From assembly GCA_028826165.1 (NCBI GenBank), contig JAPDFW010000033.1:496001-560000 (forward strand): a stretch of DNA of 64,000 nucleotides. Reading direction: 5' to 3'. The translations under genes were made by a program, and so were the position numbers. Positions 1 through 64,000 of this stretch are shown here, piece after piece. Source of the DNA: Anaeramoeba ignava BMAN. Its lineage: Eukaryota; Protista; Anaeramoebae. Each line of letters starts with the position of its first letter. Within the stretch, counting starts at the first letter, position 1. The notes under the pieces were generated by a model. The model was not told where the DNA came from. It searched no databases and was given only the letters and a program-made list of their open reading frames with translations.

Positions 1-3000
1 ATTTAATTTTATATTTAATTCTATATTTAATTTTATAAATAATTTTATAAATAATTTTATAAATAATTTTATAAATAATTTTATATTTAATTTTATATTT
101 AATTTTATAAATAATTTTATAAATAATTTTATAAATAATTTTATAAATAATTTTATAAATAATTTAATAAATAATTTTATAAATAATTTTATAAATAATT
201 TAATAAATAATTTAATAATTAATTTTATAATTAATTTTATAAATAATTTTATAAATAATTTTATTAATAATTTAATAAATAATTTAATAAATAATTTTAT
301 AAATAATTTTACAAATAATTTTATAAATAATTTTATAATTAATTTTTATATATAATTTTATATTTAATTTTATATTTAATTTTATAATTAATTTAATAAA
401 TAATTTAATAAATAATTTTATATTTAATTTTATAAATAATTTTATATTTAATTTTATAAATAATTTTATATTTAATTTTATAAATAATTTTATATATAAT
501 TTTATAAATAATTTTATATTTAATTTTATAAATAATTTTATAAATAATTTTATAAATAATTTTATATTTAATTTAATAAATAATTTAATAAATAATTTAA
601 TAAATAATTTTATAATTAATTTTATATTAAATTTTATAAATAATTTTATAAATAATTTTATAAATAATTTTATAAATAATTTAATAAATAATTTTATAAA
701 TAATTTAATAAATAATTTAATAAATAATTTAATAAATAATTTTATAAATAATTTTATAAATAATTTTTATAATTAATTTTATAAATAATTTTATAAAATA
801 ATTTTATAAATAATTTTTATAATTAATTTTATATTTAATTTTATATATAATTTTATAAATAATTTTATAAATAATTTTATAAATAAATTTATAAATAATT
901 TTATATATAATTTTATAAATAATTTTATAAATAATTTTATAAATAATTTTATAAATAATTTTATAATAAATTTTATAAAAATAATTTTTATATATAAATT
1001 TTATATATAATTTTATATATATAATTTTATAAATAATTTTATAAATAATTTTATAAATAATTTTATAAATAATTTTATATTTAATTTTATATTTAATTTT
1101 ATATTAAATTTTATAATTAATTTTATATTAAATTTTATAAATAATTTTATTTATAATTTTATAAATAATTTTATAAATAATTTTATATTTAATTTTATAA
1201 ATAATTTTATAAATAATTTTATAAATAATTTTATATTTAATTTCATAATTAATTTTTATAAATAATTTTATAATTAATTTTATAAATAATTTTATATTAA
1301 ATTTTATAAATAAATTTTATAAATAATTTAATAAATAATTTAATAAATAATTTTATAAATAATTTTATAAATAATTTTATAATTAATTTAATAAATAATT
1401 TTATATTAAATTTTATATTTAATTTTATATTTAATTTTATAAATAATTTTATAAATAAATTAATAAATAATTTTATAAATAATTTTATAAATAATTTTAT
1501 AAATAAATTAATAAATAATTTTATAAATAATTTTATAAATAATTTTATAAATAATTTTATAATTAATTTTATTAATAATTTTATAATTAATTTTATAAAT
1601 AATTTTATAATTAATTTTATAAATAATTTTATATTTAATTTTATAAATAATTTTATAATTAATTTTAATTTTATAAATAATTTTATAAATAATTTTATAA
1701 ATAATTTTATAAATAATTTTATAAATAATTTTATAATTAATTTTATAATTAATTTTATAAATAATTTTATAAATAATTTTATATATAATTTTATAAATAA
1801 TTTTAATAAATAATTTTATAAATAATTTTATAAATAATTTTATATTTAATTTTATATTAAATTTTATAATTAATTTTATATTAAATTTTATAAATAATTT
1901 TATAAATAATTTTATATATAATTTTATAATTAATTTTATAAATAATTTTATAAATAATTTTATAATTAATTTTATAATTAATTTTATAATTAATTTTATA
2001 TTTAATTTTATAATTAATTTTATAAATAATTTCATAAATAATTTCATAAATAATTTTATAAATAATTTTATAAAATAATTTCATAAATAATTTTATAAAT
2101 AATTTTATAATTAATTTTATAATTAATTTTATAATTAATTTTATATTTAATTTTATAATTAATTTTATAAATAATTTCATAAATAATTTCATAAATAATT
2201 TTATAAATAATTTTATAAATAATTTCATAAATAATTTTATAAATAATTTTATAAATAATTTTATAAATAATTTTATAAATAATTTTATATATAATTTTAT
2301 ATATAATTTTATATATAATTTTATATATAATTTTATATATAATTTTATAAATAATTTTATAAATAATTTAATAAATAATTTAATAAATAATTTTATAAAT
2401 AATTTTATAAATAATTATATATTTAATTTTATAATTTAATTTTATATTTAATTTTTATATTTAATTTTATATTTAATTTTTATATTTAATTTTATAAATA
2501 ATTTTATAAATAATTTTATATTTAATTTTATAATTAATTTTATAAATAATTTAATAAATAATTTAATAAATAATTTTATAAATAATTTTATAAATAATTT
2601 TATAAATAATTTTATAAATAATTTTATATTTAATTTTATAATTAATTTTATAAATAATTTTATAAATAATTTTATAAATAATTTTATAAATAATTTTATA
2701 AATAATTTTATAAATAATTTTATAAATAATTTTATAAAATATTTTTATAAATAATTTTATAAATAATTTTATAAATAATTTTATAAATAATTTTATAAAT
2801 AATTTTATAAATAATTTTATAAATAATTTTATAAATATTTTTATAAATAATTTTATAAATAATTTTATAAAATAATTTTATAAATAATTTTATAAATAAT
2901 TTTATAAATAATTTTATATATAATTTTATAAATAATTTTATATAATAATTTTATATATAATTTTATAAATAATTTTATATATAATTTTATAAATAATTTT

Positions 3001-4275
3001 ATAAATAATTTTATATATAATTTTATAAATAATTTTTATAAATAATTTAATAAATAATTTTATAAATAATTTTATAAATAATTTTATAAATAATTTTATA
3101 TATAATTTTTATAAATAATTTTATAAATAATTTTATTAATAATTTTATAAATAATTTTATATTTAATTTTATAATTAATTTTATAAATAATTTTATATAT
3201 AATTTTATAAATAATTTTTATAAATAATTTTATAATTAATTTTATAATTAATTTTATAAATAATTTAATAAATAATTTTATAAATAATTTTATAAATAAT
3301 TTTATAATTAATTTTATAAATAGTTTTATATTTAATTTTATAAATAATTTTATATTTAATTTTATATTAATTTTATAATTAATTTTATAATTAATTTTAT
3401 AAATAATTTTATAAATAATTTTATATATAATTTTATAAATAATTTTATAATTAATTTTATAATTAATTTTATAAATAATTTTATAAATAATTTTATATAT
3501 AATTTTATAAATAATTTTATAATTAATTTTTATATATAATTTTATAAATAATTTAATAAATAATTTTATAAATAATTTTATAAATAATTTTATAATTAAT
3601 TTTTTTATATTTAATTTTATAAATAATTTTTATAATTAATTTTATAAATAATTTTATAAATAATTATATATTTAATTTTATAATTAATTTTATATTTAAT
3701 TTTATATTTAATTTTATAAATAATTTTATGTAAATAATTTAATAAATAATTTTATAAATAATTTTATAAATAATTTTATAAATAATTTTATAATTAATTT
3801 TATATTTAATTTTATATTTAATTTTTATAAATAATTTTATATTTAATTTTATAAATAATTTTATAAATAATTTTATAAATAATTTTATCAATAATTTAAT
3901 AAATAATTTTATAAATAATTTTATAAATAATTTAATAAATAATTTTATAAATAATTTTATAAATAATTTTATAAATAATTTTATATTTAATTTTATATTT
4001 AATTTATAAATAATTTTATAAATAATTTTATAAATAATTTTATAAATAATTTTATAATTAATTTTATAAATAATTTTATAATTAATTTTATAAATAATTT
4101 TATAAATAATTTAATAAATAATTTTATATTTAATTTTATATTTAATTTTATAAATAATTTTATAAATAATTTTATAATTAATTTTATAAATAATTTTATA
4201 AATAATTTAATAAATAATTTGATAATTAATTTTATATTTAATTTTCATAAATAAATTGGATTCTCTTAAACATAC
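1..4275 (-). repeat. 12-bp satellite (TTTATAAATAAT)n, probably the >4.2 kb intron of the upstream minus-strand gene; runs off the window edge
   Basis: Degenerate tandem TTTATAAATAAT/TTTATATTTAAT/TTTATAATTAAT units. A minus-strand GTATGT donor at 4275 follows the coding exon. No acceptor lies within the window. Confidence 0.8.
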
Positions 4276-4669
4276 ACCAAGCATAAGCATATTTAGCTTT
4301 CATAAAATTTTGAGTTTCAGGGATCAACCAAAACAAACCTTCAAATTTATTAAAACAATCTTTACAAAAATTTTTAGCAATATCTAACGCTTTTTTAAAA
4401 TATTTTAAAGCTTCAGTTGGTAAATTACTTTCATTTCCTAAAACAATTAATGCTTCAACAGATTCTGGTTCAAATTTAAGTAAATCTTTAGCTAAATTTA
4501 TTCTTGTAATTTCATTCTTTTCAGTTTTTATTTGATTTTTTATTTGTTCACATTTTATTTTCTTGAGTGTTTCTGGATTAAGTAATTGAGTTATTAAATT
4601 AAATCCTTTGGATTTTTTATTCCAATATAATTTTTGTTTTTGCTCTTTTTTTTCTTTTTGAGTTTTCAT
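4276..4669 (-). CDS. Exon 1 of a TPR/ST7-like helical repeat protein; gene continues beyond the window start
   Basis: RINLAKDLLKFEPESVEALIVLG...FEGLFWLIPETQNFMKAKYAYAW resembles the GxFWxxxETRPYMRA motif of ST7-like/bacterial TPR proteins. TTTCATTTT motifs lie upstream and a GTATGT donor at 4275. Confidence 0.6.
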
Positions 4670-4813
4670 TTAAAAAAAATTGAAAAAAAAAAAATGAAAA
4701 AAAAAAAATGAGAAAAAAAACAAAAATTTAAAAAAAGATTTTAATTAAGAATTTATTGTTTTTTTTTTTAAATTGTTTTTTTGTAAAAGAAAAAGTGAGA
4801 TTGAAATGGAAAA

Positions 4814-7703
4814 TTATTGATCGAATTCAATTAAATTTCTTTTTCTAATTGATTGTGATTTAATTTCTCTAATAAAATAAATCACAATCAAAGAAATTAA
4901 GAGTATTGAATAAACTACCAACAAAATAAACATTTCTAATACTGGACTTGAACCACCAATTCTAAAAACAGCAATTCCCCAAACCAAAGATAATGAAGTA
5001 GCACAAATTTGCAATAAAACTAATATCATTGAAAAAACATAGTTTCTTAAGAAAATAACTGCATAAATCATTGCAATAATTAAAGTTCCTGTTTTTCCAA
5101 TAAACATCAAAAATGCACTAAAAACTGGATATAAATTCCAACTTAAAACTCCAACTTGTCCTGGATTAACATCAATATCCAAATCCAATGTTTGCTTTCC
5201 AAGAAATGTTTCTGCATATATAATGTAATCCAAATAATACACTGAGAGAATTTGAATCAATCTTAATTTGTTTTGTTTTGCTTTTTCTGAGTTTTCTGCA
5301 ACTTTTGGGATTCTTCCAAGTTTTGTTATATATTTTTTGAATTGAATATTAATCAGAATTGCTCTTGGATTGCAATTTTGAAGAATAAACATTAACCAGC
5401 ATAATCCATCAATTCCAATTCTTTTATCATGTTTTATTATTCCATAAATAATCACTCCAAAAAGAAGTGAATAAAATCCAAATGCAAAAATATTGAATCC
5501 AAACATGAAATAGAAAGTGTTGACATCTTCGGTTAATAAAAACGAAATCATCAACACATGGATAACCAAAACAATGGTTTGTTCTTTTTTTTGTTGATGA
5601 TTATTTTGTTGTTGATGATGTTCATCTTCTTCTCTTTCTTCATTTTTGTTTAATATTAAATATATAATAAAAGATAATCCAACTAATCCAATTTTTTGGT
5701 AAATGGAAGGCAATAAAGGGAAATTGTTGTTAATAAACCAAATGACAAGACCTATTGCTTCAATTTTCATGATATTTTGTTTTTCATTTTCAAAAAAAAG
5801 AAGAATAGCTGTGATTCCGAAATGAGTGGCGATGTATATATAGTTTGTATACATAAAATATTTTTTAAATCTCCACCAAACACTTAGCAAAGGCCATAAA
5901 AGCCAACCGATTGTGAATATTTGCATCAAAAAATCCTTGAAATTTAATCGCAAAAAAATGAACAGGATAGCAATTATCAAAATACTGAGGACAACAAATT
6001 CAAACAAATAAAAAGGAATAGCTGGGAAATATAAGATAGTGCGATATGAAGTAGCAACTTCCAACAGCATTTCAACAGAGGATGATTTCAAAAATTCATC
6101 TAATTCATCTTGATTTGAATGGGGATAAGGAAAAGATGTTTCAATATCTTTTTCATAATATTCTGAAAGTTTTTTGAGTTGGATAATATTTCTCATTAAT
6201 TGAACACGATATTCTTCATTTGCATTTCTTGAAGCAAAGGAATTTGCAATAACACCAAATGAAAAAAATGGAATATCAACTGATTTGAAGAAAGATGTCA
6301 AAGTAGGTGTCACATCAACATCCATTATTTGAGTCCAATCTTGGTGTTCAAAATCAGGATGATAGAACATGAAACATCCAATATTTTTTGTTGGGAGTGT
6401 TTCTATTTCTCCATGAAAACGAGTGCTACTTTCTCCATGATCAGAAGATAGAATGAGTAAATAATCAGGATTATCATGAATAAAATTAACAAGAATATCT
6501 TGTTTGAAAAGTTTGATCAACGAATCATCGAAAAAATTGACTGTTTCTTCATCTGAAAAATGTGATGCATGATCAAAAACTCCTGAATGAATTATCAAAC
6601 TTTGATTTTTGGATCGCAGATCTTGTAAAAGGCTTTTCAGTTTTTCTGGATCATGAACATCTGGATAAACATAAGGATAGCAATCATCATTTGTAATTAG
6701 TCTCATTTCATCAAACCAAGGCATCACTTTATCTTTTCCTCCTAATAATTCGATTGGTGACCATTCAGGTCCAATATATCTTATTTTGAATTCTGGTTTT
6801 TCATATTCATTTATATTTGCATTTGGATTGCTACATCCTTTAGAAGCTCTATTAATTGATGCAATGAGATTATCTCCTTTGATTTCACTTCCGAAAACGT
6901 TTGCTGGAGGCATTCCTTTTATAATTTTAAATAAATATTTAAATCATAAATAAATATTAAAATCAATATTTAAATCATAAATAAATATTAAATCATAAAT
7001 AAATATTTAAATAAATATTTAAATCATAAATATTAAATCACAAATCAATATTTAAATATTAAAATAAATATTTAATTTTAAATCAATATTAAAATAAATA
7101 TTTAAATCAATATTTAAAATCAATATTAAAATAAATATTTAATTAAATATTTAATCACAAATCAATATTAAATAAATATTAAATCACAAATCAATATTTA
7201 AATAAATATTAAATCAATATTAAAATAAATATTTAATTAAATATTAAATATTAAATATTAAATATTTAAATAAATGGGGAATGTAAATGTAAATAAAATT
7301 AAAATGGAAATAATTTGTAAATAAAATTGAAATTACCAGTCCACCAACATGTATAAACAGCATGAGAATAACGATTGCCAGAAAGCGAAACAGTGAAAAT
7401 AATTGAATGATCTTCATATGTAGGAAGAGCTTTCTCAAATCTTTTTAAAGGATAAGAATCAGTAATAAACCAAATAAATTTATCAAATTGAGGAGGAAGT
7501 GGTTCAGAACATGCAAAATGTGTTGGATTACAAACACAAAAATCATTAATTTCATTTGTTGGTGGAACTCCTCGAGTCATAAAAACACTAAATATTTGCC
7601 AACATCGAATTATTATAATCATATTCAATATAAAAATAAAAAACAAAAACAAAAATCGTTTTTGTTTTGGTAATTGTTTATAAGTTTGTAAAAGTTTTTT
7701 CAT
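4814..7703 (-). CDS. GPI ethanolamine-phosphate transferase-like protein (alkaline-phosphatase superfamily lumenal domain plus many TM helices); 2 exons, intron 6916-7336
   Basis: N-terminal TM, FITDS, spliced TG|GMPP, DHASH and SSDHG motifs, QxxDVTPT, then about a dozen hydrophobic segments. GTAATT...AAAG splice joins the two ORFs in frame. Confidence 0.7.
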
Positions 7704-7849
7704 TTTAATTTAATTTTCGATGACTAATCAATTTTGTTTTGATTTATTTTCTTATTTTTGTTATTTCAATTTTAATCTTTTGATTATTTAATTTAATAAA
7801 ATTGTTTCCAAGAAATTTGATTTAAAAAAAATGAAAATTAATTTTTTTC

Positions 7850-10540
7850 TTTTTTAAATATAAAAATTATTATTTTAAATTTAAATAATTTATCTAAATA
7901 ATCTAAATAAATAAAATATTTAAAAATAATAAATCAAAATAATTTAAATTAATTAATATTTTATTTAAGAAAATATCAAAATATTTCCTCAATTTTTTAA
8001 AAAGAATTAAATATAAAAATTATTATTTTAAATTTAAATAATTTATCTAAATAATCTAAATAAATAAAATATTTAAAAATAATAAATCAAAATAATTTAA
8101 TTTAATTAATATTTTATTTAAGAAAATATCAAAATATTTCCTCAATTTTTAAAAAGAATGAAATATAAAAATTATTATTTTAAATTTAAATAATTTATCT
8201 AAATAGTCTAAATAAATAAAATATTTAAAAATAATAAATCAAAATAATTTAAATTAATTAATATTTTATTTTAAGAAAATATCAAAATATTTCCTCAATT
8301 TTTAAAAAGAATTAAATATAAAAATTATTATTTTAAATTTAAATTATTTATCTAAATAATCTAAATAAACAAAATATTTAAAAATAATAAATCAAAATAA
8401 TTTAATTTAATTAATATTTTATTTAAGAAAATATCAAAATATTTCCTCAATTTTTAAAAAGAATGAAATATAAAAATTGTTATTTTAAATTTAAATTATT
8501 TATATAAATAATCTAAATAAACAAAATATTTAAAAATATTAAATTAAAATAATTTAATTTAATTAATATTTTATTTAAGAAAATATCAAAATATTTCCTC
8601 AATTTTTAAAAAGAATTAAATATAAAAATTATTATTTTAAATTTAAATAATTTATCTAAATAATCTAAATAAATAAAATATTTAAAAATAATAAATCAAA
8701 ATAATTTAATTTAATTAATATTTTATTTAAGAAAATATCAAAATATTTCCTCAATTTTTAAAAAGAATGAAATATAAAAATTATTATTTTAAATTTAAAT
8801 AATTTATATAAATAATCTAAATAAACAAAATATTTAAAAATAATAAATTAAAATAATTTAATTTAATTAATATTTTATTTAAGAAATTATCAAAATATTT
8901 CCTTAATTTTTAAAAAGAATGAAATATAAAAATATTATTTTAAATTTAAATAATTTATATAAATAATCTAAATAAACAAAATATTTAAAAATAATAAATC
9001 AAAATAATTTAATTTAATTAATATTTTATTTAAGAAATTATCAAAATATTTCCTTAATTTTTAAAAAGAATTAAATATAAAAATATTATTTTAAATTTAA
9101 ATAATTTATATAAATAATCTAAATAAATAAAATATTTAAAAATAATAAATCAAAATAATTTAATTTAATTAATATTTTATTCAAGAAAATATCAAAATAT
9201 TTCCTCAATTTTTAAAAAGAATAAAATATAAAAATTATTAATTTAAATTTAAATAATTTATATAAATAATCTAAATAAATAAAATATTTAAAAATATTAA
9301 ATCAAAATAATTTAATTTAATTAATATTTTATTTAAGAAAATATCAAAATATTTCCTCAATTTTTTAAAAAGAATTAAATATAAAAATTATTATTTTAAA
9401 TTTAAATAATTTATATAAATAATCTAAATAAATAAAATATTTAAAAATAATAAATTAAAATAATTTAATTTAATTAATATTTTATTTAAGAAAATATCAA
9501 AAATATTTCCTTAATTTTTAAAAAGAATGAAATATAAAAATATTATTTTAAATTTAAATAATTTATCTAAATAATCTAAATAAATAAAATATTTAAAAAT
9601 ATTAAATCAAAATAATTTAATTTAATTAATATTTTATTTAAGAAAATATCAAAATATTTCCTCCAATTTTTTAAAAGAATTAAATATAAAAATTATTATT
9701 TTAAATTTAAATAATTTATATAAATAATCTAAATAAATAAAATATTTAAAAATAATAAATTAAAATAATTTTAAATTAATTAATATTTTATTTAAGAAAT
9801 TATCAAAATATTTCCTCAATTTTTAAAAAGAATGAAATATAAAAATTGTTATTTTAAATTTAAATAATTTATATAAATAATCTAAATAAACAAAATATTT
9901 AAAAATAATAAATTAAAATAATTTAATTTAATTAATATTTTATTTAAGAAAATATCAAAATATTTCCCCCTCCATTTTTAAAAAGAATGAAATATAAAAA
10001 TTATTATTTTAAATTTAAATAATTTATCTAAATAATCTAAATAAATAAAATATTTAAAAATAATAAATCAAAATAATTTAATTTAATTAATATTTTATTT
10101 AAGAAATTATCAAAATATTTCCTCAATTTTAAAAAGAATGAAATATAAAAATTGTTATTTTAAATTTAAATAATTTATATAAATAATCTAAATAAATAAA
10201 ATATTTAAAAATAATAAATCAAAATAATTTAATTTAATTAATATTTTATTTAAGAAAATATCAAAATATTTCTTCAATTTTTAAAAAGAATTAAATATAA
10301 AAATTATTATTTTAAATTTAAATAATTTATCTAAATAATCTAAATAAATAAAATATTTAAAAATAATAAATCAAAATAATTTAATTTAATTAATATTTTA
10401 TTCAAGAAAATATCAAAATATTTCCTCAATTTTTTAAAAAGAATTAAATATAAAAATTATTATTTTAAATTTAAATAATTTATCTAAATAATCTAAATAA
10501 ATAAAATATTTAAAAATAATAAATTAAAATAATTTAATTT
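7850..10540. repeat. Intergenic tandem array of a ~153-bp unit, about 17-18 copies
   Basis: Marker ATATTTCCTCAAT recurs at about 7981, 8134, 8287, 8439 and onward with near-identical units. Lies between divergently transcribed genes. Confidence 0.92.
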
Positions 10541-10579
10541 TTTTTCATTTTTTTTTTCATTTTTTTTTTTAATTACAAA

Positions 10580-13500
10580 ATGGATAAAAAGAAAAAGAAG
10601 TAAAAGCTTTTCTTTTTTTTTTTAAATTAATTTTTATTTTAAAATAATAAATAAAAATTAAAAATAGAACATTTTTAAGTAATGAGAATGCATTAGTAAC
10701 AACAGCAGTAAAAACTATGTTTCAAGATGAGGTTTCAAATTGGAAATTGACAGATTTTTCAATTGGAATGGTTTACTTTATGAAAAGAAATTACCGAGTT
10801 TATCAAAAACAAAAAACTCAAATGAAAGAAGAAGATTTTTTCAAAGTTTGTTTTTTACCACATTTTATTAAACAATTACAAGAATATGCTTTACTTGCAG
10901 ATGCTTCTTATGAAAAAACTCTTCAAAAATTAATGACAGCAACTTCTTTTGATAAACAACAACTTATTGTTTATAAATTTCGTTCTTCTACTTTTAGACC
11001 AGCTTATTTTTTAGCTGTAAATGATATTCAAAAAGAAGTTTATTTGGCTATTAGAGGAACTAAATCTATGACAGATTGTTTAACAGATTTAAATGGAATG
11101 ATGTGCAAATTTTCTGATGGATTTGGTATTTTCTTTTCAAAATTAAAATTAAAATTGAAATTAAAATTAAAATTAAAATTGAAATTAAAATCAAAATTAA
11201 AATTTAAATCAAAATCAAAATCAAAATTAAAATTAAAATTAAAATTAAAATTAAAATTAAAATTAAAATTAAAATTTAAATTAAAATTAAAATTAATATT
11301 AAAATTTAAATTAAAATTAAAATTAAAATTAAAATTAAAATCAAAATCAAAATCAAAATTAAAATTTAAATTAAAATTAAAATTAAAATTAAAATCAAAA
11401 TTAAAATTAAAATTAAAATTAAAATTAAAATTGAAATTAAAATTAAAATTAAAATTGAAATTAAAATTTAAATTAAAAATAAAATTAAAATTAAAATTAA
11501 AATTAAAATTAAAATCAAAATTAATATTAAAATTTAAATTAAAATTAAAATTAAAATTAAAATTTAAAATTAAAATTAAAATTAAAATTAAAATTAAAAT
11601 TAAAATTTAAATTAAAATTAAAATTAAAATTAAAATTAAAATTAAAATTAAAATTAAAATTAAAATTAAAATCAAAATTAAAATTAAAATTAAAATTAAA
11701 ACCAAAATTAAAATCAAAATTAAAATTAATATTAAAATTAAAATTAAAATTAAAATCAAAATCAAAATTAAAATTAAAATCAAAATCAAAATTAAAATTA
11801 AAATTAAAACCAAAATTAAAATTAAAATCAAAATTAAAATTAATATCAAAATCAAAATTAAAATTAAAACCAAAATTAAAATTAAAGGACATAATGGAAT
11901 GGTTAATGCAGCTTTATGGATGGAATTTCACTTGAAAAAAAAAATTAGTGAAATTATGGAACAAAAAAAGAATTATAAACTTGTTTTAATTGGACATTCA
12001 CTTGGAGGCGGAGTAGCATCTTTATTAACAATTTTATTATCCAAAAGTAGATCAAAATCAAAATTAAAAATTAAAATTAAAATCAAAATTAAAATCAAAA
12101 TTAAAATTAAAATCAAAATTAAAATTAAAATTAAAATCAAAATTAAAATTAAAATTTAATATTAAAATTAAAATCAAAATTAAAATCTCTTTATTTGATA
12201 TTTTTTCTCAAAAAAAAATAAGGTTTTCCTAAAATACATTGTTATGGATTTGGAACACCATCAGTTTTAGATCGTTCACTTTCAAAAAAATACAGACATT
12301 TAATTACAACAGTTGTTCATAGACATGATCTTGTTCCTCGTTTTTCTTTTTTTGGAATGAAAAAATTAAGAGAGAAAATAGAAGATTATCAATGGAAAAT
12401 TGAAATGAAAGGAGATGTTTTAAATACAAAAATTATCCGCAATTTAAAAAAGAAAGCGAATTGGACTCATTCTAAACTTTCATTTTTGACAAACAATCAA
12501 AAAGTCAAGAAAATTTCAAATAAATTAAGTAAACCTACTCAAAAAATCTCAAATGTAGGTCATAAAGCAGTTGAATCAACTCAAAAAGCATATAAATCAT
12601 CAAAACAATTTACTAAAAAAATTGTGAAATCAACTGGAGGAATGATTAAAAATCTTAAAGGTAGATTAAGTAAAAAAAAAGGAAAAGGAAAAGAAGAAGA
12701 AAAAGAAGAAGAAAAAGAAAAAGAAGAAGAAATTGAAAATCAAAATGAAAATCAAAATGAAAATGAAAATCAAAATCAAAATCAAAATGAAAATGAAAAT
12801 CAAATTGAAAATCAAAATGAAAATGAAAATGAAAATCAAAATGAAAATGAAAATCAAAATGAAAATCAAGATGAAATTGAAGATGAAGATGAAGATGAAA
12901 TTGAAATTGAAAAATCAGAAATTTCAGATTCAAGTGATATTGATTTGAATATTAGAGGTTTAGAATCTGAAAATGAAAAATCAGAAATTGAAAGCAATGA
13001 TTCTGAAAATGAAAAAGAAGATCAAGAATTTAAGTAAAAGAATTAAATTAAAATTAAAATTAAAATTAAAATTAAAATTAAAATTAAAATTAAAATTAAA
13101 ATTAAATTTAAAATCAAAATTAAAATTCAAATTCAAATTAATATTCAAATTAAAATTAAAATTATAATTAAAATTATAATTAAAATTAAAATTAAAATTA
13201 AAATTAAAATTAAAATTAAAATTAAAATTAAAATTAAAATTAAAATTAATATTAAAATTAAAATTCAAATTAAAATCAAAATTAAAATTAATATTAATAT
13301 TAAAATTAAAATTAAAATTAAAATTAAAATTAAAATTAAAATTAAAATTAAAATTTAAAATTTAAAATTAGATTATTTATCGAAAAATTATCAAAAGAGG
13401 AAAGAACTCAAAGACAAGAAACTTCCTTTTTACAAACTCCAGGAAATGTTTTATGGATAGAAAATTTTGGAGATCAATGGTTCATTATTCCAAAAGAAAA

Positions 13501-13621
13501 TGAAGAATTTGAAGAAATGAAAGTTATAAAAGGAATGATTAATAATCATTTATTAACATCATATTCTGAAGCATTAGAAAATTCATTAATAACAGTTTTG
13601 AAAATGAAAGGATTTCTTTAA
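10580..13621 (+). CDS. Class 3 lipase (DAG-lipase-like); 5 exons, introns 10600-10667, 11126-11887, 12047-12222, 13034-13371
   Basis: LAIRGT, spliced GHNGM, GHSLGGG nucleophile elbow, CYGFGTP, HDLVPRFS, C-terminal NH. All four GT-AG junctions keep frame. Acidic ENQN insert. Confidence 0.88.
11126..11887 (+). repeat. Intronic (AAATTA)n hexamer satellite, also in introns 12047-12222 and 13034-13371
   Basis: Tandem AAATTA/AAATCA between the GT and AG splice sites. Confidence 0.9.
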
Positions 13622-13717
13622 AAAAGAAAATGGAATAAATTTATTTTGATTTTTGATTTTTGATTTTTAATTTTTTCATTTTTTAATTTTTCATTTTTCA
13701 TTTTTTCATTTTTGAAA

Positions 13718-16197
13718 ATGTTAAATCCAATTGATTTCATTAAAAAACCAAAAAAACCAACATTTCCAAAAGAAATTCAAACAACTGATTGGGAAACTGA
13801 ATTTGTTACTGAGATTGATACTGATACAAATCGAAAACTTATCCAAAAAGAAGAAAATGAAAAGAAAATTGTTGATGAAACAGAAACAGAATCAGATAAA
13901 AATGACACAAATTCAGAAATTATTCTTGAAGAGAAAGACAATCAAGATCAAGACGAAATAATCAAGCGAAAAGATAATCAAGACAAGAAAAAAAAACACA
14001 TGTTTTATGAGATTGCGATTGTGATGAAAGACCCAGAAATTGAAGATGGAAAATGTGGGAAAAAAATAACGCCCAAAGAAATCAATAAAATCCAAGTTGA
14101 GCAAGCAAAGATCCTTGACAAAATCCGGGAAAGCGGGCTTGAGATTGAGGAGCAAGACGTAGACAAGAAACCGTTACATTTCTATTTGGTAGGGGTGAGT
14201 CTAAGAATGCTTGAGAAATGGGGAGAGGAAATGAGAACAAAAGTGAGATTGATCCAAAAAGATCTTAAACAAATTGAACATTACAGTGAGTTTAGAATTG
14301 AAGACAAAAGCCAGTATGCAGTGAGTCAGGATTTCCCCGATTGTGTGTTTCCTTCTGCGGCTCGACAGAGTCTTGTGACCACAATTATCCAGGAGAAAAG
14401 AGGCAGAGGTGGATGCAATATCAATATTCCAAAATCACTTCATAAGAATTATATGAGCGGATATTTTGGATTGCATAATACGAAAGAGAGAACAGATCTT
14501 TACGCGAGCTGGACAAAGCGACCCAGCGAGCTTTTCCAGTTCAAACAACCCGAAAACAAGATCCGCGATTATTTTGGCGAGGAAATCTCTTATTATTTTG
14601 CGTTTCTTGGATTTTATTCAAAATGGTTGATTTTTCCTTCGGTTTTGGGGTTGGTTTTCACAATCGCAAAATACACCAACGAGAAATTCAAAAAAAGCTA
14701 CGGATATGTGAGTCTTGCCTATTGTTTATTCAATGCGTTATGGGTGACTTTTTTCATTGAGTTTTGGAAGCGAAGAATAATGACACTTGCTTTTCGATGG
14801 GATCTTCTTGATTTGAATACAGTTGATGAGACACCACGCCCGCAGTTCAAAGGCAAGACGCGCAAATCTCCGATAACAGGATCGATTGAGAGATATTATC
14901 CTGAGTGGAAGCGTAAGATAAAATACCTTTTCACATACTCCATTGTTCTTATTATGATGGCAGCTGCTGCTGCATGTTCTATTGGAATCAATTGGAAAAA
15001 ACTAAAAGGTGAAAAAAATCTGACTATGGGTTACAAAATAGGCACTGGTGTAGGCACTGGTGCGTCCATTTTTATTCTTGATTATTTCTACCGCAAGATT
15101 GCTTTCTATCTCAGCTCCTGGGAAAACCACAAAACAGAGGAAGCCTTCCAAAATGCAATGATCATCAAATTATTTCCTTTCCAATTCGTCAATTCGTTTT
15201 CTTCCTTGTTTGTGATTGCCTTTGTTTCTCGTCTTCCGGATTTTCTTGATACTCAACTCGCTAGTTTGCTTCTTACTCGTCTCGCTATTGGCAATTTTCA
15301 AGAGCTTGTTGTTCCTTTTTTGAAGGGCAAATTTCGTAATTGTTGTTCCACTTTTTCTAGAAAATCAGAAAAAAAGATGAATCCAATTGTTAATCAAAGC
15401 AATTTGCCTCAATATGATAACACGATTGATGACTATTCTGAAATGATGCTTCAACTTGGTTATATCTCCTTGTTTTCAGTCTCTATCCCTGCTGTTTCAT
15501 TTTTAGCATATTTGAATAATTTAATTGAAATAAAAGTGGATTCTGCAAAATTGAGAACAATGCAAAGACCTTTACCAAGAATTCGTATTGGAATTGGGAA
15601 TTGGAGTTATATTTTAAATGTGATATCAGTTCTTGTTGTTATGATTAATACAGGTAATTAACAAATTAAATTATAAAAATTCAATTATAAAATTCAATTA
15701 TAAAATTAAAATAAAATTCAATTATAAAATTAAAATTAAATTATAAAATTCATTTATAAAATTAAATTCAATTCATTTATAAAATTAAAATTAAATTCAT
15801 TTATTAAATTCATTTATAAAATTAAAATTCATTTATAAAATTCAATTAAAAATTTTTTATCCGATTTTAATTTTTTTATCCGATTTTAATTTTTTTAGCT
15901 TTAATTGCAATCACTTATTCAGATTCTTTAAAAGATCTTTCTGGTTTTGATACTACTAATAATCGTCTTTGGTGGTTAATTGGATTAGAACATGCAATTT
16001 TCTTAATAAAATATATTTGTCATATGATTATTCCTGATACAACAACAGAAGTTAGTGATGCTATTAAACAAGAACAATTTAAAAGAGAAAAAGCTGCTTT
16101 ACTTTATGGAAAAGGTATTTTTGAAGAAGATTTTAATGAAACTGAATCTGAAAATGAAGATTTTAATGAAACAAATGATCCAGAAATAAAAATTTAA
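13718..16197 (+). CDS. Anoctamin / TMEM16 family protein; 2 exons, intron 15654-15898
   Basis: IRDYFGEEISYYFAFLGFY, EFWKRR, ENHKT, FVNSF, DDYSEMMLQLGY, NNLIEIKVD, GIGNW. Final exon has LEHAIF...IPD. Confidence 0.93.
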
Positions 16198-16435
16198 ATT
16201 TTTAATTGAAATTTTTCATTTGAAATTTTTTGAATTTATATTTGAATTTGAATTTTTAATTGAAATTTATAATTTTATGAGTCACAAAAACCAACTCATA
16301 ATTCCAACTAATTCTTTCTTTTTTTTTAAAAATAAAATTCTAATAAAAAAAAGATTTTTTTCATTTCAAAAAAAAACTGTCAAAATAAATTAAATCAAAA
16401 TAAATTTAAATCAAAATTAAATCAAAATAAATTAA

Positions 16436-17992
16436 ATGGAAACAATCAAAAATTCTTGTGGAAGAATTCTTCCAAAATACATTGAAGGATATGGAGAAGT
16501 TAAACCTTTTATTGGAGCTTTTGAAACAATACCTGATGAAGAAAAAGAAATACAAGTTAAATGTGGATATGGAAAACCAGGAGAAAATAAATTTGTAGGA
16601 ACAATAAAAGAAGCATTATTGAAAAGTGGAATTAAGAACGGAATGACAATATCATTTCATCATCATTTAAGAGAGGGAGACGAGGTTGTAAACATGGCAA
16701 TTACTGCTATAAGAGAGCTTGGAATAAAAGACTTGAAGATTGCACCTTCAGCTCTTTTTGAGACACATAAAATGATCCTTGAAAGCTTGAAGGATGGGAC
16801 AATCAAATATATTGAAGGGTCAATGAACGGTGCAATTGGGCGCGCTACATCAGAGGGTAAACTTTCAGGAGTAGCTGTTCTACGCTCTCACGGAGGAAGA
16901 GTGCGCTCCATACGACAAGGAGACTTGAAGATTGATATTGCAATCATCGCTGCTCCTACAGCAGATATATACGGAAATGCAAATGGATTATACGGCAAAA
17001 ATGCATGCGGTCCTCTTGCTTACTCCCATGCAGACTCGCTTTATGCAAAGAAGGTCATTATTGTTACTGATAATCTTGTCAAATATCCTGCAATCCCAGT
17101 TTCAATTTCTCAAATTAATGTTGATTTTGTTGTTGTTGTTGATTCGATTGGTGATCATAATAAAATCGTTTCTGGGACTACTTCGATCCAATCAAATCCA
17201 ATATCAGAAAAGATCGCAAAATTCTCAACTGATATAATCGAGCATTCTGGTTATTTCAAGGATGGATTTTCAATACAAGCTGGGGCAGGTGGAATTTCTC
17301 TTTCTGTTGTCAAAACTGTTGGTGAATTGATGGAAAAGAAAGGAATCAAAGCTGCCTGGGCAAACGGTGGCACAACAGCTATTCTGGTTGATCTATTTAA
17401 GCGAGGATTGATCGAGAAGCTTTCTACTTGTCAAGCTTTTGATCTCGTCTCGGTTCAATCTTTGAAAGAGGATCCCATGCACTTAGAAACAAATATTGAC
17501 TTCTATGCAAACCCCTTCAATAAAGGATGCTTGTGTAATCTTCTGGATGTTGTTATTCTTGGCGCAACTGAGGTTGATGTGAATTATAATGTGAACGTGA
17601 ATACTCATTCTGATGGATATTTACTTCATGGAATTGGTGGTCATCAAGATACAGCTGCTTGTGCAAAGCTAACCATTATCACAGTCCCCATCGCCAGAAA
17701 AACAAATCCCATCATCATAGATGATGTAACCACTATTACAACTCCTGGTGAATGCATTGATGTTGTTGTTACTGAAGTAGGTGTTGCTATTAATCCAAAA
17801 AGAAAAGATTTGATTGAGAATTTATCCAAAACTGATATTCCTCTTTTTACTATTGAGCAATTAAGAGATAAAGCCAAGGAGTTAGCTGGAAGAGGTTATG
17901 TTAAACCAAAAACAACTGATAGAGTTATTGGTGTTATTGAATGGAGGGATGGAACTGTTATTGATGTTGTTCATCAAGTTGATTTGAACTGA
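16436..17992 (+). CDS. citF: Bacterial-type citrate lyase alpha chain (citrate CoA-transferase, family II CoA-transferase); intronless
   Basis: 518 aa with CitF hallmarks: GMTISFHHHLREGD, RSHGGRVR, G..GKNACGPLAY, QAGAGG, LGATEVDVNYNVNV, GGHQDTA, TPGECIDVVVTE, EWRDGTVIDVV. Confidence 0.93.
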   Translation: METIKNSCGRILPKYIEGYGEVKPFIGAFETIPDEEKEIQVKCGYGKPGENKFVGTIKEALLKSGIKNGMTISFHHHLREGDEVVNMAITAIRELGIKDLKIAPSALFETHKMILESLKDGTIKYIEGSMNGAIGRATSEGKLSGVAVLRSHGGRVRSIRQGDLKIDIAIIAAPTADIYGNANGLYGKNACGPLAYSHADSLYAKKVIIVTDNLVKYPAIPVSISQINVDFVVVVDSIGDHNKIVSGTTSIQSNPISEKIAKFSTDIIEHSGYFKDGFSIQAGAGGISLSVVKTVGELMEKKGIKAAWANGGTTAILVDLFKRGLIEKLSTCQAFDLVSVQSLKEDPMHLETNIDFYANPFNKGCLCNLLDVVILGATEVDVNYNVNVNTHSDGYLLHGIGGHQDTAACAKLTIITVPIARKTNPIIIDDVTTITTPGECIDVVVTEVGVAINPKRKDLIENLSKTDIPLFTIEQLRDKAKELAGRGYVKPKTTDRVIGVIEWRDGTVIDVVHQVDLN

Positions 17993-18133
17993 ATTTAATT
18001 GAAATTAATTCAAATCAATATTTTTTTTTTTGAAATTGAAATTAATTCAAATTCAAAATGAAATTCAAATTGAAATCAAATTAAAAAATCATTTTTTTTG
18101 ATTTTGTTCTTTTTTTATTAATTTTGATTTATT

Positions 18134-19619
18134 TTAAATGAAATAAGTTTCAAGTTCATCAACTTTCCAATTATTATAAGAACCAGCTAAATAATTTCTA
18201 GCTTCTTCTGTTCCTTGTTTAATTCGATTAGGTAAGTTGTAATTATTACCTAAATTTGTATAACCAGATTTTAACCTTGAATTCACTTGGAAATCATTTC
18301 CATGTCCTCCAAAATGTGGACCATAACTTGAATAAGCATACCAAAGAGCAAATTCTTCTTTTCCTTTTTGAATTGTGAATTTTTGGTTTTCTATTATTCT
18401 TATCATTTCTTAATGAAAAAATAAATGCATTTGGATCAATAATGTATCCATAATAATTTTTTTGATCTTCTTCTCTCCATTTTGATTTATCAGTTGTCCA
18501 TCCAACTTGAGTATAACCTCCAAAAATAAAATTATCTTTTGTTTTGATAATAATTAATGTTTTTCCTTTATTATCACAAATATCATGCCATTTTCCACAA
18601 TTAAATCCATCTTTTTTTGTTGAAAATCCTTTTTTCATTTTAGAAAAGAATTCATTATCATTTATCCATTCTTGTAATTTCTGAACATATTCAATATCTT
18701 GAATAATTTCTGAATCAAATCTCATTTTTCTCTTGAAAATTAATGAATTTTGATTTCCATTTTCTTTTTGAATAAATTGATTTAATTTTTTATGATTTTT
18801 TTCATTTTGAAGTTTTTGGAATTCAATTAATTTTTCTGAAACTTGATTTGAAATTAAATCTTCTTTTAAAGTATCTTCAAGTTCTTGTTCTGAAAAATCA
18901 ATAAATCTGATTTTATGAATAATATTTGAAATTTGATTTTGTAATTTTTCTTTTTCTTTTTTATTCAATTCTTTTTCTTGATTAATATTTGATTTATGTT
19001 TTCCCCATTTTATTATTGATTGAAAGATTTCAAATTCATTGATTGAAATTAAATCATTTGATAAAATAAAATTTAAATGATTTTCTTCAAGTTCAAGAAA
19101 AAATGAAGTTTTGATAAATTCTTGAAAATTTTCAGAAATAAATTGATAAGAAGAATCAAATAATTGATTAAAGTTCATTGATTCAGATAATTTAAGAACA
19201 TCAACAATAGTTTCAATTTGTAAATTATTTTCGATAAATTTTGAAGTAACATTAATTAATTCATCAATTAAATATTTTGATGAAAAAATTAAAATTTCTA
19301 TTGCATTTTCTAAATTAATTTCAATTTTTCCTGAATAAAGATAATTCAAAATTGAAGATAGAATTGAACTTGAAACATCTTTTAGAATTAATTTATTTTC
19401 TTGATATTCTTTCATTTTAGAATTGAAAAGAGATTTAAAATATTGACTTCTTGAAGAAAGAATTGATTTATGAGTTTTAAATGAAGTTTGATTTTGTTCA
19501 CAAATTATTTCAAAATCAAAATAACTTTCATTTTCTTTTTGATTTTGATTTTGATTTTGATTTTGAAATAAATTTTTTAAATCATTTGAAAGTTTTTCTA
19601 AATTTGAATAATTTTCCAT
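18134..19619 (-). CDS. BTB/POZ-BACK-TLDc domain protein with a one-base frameshift near 18385
   Basis: FKTHKSILSSRSQYF (BTB), BACK (EFEIFQSIIKW), TLDc (KKDGF..WHDICDNKGKT, IFGGYT, YGPHFGG). The C-terminus continues in the overlapping 18134-18406 ORF. Confidence 0.85.
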
Positions 19620-19771
19620 TTTACTTTTTATTAAAGAAAAAAATGAAAAAAAAAAATTTTTTAAAAATGTTTTGTTTTTTATTAATTTGATAAATTTAAT
19701 TTGATTGAAAAGTAAAATTAAAATTTTAAATACAAAACTTTAAAAGAAAGTAAGAAAGAAAATTAATTCTA

Positions 19772-22700
19772 TCAATTATCATTAGAAATTTGTATTTGAT
19801 CTTCTTTAACTTCCTCATTTTGTTCATGAGGAGAGAATTGTTCCAAATCCAACGATTCTATTGGAAAAGATAAAGTTGAAACAGCTTCAGTTAAAAGTTC
19901 ATCACAATAAACAGAAAATTGTTGAGTTTCCAAATATTTTTCCATAAAAGGTTTATCAGTATCTTTAAGTGAATTGAGAAAGCTTTCCTTGATGAAAACA
20001 ACAACAGTATCCTTTGGATCTGAAACATCTGAGATTGTGTGTCTTCTGAAATCGGAAAATAAATTCTGATAATATATTTTGAAAATTTTCATAATTTTCA
20101 TAATTGCAATTTGTATTTGTTCTTTTGGAATGTAATCATAAATTGGAACTATAAATTCTTCATCTTTGCTGTCAAATGACTCTTGAATTTCCTTCTCGAA
20201 TTGTAGAATAATCTCTGTGAAGTTTTTTGAGAAAGATGGTGTGTTGAATTCGACAAAACTAAGTTGTTTTCGAAGTTGATTTGTTTTTTTTTCTTTTTGT
20301 TTGTGACTTGAGTTGAAATTTTGGATTGATCCATCATCTGTATTTGTTTCTTCAGAAGTTTCGCTGTTTGTGTTTATAAGGTTTGAGCTTGTGTTTAGTG
20401 GGTTTGAGTTGCTTGTGTTTGGATCGCTGTTTGTGTTGTTTGTATCGCTATTTGTGCTGTTATCTTTGAATATCATTTGATTATTTTTATCATTTTTTTT
20501 ATTGTTTTTTTTATCGTTTTTTTTATTGTTTTTTTTGTTGTTTTTTTTGGAATCTTTTTTTTTTTCTTCTTCTGATATTTTTTCTGATGTGATATTTTCG
20601 TCTGTAAGTGATATTTCTTTTTGTGTATTTTGATTTTTTGTGTTGGTAACTTCGATTTCATTTTCCATTTTTGAATGGAATGATTTATTTGCTGATATTA
20701 TTTTTGGGAGATTTGAGAGAGTATCTGGTGATTTGGAAGACATTTTGATTTCTGTATTAAATGCAGTCATTGAATGATATTTTTTGAGTCCGTTTTTTGA
20801 ATTTGTTTGCATTTTTGAAAAAGAAAGTGATTTGCTATTTGGTTTGAGTTTGTATTTTATTTTTCTTGCTGATGGTAATATTCCGTTTTGTCTTCTAATC
20901 CATTCGGAAAAATATTGAAGACATTTTCGAAGTGATTCTTCGTTGGGAAGTTTTAGTGATTTTGATTGTAAATCTAGAATTGGTCTTGTTTGATTTGAAT
21001 CGATATCAATGAAAAAATAATTTTGTTTTTGATTTGGATTGATTTTTAGTTTTTCTGTTATTCCTACTATTATTGGAACTGGGGATTCAAGGAATCCTTT
21101 CATTTTGCTTGGAAGAACTGGGATAAGGACTCCTTGCCATTTGAAGGGATGGATAATTGCGAGGAAGCCGAATCTAAGATTTTTTCAAAATGAATTTTTA
21201 ATTTTATAAATGAATTTTAATTTCAAAATGAATTTTAATTTCAAAATGAATTTTAATTTCAAAATGAATTTTAAAATGAATTTTAATTTATTTTAATTTC
21301 AAAATTAATTTTAATTTTAATTTTAATTTTATAAATGAATTTTAATTTTAATTTTAATTTTAATTTCAATTTTAATTTCAATTTTAATTTCAATTTTAAT
21401 TTGAATTTTGATTTTGATTTTGATTTTAATTTTAATTTTAAAATGAATTTTAATTTTAATTTTAATTTTGATTTTGATTTTAATTTTAAAATGAATTTTG
21501 ATTTTGATTTTGATTTTAATTTTAATTTTAATTTTAAAATGAATTTTTAATTTTAATTTTGATTTTGATTTTAATTTTAATTTCAAAATGAATTTTAAAA
21601 TGAATTTTAATTTTAATTTTAATTTTAATTTTGATTTTGATTTTAATTTCAATTTTAATTTTAAAATGAATTTTAATTTCAATTTTAATTTTAAAATGAA
21701 TTTTAATTTTAATTTCAATTTTATAAATGAATTTTAATTTTAAAATGAATTTTAATTTTAATTTCAATTTTAATTTTAATTTTGATTCTAATTTCAAAAT
21801 GAATTTTAATTTTATAAATGAATTTTAATTTTAATTTTAATTTTTAATTTTAAAATGAATTTTAATTTTGATTTTGATTTTAATTTCAAAATGAATTTTA
21901 AAATGAATTTTTTAATTTCAAAATGAATTTTAAAATGAATTTTAATTTCAATTTTAAAATGAATTTTAATTTCAATTTTAATTTCAATTTTAATTTCAAT
22001 TTTAATTTTCAATTTTAATTTTAATTTTAAAATGAATTTTGATTTTGATTTTGATTTTAATTTTAAAATGAATTTTGATTTTAATTTCAATTTTGATTTT
22101 AATTTTAAAATGAATTTTAATTTTAAAATGAATTTTAATTTTAATTTTAATTTTAATATTAATTTTAATTTCAAAATGAATTTTAATTTTAATTTTAATT
22201 TTGATTTTGATTTTAATTTTATAAATGAATTTTAATTTTAAAATGAATTTTAATTTTAATTTTAATTTTAATTTCAAAATGAATTTTAAAATGAATTAAA
22301 ACTTACATAACTCCAGTCAATTTCCTTAAATTAGAACTATAAAAAACAACAGAATATTCTAATAAAATAGTCTTCAAAATGGAAAGAATATTCTCAACAG
22401 AAACAAAAGAAAAGAGAATCTCTATTCCCCAAAAACCATGAAGCTTTGTAAAAGTTGAAGGAATATCGAAAACAATATCATTCCACTCACTAGCAACTTC
22501 AATACAAACCTCATTAGAAGAATGAACACTCATATTATAAGCCTTTTGGAGAACAGACAAGATGAGATTGTTAGCGTCCTTTGATTGCATGTATTGCTGA
22601 GAAAGTTGTGGAGTTGAAGGATTCGAAACAAGAACTTGGGAATGATATTTCAAAAGTGATTGAAGTTTTTTTGAAGATTGATTTCCAAATCTGGAAGAAA

Positions 22701-23412
22701 TAGATCTTCGCTTGATTTCGGATCCGATCCAAAAACTTTTGGCAAGATCATATTCAAGATAAACTCGGGACTTTTGGAAGTTTGCTAGTTCAATAGCAAG
22801 GACGGTTTGAATTATGTCAAAATGAAGTTGATAAAAAGGAAAAAAACTCAATAAACAAAAACACATTTTGCCAATTGCAATGTCTTTTGGAGAAGGCTTT
22901 TTATAAGACTTTGCATCGATAAAGGAAGGGAGGAAATCAAGAAGACTCTGCACATACACGCAGAAGCTATAAAGCGGGCCTTGGTTGGTTGTCAAAACAG
23001 TCACGAAACTATGCTGAGTTCCAATATGCTCGAGTTTCGAATCTATCATAGCGTCGTGAAACGCAGTTGATTTAGGAACTGTCTTTGGTTTCGACATCGT
23101 CAGATACTGTATGTGAACTTGATCGGGAAAACAGAATGATGGCAAGTCTTCTAGTTGACAATCATCATTGGGAAATTTATAAAGAATTTCAGGTGGTCTA
23201 ACTGAACTTGTTTTATTATTTGTTGTTTCCGTTGATGATTTTGCTCCGATTACAAAAAAATACTCAAATACTCGATCAGATGAATCTTCTTTTTTGTTTG
23301 CTTCGTGTAAATAACGGCTTAGTCGCTCGTTTTGTGTAAGTTCGATAACATTAAGATCAAGTGATGCTTTGTTTTTTTTCTTTTTTTTAAGATTTTTAAA
23401 AAATGATAACAT
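19772..23412 (-). CDS. DENN-domain protein (putative Rab GEF); 2 exons, intron 21174-22306
   Basis: FEYFFVIG, FCFP, ILLEYSVVF, spliced HPFKWQGVLIPVLP...FLESPVPIIVG, and dDENN FMEKYLETQQF. GTAAGT...TAG junction is in frame. Confidence 0.88.
21174..22306 (-). repeat. Intronic hexamer-derived satellite (AAATTA / AAAATTCATTTT on the sense strand)
   Basis: Tandem TTTTAA/AAAATGAATTTT units on the + strand, bounded by splice sites. Confidence 0.85.
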
Positions 23413-23698
23413 TTGTTGTTTTGTTTAAATTTAAAAAAAAAAAAAAGAAAAAAAAAATAGAAAATTTAAAAAAAGAAACAAGAAAGAAAATAAAAAAGGA
23501 AAAGAAAGAGAAAAAAAATGAAAAAAAAATGAAAAAAATTTATGAAAAATTTTTCTTTTTTTTTTAATTTTTTTTATTTTTTTTCTTTTTAAAATTCCAC
23601 ATTTTTTTTTTTCCCAATTTTAAATTCCAAATCAATAAAAAAAATTTCGAAATAAAGAAATTAAAAAAAAATTTAATTTAAAAAAAATTTTTTATTTA

Positions 23699-26319
23699 TC
23701 ATTTTTGGTTCCACTTTTCAATTAACAATTCATTTTTCTTTTGATAATCTTTCCATAAATCTTCATTATCTTTCAATTGATCTTGAAAAAAGTTCCAAGC
23801 GGTAAAAAATATCAAAGGATCTTGAGCAAAATAAGCAAATTCCAAAATAGTTTGAATTGTCATCAAACTCAATTTATTTTTCAACTTTTCATGATGAATA
23901 AATTTCAAAGTTTGCATAACTCTTCTTTTTGATAAAAGAATTTGAATAATTAGATCAGATTCTTTCCTCATTTTCAAACCATCTAAAGCAAGACAAAGAG
24001 CTTGTGGATAAGAACTAAAAACACCTGCAAATTGAAGTGCAAGACTCTCAGTATTTGGAATCACTTTATATTGAACAAGATGATATATTTGAGAGTATTT
24101 CTTTTGTTGAAGTAAAATTTCAATTAAAAAACTAAAAAGAAACACTTGAACTGGAATATTTAGTTCATTTAAACTTCGAATATATTCTGTCAGAACACTT
24201 TCCAAAAATTCATATTCAACTGCTTTTCTTTTGAATAATGGAAAGAAGATATTATTGTAGAAGTCTGATTGTGGTAATACAACATATCCATCTGGATTTG
24301 TTTTTGGCAATCCATTCCTTTTTTTTTTATTTTGATTTTTTTTCTTTTGATTTTTTTGATTTTTTTGATTTTGATTTTTTTGATTTTTATCCTTCTCATA
24401 TTCATCAAATACATTAATTTCATCAAGATTAATATCCAAATCTATTTCTTGATTTTGTTTTCGATTTTCGTTTTGTTTGGTTTTTTTTACAAGTTTCTCT
24501 TTGTTAATATTTCTAAGATCTTTCAATTTAGACAGTTTTTCCAACGGAAGTTTAGGTCCTTTTACAAAAACAGAACCAATCCTTTTAATATTAGGAGCTG
24601 TTGATTGGTTCTTATTATTTTCAATTTTCTTTTCAAAACTTCTTGAACGTTTGATTTTTCTTTTGCGTTTTGGAGATAGAATCATATCATTTTGTATTGT
24701 AATAACCGGTTTTTCTGTTTGAGTGTCTTTTGAATTTTCCAAATAAGAGACTGTATTATAAATATTGTTGATAACATCAAATAAATAAGATAAAAGACTG
24801 ATCTTTTCATTCTCAATAATCATTGTTTTGATGAATTTAATAAGAATGGATTTTGAATTGGATCTCCGAAGTAGAAATTGTACTCTTGACAGTTGGTTGG
24901 TAATACTGACAGCAATCGAGTATAAATCAAGCTTATAAATACAAACAAAACCATCAACAGGATCTAAGACAAAATTTGGAGGTAAATGAACCCATTGATC
25001 CTTATAAAGCTCGATTTTTTGATTATTTTGATTATTTTCATTTTTGACAGTTTTTTTTTCGCTTTTTCCGTTATTTTTGAGGCTTTTTTTGCTTTTATTG
25101 TCAATTAGCCTTTTTTCATTGATCGAAAATGGTTTTATTGATAATGGAGATGTGATTTTAGCTTCATCATCATCACTTGCTCTGATATCATAAATCATTG
25201 TCACTTTCAACTCCATATCGTGGACTAATAACAAGCTATCCACTACACTCAAAGCAAATTTATTTCTTGGAATCATTGTTTCAATTGAACATGTAGATAT
25301 TGATTCTTTGTTTAGTTGATAAAGATATATCTTCACTTTCTTATCTTCTTGAATTAATTGAACACAATATAAATTGCGATAAATTTGAACAATCATCAGA
25401 TTTTTGTTCATTTCTAAACAGTAATTTCTTTCAGTCTCATTTGGCTCTTTTAATCGAGAGTATTTTAATTCAAAAATGGGTAATTTTATAGTTTGTTTGG
25501 GTCTAAACTGAAATGCATTTGTCGTTGTTGCATTTTTTCCAGTTATCAAAATGATAATTCGATTTTCAAACTTGAAGAAAAAAAAACAATTTAAAAATTT
25601 GTAACTAAATTCAGTTTGATTTTGATTTAAAATTTAATATTTACAGAAAAAGTAAAACCGTGAATTTTTCCAAGATTATAACTTTTAATTCTTTTGACAC
25701 CATTTTTATTTGTTAGAACCTATTATCAATATAAAAATTATTTTTTTTTTTTGATGAAATTTATAATTTAAATTTGATAAATTGATTTTGCTTTTTTTTT
25801 TTTGTTGTGTTTTTGTTTGGAATAGAAAGTTTACTTGCATATGTTCTAATCTAAAATTAGAAATTAAAAGAAAGTTTAAATTATCTAACCATTTAATTCC
25901 TAATAAAGTAAAACCTATTTTTTTCATTTTCTTTGGTTGATATTCATATTTTAAAGGTTTATTAAAACGAAAGAAAATTTCAATAATAGAATTTTCTTTT
26001 CTTGAAATTATAACATAATTTTTATTTGGAGAAATTTCTAATTCTTGAATTTGTGTTTCATTTGCTAAATCTGGTATTCTAAATTTAATTTAATTTAATT
26101 TAATTTAATTTAATTTAATTTAATTTTTAAATTTTTAATTTAATTTTAATTTTTTTACTTTAATGATGAATGAATATTTGAATAAAAATTAATTCCTTGA
26201 ATTCTTCCTTTTTGAAATAATATTAAATCTTCAATAGAATTATCAAATTTAAAAAATTGATATTTTTTTGGATTAAAATAAAGAGGAGAAAAAAGTTCAA
26301 CATAATATCGAAATTGCAT
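23699..26319 (-). CDS. RMC1: Regulator of MON1-CCZ1 complex (RMC1/C18orf8/Mic1-like); 4 exons
   Basis: Start MQFRYYVELFSPLYF. ALSVVDSLLLVH...IYDI, and Mic1 C-terminal LTEYIRSL...LVQYKVI...LALDGL. Three short GT-AG introns (26079-26158, ~25720-25834, ~25572-25644) keep frame. Confidence 0.78.
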
Positions 26320-26390
26320 TTATTATTTCAAAAGAAAATAAAAAAAAAGAAAAGAAAAAAGGAAAAAAATGATTTTCAAAATTTTTTTTT

Positions 26391-27618
26391 TTAAATAAAT
26401 CTTCCATTTGTTGATAAATTTTGAAGATTATTTTCACTTTCATCATCACTATCTTCATCAACTGAAGGACATAATAAAAATTCAACAAAAGATTCTTGTC
26501 TTGAATCACTTAATAAAACATGTTGAAATAAAAGCATTCCATTTTCATTTGTTCTAATAGAAACTTTTGAAGAATAATTTAAAGCTTTAGCACAAGCTTT
26601 TAAAGAATTTAATAAATATCTAATAAAAATAAAAATAAAAATTAAAAATTTAAAATTAAATTTTTAAAATTATTTTTGATTTACTTGTTTGATTGAGTTT
26701 GAGAAATTTGAAAGAAACTAAAAATTTTTGGATCTTTTGAACATCGAATCTAAATAAAAATTTAATTTAAAATTTAATTAATTATTTTAAAATTTAAATA
26801 ATTATTTTAAAAATTTTTACATGACAAGTTCCATCAGTTCCTTCAGTTTGAAAAGAAATAAAACCAGGTCTATTTGAAAAAGTAATTTTTACATGAGAAC
26901 AAGACCAATCTAATTCATTAAAAATTTCTTTTAATACTTCTGAAGGCATAGCAAGATAAACTGAATTATTTGAAGTATCAAAAGAAAGTTGAGAATAAAA
27001 TTCATCTTCATCAATTTTAATAATAGCAATAGAACATTGAGTAACAACATCATTTTCCTCTTTTAAAAATATAAATATAAATATTTTAAATTTAAATATA
27101 AATATAAATATAAATATAAATATAAATATAAATATAAATATAAATATAAATATAAATATAAATATAAATTTAAATTGAATTTATTTTTTTCTACCTAATT
27201 TAATTGAAAATCTCCCTTGATTATCTGGATAAGTAATTTCTGATTTTGTTCCTGTTGAAATTCCATAAGAAGATTTTCCAAAAATATTTATACAATCTAA
27301 TAAAATTGAAAGATTAATTCTTAATTCAATTTGTCTTCCTCTAAAATTATATTCTGTAAAAAATTTGCTATCAATAAAAGCATGTGCTTCAAAACTTTTT
27401 GAACTTCCTTCAACTAAATTTTGAAATTAAAAAAATTTTTAATTTTTATTTTTGTTTTTATTTTTATTTTAATTTTTACCAGAAAACATTATTCCTCCTT
27501 CAGAAATTGAACATTTTGCAAATTGATCTTTTGTCCAATTAATTGCACTTAAATTATTAATTAATAATTTAATATTTGTTAATTGACAATTTAAAACTTG
27601 CATAGGAATTGAATTCAT
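26391..27618 (-). CDS. RAD1: Rad1 (9-1-1 checkpoint clamp subunit); 5 exons, not in the ORF track
   Basis: Manual splicing gives MNSIPMQVLNCQLTNIKLLINNLSAI...SKSFEAHAFIDSKFFTEY...INLSILLDCINIFG...LKEIFNELDW...KALNYSSKVSIRTNENGMLLFQH...FVEFLLCP, the Rad1/Rec1 pattern. Four GT-AG introns in frame. Confidence 0.88.
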
Positions 27619-27735
27619 TTAAAAAATAAAAAAATGAAAAATGAAAAATGAAAAATTTTTTTTATCTCTTTTATACTTTTTGTATTTTTTTTTTTATTTT
27701 TTATTTTTTTTATTTTTATTTTTATTATTATTATT

Positions 27736-30700
27736 ATGAATTTACAATTAAGACAATTTTTTACATTTTGTTCAAAAGGCAATGTTTCTAAAATTCAATC
27801 AATAATTTCAGATTCAAATTCAAAATATTGGAAAAATAGTGAAAATAATGGAAAAAATGCATTATTTTATGCAATTGAATCTAAACAAAAAGAAGTTGTT
27901 GAAATTCTTTTAAAAAATGGGATTGATCCTAACGTTCAAACAATTGACACAAAAATAACCCCTTTACATTTTGCTGTTTTAGAAGAATCTAAAGAAATTG
28001 TTCAATTATTATTAGACCATCAAGCAAATATTGATATAACAAATTCAGAAGATTTGTTTGTTAAAGAGCAAAAAAAAAAAAAAACAAATTTATTAAAATT
28101 TAAAATAAAAAAATTAAGAAAAAAAAATAATTTAAATTCTAATTTAAATATTAATTCTAATTTAAATATTAATTTTAATTATAATTCTAATTTTGATTTT
28201 AATTCTAATTTAAATATTAATTTTAATTTTAATTTTAAATTTTAATTCTAATTTAATTTTAATTTTAATTTAAATATTAATATTAATTTAAATATTAAAT
28301 TTTAATTTTAATTTTAATTTTAATTTAAATATTTAATTTTAATATTAATTTAAATATTAATTTTAATTTTAATATTAATTTTAATTTTAATTTTAATTCT
28401 AATATTTAATTTTAAATTTTAATTTAAATATTAATTCTAATTTTAATTTTAATTTTAATTTTAATTTTAATTTTAATTTTTAATTTTAATTCTAATTCTA
28501 ATTTTAATTCTAATTTTAATTCTAATTTTAATTTTAATTTTAATTTTAATTTTAATTTTAATTTTAATTTTAATTTTAATTTTAATTTTAATTTTAATTT
28601 TAATTTTAATTTTAATTTTAATTTTAATTTTTAATTTTAATTTTAATTTTAATTTTAATTTTAATTTTAATTTTAATTTTAATTTTTAATTTTAATTCTA
28701 ATTTTAATTTTAATTTTAATTTTAATTTTAATTTTAATTTTTAATTTTTAATTTTAATTTTAATTCTAATTTTAATTTTAATTTTAATTTTTAATTTTTA
28801 ATTTTAATTTTAATTTTAATTTTAATTTTAATTTTAATTTTAATTTTAATTAATTTTAATTTTAATTCTAATTTTAATTTTAATTTAATTTTTAATTTTT
28901 AATTTTAATTTTTAATTTTAATTTTAATTTTAATTTTAATTTTAATTTTAATTTTAATTTTAATTTTAATTTTAATTTTTAATTTTAATTTTAATTTTAA
29001 TTTTAATTTTAATTTTAATTTTAATTTTAATTTTAATTTAAATTTTAATTTTAATTAATTTTAATTTTAATTTTAATTTTAATTTTAATTTTAATTTTAA
29101 TTTTTATTTTAATTTTAATTTTAATTTCAATTTTAATTTTAATTTTAATTTTAATTTTTAATTTTAATTTTAATTTTAATTCAATAAACTAAAAAATAAA
29201 AAGAACACCAACTGCAATTTCAATTCATATAAACAGTTTAGAATGCTTTAAAATGGTGTGGAATAAAAATGGAAAAAAAATGGAACACAACAAACAAAAA
29301 GAAAATTTTTTACATTTAGCAACATCACTAAACAGATCACAAATTCTAGATTACATACTAGAAAACTGTGATAATTCATATTTAAAAGAATACAATCAAG
29401 AAGGATTATTGCCAATTCATATGGCAGTTTTGAAAAGTTATATGAATATTATTAAGATTATTAATAAACATGGTGGTTCTTTGAATGAAGTATCAAAAAC
29501 ATTAAAAACTCCATTACATTATGCATGTGAATTATCCAAATATGACATTGTTGAATATTTGCTCAAAGAAAATGTTTTATTGAATGAAAAAGATGAAGAT
29601 GGAAAAACCCCATTATTTATTTCTCAACAAAAAAAAGATGATAAGATTTCTCATTTATTACTTGAAAAAAAAGCTGTTAATCCTATTCATAGTTTCTTGA
29701 TTAATCGTGATTTAACAAAATTACAAGAATTTTTAACAAAATTTAATGCAAATATTGAAGGTATTTTTATAATAAAAAAAATATTTTTCTATTTATTTTG
29801 AAATTTAAATTATTATTATTATTTATATACAAAGCGATTGATAGTGCTGGAAGACGACCTATTCATTGGGCAGGTATTAAAAGAGCATTTATAATTCAAA
29901 ATATTTAATTTTTTAATTTATTCTTGAAATATTTAATTCAATATATTTAATCCAAAAATATTTAATCCAAAAATATCTAATTCAAAATATTTAATTCAAA
30001 ATATATTTATTTAATTCAAAAATATTTAATTCAAAATATTTAATTCATTATTCAAATATTTAAAAAAATATTTTATTCAAAATTCAAAATATTTAATTCA
30101 AAATATTTAATTCAAAATATTTAATTCAAAATATATTTATTTAATCCAAATATATTTAATTCAAAATATTTATTTAATTCAAAAATATAAATTCAAATAT
30201 TTAATTCAAAATATTTATTCAAAATATTTAATTCAAAATATTTAATTCAAATATTTAATTCAAAATATTTAATTCAAAATATTTAATTCAAAAATATTTA
30301 TTTAATTCAAAAAATAAATTCAAATATTTAATTCAAAATATTTAATTCAAAATATTTAATTCAAAATATTTAATTCAAAATATTTATTTAATTCAAAAAT
30401 ATTTAATTCAAAATATTTAATTCAAAATATTTAATTCAAAATATTTAATTCAAAAATATTTAATTCAAAAATATATTTAATTCAAAATATTTAATTCAAA
30501 AATATTTAAATTAATTCAAAATATTTAATTCAAAAATATTTAATTCAAAAATATTTAATCCAAATATTTAATTCAAAATATTTAATTCAAAATATTTAAT
30601 TCAAAATATTTAATTCAATATATTTAATCAAAAATATTTAATCAAAAATATTTAATTCAAAAATATTTAATTCAAAATATTTAATTCAAAATATTTAATT

Positions 30701-33700
30701 CAAAACCAAATATTTATTTAATTCAAAAAAATATTTAATTCAAAATATTTAATTCAAATATTTAATTCAAAATATTTAATTCAAAATATTTAATTCAAAT
30801 TTATTTATTTAATTCAAAAATATTTAATTCAAAAATATATATTTCAAATATATTTAATTCAAATATATTTATTTAATTCAAAATATTTAATTCAAAAATA
30901 TTTAATTCAAAATATATATTTCAAATATATTTATCTAATTCAAAAAAATAAATATTTAATTCAAAAATATTTAATTCAAAAATATTTAATTCAAAAATAT
31001 TTAATTCAAAAATATTTAATTCAAAATATTTATTTAATTCAAAAATATTTAATTCAAAATATTTATTTAATTCAAAATATTTATATTTAATTCAAAATAT
31101 TTATTTCAAAAATATTAATTCAAAATATATTTAATTCAAAATATATTTAATTCAAAATATATTTATTTATTTCAAATATATTTATCTAAAAATATTTAAT
31201 TCAAAATCCAAAATATTTATTCAAAATATATTTTCAAAAATATTTAATTAATTCAAAATATTTATTTATTTCAAAAATATTTAATTCAAAATATTTATTT
31301 ATTTCAAAATATTTAATTCAAAATATTTAATTCAAAATATTTAATTCAAAATATATTTAATTCAAAAATATTTAATTCAAAATATTTAATTCAAAAATAT
31401 TTAATTCAAAATATTCAATTCAAAATATTTAATTCAAAATATTTATTTCAAATATATATTTAATCCAAAATATTTATTTAATTCAAATTTATTTATTCAA
31501 TTCAAAAATAAATATTTATTTATTCAATTCAAAAAAAAAAAAAAGCAATGAAAGGCTCAACAGAAGCTGTTGAACTTCTATTGAAAAATGGAGCAGAAAT
31601 TAATGCATTTGATCGAGATAAATCAACAGCACTTCATCTAGCAACTAGAAACGGATATCTGGAAACAACAAAACTACTAATTGAGAACAAAGCAGACATA
31701 ACACTTCAAAACGAGGATTATCACACAGCATTGCACTTATCAACACTTTACGGACACATGGAGATTGCGCAGATGCTTTTGGAGCACGGAGGAGATCCTA
31801 ATCAGCGGGACAAGACAGGAAACACAGCACTTCATCTTGCAGCAAAATCAGGCAATTATTTAATAAGTAATTTGCTAGTTGAAAAAGGAGCTGAAATTGC
31901 GGTTTTTAATGAAAAACAGAGGACTCCGATCCATATTTCTGCCAAATTTGGATTCTCAAAGCTCACCGAACAGCTGCTGCAATTTAAAGGCAAGAAGAAG
32001 CTCAGTATCAATAGTAAGGACATACGCGGGAAAACACCGCTTGCGCTCGCAGCAAAACACGGACATAAAAATGTTGTTTCAACTTTGATTCAATTTAAAG
32101 CAAATGTGAATTTGACAGACTCCTCGGGAATGTCCCCGTTGGGATACGCAATATTAAAGGAAAGCGCGGAGTGCGTTGACCTCCTTCTTCAGAATAAAGC
32201 CAAAACAAAGGGCGGTTTTAGTGGGGAGTTAACAGCTCTTCATTTTGTTGTGAAAAATAATAATTCAACCGCATGCCTTGAAGCGCTGCTCAAGCAAAAC
32301 ATCAAGACGTTGAAGAAAGATAAGACAGGAAACACCCCACTCCACACAGCAGCCATACTGGAGAAAATAGATATGGTCGAATTATTTGTACGCTCGGGTG
32401 CTCGAGTGGATTTGGAAAACAACGACGGAAACAAAGTTCTTCATCTTGTGACAATTTCTGGAAATCAAGAAAATGTCGCGAAAATTTTACTGTTGAATCC
32501 GCAGATCAACTCGCGCAACAACAAGCACAAGACAGCTCTCCATCTCGCATGTGAGAACGGAGCAACGGAATGCGCGCGACGGCTGCTCGAACAGTATCCC
32601 AAACTAGATATACGGGACTCACAAGGAAATACGCCTGCAATGTGTGCTTTTCTGAACAAAAAATTTGATACATTGGATCTTCTCTCACAATACAAGGCTC
32701 CTATGCCGCTCGTCGAAGCAATCAACAACGGAGACGTTCAGACAACTTCTGCGCTTATCGACCAAGATTTCCCTGTTGATCTCACAAGTGCGGATGGGAA
32801 CAACGCTCTTCATGCTGTCTTGAAAAAGCGACTTCCTGATCTTGCCGAAAAAATAATCGCCAAAACCACAAACATCAATAAGCCCAACTCAGCAAATCTT
32901 GTTCCGATCCAACTCGCGGCTGAATGGGCTGATGCCAAACTGTGCTTCTCTATTCTTGAAAAGGGAGCAACACTGCTGAATTACCCGGACAATCTCTATC
33001 CGCACAAAATTGCCCAACAAAATCACGCCCCTTGCTACGATGCGCTCTCAAAAGAGTTCAAACGCACAACCGCAGTGTTCGAGCTGATCACTACAGAGAA
33101 GAATTTCGTCTCGATCATCAAGCTTCTTGTCTTCAATTTTGTCCGTCCACTTGTCGAGCAGAAAATCCTCAACGAGAAAGAGACAAAAACAATCTTCATG
33201 AACGTTGAAGAAATTGTTTCCGCAAACACAAAGTTTCTTGAAGACATGATGTCCCGGCAACAGCAATGGGGGGTCACTTTAGGAATAGGGGATATTTTGG
33301 AAAAGCATTCAGATTTGCTTAAGAATTTTAAGGAATACAATATTCTTTTTGAAAAGTCGCGGGAAATGCTCCAACGGAAAATGAAGAAATCAAATTTCGC
33401 AAGTTTCATCAAGACAGCAGAATCACGACCCGAAATGAAGCGACTTGATCTAACGACGATCCTGATCAAACCAGTCCAACGACTGGGACAATATAAGCTT
33501 TTGGTGAAGGAAATCATTGCCAAAACATCTGAATCGCATCCTGACTACAAAAAACTCACAAGCGCGTTTGAAACCTTTTACAAGCTCATCAAGGACATCA
33601 ATGAGACCAAGCGCAGAAACGAGAATCTGCAGCGGATCGGCGAGATCGACAAGCTCATGTTCCGCGATCTTCCCATTCGTCTCGAAAATTCCAAGATCCG

Positions 33701-34700
33701 TACAATCAACCACGAGGGAAAGGTTCTTTTCTACGACGTCGCGCTTCTTTCCAAGCAAGAGAACTCCCACTTGCGAGCACCATCTTTGGGACACTCCCAC
33801 TCCAAAAGTCCCGACCAGGAAAAAGACAAAACAAACGAGAATAAGAAACAAAAAGAAAATAAAAAAAACAAAAAATTGAAAAAAACAAAATCCAAGAGGA
33901 AACTGAAAGAAACACAAACGCAAAATAGTCCCAATAACCAGAGTTCCCCCAACACTGAAAATAATCAAAATAGCCCAAATACTCAAAATACTCAAAATAT
34001 CCAAAATATTCAAAATACTCAAAATGACAAGGAATCGCAAAGCAACGAGCGATATTTATTTCTCTTCAACGATATCCTCATTGTAGCCAAACAGAAAAAG
34101 GAAAGTTTCGAGTACGAGAAAATGTTCCCGTTGATCACGCTTTTCCTCGAGAAAAACATACGCAAAACACAAGAATCAACAGCAACAGAAAATACATTCC
34201 AAATAATAACTCCCAACGGAAACTTCAACATCGTTGCATCCTCGAAGGAGGAGAAGACCACTTGGGTCACAAAATTCCAGAGCAGTATTTCCCAAGCAGA
34301 GCATTTGTATTCCGAATATATGAAATGCAAGATCGAGGAAAACAACCTGCTGAGCATGGACACTTTTGATCTCTTCAGTGCGTTCAAATCGCATAAGCGA
34401 AATGACTCTCTCAGCAACACCACCGACAAAGACCCAACGTCTCCTCAACTCCCACGCAACACAGGCTTGGCACTTTATAACTGCGATTGCTACTTCGTTC
34501 TTGTTCTTCCTAAAAATATTATGAAAGTTGGTTTTGCTAACTTTACCGGCATTTCCGATTCTTTTGATAATCTTCAGGAACAGATTTATATGGCTATAGA
34601 AGGCAAAATGGGTAGACCTCCCACTGCTGATAAGGTTAGAATGTTGATTACAGATTTGGAATATGTTGATGATGAATTTTTATTTGAATCTCATTTATAA
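27736..34700 (+). CDS. Ankyrin-repeat RhoGEF (DH-PH) protein; 4 exons, introns 28056-29203, 29761-29834, 29874-31545
   Basis: Many TPLH/TALH ankyrin repeats, DH domain (ELITTEKNFV, LIKPVQRLGQYKLL, HPDY) and split PH (ERYLFLFNDIL, EEKTTW). Junctions are in frame, including a 39-nt exon 3. Confidence 0.9.
28056..29203 (+). repeat. Intronic (TTTTAA)n hexamer satellite
   Basis: Long near-pure TTTTAA tract within a GT...AG intron. Confidence 0.9.
29874..31545 (+). repeat. Intronic ~14-bp satellite (AATTCAAAATATTT)n
   Basis: Tandem units fill the intron, which ends in poly-A followed by AG. Confidence 0.9.
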
Positions 34701-34809
34701 CGGAATATTTTTGATTCCAATTATTTTGGATTTTATGATAATCAAAAAATAAAATTAAATTAAAAATTAAATTAAAAAATTTATTTAATTAATTTATTTA
34801 TTTATTTAT

Positions 34810-35782
34810 TTAGCGTTTATTCTCAGAAAAATATCTTTGTAAATCTGAAATGGAAGACCCTATATTTGTCAAACAATATTTAGCTAATTTCCAATAATCA
34901 ATATAAGCAGGATTGGACGAGGATTTGTCTACAAACATTTTCATTGTGGAAATGAATTTCTCAATAAATTCACGACCTTTATTAGCAAAAAAAGTAACCG
35001 CTAAAGGTTCAACAGAGTTATAATGAATCACAGTGGAATTCAATTTGATCGGCTTTTCCAAAATCAATTTTTCACAAAATTCCTCGAATTTTTGGAGAAT
35101 AAAATTATTATCATTTGCAAAATCATATCCAATAAACAGCACTTGTGGATCTGAAACATAGGGCAGATCAATGACCTTGCCCAAGATATCAAAATTCAGG
35201 AGCGTTGTGATGGTGGGTATATTCGATAGAGCTTGAGCCTTCTCTTTTGGAATAAACGAACTGCGATCGATTGAACAAATCCTTTTTCAAAACCTGCAAT
35301 TGTTTTTGTTGAGTAAGATAACTTTTCCTGGCTTCCCTTTCATCCCTAGTATTTTTGAAATATATTTTATCGACAATCTCGTCATATCGTGTGTATTTTG
35401 GCGTGTTTATATCCGACTCCAAATCTAGTAAATTATTATTAAGTGTTCCATTCATTTCCTTTTTTTCTTTCACAATTTTCTCAATTTCATATTCATATGT
35501 CTGGAAAATACCATGATCCTCATCGTTTCCAAACATGGATTTGTTCACTAAATGGTTCGTGTACTCCCGTTGGAAATGACTGAATAAGTTCCGTTGAAAA
35601 TTTGTTTCTTCGTTTTCTTCTTCGTATTTTTGTTTTATGTTTTTATTATAAAATTCTTCCCATTTTTTCTCATTTTTTAAAATTTCATTTGCTTGATTTT
35701 CAAATTTTTTCGGAAAAATTTCATCATTAAATAATAATTGGATGTTGTTTTGATTATAAAAATTTGTAATAAAATTGAACAT
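34810..35782 (-). CDS. Hypothetical protein (~320 aa) split by a one-base frameshift near 35190
   Basis: Removing one T from GAATTTTGAT joins ...APEF to DILGKVIDLP.... Coding-like GC and TTTCATTTT motifs upstream of the ATG at 35782. Confidence 0.65.
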
Positions 35783-35867
35783 TTCCAAAAAAAAAAAATG
35801 AAAAAAAATGAAAAAATTAAATTTCATTTTTTTTTTTTAATTTTTTTCATTTAAAATTTTAAAAGAA

Positions 35868-36149
35868 ATGGTTTCACAAATTGTACAAATTGCACAAGTT
35901 CTTTTATTAATTTTTACTGGTTTTTTTATTTCCGAATTTCAACTTCATCATAAATTAAAAGTTTTGATAATTAAACATTCACTTAAATTTATTTACAATC
36001 CAGTTTCTTTTATTGTTATTTTTATAATTGTTATTGTTTATTTTATTTTTATTTTTTCACCTTTATATTGGTTGACCAATTTAGAAAAGAAAAGATATCA
36101 AAAAAATATGGAAGAATATCAAAAGAAATTAAATAATTTAAAAATTTAA
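35868..36149 (+). CDS. Small putative membrane protein (93 aa, 2 hydrophobic segments and a charged tail)
   Basis: ATG in AAAATG-like context preceded by TTTCATTT motifs. No family recognised. Confidence 0.55.
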   Translation: MVSQIVQIAQVLLLIFTGFFISEFQLHHKLKVLIIKHSLKFIYNPVSFIVIFIIVIVYFIFIFSPLYWLTNLEKKRYQKNMEEYQKKLNNLKI

Positions 36150-36189
36150 ATCAAATAAAAATTATAAAATAAATTTTTTTATTAAATTT

Positions 36190-36240
36190 TTTTCATTTTT
36201 TTTTCATTTTTTTTTTTCATTTTTTTTCATTTTTTTTTTG
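36190..36240 (+). promoter_or_regulatory. Tandem TTTTCATTTT initiator-like elements (example; similar motifs precede most genes)
   Basis: Four T-rich TCATT copies 30-80 nt upstream of the ATG at 36270. The motif recurs strand-specifically before about 15 start codons. Confidence 0.6.
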
Positions 36241-36269
36241 AACAATTTTCGCAATTAAATAAAACAAAA

Positions 36270-39200
36270 ATGCTTTTTAAATGTAAAAATCCAATAAAAA
36301 AATTAAACAAAACAACATTAACATAAATAAAATAACATAAATAAAATAAACATAAATAAATTAAACTGAATAAATAAACACAAGCAAATTAACACAAGCA
36401 AATTAACATAAGCAAATTAACATAAGCAAATTAACATAAGCAAATTAACATAAGCAAATAAACACAAGCAAATTAACATAAATAAATTAACACAAGCAAA
36501 TTAACATAAATAAATCAACATAAATAAATTAACATAAATAAATTAACATAAATAAATTAACATAAATAAATCAACATAAATAAATTAACATAAACAAATC
36601 AACATAAATAAATCAACATAAATAAATCAACATAAGCAAATTAAACAGAATAAATTAACATAAATAAATCAACATAAATAAATTAAACTGAATAAATTAA
36701 CATAAATAAATTAACATAAATAAATCAACATAAATAAATCAACATAAATAAATCAACATAAATAAATTAACATAAATAAATTAACATAAATAAATCAACA
36801 TAAATAAATTAACATAAATAAATTAACATAAATAAATTAACATAAATAAATCAACATAAACAAATTAAACTGAATAAATTAACATAAATAAATTAACAAA
36901 AGCAAACCAACATAAATAAATTAACATAAATAAATAAACACAAGCAAATTAACATAAACAAATTAAAATAAATAAATTAACATAAGCAAATTAACATAAG
37001 CAAATTAACATAAATAAATTAACATAAGCAAATAAACATAAGCAAATTAAACTGAATAAATTAACATAAGCAAATTAACATAAATAAATTAACATAAATA
37101 AATTAACAAAAGCAAACCAACATAAATAAATTAACATAAATAAATAAACACAAGCAAATTAACATAAATAAATTAACATAAATAAATTAACATAAATAAA
37201 TTAACATAAGCAAATCAACACAAGCAAATTAACATAAATAAATTAACATAAATAAATTAACATAAATAAATTAACATAAGCAAATTAACATAAATAAATT
37301 AACATAAATAAATTAAACTGAATAAATTAACATAAATAAATTAACATAAATAAATCAACATAAATAAATCAACACAAATAAAACAAGCCAACATAAATAA
37401 ATCAACATAAATAAATCAACATAAATAAATTAACATAAATAAATTAACACAAGCAAATTAACATAAATAAATTAAACTGAATAAATTAACATAAATAAAT
37501 TAAAATAAATAAATTAAAATAAATAAATTAAAATAAATAAATTAAAATAAATAAATTAACATAAATAAATTAAATTGAATAAATTAACATAAATAAATTA
37601 AATTGAATAATTTAATTGAATAATTTAAATGAATAATTTAATTGAATAATTTAAATGAATAATTTAATTGAATAATTTAAATGAATAATTTAATTGAATA
37701 ATATTTATTTGTTATTAATAAATAAAATAGTTTTTGAATTAAATTACCTTTTTACTACATTAATATTAATATTACTCTTAATCAATCCAATCAAATCACT
37801 TGAAGGAATATGCAAAATTCAAAAAGAATTTAGAATAGGTGATAATACAACACAAAGTCAACGTTATCCAAAAATATTTGAATTACAACAAGATACACTC
37901 GGAATGTTTTGGATTGGTTATGATAGTGATAATAAAACATGGGAAATATATAATCAACTTTATGCAATAAATGGAACAGCACTTAATTCAGAGAAAAAAA
38001 TAACAATAAATGGTTCATTAGATGTAACGAAATTTGAAGCAACTCAATTACCAAGTGGTGAAATTGTATTAGTTTGGGAAGCAGTATTATCAAGAAGTCC
38101 TTATACATATGAACCATTTTGTTTAGTAATTGATACAAATGGAGATGTTTCCACTCAACAAAATCCTTATTTGGAAATTCATTAACAAGAAAAAGATTAC
38201 CAGTAATTGATGCGATTGATAATGGTAATTTTGCAGTTTTATATGCTGATATTTCTGGTTCAATAAATCAAACATATGCTCAAACATTCGATAACACATG
38301 TCAAAGTACAGTAGCTCCAGCAAATTTATTTGACATCACTTTGTATGATGTTGATTCACTTAAAATCGCAAGTGGTCATGATGGAATACTTTATTTTGGA
38401 TACACTATCAATTCCACTGCTAATACTGGGGGCATCAAAATATGGGTACAACGTGCTCTTTCTGATCTATCAGGGATAGGTAATCCAGAATATGCAGGGA
38501 ATGCAATATCGTGTTTTCAAATGGATTTATTTTATTGGGGAAATAGTTTGGTTTTTCGTGTTGGTAAATATATTTCTAATTCATCGATTGATTTTGAAAT
38601 AGTTCAATACTTTCCATGGGCTCACCTAACAGTTCAAACTTCAATTTCTCCAATGGTTTATAATCCTAGATTTGCAAATTTCACAGAAGATAGTTTTGTT
38701 TTGATTTATGAAAATTATTATGCTGATGGAAGTGCAAATGGTATTTTTGGAATTGTTTGTTATAAAAATTTCAGTTTCACTTTGCGTTATGATCAATTTC
38801 CTGTTAATACTTATACTGAATCTAATCAAGATTCACCTGATCTTCTTGTTATTGATAATCAAATTCTTGTTGTTTGGGAAAGTTTAGGTCAAACAGGAAA
38901 TCCATTTGATTATTCAATTTATTATCAACTTTTAGAACCAAGAAATGTTACTTGTAATACACCAACTTTAAGTAATTACACTCTTAAAATGAATGAAAGC
39001 TCATCTTATCAAATTCCAAATGATTTATGTGTTTATGTTAATCCTGATTCAATTAATTTTACTATTTCTGTAAATGGAAATACAAGTCTTCCTGATAATT
39101 ATTCTTTTAACAGTTCAACAAATACACTTGAATTCACAATAGATACAATATTAGCTTCTGATTTAGTTTCTATCAAATTCGAACTTTTAGAATGCAATTT

Positions 39201-39639
39201 TAGTCAAACAATTATGCCTAATTTGGAATTTTATGTTAATTTTTATGCAGAAATTAATCAATTCAATTCATCAATTCCTGAACAAGATATATTAATATAT
39301 TCCCCAATTTCTTATAAACTTCCAACTGATTTCTTTACATTTTTTGATAATAAATTACTTAATTATTCAGCATTACTTAATGGAAGTCCTGATTTTCCAG
39401 ATAATATATATTTCAATTCAACTGATAATAGTTTGATTTCAGGAGGATTTTCTGAACCTAATTTTTTCAATTTTACAATAATTGCAAGTGAAAATATTTT
39501 TGGAAATTCAAAGAATATTTCTATTAATTTTAATATTACAGCACCAGAAACATCAGAAAATCAAGAATCATCAACATCTAATTTTGTTTTAAATTTTTCA
39601 TTCATTTTAATTTTGTTTGAATTTGTTTTTTCCTTTTAA
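36270..39639 (+). CDS. Secreted/GPI-type surface protein, copy A (bacterial adhesin-like repeats plus 2 Ig/cadherin-like domains); 13-nt exon 1, intron 36283-37730, frameshift near 38160
   Basis: ATGCTTTTTAAAT|GT...AG|TTTTTGAA restores an N-terminus ahead of a signal peptide. S/T-rich spacer and hydrophobic C-terminal tail. One base is missing versus copy B (CAAAATCC vs CAAACATCC). Confidence 0.75.
36283..37730 (+). repeat. Intronic 14-bp satellite (AACATAAATAAATT / AACATAAGCAAATT), ending in a few 13-bp TAATTTAATTGAA units
   Basis: Direct reading of the tandem units. Confidence 0.88.
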
Positions 39640-39908
39640 TCCATTTTTTACAAAAGAAAAGAAAACAACCATCAAGAAAGAAAGAAATTAAAATTAAAAA
39701 AATTAATGATCAAATTAAAGAAAGAAAAATGAATGGAAAAAAAAAAAGAGGATTTTTTAATTTTAATTTCAATAATGATTTTAAATTCAAAATAACTAAA
39801 ATATTATTTGAAATGGTTATTTTTTTTTAAATTTAAAACCTCAAAATAATTTAATTTTTATTTTTTTCTTTTGTATTTTTTGTTTTTTTTCTTTTCATAC
39901 TATCAAAA

Positions 39909-42900
39909 ATGATCAAGAAGTGTATCAAAAAAAAAATTTAATAATTAAACCTTAAAGAAAATTTTTTTTTAAAATAAAATTAAACCAAAGAAAACAAAAT
40001 TAATCTTAATCGAATAAAGTTCAACTTGAAAAAATTTTTTGAATTGATGAAAAAAAAAAATCCACAAATTTGATTTTTACATAAAATAATTAATTAATTA
40101 AAAAAAAAAAAGCAAGGAAATGATTTTAATTTAATGATTTAATTAATAATTTAATTAAATAATTTAATTTAATATTTTAATTAATAATTTATTTAATAAT
40201 TTATTTAATAATTTAATTGAATGATCTAATTAGTAATTTATTGAATAATTTAATTTAATAATTTAATTAATAATTTATTGAATAATTTATTTAATAATTT
40301 GATAATTTAATTAATAATTTAATTGAATAATTTAATTAAATAATCTATTGAATAAATTAATTAATAATTTATTTAATAATTTAATTTAATAATTTAATAA
40401 ATTAATTAATAATTTATTTAATTTAATTAATAATTTATTTAATAATTTAATTAATTTAATAAATAAATTAACATAAATAAATTAACATAAGCAAATTAAC
40501 ATAAATAAATTAACATAAATAATTTAATTGAATAATTTAATTAATAATTTAATTTAATAATTTAATTGAATAATTTAATTGAATAATTTAATTAAATAAT
40601 TTAAATGAATAATTTATTTAATAATTTAATTTAATAATCTAATTAATTTATTTAATAATTTAATTGAATAATTTAATTAATAATTTAATTAATAATTTAA
40701 TTGAATAATTTATTTAATAATTTTATTGAATAATTTAATTAATAATTTAATTGAATAATTTATTTGAATAATTTAATTTAATAATTTAATTTATAATTTG
40801 ATGAATAATTTATTTAATAATTTAATTAAATAATTTATTTAATAATTTAATAATTTGATTTAATAATTTGATTTAATAATTTAATTAATAATTTAATTTA
40901 ATAATTTAATTAATAATTTAATTGAATAATCTATTTAATAATTTAATTGATAATTTAATTGAATAATTTAATTGAATAATTTAATTGAATAATTTAATTG
41001 ATAATTTAATTGAATAATTTATTTAATAATTTATTTGATAATTTAATTTAATAATTTAATTAATTTATTTGATAATTTAATTTAATAATTTAATTAATTT
41101 AATTGAATAATTTAATTTAATAATTTAATTTAATAATTTATTGAATAATTTAATTAAATAATTTAATTAAATTATTTAATTGAATAATTTATTTAATAAT
41201 TTAATAATTTAATTGAATAATTTTAATTAATAATTTAATTTAATAATTTAATTAATAATTTAATTTAATAATTTAATAATTTAATTTAATAATTTATTTA
41301 ATAATTTATTTAATAATTAATAATTTATTTAATGATTTAATAATTTAATTAATAATTAATTTTAATTTAATTTAATAATTTATTTAATAATTTTATTTAA
41401 TAATTGATTTAATAATTTAATGAATAATTTATTTAAATAATTTTAATTTTTAATAATTTAATTAATAATTTAATTTAATTTAATTTAATTAATTTAATTA
41501 AATAATTTAATTTAATAATTTAATTTAATTTAATAATTTATTTAATAATTTTAATTTAATTATTTAATTTAATTGAATAATTTAATTGAATAATTTAATT
41601 GAATAATTTAATTGAATAATTTAATTGAATAATTTAATTGAATAATTTAATTAATTTAATAATTTGATTTAATAATTTAATTAAATAATCTATTTAATAA
41701 TCTAATTGAATAAATTAATTAATAATTTAATTAAATAATTTAATTTAATAATTTATTTAATAATTTTATTTTAACTAATTTAATAATCTAATTTAATAAA
41801 TTTATTTAATAATTTAATTAATAATTTAATTATTAATTTAATTAATAATTTGATTATTTAATGATCTAATTAATAATTTATTTAATAATTTAAATTATTA
41901 ATCTAATTTAATTAATAATTTAATTGAATGATCTAATTAATAATTTATTTAATTTAATTTAATAATTTAATTAAATAATTTAATTGAATAATTTAATTGA
42001 ATAATTTATTTAATAATTTAATAATCTAATTAATTTATTTAATAATTTAATTTAATAATTTAATTGAATTATTTAATTAATAATTTAATTAATAATTTAA
42101 TTAATAATTTATTTAATAATTTATTTAATAATTTATTTAATAATTTATTGAATAATTTAATTGATAATTTATTGAATAATTTAAATGAATAATTTAATTG
42201 ATATAATTTAATTGATAATTTTTATTAATAATTTAATGAATATTTTAATTAAATAATTTAATTGAATAATTTAATAATTTAATTTAATAATTTAATGAAT
42301 AATTTAATAATTTAATGAATAATTTGATTTAATAATTTGATTTAAATAATTTAATTAAATAATTTAATTGAATATTTTATTTAATAATTTAATTAATAAT
42401 TTAATTAATTATTAATTTGATAATTTAATTGAATAATTTTAATTTAATTTAATTTAATTATTTTATTAATTATTTAATTTAATAATTTAATTGATAATTT
42501 AAATTAATAATTTAATTAATAATTTAAATTAATAATTTAATTGATAATTTAAATTAATAATTTAATTAATAATTTAATAATTTATTTGAATAATTTATTT
42601 AATTTAATTTAATTTAATAATTTAATTAATAATTTAATTGAATAATCTAATTGGTAATTTATTTAATAATTTATTTAATATTTTAATTTAATAATTTGAT
42701 TAATAATTTAATAATTTAATTAATAATTTATTTAATAATTTAATGAATAATTTAATTTAATAATTTAATTAAATAATATAATTGAATAATTTAATTAAAT
42801 AATTTAATTGAATAATTTAATTGAATAATATTTATTTGTTATTAATAAATAAAATAGTTTTTGAATTAAATTACCTTTTTACTACATTAATATTAATATT

Positions 42901-44770
42901 ACTCTTAATCAATCCAATCAAATCACTTGAAGGAATATGCAAAATTCAAAAAGAATTTAGAATAGGTGATAATACAACACAAAGTCAACGTTATCCAAAA
43001 ATATTTGAATTACAACAAGATACACTCGGAATGTTTTGGATGGGTTATGATAGTGATAATAAAACATGGGAAATATATAATCAACTTTATGCAATAAATG
43101 GAACAGCACTTAATTCAGAGAAAAAAATAACAATAAATGGTTCATTAGATGTAACGAAATTTGAAGCAACTCAATTTCCAAGTGGTGAAATTGTATTAGT
43201 TTGGGAAGCAGTATTATCAAGAAGTCCTTATACATATGAACCATTTTGTTTAGTAATTGATACAAATGGAGATGTTTCCACTCAACAAACATCCTTATTT
43301 GGAAATTCATTAACAAAAAAAAGATTACCAGTAATTGATGCGATTGATAACAGTAATTTTGCAGTTTTATATGTTGATATTCCTGGTTCACCAAATCAAA
43401 TCTATGCTCAAACATTCGATAACACATGTCAAAGTACAGTAGCTCCATTAGCTTTATTTTCAGGTTTCATTTTGTATGATGCTGATTCACCTAAAATCGC
43501 AAGTGGTCATGATGGAACACTTTATTTTGGATACACTGTATTTTCCAGTGCTAGTGCTGGGGGTACTTTAGTATTTACTCAACGTGCTCCTTCTGATCTA
43601 TCAGTTGCAGATACACCATTGAATTTACCAACTGCAGGGTCTTTTTTTCAAGCGGATTTATTTTATTGGGGAAGTAATTTGGTTTTTATTGTTGGTAAAT
43701 GCATTTCTAATTCATCGATTGATTTTGAATTAGTTCAATACTATCCGCCTGCTTACCTAGCAGTTGGAACTTCAATTTCTCCAATGGCTTATAATCCTAA
43801 ATTTGCAAATTTTACAGAAGATACTTTTGTTTTGATTTATGAAAATTATTATGCTGATGGAAGTGCAAATGGTATTTTTGGAATTGTTTGTTATAAAAAT
43901 TTCAGTTTCACTTTGCTTTATGATCAATTTCCTGTTAATACTTATACTGAATCTAATCAAGATTCACCTGATCTTCTTGTTATTGATAATCAAATTCTTG
44001 TTGTTTGGGAAAGTTTAGGTCAAACAGGAAATCCATTTGATTATTCAATTTATTATCAACTTTTAGAACCAAGAGATGTTACTTGTAATACACCAACTTT
44101 AAGTAATTACAATCTTAAAATGAATGAAAGCTCATCTTATCAAATTCCAAATGATTTATGTGTTTATGTTAATCCTGATTCAATTAATTTTACTATTTCT
44201 GTAAATGGAAATACAAGTCTTCCTGATAATTATTCTTTTAACAGTTCAACAAATACACTTGAATTCACAATAGATACAATATTAGCTTCTGATTTAGTTT
44301 CTATCAAATTCGAACTTGTAGAATGCAATTTTAGTCAAACAATTATGCCTAATTTGGAATTTTATGTTAATTTTTATGCAGAAATTAATCAATTCAATTC
44401 ATCAATTCCTGAACAAGATATATTAATATATTCCCCAATTTCTTATAAACTTCCAACTGATTTCTTTACATTTTTTGATAATAAATCACTTAATTATTCA
44501 GCATTACTTAATGGAAGTTCTAATTTTCCAGATAATATATATTTCAATTCAACTGATAATAGTTTGATTTCAGGAGGATTTTCTGAACCTAATTTTTTCA
44601 ATTTCACAATAATTGCAAGTGAAAATATTTTTGGAAATTCAAAAAATATTTCTATTAATTTTAATATTACAGCACCAGAAACATCAGAAAATCAAGAATC
44701 ATCAACATCTAATTTTGTTTTAAATTTTTCATTCATTTTAATTTTGTTTGAATTTGTTTTTTCCTTTTAA
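39909..44770 (+). CDS. Secreted/GPI-type surface protein, copy B (intact); 13-nt exon 1, intron 39922-42857
   Basis: ATGATCAAGAAGT|GT...AG|TTTTTGAA is in frame. Motifs FPVNTYTESNQDSP and VVWES.GQ.G..YSIY, two LPxxxxF Ig-like modules, hydrophobic C-terminus. Exon 1 is inferred. Confidence 0.78.
40120..42830 (+). repeat. Intronic 13-bp satellite (TAATTTAATTGAA / TAATTTATTTAA variants)
   Basis: Degenerate tandem units, with a few 14-bp AACATAAATAAATT units at ~40465-40520. Confidence 0.85.
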
Positions 44771-44834
44771 TCCATTTTTTACAAAAGAAAAGAAAACAAC
44801 CAAAAACAATTTTATTGTATTATTTTTGTTTCAT

Positions 44835-46744
44835 TTATTTTATTCTTCTTTCAACCATTTTTAAAAATCTTTTTAAATATGATTTTGGATTAATTGAAGA
44901 CATTTGATTAACTGTTAAATATCTAACAGCTTTCAAACTTCTTTCAACTTTTTTTGTGATTGTATATTCCTGAAGAATATCGATTAGGCCAAGAAAATAA
45001 ACGCATTCCCTTCCATTTTCATCAACACTAATTGCACGTATTCCTCCAAAAAAACTCTTCAAAAAATGGTTTTGTTGGAACAAACTAACTTGTGATTGGA
45101 GATCTTGAATCTTCTTGTTATCGATAAAAGAAATACCAACTAGTAAACTGTAATCCATAATATTTTGTTTTTGAAGAAACGTGATATCTTCACGAATTTG
45201 TGAGATGATTTTTTTTTTGGTGGCTTCACCAAGATAAATGAAATCAACCAAATCATTATCTTTGTAAACTGCTTCTGGTACTTTTGTTTTGCTTTTGCCT
45301 CCCCTTTTCACTGTTGATCCTTTCAAATCATATTTTTCATCAATTTCCAAATTTGTCTGAAAAACATTGTTCATGATCATAAAATATTCGCACGAGTTTC
45401 CAAACTCAATCTTATAATGCCCATATATTCCTGGGAGTAAAGACTCAGGGTTTTTCTTCAAATGCTGGAAATAGAGATTTGTAAGTCTGCGAAGAATTTT
45501 GGAATCTGGTTTAGAAATATTCTTGATCACAAATGCTTGATTTGTTGAAAGGAAGAACAATGCTCCACTTCTTCCTGCTCCTGTTTGCATGTGCTTTGGT
45601 AACTTCCCATCCCCGCACAATCCCTCCATGAACTTGTAGTAATTGATGTGGTGATTGAATCTTATTTGATGAAAATAAAATGGATGATATTCTTTGAAAT
45701 TTATGTAATCTGGTAAATATTCGTTTTTTTCATTGAAAAAATGATAAGATTCCTTTTCAATTTTAATCTTGACTGATTTTTGATTGAGATTGATTTTTTT
45801 GAAGTCTTCTTTTTTTCTTTTTTCCATCAATTTGAGGATTTTTCCCTTTTATTTTGATTTTAATTTTTAATTTTTAAATTTTAAATTTTTTAATTTTTAA
45901 TTTTTAATGATTTTGATTTTGATTTTGATTTTTTTACAGTTTCTTCAATTCCAGTAATTAATCCAATCTTTAAAAAATTTTGGAATTTAATTTTGGATAA
46001 AAATTTTGATGTGCTTTTTCCTGCTGTTAATGAACCTTGAAAAGCAATAGAATTTATAAAAGATTTTCCTAAATTATCAGAAATGAATTGAGTTTGAGAA
46101 ATTTTATCATAAATTGAGTTTTGGAGATTTTGAGAATTTTGAGAAATTGAGTATTTATTTTCAGGGATATGATTTGAGATGATTTCGTCAATAAAATCAT
46201 AAATATAATTGAGCTCTTCATTGATTCTAAGTTTTGAACTATGAAGTTCTTCAGCAATTTCCAAAAATTGAGAAACATTTTCCTTGTTCATTCCAATTTT
46301 CAAAATTCCATCAATTTCACGTTGAACTAATTTATGGAATTTCATTTGGTCTTTTCTTAATAAAATATTCTGTTCAAACAATTTTCCTAAAGTTGGTAAA
46401 TCATTTATTAATCTTTGCATTTTGAATTGAGTTTTTTCATTTTCCATCAAAAAGAGAAATTGTTCATCAATTAAGATTTCAGTTATTTTTGAAGTGTCTA
46501 AAAGGATTGAGTTGAAAATTTCCTTATAAATTTTTCTTGCAACTTGTGCAAAAATTATTTGTTGGTTTTTTTCTTGATTTTGTGTTTGATTTGAATTGGA
46601 ATTTATATTTATATTTGAATTTGTATTTTGATTTTGATTTTCTTCCAATTTTGGATTATATTTTGAGAAATCTTCATTTAAATCGATATTAAGTAAAAAA
46701 GGGCTTAATTCATGTTTATTTTGAAAACTTTGGTTTTGATTCAT
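44835..46744 (-). CDS. Phosphatidylinositol-phosphate kinase (PIP5K family) with a long N-terminal extension; intron 45846-45937
   Basis: GRSGALFF, SLLPGIYG, IMNNVF, YDLKGST, KDND, IMDYSLLVG, GLIDILQEY. GT-AG junction is in frame. Confidence 0.9.
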
Positions 46745-46926
46745 TTGTTATTTTATTTATTTAAAAGAAAAAAAATGAAAAAATTCAAAACAATTTTTTT
46801 TAGTTTTTAATTTTGAATTTAATTTTTAATTTTGATTTAATTTGAATTTTAATTTAATTGAATTTTAATTGAATTTGAATTTTAATTGAATTTGAATTTT
46901 AATTTTGATTGAATTGAATTTTAAAT

Positions 46927-47895
46927 TCATTTCTTCTCAACAAAATTTTGATGTCCTGTTGTTTTTGAATGAAGTAAAGCCTCTTTTTCTCCAACCAATA
47001 TCTTCCCACAATCTTGACATAAAAGACGAAACGTTGCAACATCAGTATAAGCCTTTTTATCATGGAGCTCTTTAATCAAAATAGCAGCTTGAGAAGAAAT
47101 TAAAGAATCAGAAGGATTAAAAATAGTTCTATCAAAATCTTTTGGGGCTGTTTTAGATGGAGAAAGAGCAAGAGTATCATAATGCAAACCATCATAAACT
47201 AAGAAGATTTTCTGTGTAAACCCCATATTTTCTCCGTAAATATAATTATTTTTGGATTGAATTTCATAAGTTGAAATTTCTGTTTTAAAATGTTTTGCAA
47301 ATATTAAAAGTTCTATCGATCCTCCCCAAGATTTTGATTGTAAAATCCATCGCGAATATTCACTATTTGATTTCCCTAAAATTGCTTCTGAAAATTGAAT
47401 TGGATCATCTAAAACAGTTTTTGACGTGATTTTTCGAAGTGTTGATTCTGATTCAGAATCAAATTTATGATTGATTGCATAATTAATTGCATGAAATAAA
47501 CAGGAATTATCATCGGGCATTTCTCTTCTTATAACAACTCCATCTTCTCGAGTTATCATTGGAATATCCGAATCAACTTGAAACGGTTTTTCATTTAAAT
47601 TTTTTTCTTCTTTTTTTTCAATTTTTTCTTCTTTTTCCATTTCATTTTCTTTTTCTTTTTCCATTTCTTTTTCTTCAACTATAATACTATCCCCATCACT
47701 CAAATATTTTGATAATAGTTCATTTTTTCCTGCAAATTCTATTAGTTTTGGGGGATACCCTTTTTTTATTACTTGTAAATTTTTTGCTATTTTAATTTTT
47801 GTTTCAATTATTTCTGAAAAATTTTCAATTTTAGTTTCTTTTGGAAAATTTTCTGTTATCATTCCTTTTGAAAATCTAATTCTTAATCGAATCAT
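46927..47895 (-). CDS. OTU1: OTU1/YOD1 deubiquitinase (UBX-like, OTU, C2H2 zinc finger)
   Basis: GYPPK, DDNSCLF, WGGSIEL, YDGLHYD, CQDC...H..TTGH. Confidence 0.93.
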   Translation of the reverse strand: MIRLRIRFSKGMITENFPKETKIENFSEIIETKIKIAKNLQVIKKGYPPKLIEFAGKNELLSKYLSDGDSIIVEEKEMEKEKENEMEKEEKIEKKEEKNLNEKPFQVDSDIPMITREDGVVIRREMPDDNSCLFHAINYAINHKFDSESESTLRKITSKTVLDDPIQFSEAILGKSNSEYSRWILQSKSWGGSIELLIFAKHFKTEISTYEIQSKNNYIYGENMGFTQKIFLVYDGLHYDTLALSPSKTAPKDFDRTIFNPSDSLISSQAAILIKELHDKKAYTDVATFRLLCQDCGKILVGEKEALLHSKTTGHQNFVEKK

Positions 47896-48001
47896 TTTGA
47901 TTGAAATAAAAAAAAGTGTTGGAAATTTGTTTTTGTTTTTGTTTTTTTATTTAATTAAAAAATCAGAAAAAGAAGTTGAGAAAAAAATGAAAAAAAAAAA
48001 A

Positions 48002-51000
48002 TCAAAAAAAAAATAATTTGTTTTTTTTAAATAAGATTAAAATTATCTTCAATTTAATTCCAAATTCGGAACTCCATTTTTCAAGTTCAGTTATTAATGC
48101 TTTTGAACAAGAAGGACGAACAATTTTTAAAGCATTTTCGAAATCTTTTATAGTTATTTTTCTGATATCTTGAACACTAATATTACTTATATCAACATTA
48201 CGAATTGGTTCCATTGCTGCTTCTTTGCATAAAGCAGTTATATCACTTGAAGAAAAGCCTTCTGTGATTTTTGCTAATCGACTGAAGTTTTGTTTACTGA
48301 GATTATTTGATTGATCTTTCATTAATCTCTGAATTAAAGATGTTCTAATTTTTTTATCAGGCAAAGGAACAAAAACTCTTTTTGACTTTTCAATTTAATA
48401 AATTTTAATTTAATTTAATAATTAAATTTTAATTTAATTTAATAAATAAATTTTAATTTAATTTAATAAATAAATTTATAAATAAAGTTATAAATAAAGT
48501 TATAAATAAATTTATAAATAAATTTTGATTCAATTTAATAAATAAATTTTAATTTAATTTAATAAGTAAATTTTAATTTAATTTAATAAATAAATTTTAT
48601 TTTAATTTTATAAATAAATTTTAATTTAATTTAATAAATAAATTTTAATTCAATTTAATAAATAAATTTTAATTCAATTTAATAAATAAATTTTGATTTA
48701 ATTTAATAAATAAATTTTAATCCAGTTTAATAAATAAATTTTAATTTAATTTAATAATTAAGTTTTTAATTCAATTTAATAAGTAAATTTTTAATTTAAT
48801 AAATAAATTTTAATTTAATTTAATAAATAAATTTTAATTTAATTTAATAAATAAATTTTAATCCAATTTAATAAATAAATTTTAATTCAATTTAATAAAT
48901 AAATTTTAATTTAATTTAATAAATAAATTTTAATTCAATTTAGTAAATAAATTTTATTTTAATTTAATAAATAAATTTTGATTTAATTTAATAAATAAAT
49001 TTTAATTTAATTTAATAAATAAATTTTTTTAATTTAATTTAATAAATAAATTTTAATTTAATTTTATAAATAAATTTTAATTTAATTTTATAAATAAATT
49101 TTAATTTAATTTTATAAATAAATTTTAATTTAATTTAATAAATAAATTTATAAATAAAGTTGTAAGTAAATTTATAAGTAAATTTATAAGTAAAGTTATA
49201 AATAAATTTATAAGTAAAGTTATAAGTAAAGTTATAAATAAAGTTATATAAATTTATTAAGTAAAGTTATAAATAAATTTATAAGTAAAGTTATAAGTAA
49301 AGTTATAAGTAAAGTTATAAATAAAGTTATAAATAAAGTTATAAATAAATTTGTAAATAAAGTTATAAGTAAAAAGTTATAAATTTATAAATAAAGTTAT
49401 AAATAAAGTTATAAGTAAAGTTATAAGTAAAAGTTATAAGTAAATTTATAAAGTTATAAGTAAAAGTTATAAATAAAGTTATATAAATAAAGTTATAAAT
49501 AAAGTTATAAATAAAGTTATAAATAAAGTTATAAATAAAGTTATAAGTAAATTTATAAGTAAAGTTATAAATAAAGTTATAAGTAAATTTATAAATAAAA
49601 ATAAGTAAAGTTATATAAAGTTATAATAAAGTTATAAATAAAGTTTAAAAAAAAGTTTAAATAAATTTATAAAAAACAAAGTTATAAGTAAATTTATAAG
49701 TAAAGTTATAAATAAAGTTATAAATAAAGTTATAAGTAAAGTTATAAGTAAATTTATAAATAAAGTTATAAATAAAGTTATAAATAAAGTTATAAATAAA
49801 GTTATAAAAATATAAAGTTATAAGTAAAGTTATAAATAAAGTTATAAATAAATTTATAAATAAAGTTATAAGTAAAGTTTATAAGTAAAGTTATAAGTAA
49901 AGTTATAAATAAATTTATAAAAATAAAGTTATAAGTAAAGTTATAAATAAAGTTATAAATAAAGTTATAAATAAAGTTATAAATAAAGTTATAAGTAAAG
50001 TTATAAGTAAAGTTATAAATAAAGTTATAAGTAAAGTTATAAATAAAGTTATAAGTAAAGTTATAAGTAAAGTTATAAGTAAAAGTTATAAGTAAAAGTT
50101 ATAAGTAAAGTTATAAAATAAAGTTATAAGTAAAGTTATAAGTAAAGTTTATAAGTAAAGTTATAAATAAAGTTATAAATAAAGTTATAAATAAAGTTAT
50201 AAATAAATAAAATTTATAAATAAAAGTTATAAGTAAAGTTATAAGTTATGTGGTAAATTATAAATAAAGTTATAAATAAAGTTATAAAAATTTATATAAG
50301 TTAAAGTTATAAAGTTATAAGTAAATTTCCATAAATAAATTTATAAATAAATGTTTTTATAACGTAAAGTTATAAATAAAATAAATTTTATCTTTTAAAG
50401 TTATAAATAAAGTTATAAATAAAGTTATAAATAAAGTTATAAATAAAGTTATAAATAAAGTTATAAGTAAAGTTATAAATAAAGTTATAAGTAAATTTAT
50501 AAATAAAGTTAAATAAAGTTTATAAATTTTCTTTATAAATAAATTTATATAAAAAATTTATAAATAAAGTTATAAATAAAGTTATAAATAAATTTATAAA
50601 TAAAGTTATAAATAAATTTATAAATAAATTTATAAATAAATTTATAAATAAAGTTATAAATAAAGTTATAAATAAAGTTATAAATAAAGTTATAAATAAA
50701 GTTATAAATAAAGTTATAAATAAAGTTATAAGTAAAGTTGTAAGTAAAGTTATAAATAAAGTTATAAATAAAGTTATAAATAAAGTTATAAGTAAATTTA
50801 TAAGTAAATTTATAAATAAAGTTATAAATAAAGTTATAAGTAAAGTTATAAGTAAAGTTATAAGTAAATTTTTAAATGATTTATAAATAATTTTGAAAAA
50901 TAATTACAAAACGACGTAAAGCTGCATCATCTAAATCTTGTGGTCTATTTGTTGCTGCCATAACTAATAATCTTTCATTTGGATCAGTAGTTGCTCCATC

Positions 51001-52915
51001 TAATTGAATTAAAAATTCTGTTTTTAAACGTCTTGAACTTTCATTTTCATTTTCTGTTCTTTTTGTTAAAATAGAATCAATTTCATCAATAAAAACAACA
51101 GAAGGTTGTCTTTGTCTAGCAACTTGAAATAAAGTTCTAACAAGTTTTTCTCCTTCTCCAACCCATTTAGAAGTTAATGAAGAAGCTGATATTGAAAAAA
51201 AAGTACAATGAGCTTCATATGCAGTTGCTCTTGCTAACATTGTCTTTATTAATAAAAATAAATTAATTGTTGAAATTAAATTAATTTTTGAAATTAAATT
51301 TTGAAATTAAATTAATTATTGAAATTAAATTAATTATTAAAATTAAATTAATTATTAAAATTAAATTCATTTTCGAAATTAAATTAATTTTTGAAATTAA
51401 ATTAATTATTAAAATTAATTTAATTATTAAAATTAAATTAATTGTTAAAATTAAATTAATTATTAAAATTAAATTAATTATTAAAATTAAATTAATTATT
51501 AAAATTTAATTAATTTTGAAATTAAATTCATTATTAAAATTAAATTAATTATTGAAATTAAATTAATTATTAAAATTAAATTAATTTTTGAAATTAAATT
51601 CATTTTTAAAATTAAATTAATTGTTAAAATTAAATTGATTTTTGAAATTAAATTAATTATTAAAATTAAATTAATTATTGAAATTAAATTAATTATTAAA
51701 ATTAAATTCATTTTTAAAATCAATTTAATTATTAAAATTAAATTAATTAATAAAATTAAATTAATTGTTGAAATTAAATTAAATTTTTGAAATTAAATTA
51801 ATTTTTAAAATTAAATTGATTATTAAAATTAAATTCATTAATTATTAAAATTAAATTAATTATTAAAATTAAATTAATTTTTGAAATTAAATTAATTATT
51901 AAAATTAAATTCATTGTTGAAATTAAATTAATTTTTGAAATTAAATTAATTATTAAAATTAAATTCATTGTTGAAATTAAATTAATTATTGAAATTAAAT
52001 TAATTATTAAAACTAAATTCATTTTCGAAATTAAATTAATTTTTAAAATTAAATTAATTGTTGAAATTAAATTAATTTTTGAAATTAAATTAATTGTTAA
52101 AAATATACTTTTCCATTTCCTGGAGGTCCAAATAATAATAATCCTTTTGGAGGAGATCTTAAACCTTGAAATAAATCTGGTCTAAGTGAAGGAAGAATTA
52201 TAAGTTCTTTTAATGCTTGTTTAGGATATTCAAGTCCAACAATATCATCCCATTTAACTGGAATTGTATTATCAATAATTTCATTTTCAATTTGATCAAT
52301 TAATTTTTGAGATTCAGCTGTTGGTTCTTTTTTTTATAATTAAAATTAAAATTAAAATTAAAATTCATTTATAAAATTAAAATTAAAATTAAAATTAAAA
52401 TTAAAATTCATTTATAAATTAAAATTAAAATTAAAATTAAAATTAAAATTCATTTATAAATTAAAATTAAAATTAAAATTAAAATTAAAATTCATTTATA
52501 AAATTAAAATTAAAATTAAAATTAAAATTAATATAAAATTCAATATTAAAATTAAATATTTACTTTTTTGTTGAGCTTGTTTTAGATTTTGATTTGATTG
52601 ATTAGGACTTTTTCTAAAATTTTTAGGAGAATTAGATTGTTTTGAAGTTGATAATTTTTGAGATAAAAAAATAATTCTTTCAGTAATTTGTTCTAAAATT
52701 CCATGCATTTTAGAGATAGATTGAGATATTTGTTGATAATCATTTGGTAATAAACGCAATCCTAAAGCTTTATTCATAATTTCTTGTGCATCAAGATAGT
52801 TTTTAAGCGCAGAATCTGGCGCAGAACTTTCTTGATTAATTGCAATATCAACTAAATGATAAGCTGTACTTTGTAAAGAACTAAATTTTTGAATTGGAGT
52901 TGGAATTAAACTCAT
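48002..52915 (-). CDS. SPAST: Spastin-like microtubule-severing AAA ATPase with MIT domain; 4 exons, introns 52327-52563, 51244-52108, 48386-50907
   Basis: MIT-like N-terminus, [20 protein letters not shown]|T (Walker A split by an intron), [29 protein letters not shown]|SKR, VRPS. Confidence 0.88.
48386..50907 (-). repeat. Bipartite intronic satellite: ~21-bp unit (48390-49145), then 12-bp TAAAGTTATAA(A/G) (49145-50870)
   Basis: Direct reading. G residues lie almost only on the antisense (+) strand. Confidence 0.88.
51244..52108 (-). repeat. Intronic 18-bp satellite (AAATTAAATTAATTATT(A/G))n
   Basis: Tandem 18-mers between splice sites. Confidence 0.85.
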
Positions 52916-53213
52916 TTTATAAAATAATTTCAAAAAAAAAATGAAAAAATGAAAAAATGAAAAATGAAAAAGGGAAAAAAAATTAAAAAAAATTTTTGAT
53001 TAATTTTTTTCCGATTTAATTTTAATTTTAATTTTTTTCCGATTTTAATTTTAATTTTAATTTTAATTTCAATTTTGATTTTAATTTTAATTTTAATTTT
53101 AATATTGATTCTAATTTTAATTTTAATTTTAATTTTAATTTTAATTTTAATTTATAAATTAATTTTAAATTTAATTTTGAATTTTTCATTTTTTCATTTT
53201 TCATTTTGTTTAA

Positions 53214-54400
53214 ATGGATTTTAAAAATTTAATTACTTTAGGTATTGGTACATATATCCTTTCTCAATCTTGTTTTTATGTTCCATCTAATCAAAAAGCA
53301 CTTGTTTATCAAAATATTAAAATTTCAGAAATATTTTCAAAAAGAAATTTAAATGAAAAAAAAGGAGAAAAAAAAATAAAATATAAAATTGTAGGAAAAG
53401 GATTACATTTTAAAATTCCATTTGTTGAAAATTTCACAAGAATTGATATCAACTCAAATCCAAGATATATTCCAACAACTGCAATAACAAATTCCAAGCA
53501 AATGATAAGCATAACTGTTCATATTTTATCAAAACCAAATGTTTCTTATTTATCATTTTTATTTGATAATTTTGGTATTAATTTCCAAGATAAAATATTA
53601 TCAAGTATAGCAAATCATTCTATTGAATCTGTTTTTTCAAAATTAAACTTTTTGGATTTTATTAATAACTTGGAAATTGTTGAAAAAAAGATTGGAAAAA
53701 AATTAAAACAAGAAGCTTTGAAATATCATTTAGAAATTGATGAATTTTCAATTGTAATTTATTTATAATTTATAATTTATAATTTATTTAATTATTAATA
53801 ATTCCAAAATTAGACTCATATTGGTTTTGATACAGATTTTTCAAAAAAAATTGATTCTTTTAATTCTACATTAAATGAACTTGAAAAATCTGAAGAAAAA
53901 ATGGTAATTTTCAATTCATTTTTAATAAAATAATCCAAAAAGAAAAGAAAAGAAAGAAAGAAAATATTTATTTTTCTAAATCAAAAAAAAAGAGATTTAG
54001 CGAAGAAGAAAAAAAAAAGAATGATTTGATGGCAAATTTAGAATCTGAACAAATTATTCAAGTATTTATTATTAATTTATTTTCATTCAAATTTCAATTT
54101 AATTTTTCATTTTGATTCAAAATTTCTTTTATTTTTTTTCTAGATTGGAAATATTCTTAAAAAAAATCCACATTATCTTTCTTTAAAAAAAATGGGTTTA
54201 ATTTCTGGATTAACTCAAGCAATTTTAAAAGGAAATGAAAAAATTGAAATTAAAGATTTTCTTGAAAGTTTAAATCAATCTAAAAAAAGATTTGAAGGTA
54301 ATTTTTATTTTTATTTTTTATTTTTTTTGAATTTAAATTTAAATTTAAATTTTAATTAAATTGTTTGTTTTAAAAATTAGAAATTTATGATCTTCTTTAA
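53214..54400 (+). CDS. Divergent prohibitin (SPFH/band-7 family); 5 exons
   Basis: N-terminal TM, GKGLHFKIPF, PRYIPT, QMISITVHILSKP, DKILSSI, DEFSI|THIGF, GNILKKNPHYLSL. Four short GT-AG introns keep frame. Confidence 0.8.
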
Positions 54401-54445
54401 ATGATCTAAAAAAAAAGTAATTTGGATTGATTTGAATTTTTTCTT

Positions 54446-55835
54446 CTATTTTTCTTTTTGATTTTCTTCTTCAAATTCTTTTGGAAAGAAAACTTTCATT
54501 GTATTTTCGAATCTAATTAAAAAAGAATTAATTTAATTATTTAATTATTTAATAAATATTTTATTTTTTACATAATCTTTGAAATATCTTCAATCGATTG
54601 ATTTTTAATAACTGCAATTGCTTCAGCAACATGGCGAATAAAACAAGGTTCAATTCTACCTTTGACACATTTTCCTTTAATAAATTTCTCTTTTCTAACA
54701 GCTTCAAAAACTGTTTTTCTAAATCCACCAGTTGGATGAGATTGTCTAATTTCACAATCTTTTAAAAATAAAAATAAATTTATCAATGAGAAAAAAATAA
54801 TAAGAACTTTTTTTTTTGAACTAGCAAAAAATTATTAAATCAAAATTAAATTTTTTGTAAATAAATTTACAAGGGCAATCTGTATCAAGCATCATTCTTT
54901 CAATAGGAATTTCTTTAACCATTTCTAAATTTTCTTTTTGTTTTAATGAACATCCATTAACTCCAATATACATATTTAAATCTAATAAAGCTTTTAATTC
55001 TTCTAAAGGACCTGTAAAAGAATGAACAACTCCTTCTTTAAAACGTGATCGATTTTTTTGAAGGATATCAACAAAATCTTTTGTTGCATTTCTTGAATCT
55101 TTTTTTTGAGAATTTTTTTTGAGAATTTTTTTTGAGAATTTTTTTTGAGGAATTTTTTTTTTAAAGAATTTACGAAGAAAAAGTGGAAGATTTATTTTAT
55201 CAACAAGTTCAAATTGTTTTTGAAAAACTTCTTTTTGTTCTTCTTTTGTTGTATACCATAATCTATCATAATCTAATCCCATTTCACCAATTGCAACACA
55301 TAGACCTTGAGATTCTTGGATTAATTTAAGCATTTTTGCAAGATATTCTTCTTCATTTCCATCTTAAATAATAAATAAATTTTAAATTTTAAATAATAAA
55401 TAAATAAATAGTAAATTTTACCTTTTTTTAAATCATGAGCACTTGAAGGATGAACACCACAAGTAACTAAAAAAAATTATAAAAAAATTATAAAAAAATT
55501 ATATTTAATAAAATTATATTATTTTTTTTTACAATAAGCTGTTTTATGTTGTTTGCATAATTCAAATGCTTTTTGAGAGCTATTTAGTGTTGCTCCTGTA
55601 ACAATAGTTTTTTCAACACCATAAAAAAGAGATCTTTCAAAAACAGATTCTAAATCAGATTCATGAACTTTTTTCTTTTGATAAATTCCATAATAATTTT
55701 GATCTTAAAAATAAAATTTTTTTTAATTAAAATTTTAATTAATTTTTTAAATAATTTTTAAATATTAATTAAATAATAATTACCTGTTAAATTTGCTCCA
55801 ATATCAATAAATCTCAAATTATCAAATTTTTTCAT
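54446..55835 (-). CDS. TATDN1: TatD-family DNase (TATDN1-like); about 7 exons
   Basis: FIDIGANLT, TCGVHP, AIGEMGLDYDR, spliced LFLH|SRNA, GVVHSFTG, GVNGCSLK, KGRIEPC, ENTMKVFF. Confidence 0.9.
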
Positions 55836-55907
55836 TTAAAAAAAATTAAAAAAAAATTAAAAAAAAATGATTTTTTTAATTTTCATTTTTTTATTTTCTT
55901 ATTTAAA

Positions 55908-56580
55908 ATGTCAAAAAATACAGATTTAAAAAAAGAAGATGAAAAGATACAAATAATCACAGAAAGTGAATCAGAAAATGAATCAGAAAATGAATCAGAA
56001 CAACAACAACAACAACAAAGTGATTGGGATATTTTTATGACTAAATTTACAAAATTAGTAAATTATCTATTTCAAAATCAAATTCAAAATCAAAATTAAA
56101 ATTAAAATTAAAATTAAAATTAAAATTAAAATTAAAATTAAAATTAAAATTAAAATTAAAATTAAAATTAAAATCAAAATCAAAATTAAATTCAAAATTA
56201 AATTTAAAAATTAAAATTAAAATTAAAATTAAAATTAAAATTAAAATTAAAATTAAAAATAAAATTTAAAATTAAAATTAAAATCAAAATTAAAATAAAA
56301 ATTAAAATTAAAATTAAATTAAAATTAAAATTAAATTAAAATTTAAATTTAAAATCAAATTTAAAATTAAAATTAAAATTAAATTTAAAATCAAAATAAA
56401 AATCAAAATTAAAATTAAAATTAAAATAAGTTTGCAGAACCATTTATTTATGGAGCAGCTCTTGGTTTAGGTCAATCATTTGGACAAGCAGTTTTTGAAA
56501 AATGGTTTTCTTCTTGGTTTAAATCAAATGATAATGAAAAATTAAATTCAAATGATAAATCAGAAAAGAAAAAGAAATAA
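55908..56580 (+). CDS. Small 2-exon membrane protein (~99 aa), Mim1/Tom13-like motif; intron ~56058-56430
   Basis: Spliced ...DWDIFMTKFTKL|FAEPFIYGAALGLGQSFGQAVFEKWFSSWF.... Acidic N-terminus. The gene model is solid; the family is tentative. Confidence 0.55.
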
Positions 56581-56636
56581 AAGATTAAAAAATTTTTTTA
56601 ATTTTCATTTTTTCATTTTTTTTTAAATTTTATAAA

Positions 56637-57696
56637 ATGAAAAAAAATCCTCAATTTATTAAAGACGATTCAAATAAACCTTTAAAAAAAGGATTAGATT
56701 TTGAACTTGTTCATAAAATTCGACAAGAAATGAAAAACACAGAAAAAAATCAAACGCAAAGCAAAACATCAATTTATTGATCTATTTTCAACAACAGAAA
56801 AACAAGAAGAAGAACCAAAAACAGAAAAAGAAAAAGAAGAAAAGGAAACAAATGAAAATCCTTTTCAAAAATTTATTTCTGAACATGCAAAATTTATACC
56901 AAAAAATAACCCATTGATCCAAAACATGATCAAAAATCAACAACAAGAACAAGAAGAAACAGAAAAACCGCAAAGAAAAACACACACAAGAATAGGACAA
57001 GAAATATACCATTTATTATTTGAAAATCAAAACTTTAGATTATTTCAAAATGAGTCGAAATTAATTTCAACTCATCAGGTCCAAAAATTTCTTCCTCATC
57101 GAACAACATATATATTTGATATGAGGACAGATGACGAGCACGCACCAGAAATCCTCTTGAGAAGTGGAGACGGGATATCTGGGCAAATACCACATTTTCT
57201 AGTGGAAAATAACACAGAAATTTTGGAAAAAATGGAAGAAACAATTCAGTTGCTAAAAGAATTAAGTTGGTCATTTCCAGAATACAGAAAAATCAAAAAG
57301 AAACAACACATTCAGTCAGAAATTCAGAGAGTAAACAACCAAAAAAAACAACTTGAAGAGAGAATTCAATCACTTTCTAAGAAAATAGAAAATAAACAAC
57401 AAAACGAAATTATTTTCATGAAATTGGATCATCAAGTAAATGATATTTTTAAAGCTTCTTCCAAAATCGAGATTAACAAATCCCAACAAAAACCAAAGAA
57501 AATTCAAGTTAATCAATCAGACTCCAGTTTTTATTTGAATCTTTGTGGAATTCAAACGGAAGAACCTGAAGATAAAAAAAAAGATAAAAAGAAAAAAAAG
57601 AAAAAAAGAAAAAAAGGAATTACAAATTGGAATGATTTTCAAAAGAAAAATAAAAACAAAAATAAAAATCATAATCATAATCATAATTATAAATAA
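56637..57696 (+). CDS. Protein RED (IK) N-terminal-like spliceosomal protein; one-base frameshift in the A-run near 56745
   Basis: KKGLDFELVHKIRQE (cf. KGLDxxLLxKVR), FLPHRTTYIFD, PEILLRS. Removing one A joins the ATG at 56637 to the 260-aa ORF. Confidence 0.7.
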
Positions 57697-57833
57697 AATC
57701 TAAATTAAAAATTAAATTTATAAAAATCATTCCATTTTCTTTTTATTAATTAATTAATTAATTTTCAAAATTTTTGATGAAAGAAAAAAATTATAAAAAA
57801 TGTCAAATAAAAAATTTCTTTTTCTTCTTTTTA

Positions 57834-60800
57834 TTATTTATCTTCTTTTGGTTCTTTTTCATCTTTTTCTTGTTCTTGATTTTCATCTCCTTCATCATAA
57901 TTACTTGAATCATTAACAAAATCTAATAAAAAATCAAAATTAAATCAAAATTAAATTATAATTATAAAAATTAAAATAATTATTTTACTTGGTAATTGCA
58001 TATCTTTTGACCATGAATTTAAATTATCCCGAAGTAATCTTAAAACTAAACTTGCATCATGATAACTTTTATCAGATAAAGAATCAATTTTGTCAATTGC
58101 TTCTTCAAATGTTTTTTTTGCAAGAATATAAGCTTGTTGGAAATCATTTAAATTTTCATAATAAAGAACTGAAAAATTTAAAAAAAGTCCTAATCTTAAA
58201 GAATTTGTAATTTGAAGATGTTGATCCGCAATTTTGGATCCTTCTTGATAACAAAAAAGACTTTTTTGAACCATTTCATCTCTTTCTTTTCCAACAAGAA
58301 ATTCTGCTGAATATCGACAATAATCTCCTTTCCTTTTAAATTTAAATTTAATTTTTAAAAAAAAAAAACGGAAATTAGGGAAAATTTTTTTTTTTTTTGC
58401 TTTTTTAATTTTTAAATCAAAATTTACATTTTGTGAAAAAATACTTTACTTTCTGGATCTTTTAAATCCAAAAAATGTTTATCATCTACAAAGCCAATAA
58501 TTTCAAAACAAACTTCTCTTAATTCTTTTTCAATTTTCGTTCTTATTTCTTCTATTCTTTGAGAAAGTTCTTGATTTCCTTGAGTTGTTTCTCTGTGTTC
58601 AAAAAGGGTAAAAACTCTCCAAGAATTTCTACCAGTAGAAACCAAATTTTTATAAGCAACTGATAAAAGGTTTCTTTCTTCTATTGTTAATTCAGTTGTT
58701 CCAAGAACAATTTTTTTCATTGTTTGTCTCATTTCTTATAATTTAAATTAAATTTTGGAATTGATTTTATAAATAATTTTATAATTTAATAAATAATTTT
58801 ATATTTAATTTTATAAATAATTTTATAATTAATTTTATATATAATTTTATAAATAATTTTATAATTAATTTTATAAATAATTTTATAAATAATTTTATAA
58901 ATAATTTTATAAATAATTTTATAAATAATTTTATAATTAATTTTATAATTAATTTTATAAATAATTTTATATTTAATTTTATAAATAATTTTATAAATAA
59001 TTTTATAAATAATTTTATAATTAATTTTATAAATAATTTTATAAATAATTTTATAATTAATTTTATAAATAATTTTATAAATAATTTTATAATTAATTTT
59101 ATATTTAATTTTATATTTAATTTTTATAAATAAATTTATATAATTTTATAATTAATTTTATAAATAATTTTAATAAATAATTTTATATTTAATTTATATT
59201 AATTTTATATTTAATTTTATAAATAATTTTATAAATAATTTTATAAATAATTTTATAATTAATTTTATAAATAATTTTATAAATAATTTTATAAATAATT
59301 TTATAAATAATTTTATATTTAATTTTATTAATAATTTTATAATTAATTTTATTAATAATTTTATTAATAATTTTATAAATAATTTTATAAATAATTTAAT
59401 AATTAATTTTATAATTAATTTTATAATTAATTTTATAAATAATTTTTATAAATAATTTTTATAATTAATTTTATAAATTAATTTTATAAATAATTTTATA
59501 AATAATTTTATATTTAATTTTATAAATAATTTTATAAATAATTTTATAAATAATTTTATAATTAATTTTATAAATAATTTTATATTTAATTTTATAATTA
59601 ATTTTATATTTAATTTTATAAATAAATTTATAAATAATTTTATATTTAATTTTATTAATAATTTTATAAATAATTTTATATTTAATTTTAAAATAATTTT
59701 TTATAAATAATTTTATAAATAATTTTTATAAATAATTTTATAATTAATTTTATAATTAATTTTATTAATAATTTTATATTTAATTTTATATTTAATTTTA
59801 TAATTAATTTTTATATTTAATTTAATAAATAATTTTATAAATAATTTTATAATTAATTTAATAAATAATTTTATAAATAATTTTATAAATAATTTTATAA
59901 ATAATTTTATAATTAATTTAATAAATAATTTTATAAATAATTTTATAATTAATTTAATAAATAATTTTTATAATTAATTTTATAAATAATTTTATAATTA
60001 ATTTTATAAATAATTTTATAATTAATTTTTAAAATAATTTTATATTTAATTTTATAAATAATTTTATAAATTAATTTTATAAATAATTTTATAAATAATT
60101 TTATAAATAATTTTATAAATAATTTAATAAATAATTTTATAAATAATTTTATAAATAATTTTATAAATAATTTTATAAATAATTTTATAAATAATTTTAT
60201 AAATAATTTTATAAAATAATTTTATAAAATAATTTAATAAATAATTTTATAAATAATTTTATAAAATAATTTTATAATTAATTTTATATTTAATTTTATA
60301 AATAATTTTATAAATAATTTTTATAAATAATTTTATAATTAATTTTTATAAATAATTTTATAATTTCAATTTTATATTTAATTTTATATTTAATTTTATA
60401 AATAATTTTATATTTAATTTTATATTTAATTTTATAATTAATTTTATAATTAATTTTTATATTTAATTTTATAAATAATTTTATAATTAATTTTATATAT
60501 AATTTTTATAATTAATTTTATAAATAATTTTATAAATAATTTTATAAATAATTTAATAAATAATTTTATAAATAATTTTATATTTAATTTTATATTTAAT
60601 TTTTAGAATTGATTTTATAAATAATTTTATAAATAATTTTATATTTAATTTATAAATAATTTTATAAATAATTTTATAAATAATTTTATAAATAATTTTA
60701 TAAATAATTTTATAAATAATTTTATAAATAATTTTATAAATAATTTTATAAATAATTTTATAAATAATTTTATAATTAATTTTATAAATAATTTTATAAT

Positions 60801-61578
60801 TAATTTTATAATTTTTTATAAATATTTTTAAATAAAATAATTTTATAATAATTTTATATATAATTTTTATATTAATTTTATATTTTAATTTTATAAAAAT
60901 TTTATATTAATTTTTATATTTAATTTTAATTAGTTTTATAATTTTTATAAATAATTTTATAATTAATTTTATAAATAATTTTATATTTAATTTTTATAAA
61001 TAATTTAATAAATAATTTTATAATTAATTTAATAAATAATTTTATAAATAATTTTATATTTAATTTTATAAATAATTTTATAAATAATTTTATATTTAAT
61101 TTTATAAATAATTTTATAAATAATTTTTATAAATAATTTTATATTTAATTTTATATTTAATTTTATAAATAATTTTATAAATAATTTTATAATTATTTTA
61201 ATAATTAATTTTATAATTAATTTAATAATTAATTTTATAATTAATTTAATAATTAATTTTATAAATAATTTAATAAAATAATTTAATAATTAATTTATAA
61301 ATAATTTTATATTTAATTTTATAATTAATTTTATAATTAATTTTATATTTAATTTTATAAATAATTTTATAATTAATTTTATAATTGATTTTATATTTAA
61401 TTTTATAAATAATTTTATAAATAATTTTATAAATAATTTTATAAATAATTTTATAAATAATTTTATAATTAATTTTATAAATAATTTTATAATTGCGATT
61501 AAAATTACCTTCATATCTTCTTGATTGTTCACACATTTTTGCAACAAAAACCAAAAATTTTCTTTCTTCTAAATCCAT
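57834..61578 (-). CDS. 14-3-3 protein; 4 exons, large intron 58735-61508
   Basis: AKMCEQSRRYE|EM, EERNLLSVAYKN, KM|KGDYCRY, RLGLFLNFSVLYYE, LLRDNLNSW, acidic tail. Confidence 0.93.
58735..61508 (-). repeat. Intronic 12-bp satellite (TTTATAAATAAT)n, same family as 1-4275
   Basis: Same unit and same variants as the array at the window start. Confidence 0.9.
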
Positions 61579-61739
61579 TATTTCTTATTTATTTTATTTT
61601 CTATTAATTTATTTGTTTTAAAAAAAGAAAAAAATTGAAAAAAAAAAACAAAAAAAACAAAAAAAACAAAAATATTTTTTTTCTCCTTTAAATTTTTTTT
61701 TCTCCTTTTTTTTCTTTTTAATTTTTAAATAAAGAATTA

Positions 61740-62185
61740 TTTAGATCAAAAAATAATCAATTTGATCAAACAACTAAGATTAAGTAAATTAATAAAAGAA
61801 ACAAAAATATTCCAAATGGGAAAGAATTTATTTAAATGAAAATGAAAATGAAAATGAAAAAGATTTTATTATTGAAAGAAAAGAAAAACAATATAAATTT
61901 CCCAAATTAATATTAATAATGAGAAGTGAATTATATCGAGGAATGTTTTTATCTGTTACAAATGATACTTCAAATAAAGTTACAGATTATAGTGAATTAA
62001 GTAATAAATCATTTCAAATATTAGAATATTGGATTTATTCAAATCAAATTAAAGATGAAATTCAAATTACACAAGAAATTATTGATGAAATTAAAACTGG
62101 AATTGATTATTTTCAATTAAATCAAACAAATCCAAATTTATTTGATTTATTAATTAAAAAATTTAATAATCAAAATCTAAATTAA
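61740..62185 (+). pseudogene. Internally deleted, degenerate RCC1-BTB paralog fragment
   Basis: 61822-62155 is nearly identical to 63685-64000. It is preceded by a degraded RCC1 segment (AAATATTCCAAA, cf. 62943). No intact 5' part. Confidence 0.7.
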
Positions 62186-62243
62186 AATTAAAATTAAAAT
62201 TAAAATCATTTTTTCATTTTTTTCATTTTTTTCTTTTTCAAAA

Positions 62244-64000
62244 ATGAATGATTGTTTATTTTTTGGAAGAAATCAATATCCAATTCTTATCGAAAATAAA
62301 CCAAATAAAATAACAAAACCAATTCAATTTAAATTTGAAAATGAAAATGAAAATGAAAATGAAAAACAAATTAAACAAATTTCATCAGGTTATTTTGGAA
62401 CAATTTTCCTTTTTGAAAATGGAAAAGCAATAGAATGTTTAAAAGAAAATGATTCAAACCAAAATCCTTCAAAAATCCAAATTGAAGAAAATATTCAAAA
62501 AGTAACTTTTGGTGAACAAAATGAAGCTATTTTAACAATAGAAGGAAATGTATTTGCCAAAAGGAAGAGATATTAATCCAAATAATCGAAATGAATTTAT
62601 CAATATTTCATCATTAATTGAAGATACAAATGATAGAATAATTCAAGATATTGTTTCTGGAAACAAATCAATTTACTTATTAACTTCAAATCAAAATGCT
62701 TATGGAATTGGTGATAATCTATATGGCCAACTTGGTTTTGATTCTGAAACACTTGAAGAAACAGAAAAACCAATTTTAATGATGAAAAATGTTTCTAAAA
62801 TATTTTCAGGAAATATTTCACTTCATGTTTTTCTTTTAAATACAAATCAAGAATTATTTGGATGCGGATATAATTCATTTGGCCAACTTGGATTAGGAGA
62901 ATCAATAAAAAAAATAAAAATCCAAAAATTAACCAAAATCCAAAATATTCCAAAAGGTAAAATAATTGATATTCAATGCGGATTTAATCATTCAATAATG
63001 TTGATTGAAAATGAAAATCAAAATGAAAATCAAAATGAAAATCCAAAAAGAAAACTTTATTCATGTGGTTATTCTCGATTAAATGGACTTGGCAAAAATG
63101 AAAATACTTATGAATTTACTGAAATCAAATCATCCTTATTTGAAAATGATGATAATATTCTTGATTTTTCTGTTGGAAGATATCATACTTTGATTTTAAC
63201 TTCAAAAAGGAAATTAAATGGATTTGGAAGTAATCAATATGGTCAATTAGGAACTGGAGATACAAATCATCAATCCATTCCAATTCAAATTGAATTTCCT
63301 AAATTAAGATTTAATGAAAATATTTCTAATTATCATATTTATTGTGGATTTAATAATTCATTTATTTATTATTCTCTTTTTCTTTCTTCTTTTTCCAATC
63401 TTGAAGAAGATTTGATAAAATTATTTAAAAGAAAAGAATTTTGTAATATTTCATTTAAAACAGAAAATGGAGAAATAATTGAAGCTCATAAATTAATATT
63501 GAAATATAGATTAAATCAAAATGAAAATCAAATTGAAAAACTTCAAGAAATTATTTCAAAAAAATCAATTAAAGAATCAAATCAAATATTTGAAATGATT
63601 TATTCAAACACAAATAAATCCAAAATTATATTCTGAAATTAAAGAAATTATAAATTCAAATGAAAAAATTGAAGAAACAATGAAAAGAATTTATTTAAAT
63701 GAAAATGAAAAAGATTTTATAATTGAAAGAAAAGAAAAACAATATAAATTTCCAAAATTAATATTAATAATGAGAAGTGAATTATATCGAGGAATGTTTT
63801 TATCTGTAACAGAAGATAAATCTAATAAAGTTAGAGATTATAGTGAATTAAGTAATAAATCATTTCAAATATTTGAATATTGGATTTATTCAAATCAAAT
63901 CAAAGATGAAATTCAAATTACACAAGAAATAATTAATGAAATTAAAATTGGAATTGATTATTTTCAATTAAATCAAACAAATCCAAATTTATTTGATTTA
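62244..64000 (+). CDS. RCC1-repeat plus BTB domain protein; frameshifts near 62560 and ~63610-63655; runs off the window end
   Basis: GxNxxGQLG repeats, CGFNHS, GRYHT, then BTB (AHKLILKYR) and a second BTB (FPKLILIMRSELYRGMF). Confidence 0.82.

Follow-up and report, generated by a model that had tools for sequence, protein, structure and literature searches.

The classical citrate lyase, CitDEF (EC 4.1.3.6), is encoded by the citCDEFXG genes of Klebsiella pneumoniae and Escherichia coli. Within the Ignavibacteria and Bacteroidota, the gamma and beta subunits occur instead as a fused CitD-CitE with CitF encoded immediately after it, as in Ignavibacterium album, where IALB_1146/1147 are the fused protein and CitF (PMC3362086). 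A third arrangement, known from uncultured Thermoplasmata and Methanobacteriota and from metagenomic contig L007, combines a stand-alone CitF with a citryl-CoA lyase of the citrate synthase family. In eukaryotes, citrate cleavage is normally ascribed solely to ATP-citrate lyase (ACLY), which consumes ATP and gives acetyl-CoA. CLYBL, a homolog of CitE, is not known to occur with CitF. The CitE homologs of Mycobacterium tuberculosis are reported without CitF (PMC6232273).

The gene considered here lies in a 64-kb stretch of Anaeramoeba ignava DNA, hereafter the window, and its product belongs to the same CitF family as the classical alpha subunit. As in the classical system, CitE lyase and CitD-like domains are also encoded in the genome; however, in A. 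ignava the genes are scattered across three contigs, gamma and beta form a single fusion protein, the serine of the carrier is replaced by glycine, and no CitC, CitG or CitX is detected. With the Ignavibacteria and Bacteroidota, A. ignava shares a fusion of the same family, the lack of CitX and CitG on both sides, and companions of the bacterial gene cluster, namely an HD protein, a fused aconitase-like protein and LeuC/LeuD-like proteins. In contrast, the CitF that immediately follows the bacterial fusion gene is of another CitF clade and 48 % identical, the bacterial carrier motif is RSDC as opposed to KGDC in Anaeramoeba, and the Iso_dh partner was not found in A. ignava. The closest relatives, up to 64 % identical, are the stand-alone CitFs that accompany a citryl-CoA lyase, yet A. 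ignava has no detected gene of the citrate synthase family. Finally, ACLY and the CLYBL-type homologs of CitE resemble the proposed system in that citrate, or citramalyl- or malyl-CoA, is split into an oxo-acid and a C2 unit, whereas the domains of ACLY were not found in A. ignava. Stairs et al. 2021, in Curr Biol, are said to have reconstructed the hydrogenosome metabolism of Anaeramoeba. Among the papers searched, none connects Anaeramoeba, or any other anaerobic protist, with CitF or the alpha subunit of citrate lyase, and the portion of the PMC11550330 supplements covered lists only proteins named 'citrate lyase beta subunit'. The overall explanation that best fits the material, with a probability of roughly 0.55, is that Anaeramoeba has a transferred, transcribed and constrained CitF that would serve a carrier-free cleavage of citrate in the cytosol.

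The CitF gene in the window

As the initial annotation had claimed, the window contains a full-length, intronless and uninterrupted CitF, which runs from 16436 to 17992 on the plus strand and encodes 518 aa with zero internal stops or frameshifts. Pfam CitF (PF04223) matches the ORF over profile positions 2-466 of 466 (E 5.5e-157, 524 bits), the TIGR01584 citF equivalog passes its cut-off of 501.45 with 579.8 bits, and the solved CitF structures of Salmonella and Streptococcus (1xr4, 2hj0) are matched at E 1e-135. Membership in the CitF family was never in doubt, and GenBank already carries the gene under the right name, so that the new part is its context and the mechanistic implication; the Protein Atlas label for the protein is 'CitF', and nothing more. 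Among the family's conserved columns, defined as those at least 97 % conserved across 118 prokaryotic CitF sequences, 90 of 92 are kept, the two substitutions being A to S and F to Y. Compared with its paralog on contig 143, the gene has a dN/dS of 0.066; purifying selection on it is strong. Codon usage is host-like, as had been noted, with a GC3 of 0.243 inside the 0.09-0.33 range of the neighbouring host genes; the composition of CitF has drifted to that of the host. The reported absence of an N-terminal targeting extension also holds, the nearest bacterial homolog being 8 residues longer at that end. That this is a real, laterally acquired and functional host gene of A. ignava is, taken jointly, very nearly certain.

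Partner genes and the proposed route for citrate

A second A. ignava CitF, 88 % identical to the window copy, lies on contig 143, and contig 56 encodes a CitD-CitE fusion, a single 392-aa protein with PF06857, PF03328 and PF15617. The alpha, beta and gamma components of citrate lyase are thus all encoded, as two CitF genes plus the CitE and CitD-like domains of one fusion. Hence the description of CitF as solitary is right for its neighbourhood and wrong for the genome, and the fusion foreseen for a dispersed citrate lyase does exist. The wider search for partners that had been recommended succeeded for the D-E fusion and failed for the remainder: six-frame searches of the 42.8-Mb assembly returned none of CitC, CitG and CitX, each of which was matched in the E. 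coli control, and the A. ignava genome yielded no gene of the citrate synthase or Iso_dh families and none of the domains typical of ACLY.

The fusion, which is without an N-terminal extension, retains the CitE motifs when aligned to 5vxc and 1sgj, and the former, CLYBL, is the highest-scoring of the PDB chains matched to the CitE domain. The nearest prokaryotic homologs of the fusion are all fused and are 43-47 % identical. Its carrier domain is without the conserved serine: of 119 fused homologs, 114 have the motif [RK]SDC, whereas A. ignava and A. flamelloides both have KGDC. Aligned with the canonical LES[SGN]D, this motif can be placed in two registers one residue apart, and A. flamelloides is without the serine in either. 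PF06857 no longer matches the fusion of A. flamelloides. Against the mechanism favoured below, the carrier serine is likewise missing from three prokaryotic fusions, and bacteria with fused CitDE are themselves without CitX and CitG (0 of 5 genomes), so that the missing prosthetic-group genes of Anaeramoeba are an inherited state.

The closest prokaryotic CitFs are stand-alone ('orphan') genes, and within their clade citD and citE never adjoin CitF. An orphan prokaryotic CitF, being encoded without CitD or CitE, is predicted to act on free CoA esters. The gene after the CitF of the closest relative (64 % identical) is citryl-CoA-lyase-like, and two CitF genes flank a citryl-CoA lyase (309.7 bits, cut-off 245) in Thermoplasmata-type MAGs; this pairing of the nearest prokaryotic CitFs with citryl-CoA-lyase-type genes points to citrate as the substrate. 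The citryl-CoA-lyase-like gene next to the CitF of contig L007 has matches of just 47 %, from mixed phyla.

According to the favoured mechanism, a cytosolic CitF would transfer CoA between free esters, converting acetyl-CoA and citrate to acetate and citryl-CoA, and the CitE domain of the separate CitD-CitE fusion would then cleave citryl-CoA to acetyl-CoA and oxaloacetate. The net reaction would be ATP-independent, with citrate yielding acetate and oxaloacetate while acetyl-CoA is recycled. The ribosyl-dephospho-CoA prosthetic group would play no part, given that the enzymes for its synthesis, attachment and acetylation are missing and the carrier serine is a glycine. Together, the stand-alone character of the closest prokaryotic CitFs and a carrier domain without its conserved serine favour a free-CoA-ester CoA-transferase coupled to the CitE domain. 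Since no gene of the citrate synthase family was found, the lyase step would fall to that CitE-type domain, and, with no Iso_dh family gene found either, prey or the medium would have to supply the citrate. Of the two functions initially offered, a dispersed citrate lyase or a stand-alone CoA-transferase, the orphan relatives and the missing carrier serine favour the second, modified by its coupling to a CitE domain. As a statement of both mechanism and substrate, this scheme, drawn from sequence comparisons, stands at about even odds.

The two proposed partners do not share a history. In bacteria, the CitF that follows the fused CitDE (contigs L061 and L063, and the L062 fragment) forms a separate clade with 99-100 support and is 48 % identical to Anaeramoeba CitF; a CitF of that cognate clade directly downstream of the fusion is not found in A. 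ignava, whose CitFs are on other contigs and in another clade (100/100). Judged by these alignments and trees, CitF and CitD-CitE derive from different prokaryotic lineages, and as a result their partnership in Anaeramoeba is an assumption. The foremost alternative is that CitF serves another imported, still uncharacterised pathway, as the CoA-transferase for a different hydroxy- or unsaturated di- or tricarboxylate (citramalate, itaconate/mesaconate, homocitrate or methylcitrate), working with one of the three CitE-like lyases and with the aconitase-like, LeuC/LeuD-like and HD proteins. A. ignava holds homologs of five genes from one bacterial cluster, namely HD (58 % identical), fused aconitase-like (56 %), LeuC-like (61 %), LeuD-like (62 %) and CitD-CitE (44 %), and the three aconitase-family genes, on contig 83, retain the bacterial order; these co-transferred companions (aconitase-like, LeuCD-like, HD) point tentatively to some other, uncharacterised pathway. 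Also in favour of this are the lack of any detected gene of the citrate synthase or isocitrate dehydrogenase families to feed a citrate route, the score of the fusion against the citE equivalog (246.6 bits, under the cut-off of 443) together with its 170-bit match to RipC, a lyase of itaconate degradation, and the presence of a CitE-MaoC fusion in the genome. However, the window CitF passes the citF equivalog cut-off and keeps nearly all of the family's conserved columns, genes of the citryl-CoA-lyase type accompany CitF in its nearest prokaryotic relatives, the Anaeramoeba CitF lineage differs from the CitF of the bacterial cluster, and methylaspartase was not found in A. ignava. This alternative is therefore a serious but distinctly less probable reading than citrate cleavage. 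A role as citramalate lyase in the methylaspartate pathway was considered separately and is not supported, given that same missing methylaspartase.

Far less probable is a classical alpha-beta-gamma complex, in which the acyl group would be carried on the 2'-(5''-phosphoribosyl)-3'-dephospho-CoA of the CitD domain. CitF, CitE and CitD-like domains are indeed all encoded, but the machinery represented by CitG, CitX and CitC is absent from searches in which the control was positive, the carrier-motif serine is a glycine in both Anaeramoeba species, and the A. flamelloides fusion has slipped beyond recognition by the CitD profile.

Under the preferred reading of free-CoA-ester citrate cleavage, an anaerobic protist in which neither citrate synthase nor ACLY was found keeps several expressed and constrained CitF copies along with a lyase partner, and a route from citrate to acetate and oxaloacetate may be added to the fermentative map of Anaeramoeba. 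Anaeramoeba is predicted to supply its sulfate-reducing symbionts with acetate. If CitF were to take CoA from succinyl- or propionyl-CoA instead of acetyl-CoA, the pair would yield acetyl-CoA, replacing the missing ACLY. More speculatively, the whole might be a cytosolic, ATP-independent and carrier-free citrate cleavage assembled from at least two prokaryotic sources, one giving the orphan CitF and another the CitD-CitE fusion, with its dead carrier domain, plus the operon block of HD, aconitase-like and LeuCD-like genes, three of them in operon order; this fuller version is rather doubtful, but, if true, the same genes would also define an uncharacterised prokaryotic pathway needing no CitG or CitX. 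More widely, bacterial and archaeal citrate-lyase-like systems exist without the CitG/CitX prosthetic-group machinery, and a multi-gene bacterial module has moved into a eukaryote with its gene order partly preserved.

Origin, host setting and transcription

In the CitF tree, three Anaeramoeba CitFs and 11 metagenomic CitFs form a 14-sequence clade with 100/100 support, well separated from the CitFs of Clostridium, Cetobacterium and Geobacter, which are of the operon type. The metagenomic contigs examined, which bear 6 of the 11, have prokaryotic gene contexts. Anaeramoeba is the sole eukaryote among the best 120 of 8000 scored CitF homologs, and the best prokaryotic match in that set is 64 % identical to the window CitF. 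The placement of the Anaeramoeba CitFs within this 100/100 group of orphan CitFs from prokaryotes supports lateral transfer from such a prokaryote; the gene has since been duplicated in A. ignava. The phylogeny suggested at the outset thus gave nesting among prokaryotes, within companions that are all metagenomic, and a broad, vertically inherited eukaryotic clade, named in advance as evidence to the contrary, was not seen among those 120 homologs. Ancient inheritance of CitF within eukaryotes, to which its presence in two Anaeramoeba species lends the one point in favour, is very improbable in the face of both this nesting and the lack of any other eukaryote among those best 120 homologs.

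The window CitF sits within a 775-kb contig and, as first described, between an intron-bearing anoctamin gene and a BTB-TLDc gene. The anoctamin gene (13712-16197, plus strand) has an exon to 15653, a GT-AG intron at 15654-15898 and a last exon at 15899-16197; with the exons searched separately, exon 1 matches positions 1-402 of the Anoctamin profile and exon 2 matches 418-460. Its stop codon ends at 16197, and the CitF ATG comes 238 nt further on, after a spacer (16198-16435) that reads as AT-rich and of host type. On the other side, a BTB-BACK-TLDc gene recognized by profile matches (18134-19619, minus strand) converges with CitF, its stop at 18134 being 141 nt past the CitF stop. The host upstream motif claimed for CitF, TTTTTTCATTT, is present on the plus strand at 16356-16366, 70 nt ahead of the ATG. 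It occurs 35 times in the window against 7.5 expected (0 of 100 shuffles reached 35), including copies at 13671 and 13701, directly ahead of the anoctamin ORF, and at 19641 on the minus strand, directly ahead of the BTB gene; the contig-143 CitF paralog has one upstream as well. The motif is probably a core promoter or initiator element.

Both CitF copies are transcribed, as follows from EukProt transcript P0001, a clean chimera between them in which 33 informative sites fit the contig-143 copy, 34 fit the window copy and 0 fit neither. Residues 234-520 of P0001 agree with the window CitF at 34 of 34 sites distinguishing the two copies, and the contig-143 CitF has its own full-length transcript too. 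Transcripts for both copies are therefore present in the EukProt set, in answer to the earlier concern that the gene might not be expressed. In A. flamelloides, one CitF ortholog has a 293-nt GT-AG intron, and its spliced N-terminus is supported by a transcript. Lateral transfer, the central proposal of the initial annotation, is accordingly borne out by the 100/100 nesting together with the host motif, GC3, AT-rich flanks, the A. flamelloides intron and the transcripts.

Anaeramoeba cultures are xenic and have Desulfobacteraceae symbionts (PMC11550330), but contamination or a chimeric contig, with CitF coming from a symbiont or prey bacterium, is extremely improbable given host genes less than 250 nt away on either side (one with a spliceosomal intron), AT-rich flanks carrying the host motif, a GC3 of 0.24, a second copy in a different host context, the intron of the A. 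flamelloides ortholog, the EukProt transcripts, and a closest prokaryotic match no more than 64 % identical.

Each of the two A. ignava CitF genes has a BTB-BACK-TLDc gene beside it in tail-to-tail orientation. With only 24 % identity between those two BTB proteins, the common arrangement gives no evidence of a recent segmental duplication of the block. At least four CitF paralogs per strain are present in A. flamelloides.

Origins of CitF and of the CitD-CitE fusion

As a protein, the window CitF (16436-17992, + strand; 518 codons in a single open frame) is unremarkable for its family, and its GenBank name is already correct. It matches the Pfam CitF profile along its full length (E 5.5e-157; positions 2-466 of 466), scores 579.8 bits against the NCBIfam equivalog model for citrate lyase subunit alpha (cut-off 501 bits), and aligns over its full length with the solved CitF structures 1xr4 and 2hj0 (E ~1e-135). 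Among the best 120 of 8000 scored CitF homologs, the only eukaryote named is Anaeramoeba; the remaining named sources are prokaryotic, and many sequences are nameless. In both a quick tree of 121 sequences and a careful tree of 49 (LG+C20 PMSF), the three Anaeramoeba CitFs fall within a 14-member clade (support 100/100), the other 11 members of which are metagenomic proteins. The contigs of six of these 11 were inspected and carry tightly packed bacterial-type genes at 53-72% GC, including those for sigma-70/anti-sigma, SufBD, ExbD, FTHFS and GH42. The initial annotation had expected nesting in anaerobic bacteria; the nesting among metagenomic CitFs holds, and the contigs inspected are of prokaryotic type. 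Within the clade, the Anaeramoeba CitFs are monophyletic with weak support (40/34), and the simplest reading would be a single acquisition, before A. ignava and A. flamelloides diverged. In three contigs of this clade (L008, L074 and L075), the stand-alone CitF is directly preceded by a formate-tetrahydrofolate ligase gene. In Anaeramoeba, metabolic genes of lateral origin are common (PMC11550330); no discussion of CitF in any eukaryote was found in the searchable literature.

The same annotation had called the gene solitary, which does not hold genome-wide. Based on six-frame family searches of the whole A. ignava assembly, which comprises 42.8 Mb in 147 contigs, there are two CitF genes, three CitE-type genes and one CitD-type domain, the last sharing a 392-aa open frame with a CitE domain on contig 56 (L006:1501-2679; 100% identical to an NCBI A. 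ignava protein). A D-E fusion of this kind had been suggested as something to look for. The two CitE-like genes outside the CitD-CitE fusion have N-terminal extensions, and one of them carries a fused MaoC/hotdog region. These two may correspond to the 'citrate lyase beta subunit' entries that a supplement of PMC11550330 lists with metabolic proteins of bacterial origin.

The fusion is one of many prokaryotic proteins in a large CitD-CitE fusion family that spans Ignavibacteria, Melioribacter, Bacteroidota and other groups; such a fusion is already known from Ignavibacterium album (PMC3362086). In the bacteria, CitF lies directly 3' of the fusion gene, within a recurring cluster ordered (aminotransferase), Iso_dh, HD protein, fused aconitase-like, LeuC-like, LeuD-like, CitDE and CitF. 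Compared with the bacterial contig L062, A. ignava has homologs of the HD/HDIG protein (190 aa; contig 117, L079 1495-2067, - strand; 58% identity), the fused (large plus small) aconitase-like protein (L069 6959-9013, - strand; 56% vs L062 3278-5080), the LeuC-like protein (L069 5585-6886, - strand; 61% vs L062 5158-6423), the LeuD-like protein (L069 4757-5476, - strand; 62% vs L062 6423-6905) and the CitD-CitE fusion itself (44%), L069 being positions 92000-101999 of contig 83. The aconitase-family trio of contig 83 is consecutive, shares a strand and keeps the bacterial order, with A-rich spacers of 72 and 108 nt, and it resembles part of a bacterial operon that became fixed in a eukaryotic genome; a gene for a small CoA_binding_2 protein (L069 4085-4522, - strand) comes after the LeuD-like gene. 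The HD gene type seen in A. ignava lies, in bacteria, between Iso_dh and aconitase in the fused-CitDE cluster, and HD genes alike in size and N-terminus adjoin CitF in two Thermoplasmata-type MAGs (L013 and L015). A fourth, divergent aconitase-family gene of A. ignava encodes 610 aa with a low-complexity tail (contig 1, L070), where aconitase-family and AMP-binding (acyl-CoA synthetase-like) genes form a head-to-head pair (3424-5256, - strand, and 5639-7426, + strand).

Anaeramoeba CitF did not come from the fused-CitDE cluster. The CitFs 3' of fused CitDE (L061, L063 and, as an N-terminal fragment, L062) make up a separate, well-supported clade and are only 48% identical to it. The citrate-lyase-like system of the amoeba is thus a mosaic drawn from two or more sources. 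Neither this mosaic origin, nor the contig-83 remnant of operon order, nor the loss of the carrier serine described below was found in the searchable literature.

Possible citrate cleavage with free CoA esters

The whole-assembly searches also covered citC, citG, citX and ACLY, the other genes that had been proposed for a genome check. CitC, CitG and CitX gave no match, with control genomes positive for each, and the ACLY citrate-binding domain gave none in a search whose control was likewise silent. There was also no match in the assembly to a citrate-synthase-family domain, and A. ignava therefore has neither a citrate synthase nor an ACLY C-terminal domain; no Iso_dh family gene was matched either.

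The closest relatives of Anaeramoeba CitF are stand-alone prokaryotic CitFs, encoded without CitD or CitE; the partner, in those cases where one can be made out, is citryl-CoA lyase, a member of the citrate synthase family. The substrate of that enzyme is free citryl-CoA. On one metagenomic contig (L007) a citryl-CoA-lyase-like gene immediately follows CitF, and in Thermoplasmata-type MAGs a citryl-CoA lyase (309.7 bits; cut-off 245) lies between two CitF genes. This order of CitF, citryl-CoA lyase and CitF, without CitD or CitE, is that of L010, L011, L013 and L015 (Thermoplasmata/Methanobacteriota MAGs). This arrangement suggests ATP-independent, carrier-free citrate cleavage in the archaea and bacteria that have it. 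Dimroth and Eggerer, working with isolated citrate lyase subunits, reportedly observed that alpha moves CoA between free acetyl-CoA and citrate and that beta splits free citryl-CoA.

Because prosthetic-group genes are missing, the carrier motif reads KGDC, the CitD/CitE-less relatives are found with citryl-CoA lyase, and the isolated subunits are said to act in this way, we propose that the window CitF would be a cytosolic citrate CoA-transferase using free CoA esters. The CitE domain of the fusion, which keeps the CitE motifs in alignment with 5vxc and 1sgj, would be its lyase partner, the net reaction being citrate to acetate plus oxaloacetate with no ATP. The odds of this scheme, with citrate as the substrate, are put at about one in two. 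Since A. ignava lacks citrate synthase and isocitrate dehydrogenase, the citrate would need to come from prey or medium. In the main rival reading, judged a good deal short of an even chance, CitF would act instead on another acid, within an uncharacterised pathway of the imported aconitase-like, LeuCD-like and HD proteins.

Carrier domain and prosthetic-group genes

A classical holo-ACP enzyme is disfavoured by the absence of CitC, CitG and CitX, by the residues at the carrier site and by the bacterial fused system itself. Of 119 fused CitD-CitE homologs, 114 carry the motif [RK]SDC and every one has the cysteine; the motif reads KGDC both in the A. ignava fusion (residues 1-10 region) and in its A. 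flamelloides counterpart (P0122), which no longer scores at all as a CitD domain. The register against LES[SGN]D of separate CitD proteins is uncertain by one residue, and A. flamelloides is without the serine either way. At the position of the invariant fusion cysteine, canonical CitD has a hydrophobic residue. Of 81 genomes sampled from the Melioribacter phylum, five encode the fusion, each with an adjacent CitF. Neither CitX nor CitG was found in any of these five, which are of Bacteroidota/Ignavibacteria type (G001, G005, G030, G042 and G058), so their absence in the amoeba is inherited from the bacterial system and was not a loss there.

Host setting of the window gene

The initial annotation's account of the locus, an uninterrupted full-length CitF close to an intron-bearing anoctamin and a BTB-TLDc gene and preceded by a host motif, stands on the open frame, the profile matches, the flanking genes and the motif enrichment. 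The upstream anoctamin gene has a GT-AG intron (15654-15898), composed of short A/T-rich tandem units, and its exons, compared with the profile one by one, match Anoctamin positions 1-402 and 418-460; between its stop codon and the start of CitF lie 238 nt. On the other side, a BTB-BACK-TLDc gene (18134-19619, - strand), convergent with CitF, ends 141 nt past the CitF stop. The motif TTTTTTCATTT lies upstream of CitF at 16356-16366. It has 35 copies in the window, where 7.5 would be expected, and is also found immediately upstream of the anoctamin and BTB genes as well as upstream of the contig-143 CitF.

That paralog (KAJ5066461.1, 'citrate lyase alpha chain [Anaeramoeba ignava]' in GenBank) shares 88% protein and 80% DNA identity with the window copy (dS 1.19, dN 0.079, dN/dS 0.066). 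The best match of the window CitF in a large protein collection, at 94% identity, is the EukProt A. ignava transcript P0001 (a348187_99.p1), an assembly chimera of both copies: residues 2-181 follow the contig-143 copy at 33 of 33 informative sites, residues 234-520 the window copy at 34 of 34, and no site matches neither. Both copies are therefore transcribed, and the contig-143 gene has a separate full-length transcript of its own. The switch lies between residues 181 and 234, and P0001 is unsuitable as a real sequence for trees. Codon usage is host-like, as had been claimed (GC3 0.243; 0.09-0.33 in neighbouring host genes), and 90 of 92 columns conserved in at least 97% of prokaryotic CitFs are kept. 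Each A. flamelloides strain has four or more paralogs, and one paralog (L078, JANTQA010000044.1) carries a 293-nt GT-AG intron (6028-6320) after codon 9, its spliced N-terminus being supported by an independently assembled paralog transcript; the A. ignava copies are intronless, and the A. flamelloides intron is a gain. With the transcripts, host-range GC3, low dN/dS, kept columns, motif and this intron, contamination or assembly chimerism is very unlikely for the window gene, which sits inside a 775-kb contig; the window spans positions 496001-560000 of this contig, number 24 of the assembly.

Almost pure A/T stretches of 2-4 kb (0.2-5% G+C) occupy 1-4000, 40001-42000 and 60001-62000 of the window. 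Each of the two CitF copies has a BTB-BACK-TLDc gene as its tail-to-tail neighbour, that beside the contig-143 copy being at L072:3631-5172 (+ strand). The proteins of the two BTB genes share only 24% identity, and the shared neighbour reflects either chance, the gene family being large, or a block duplication of great age.
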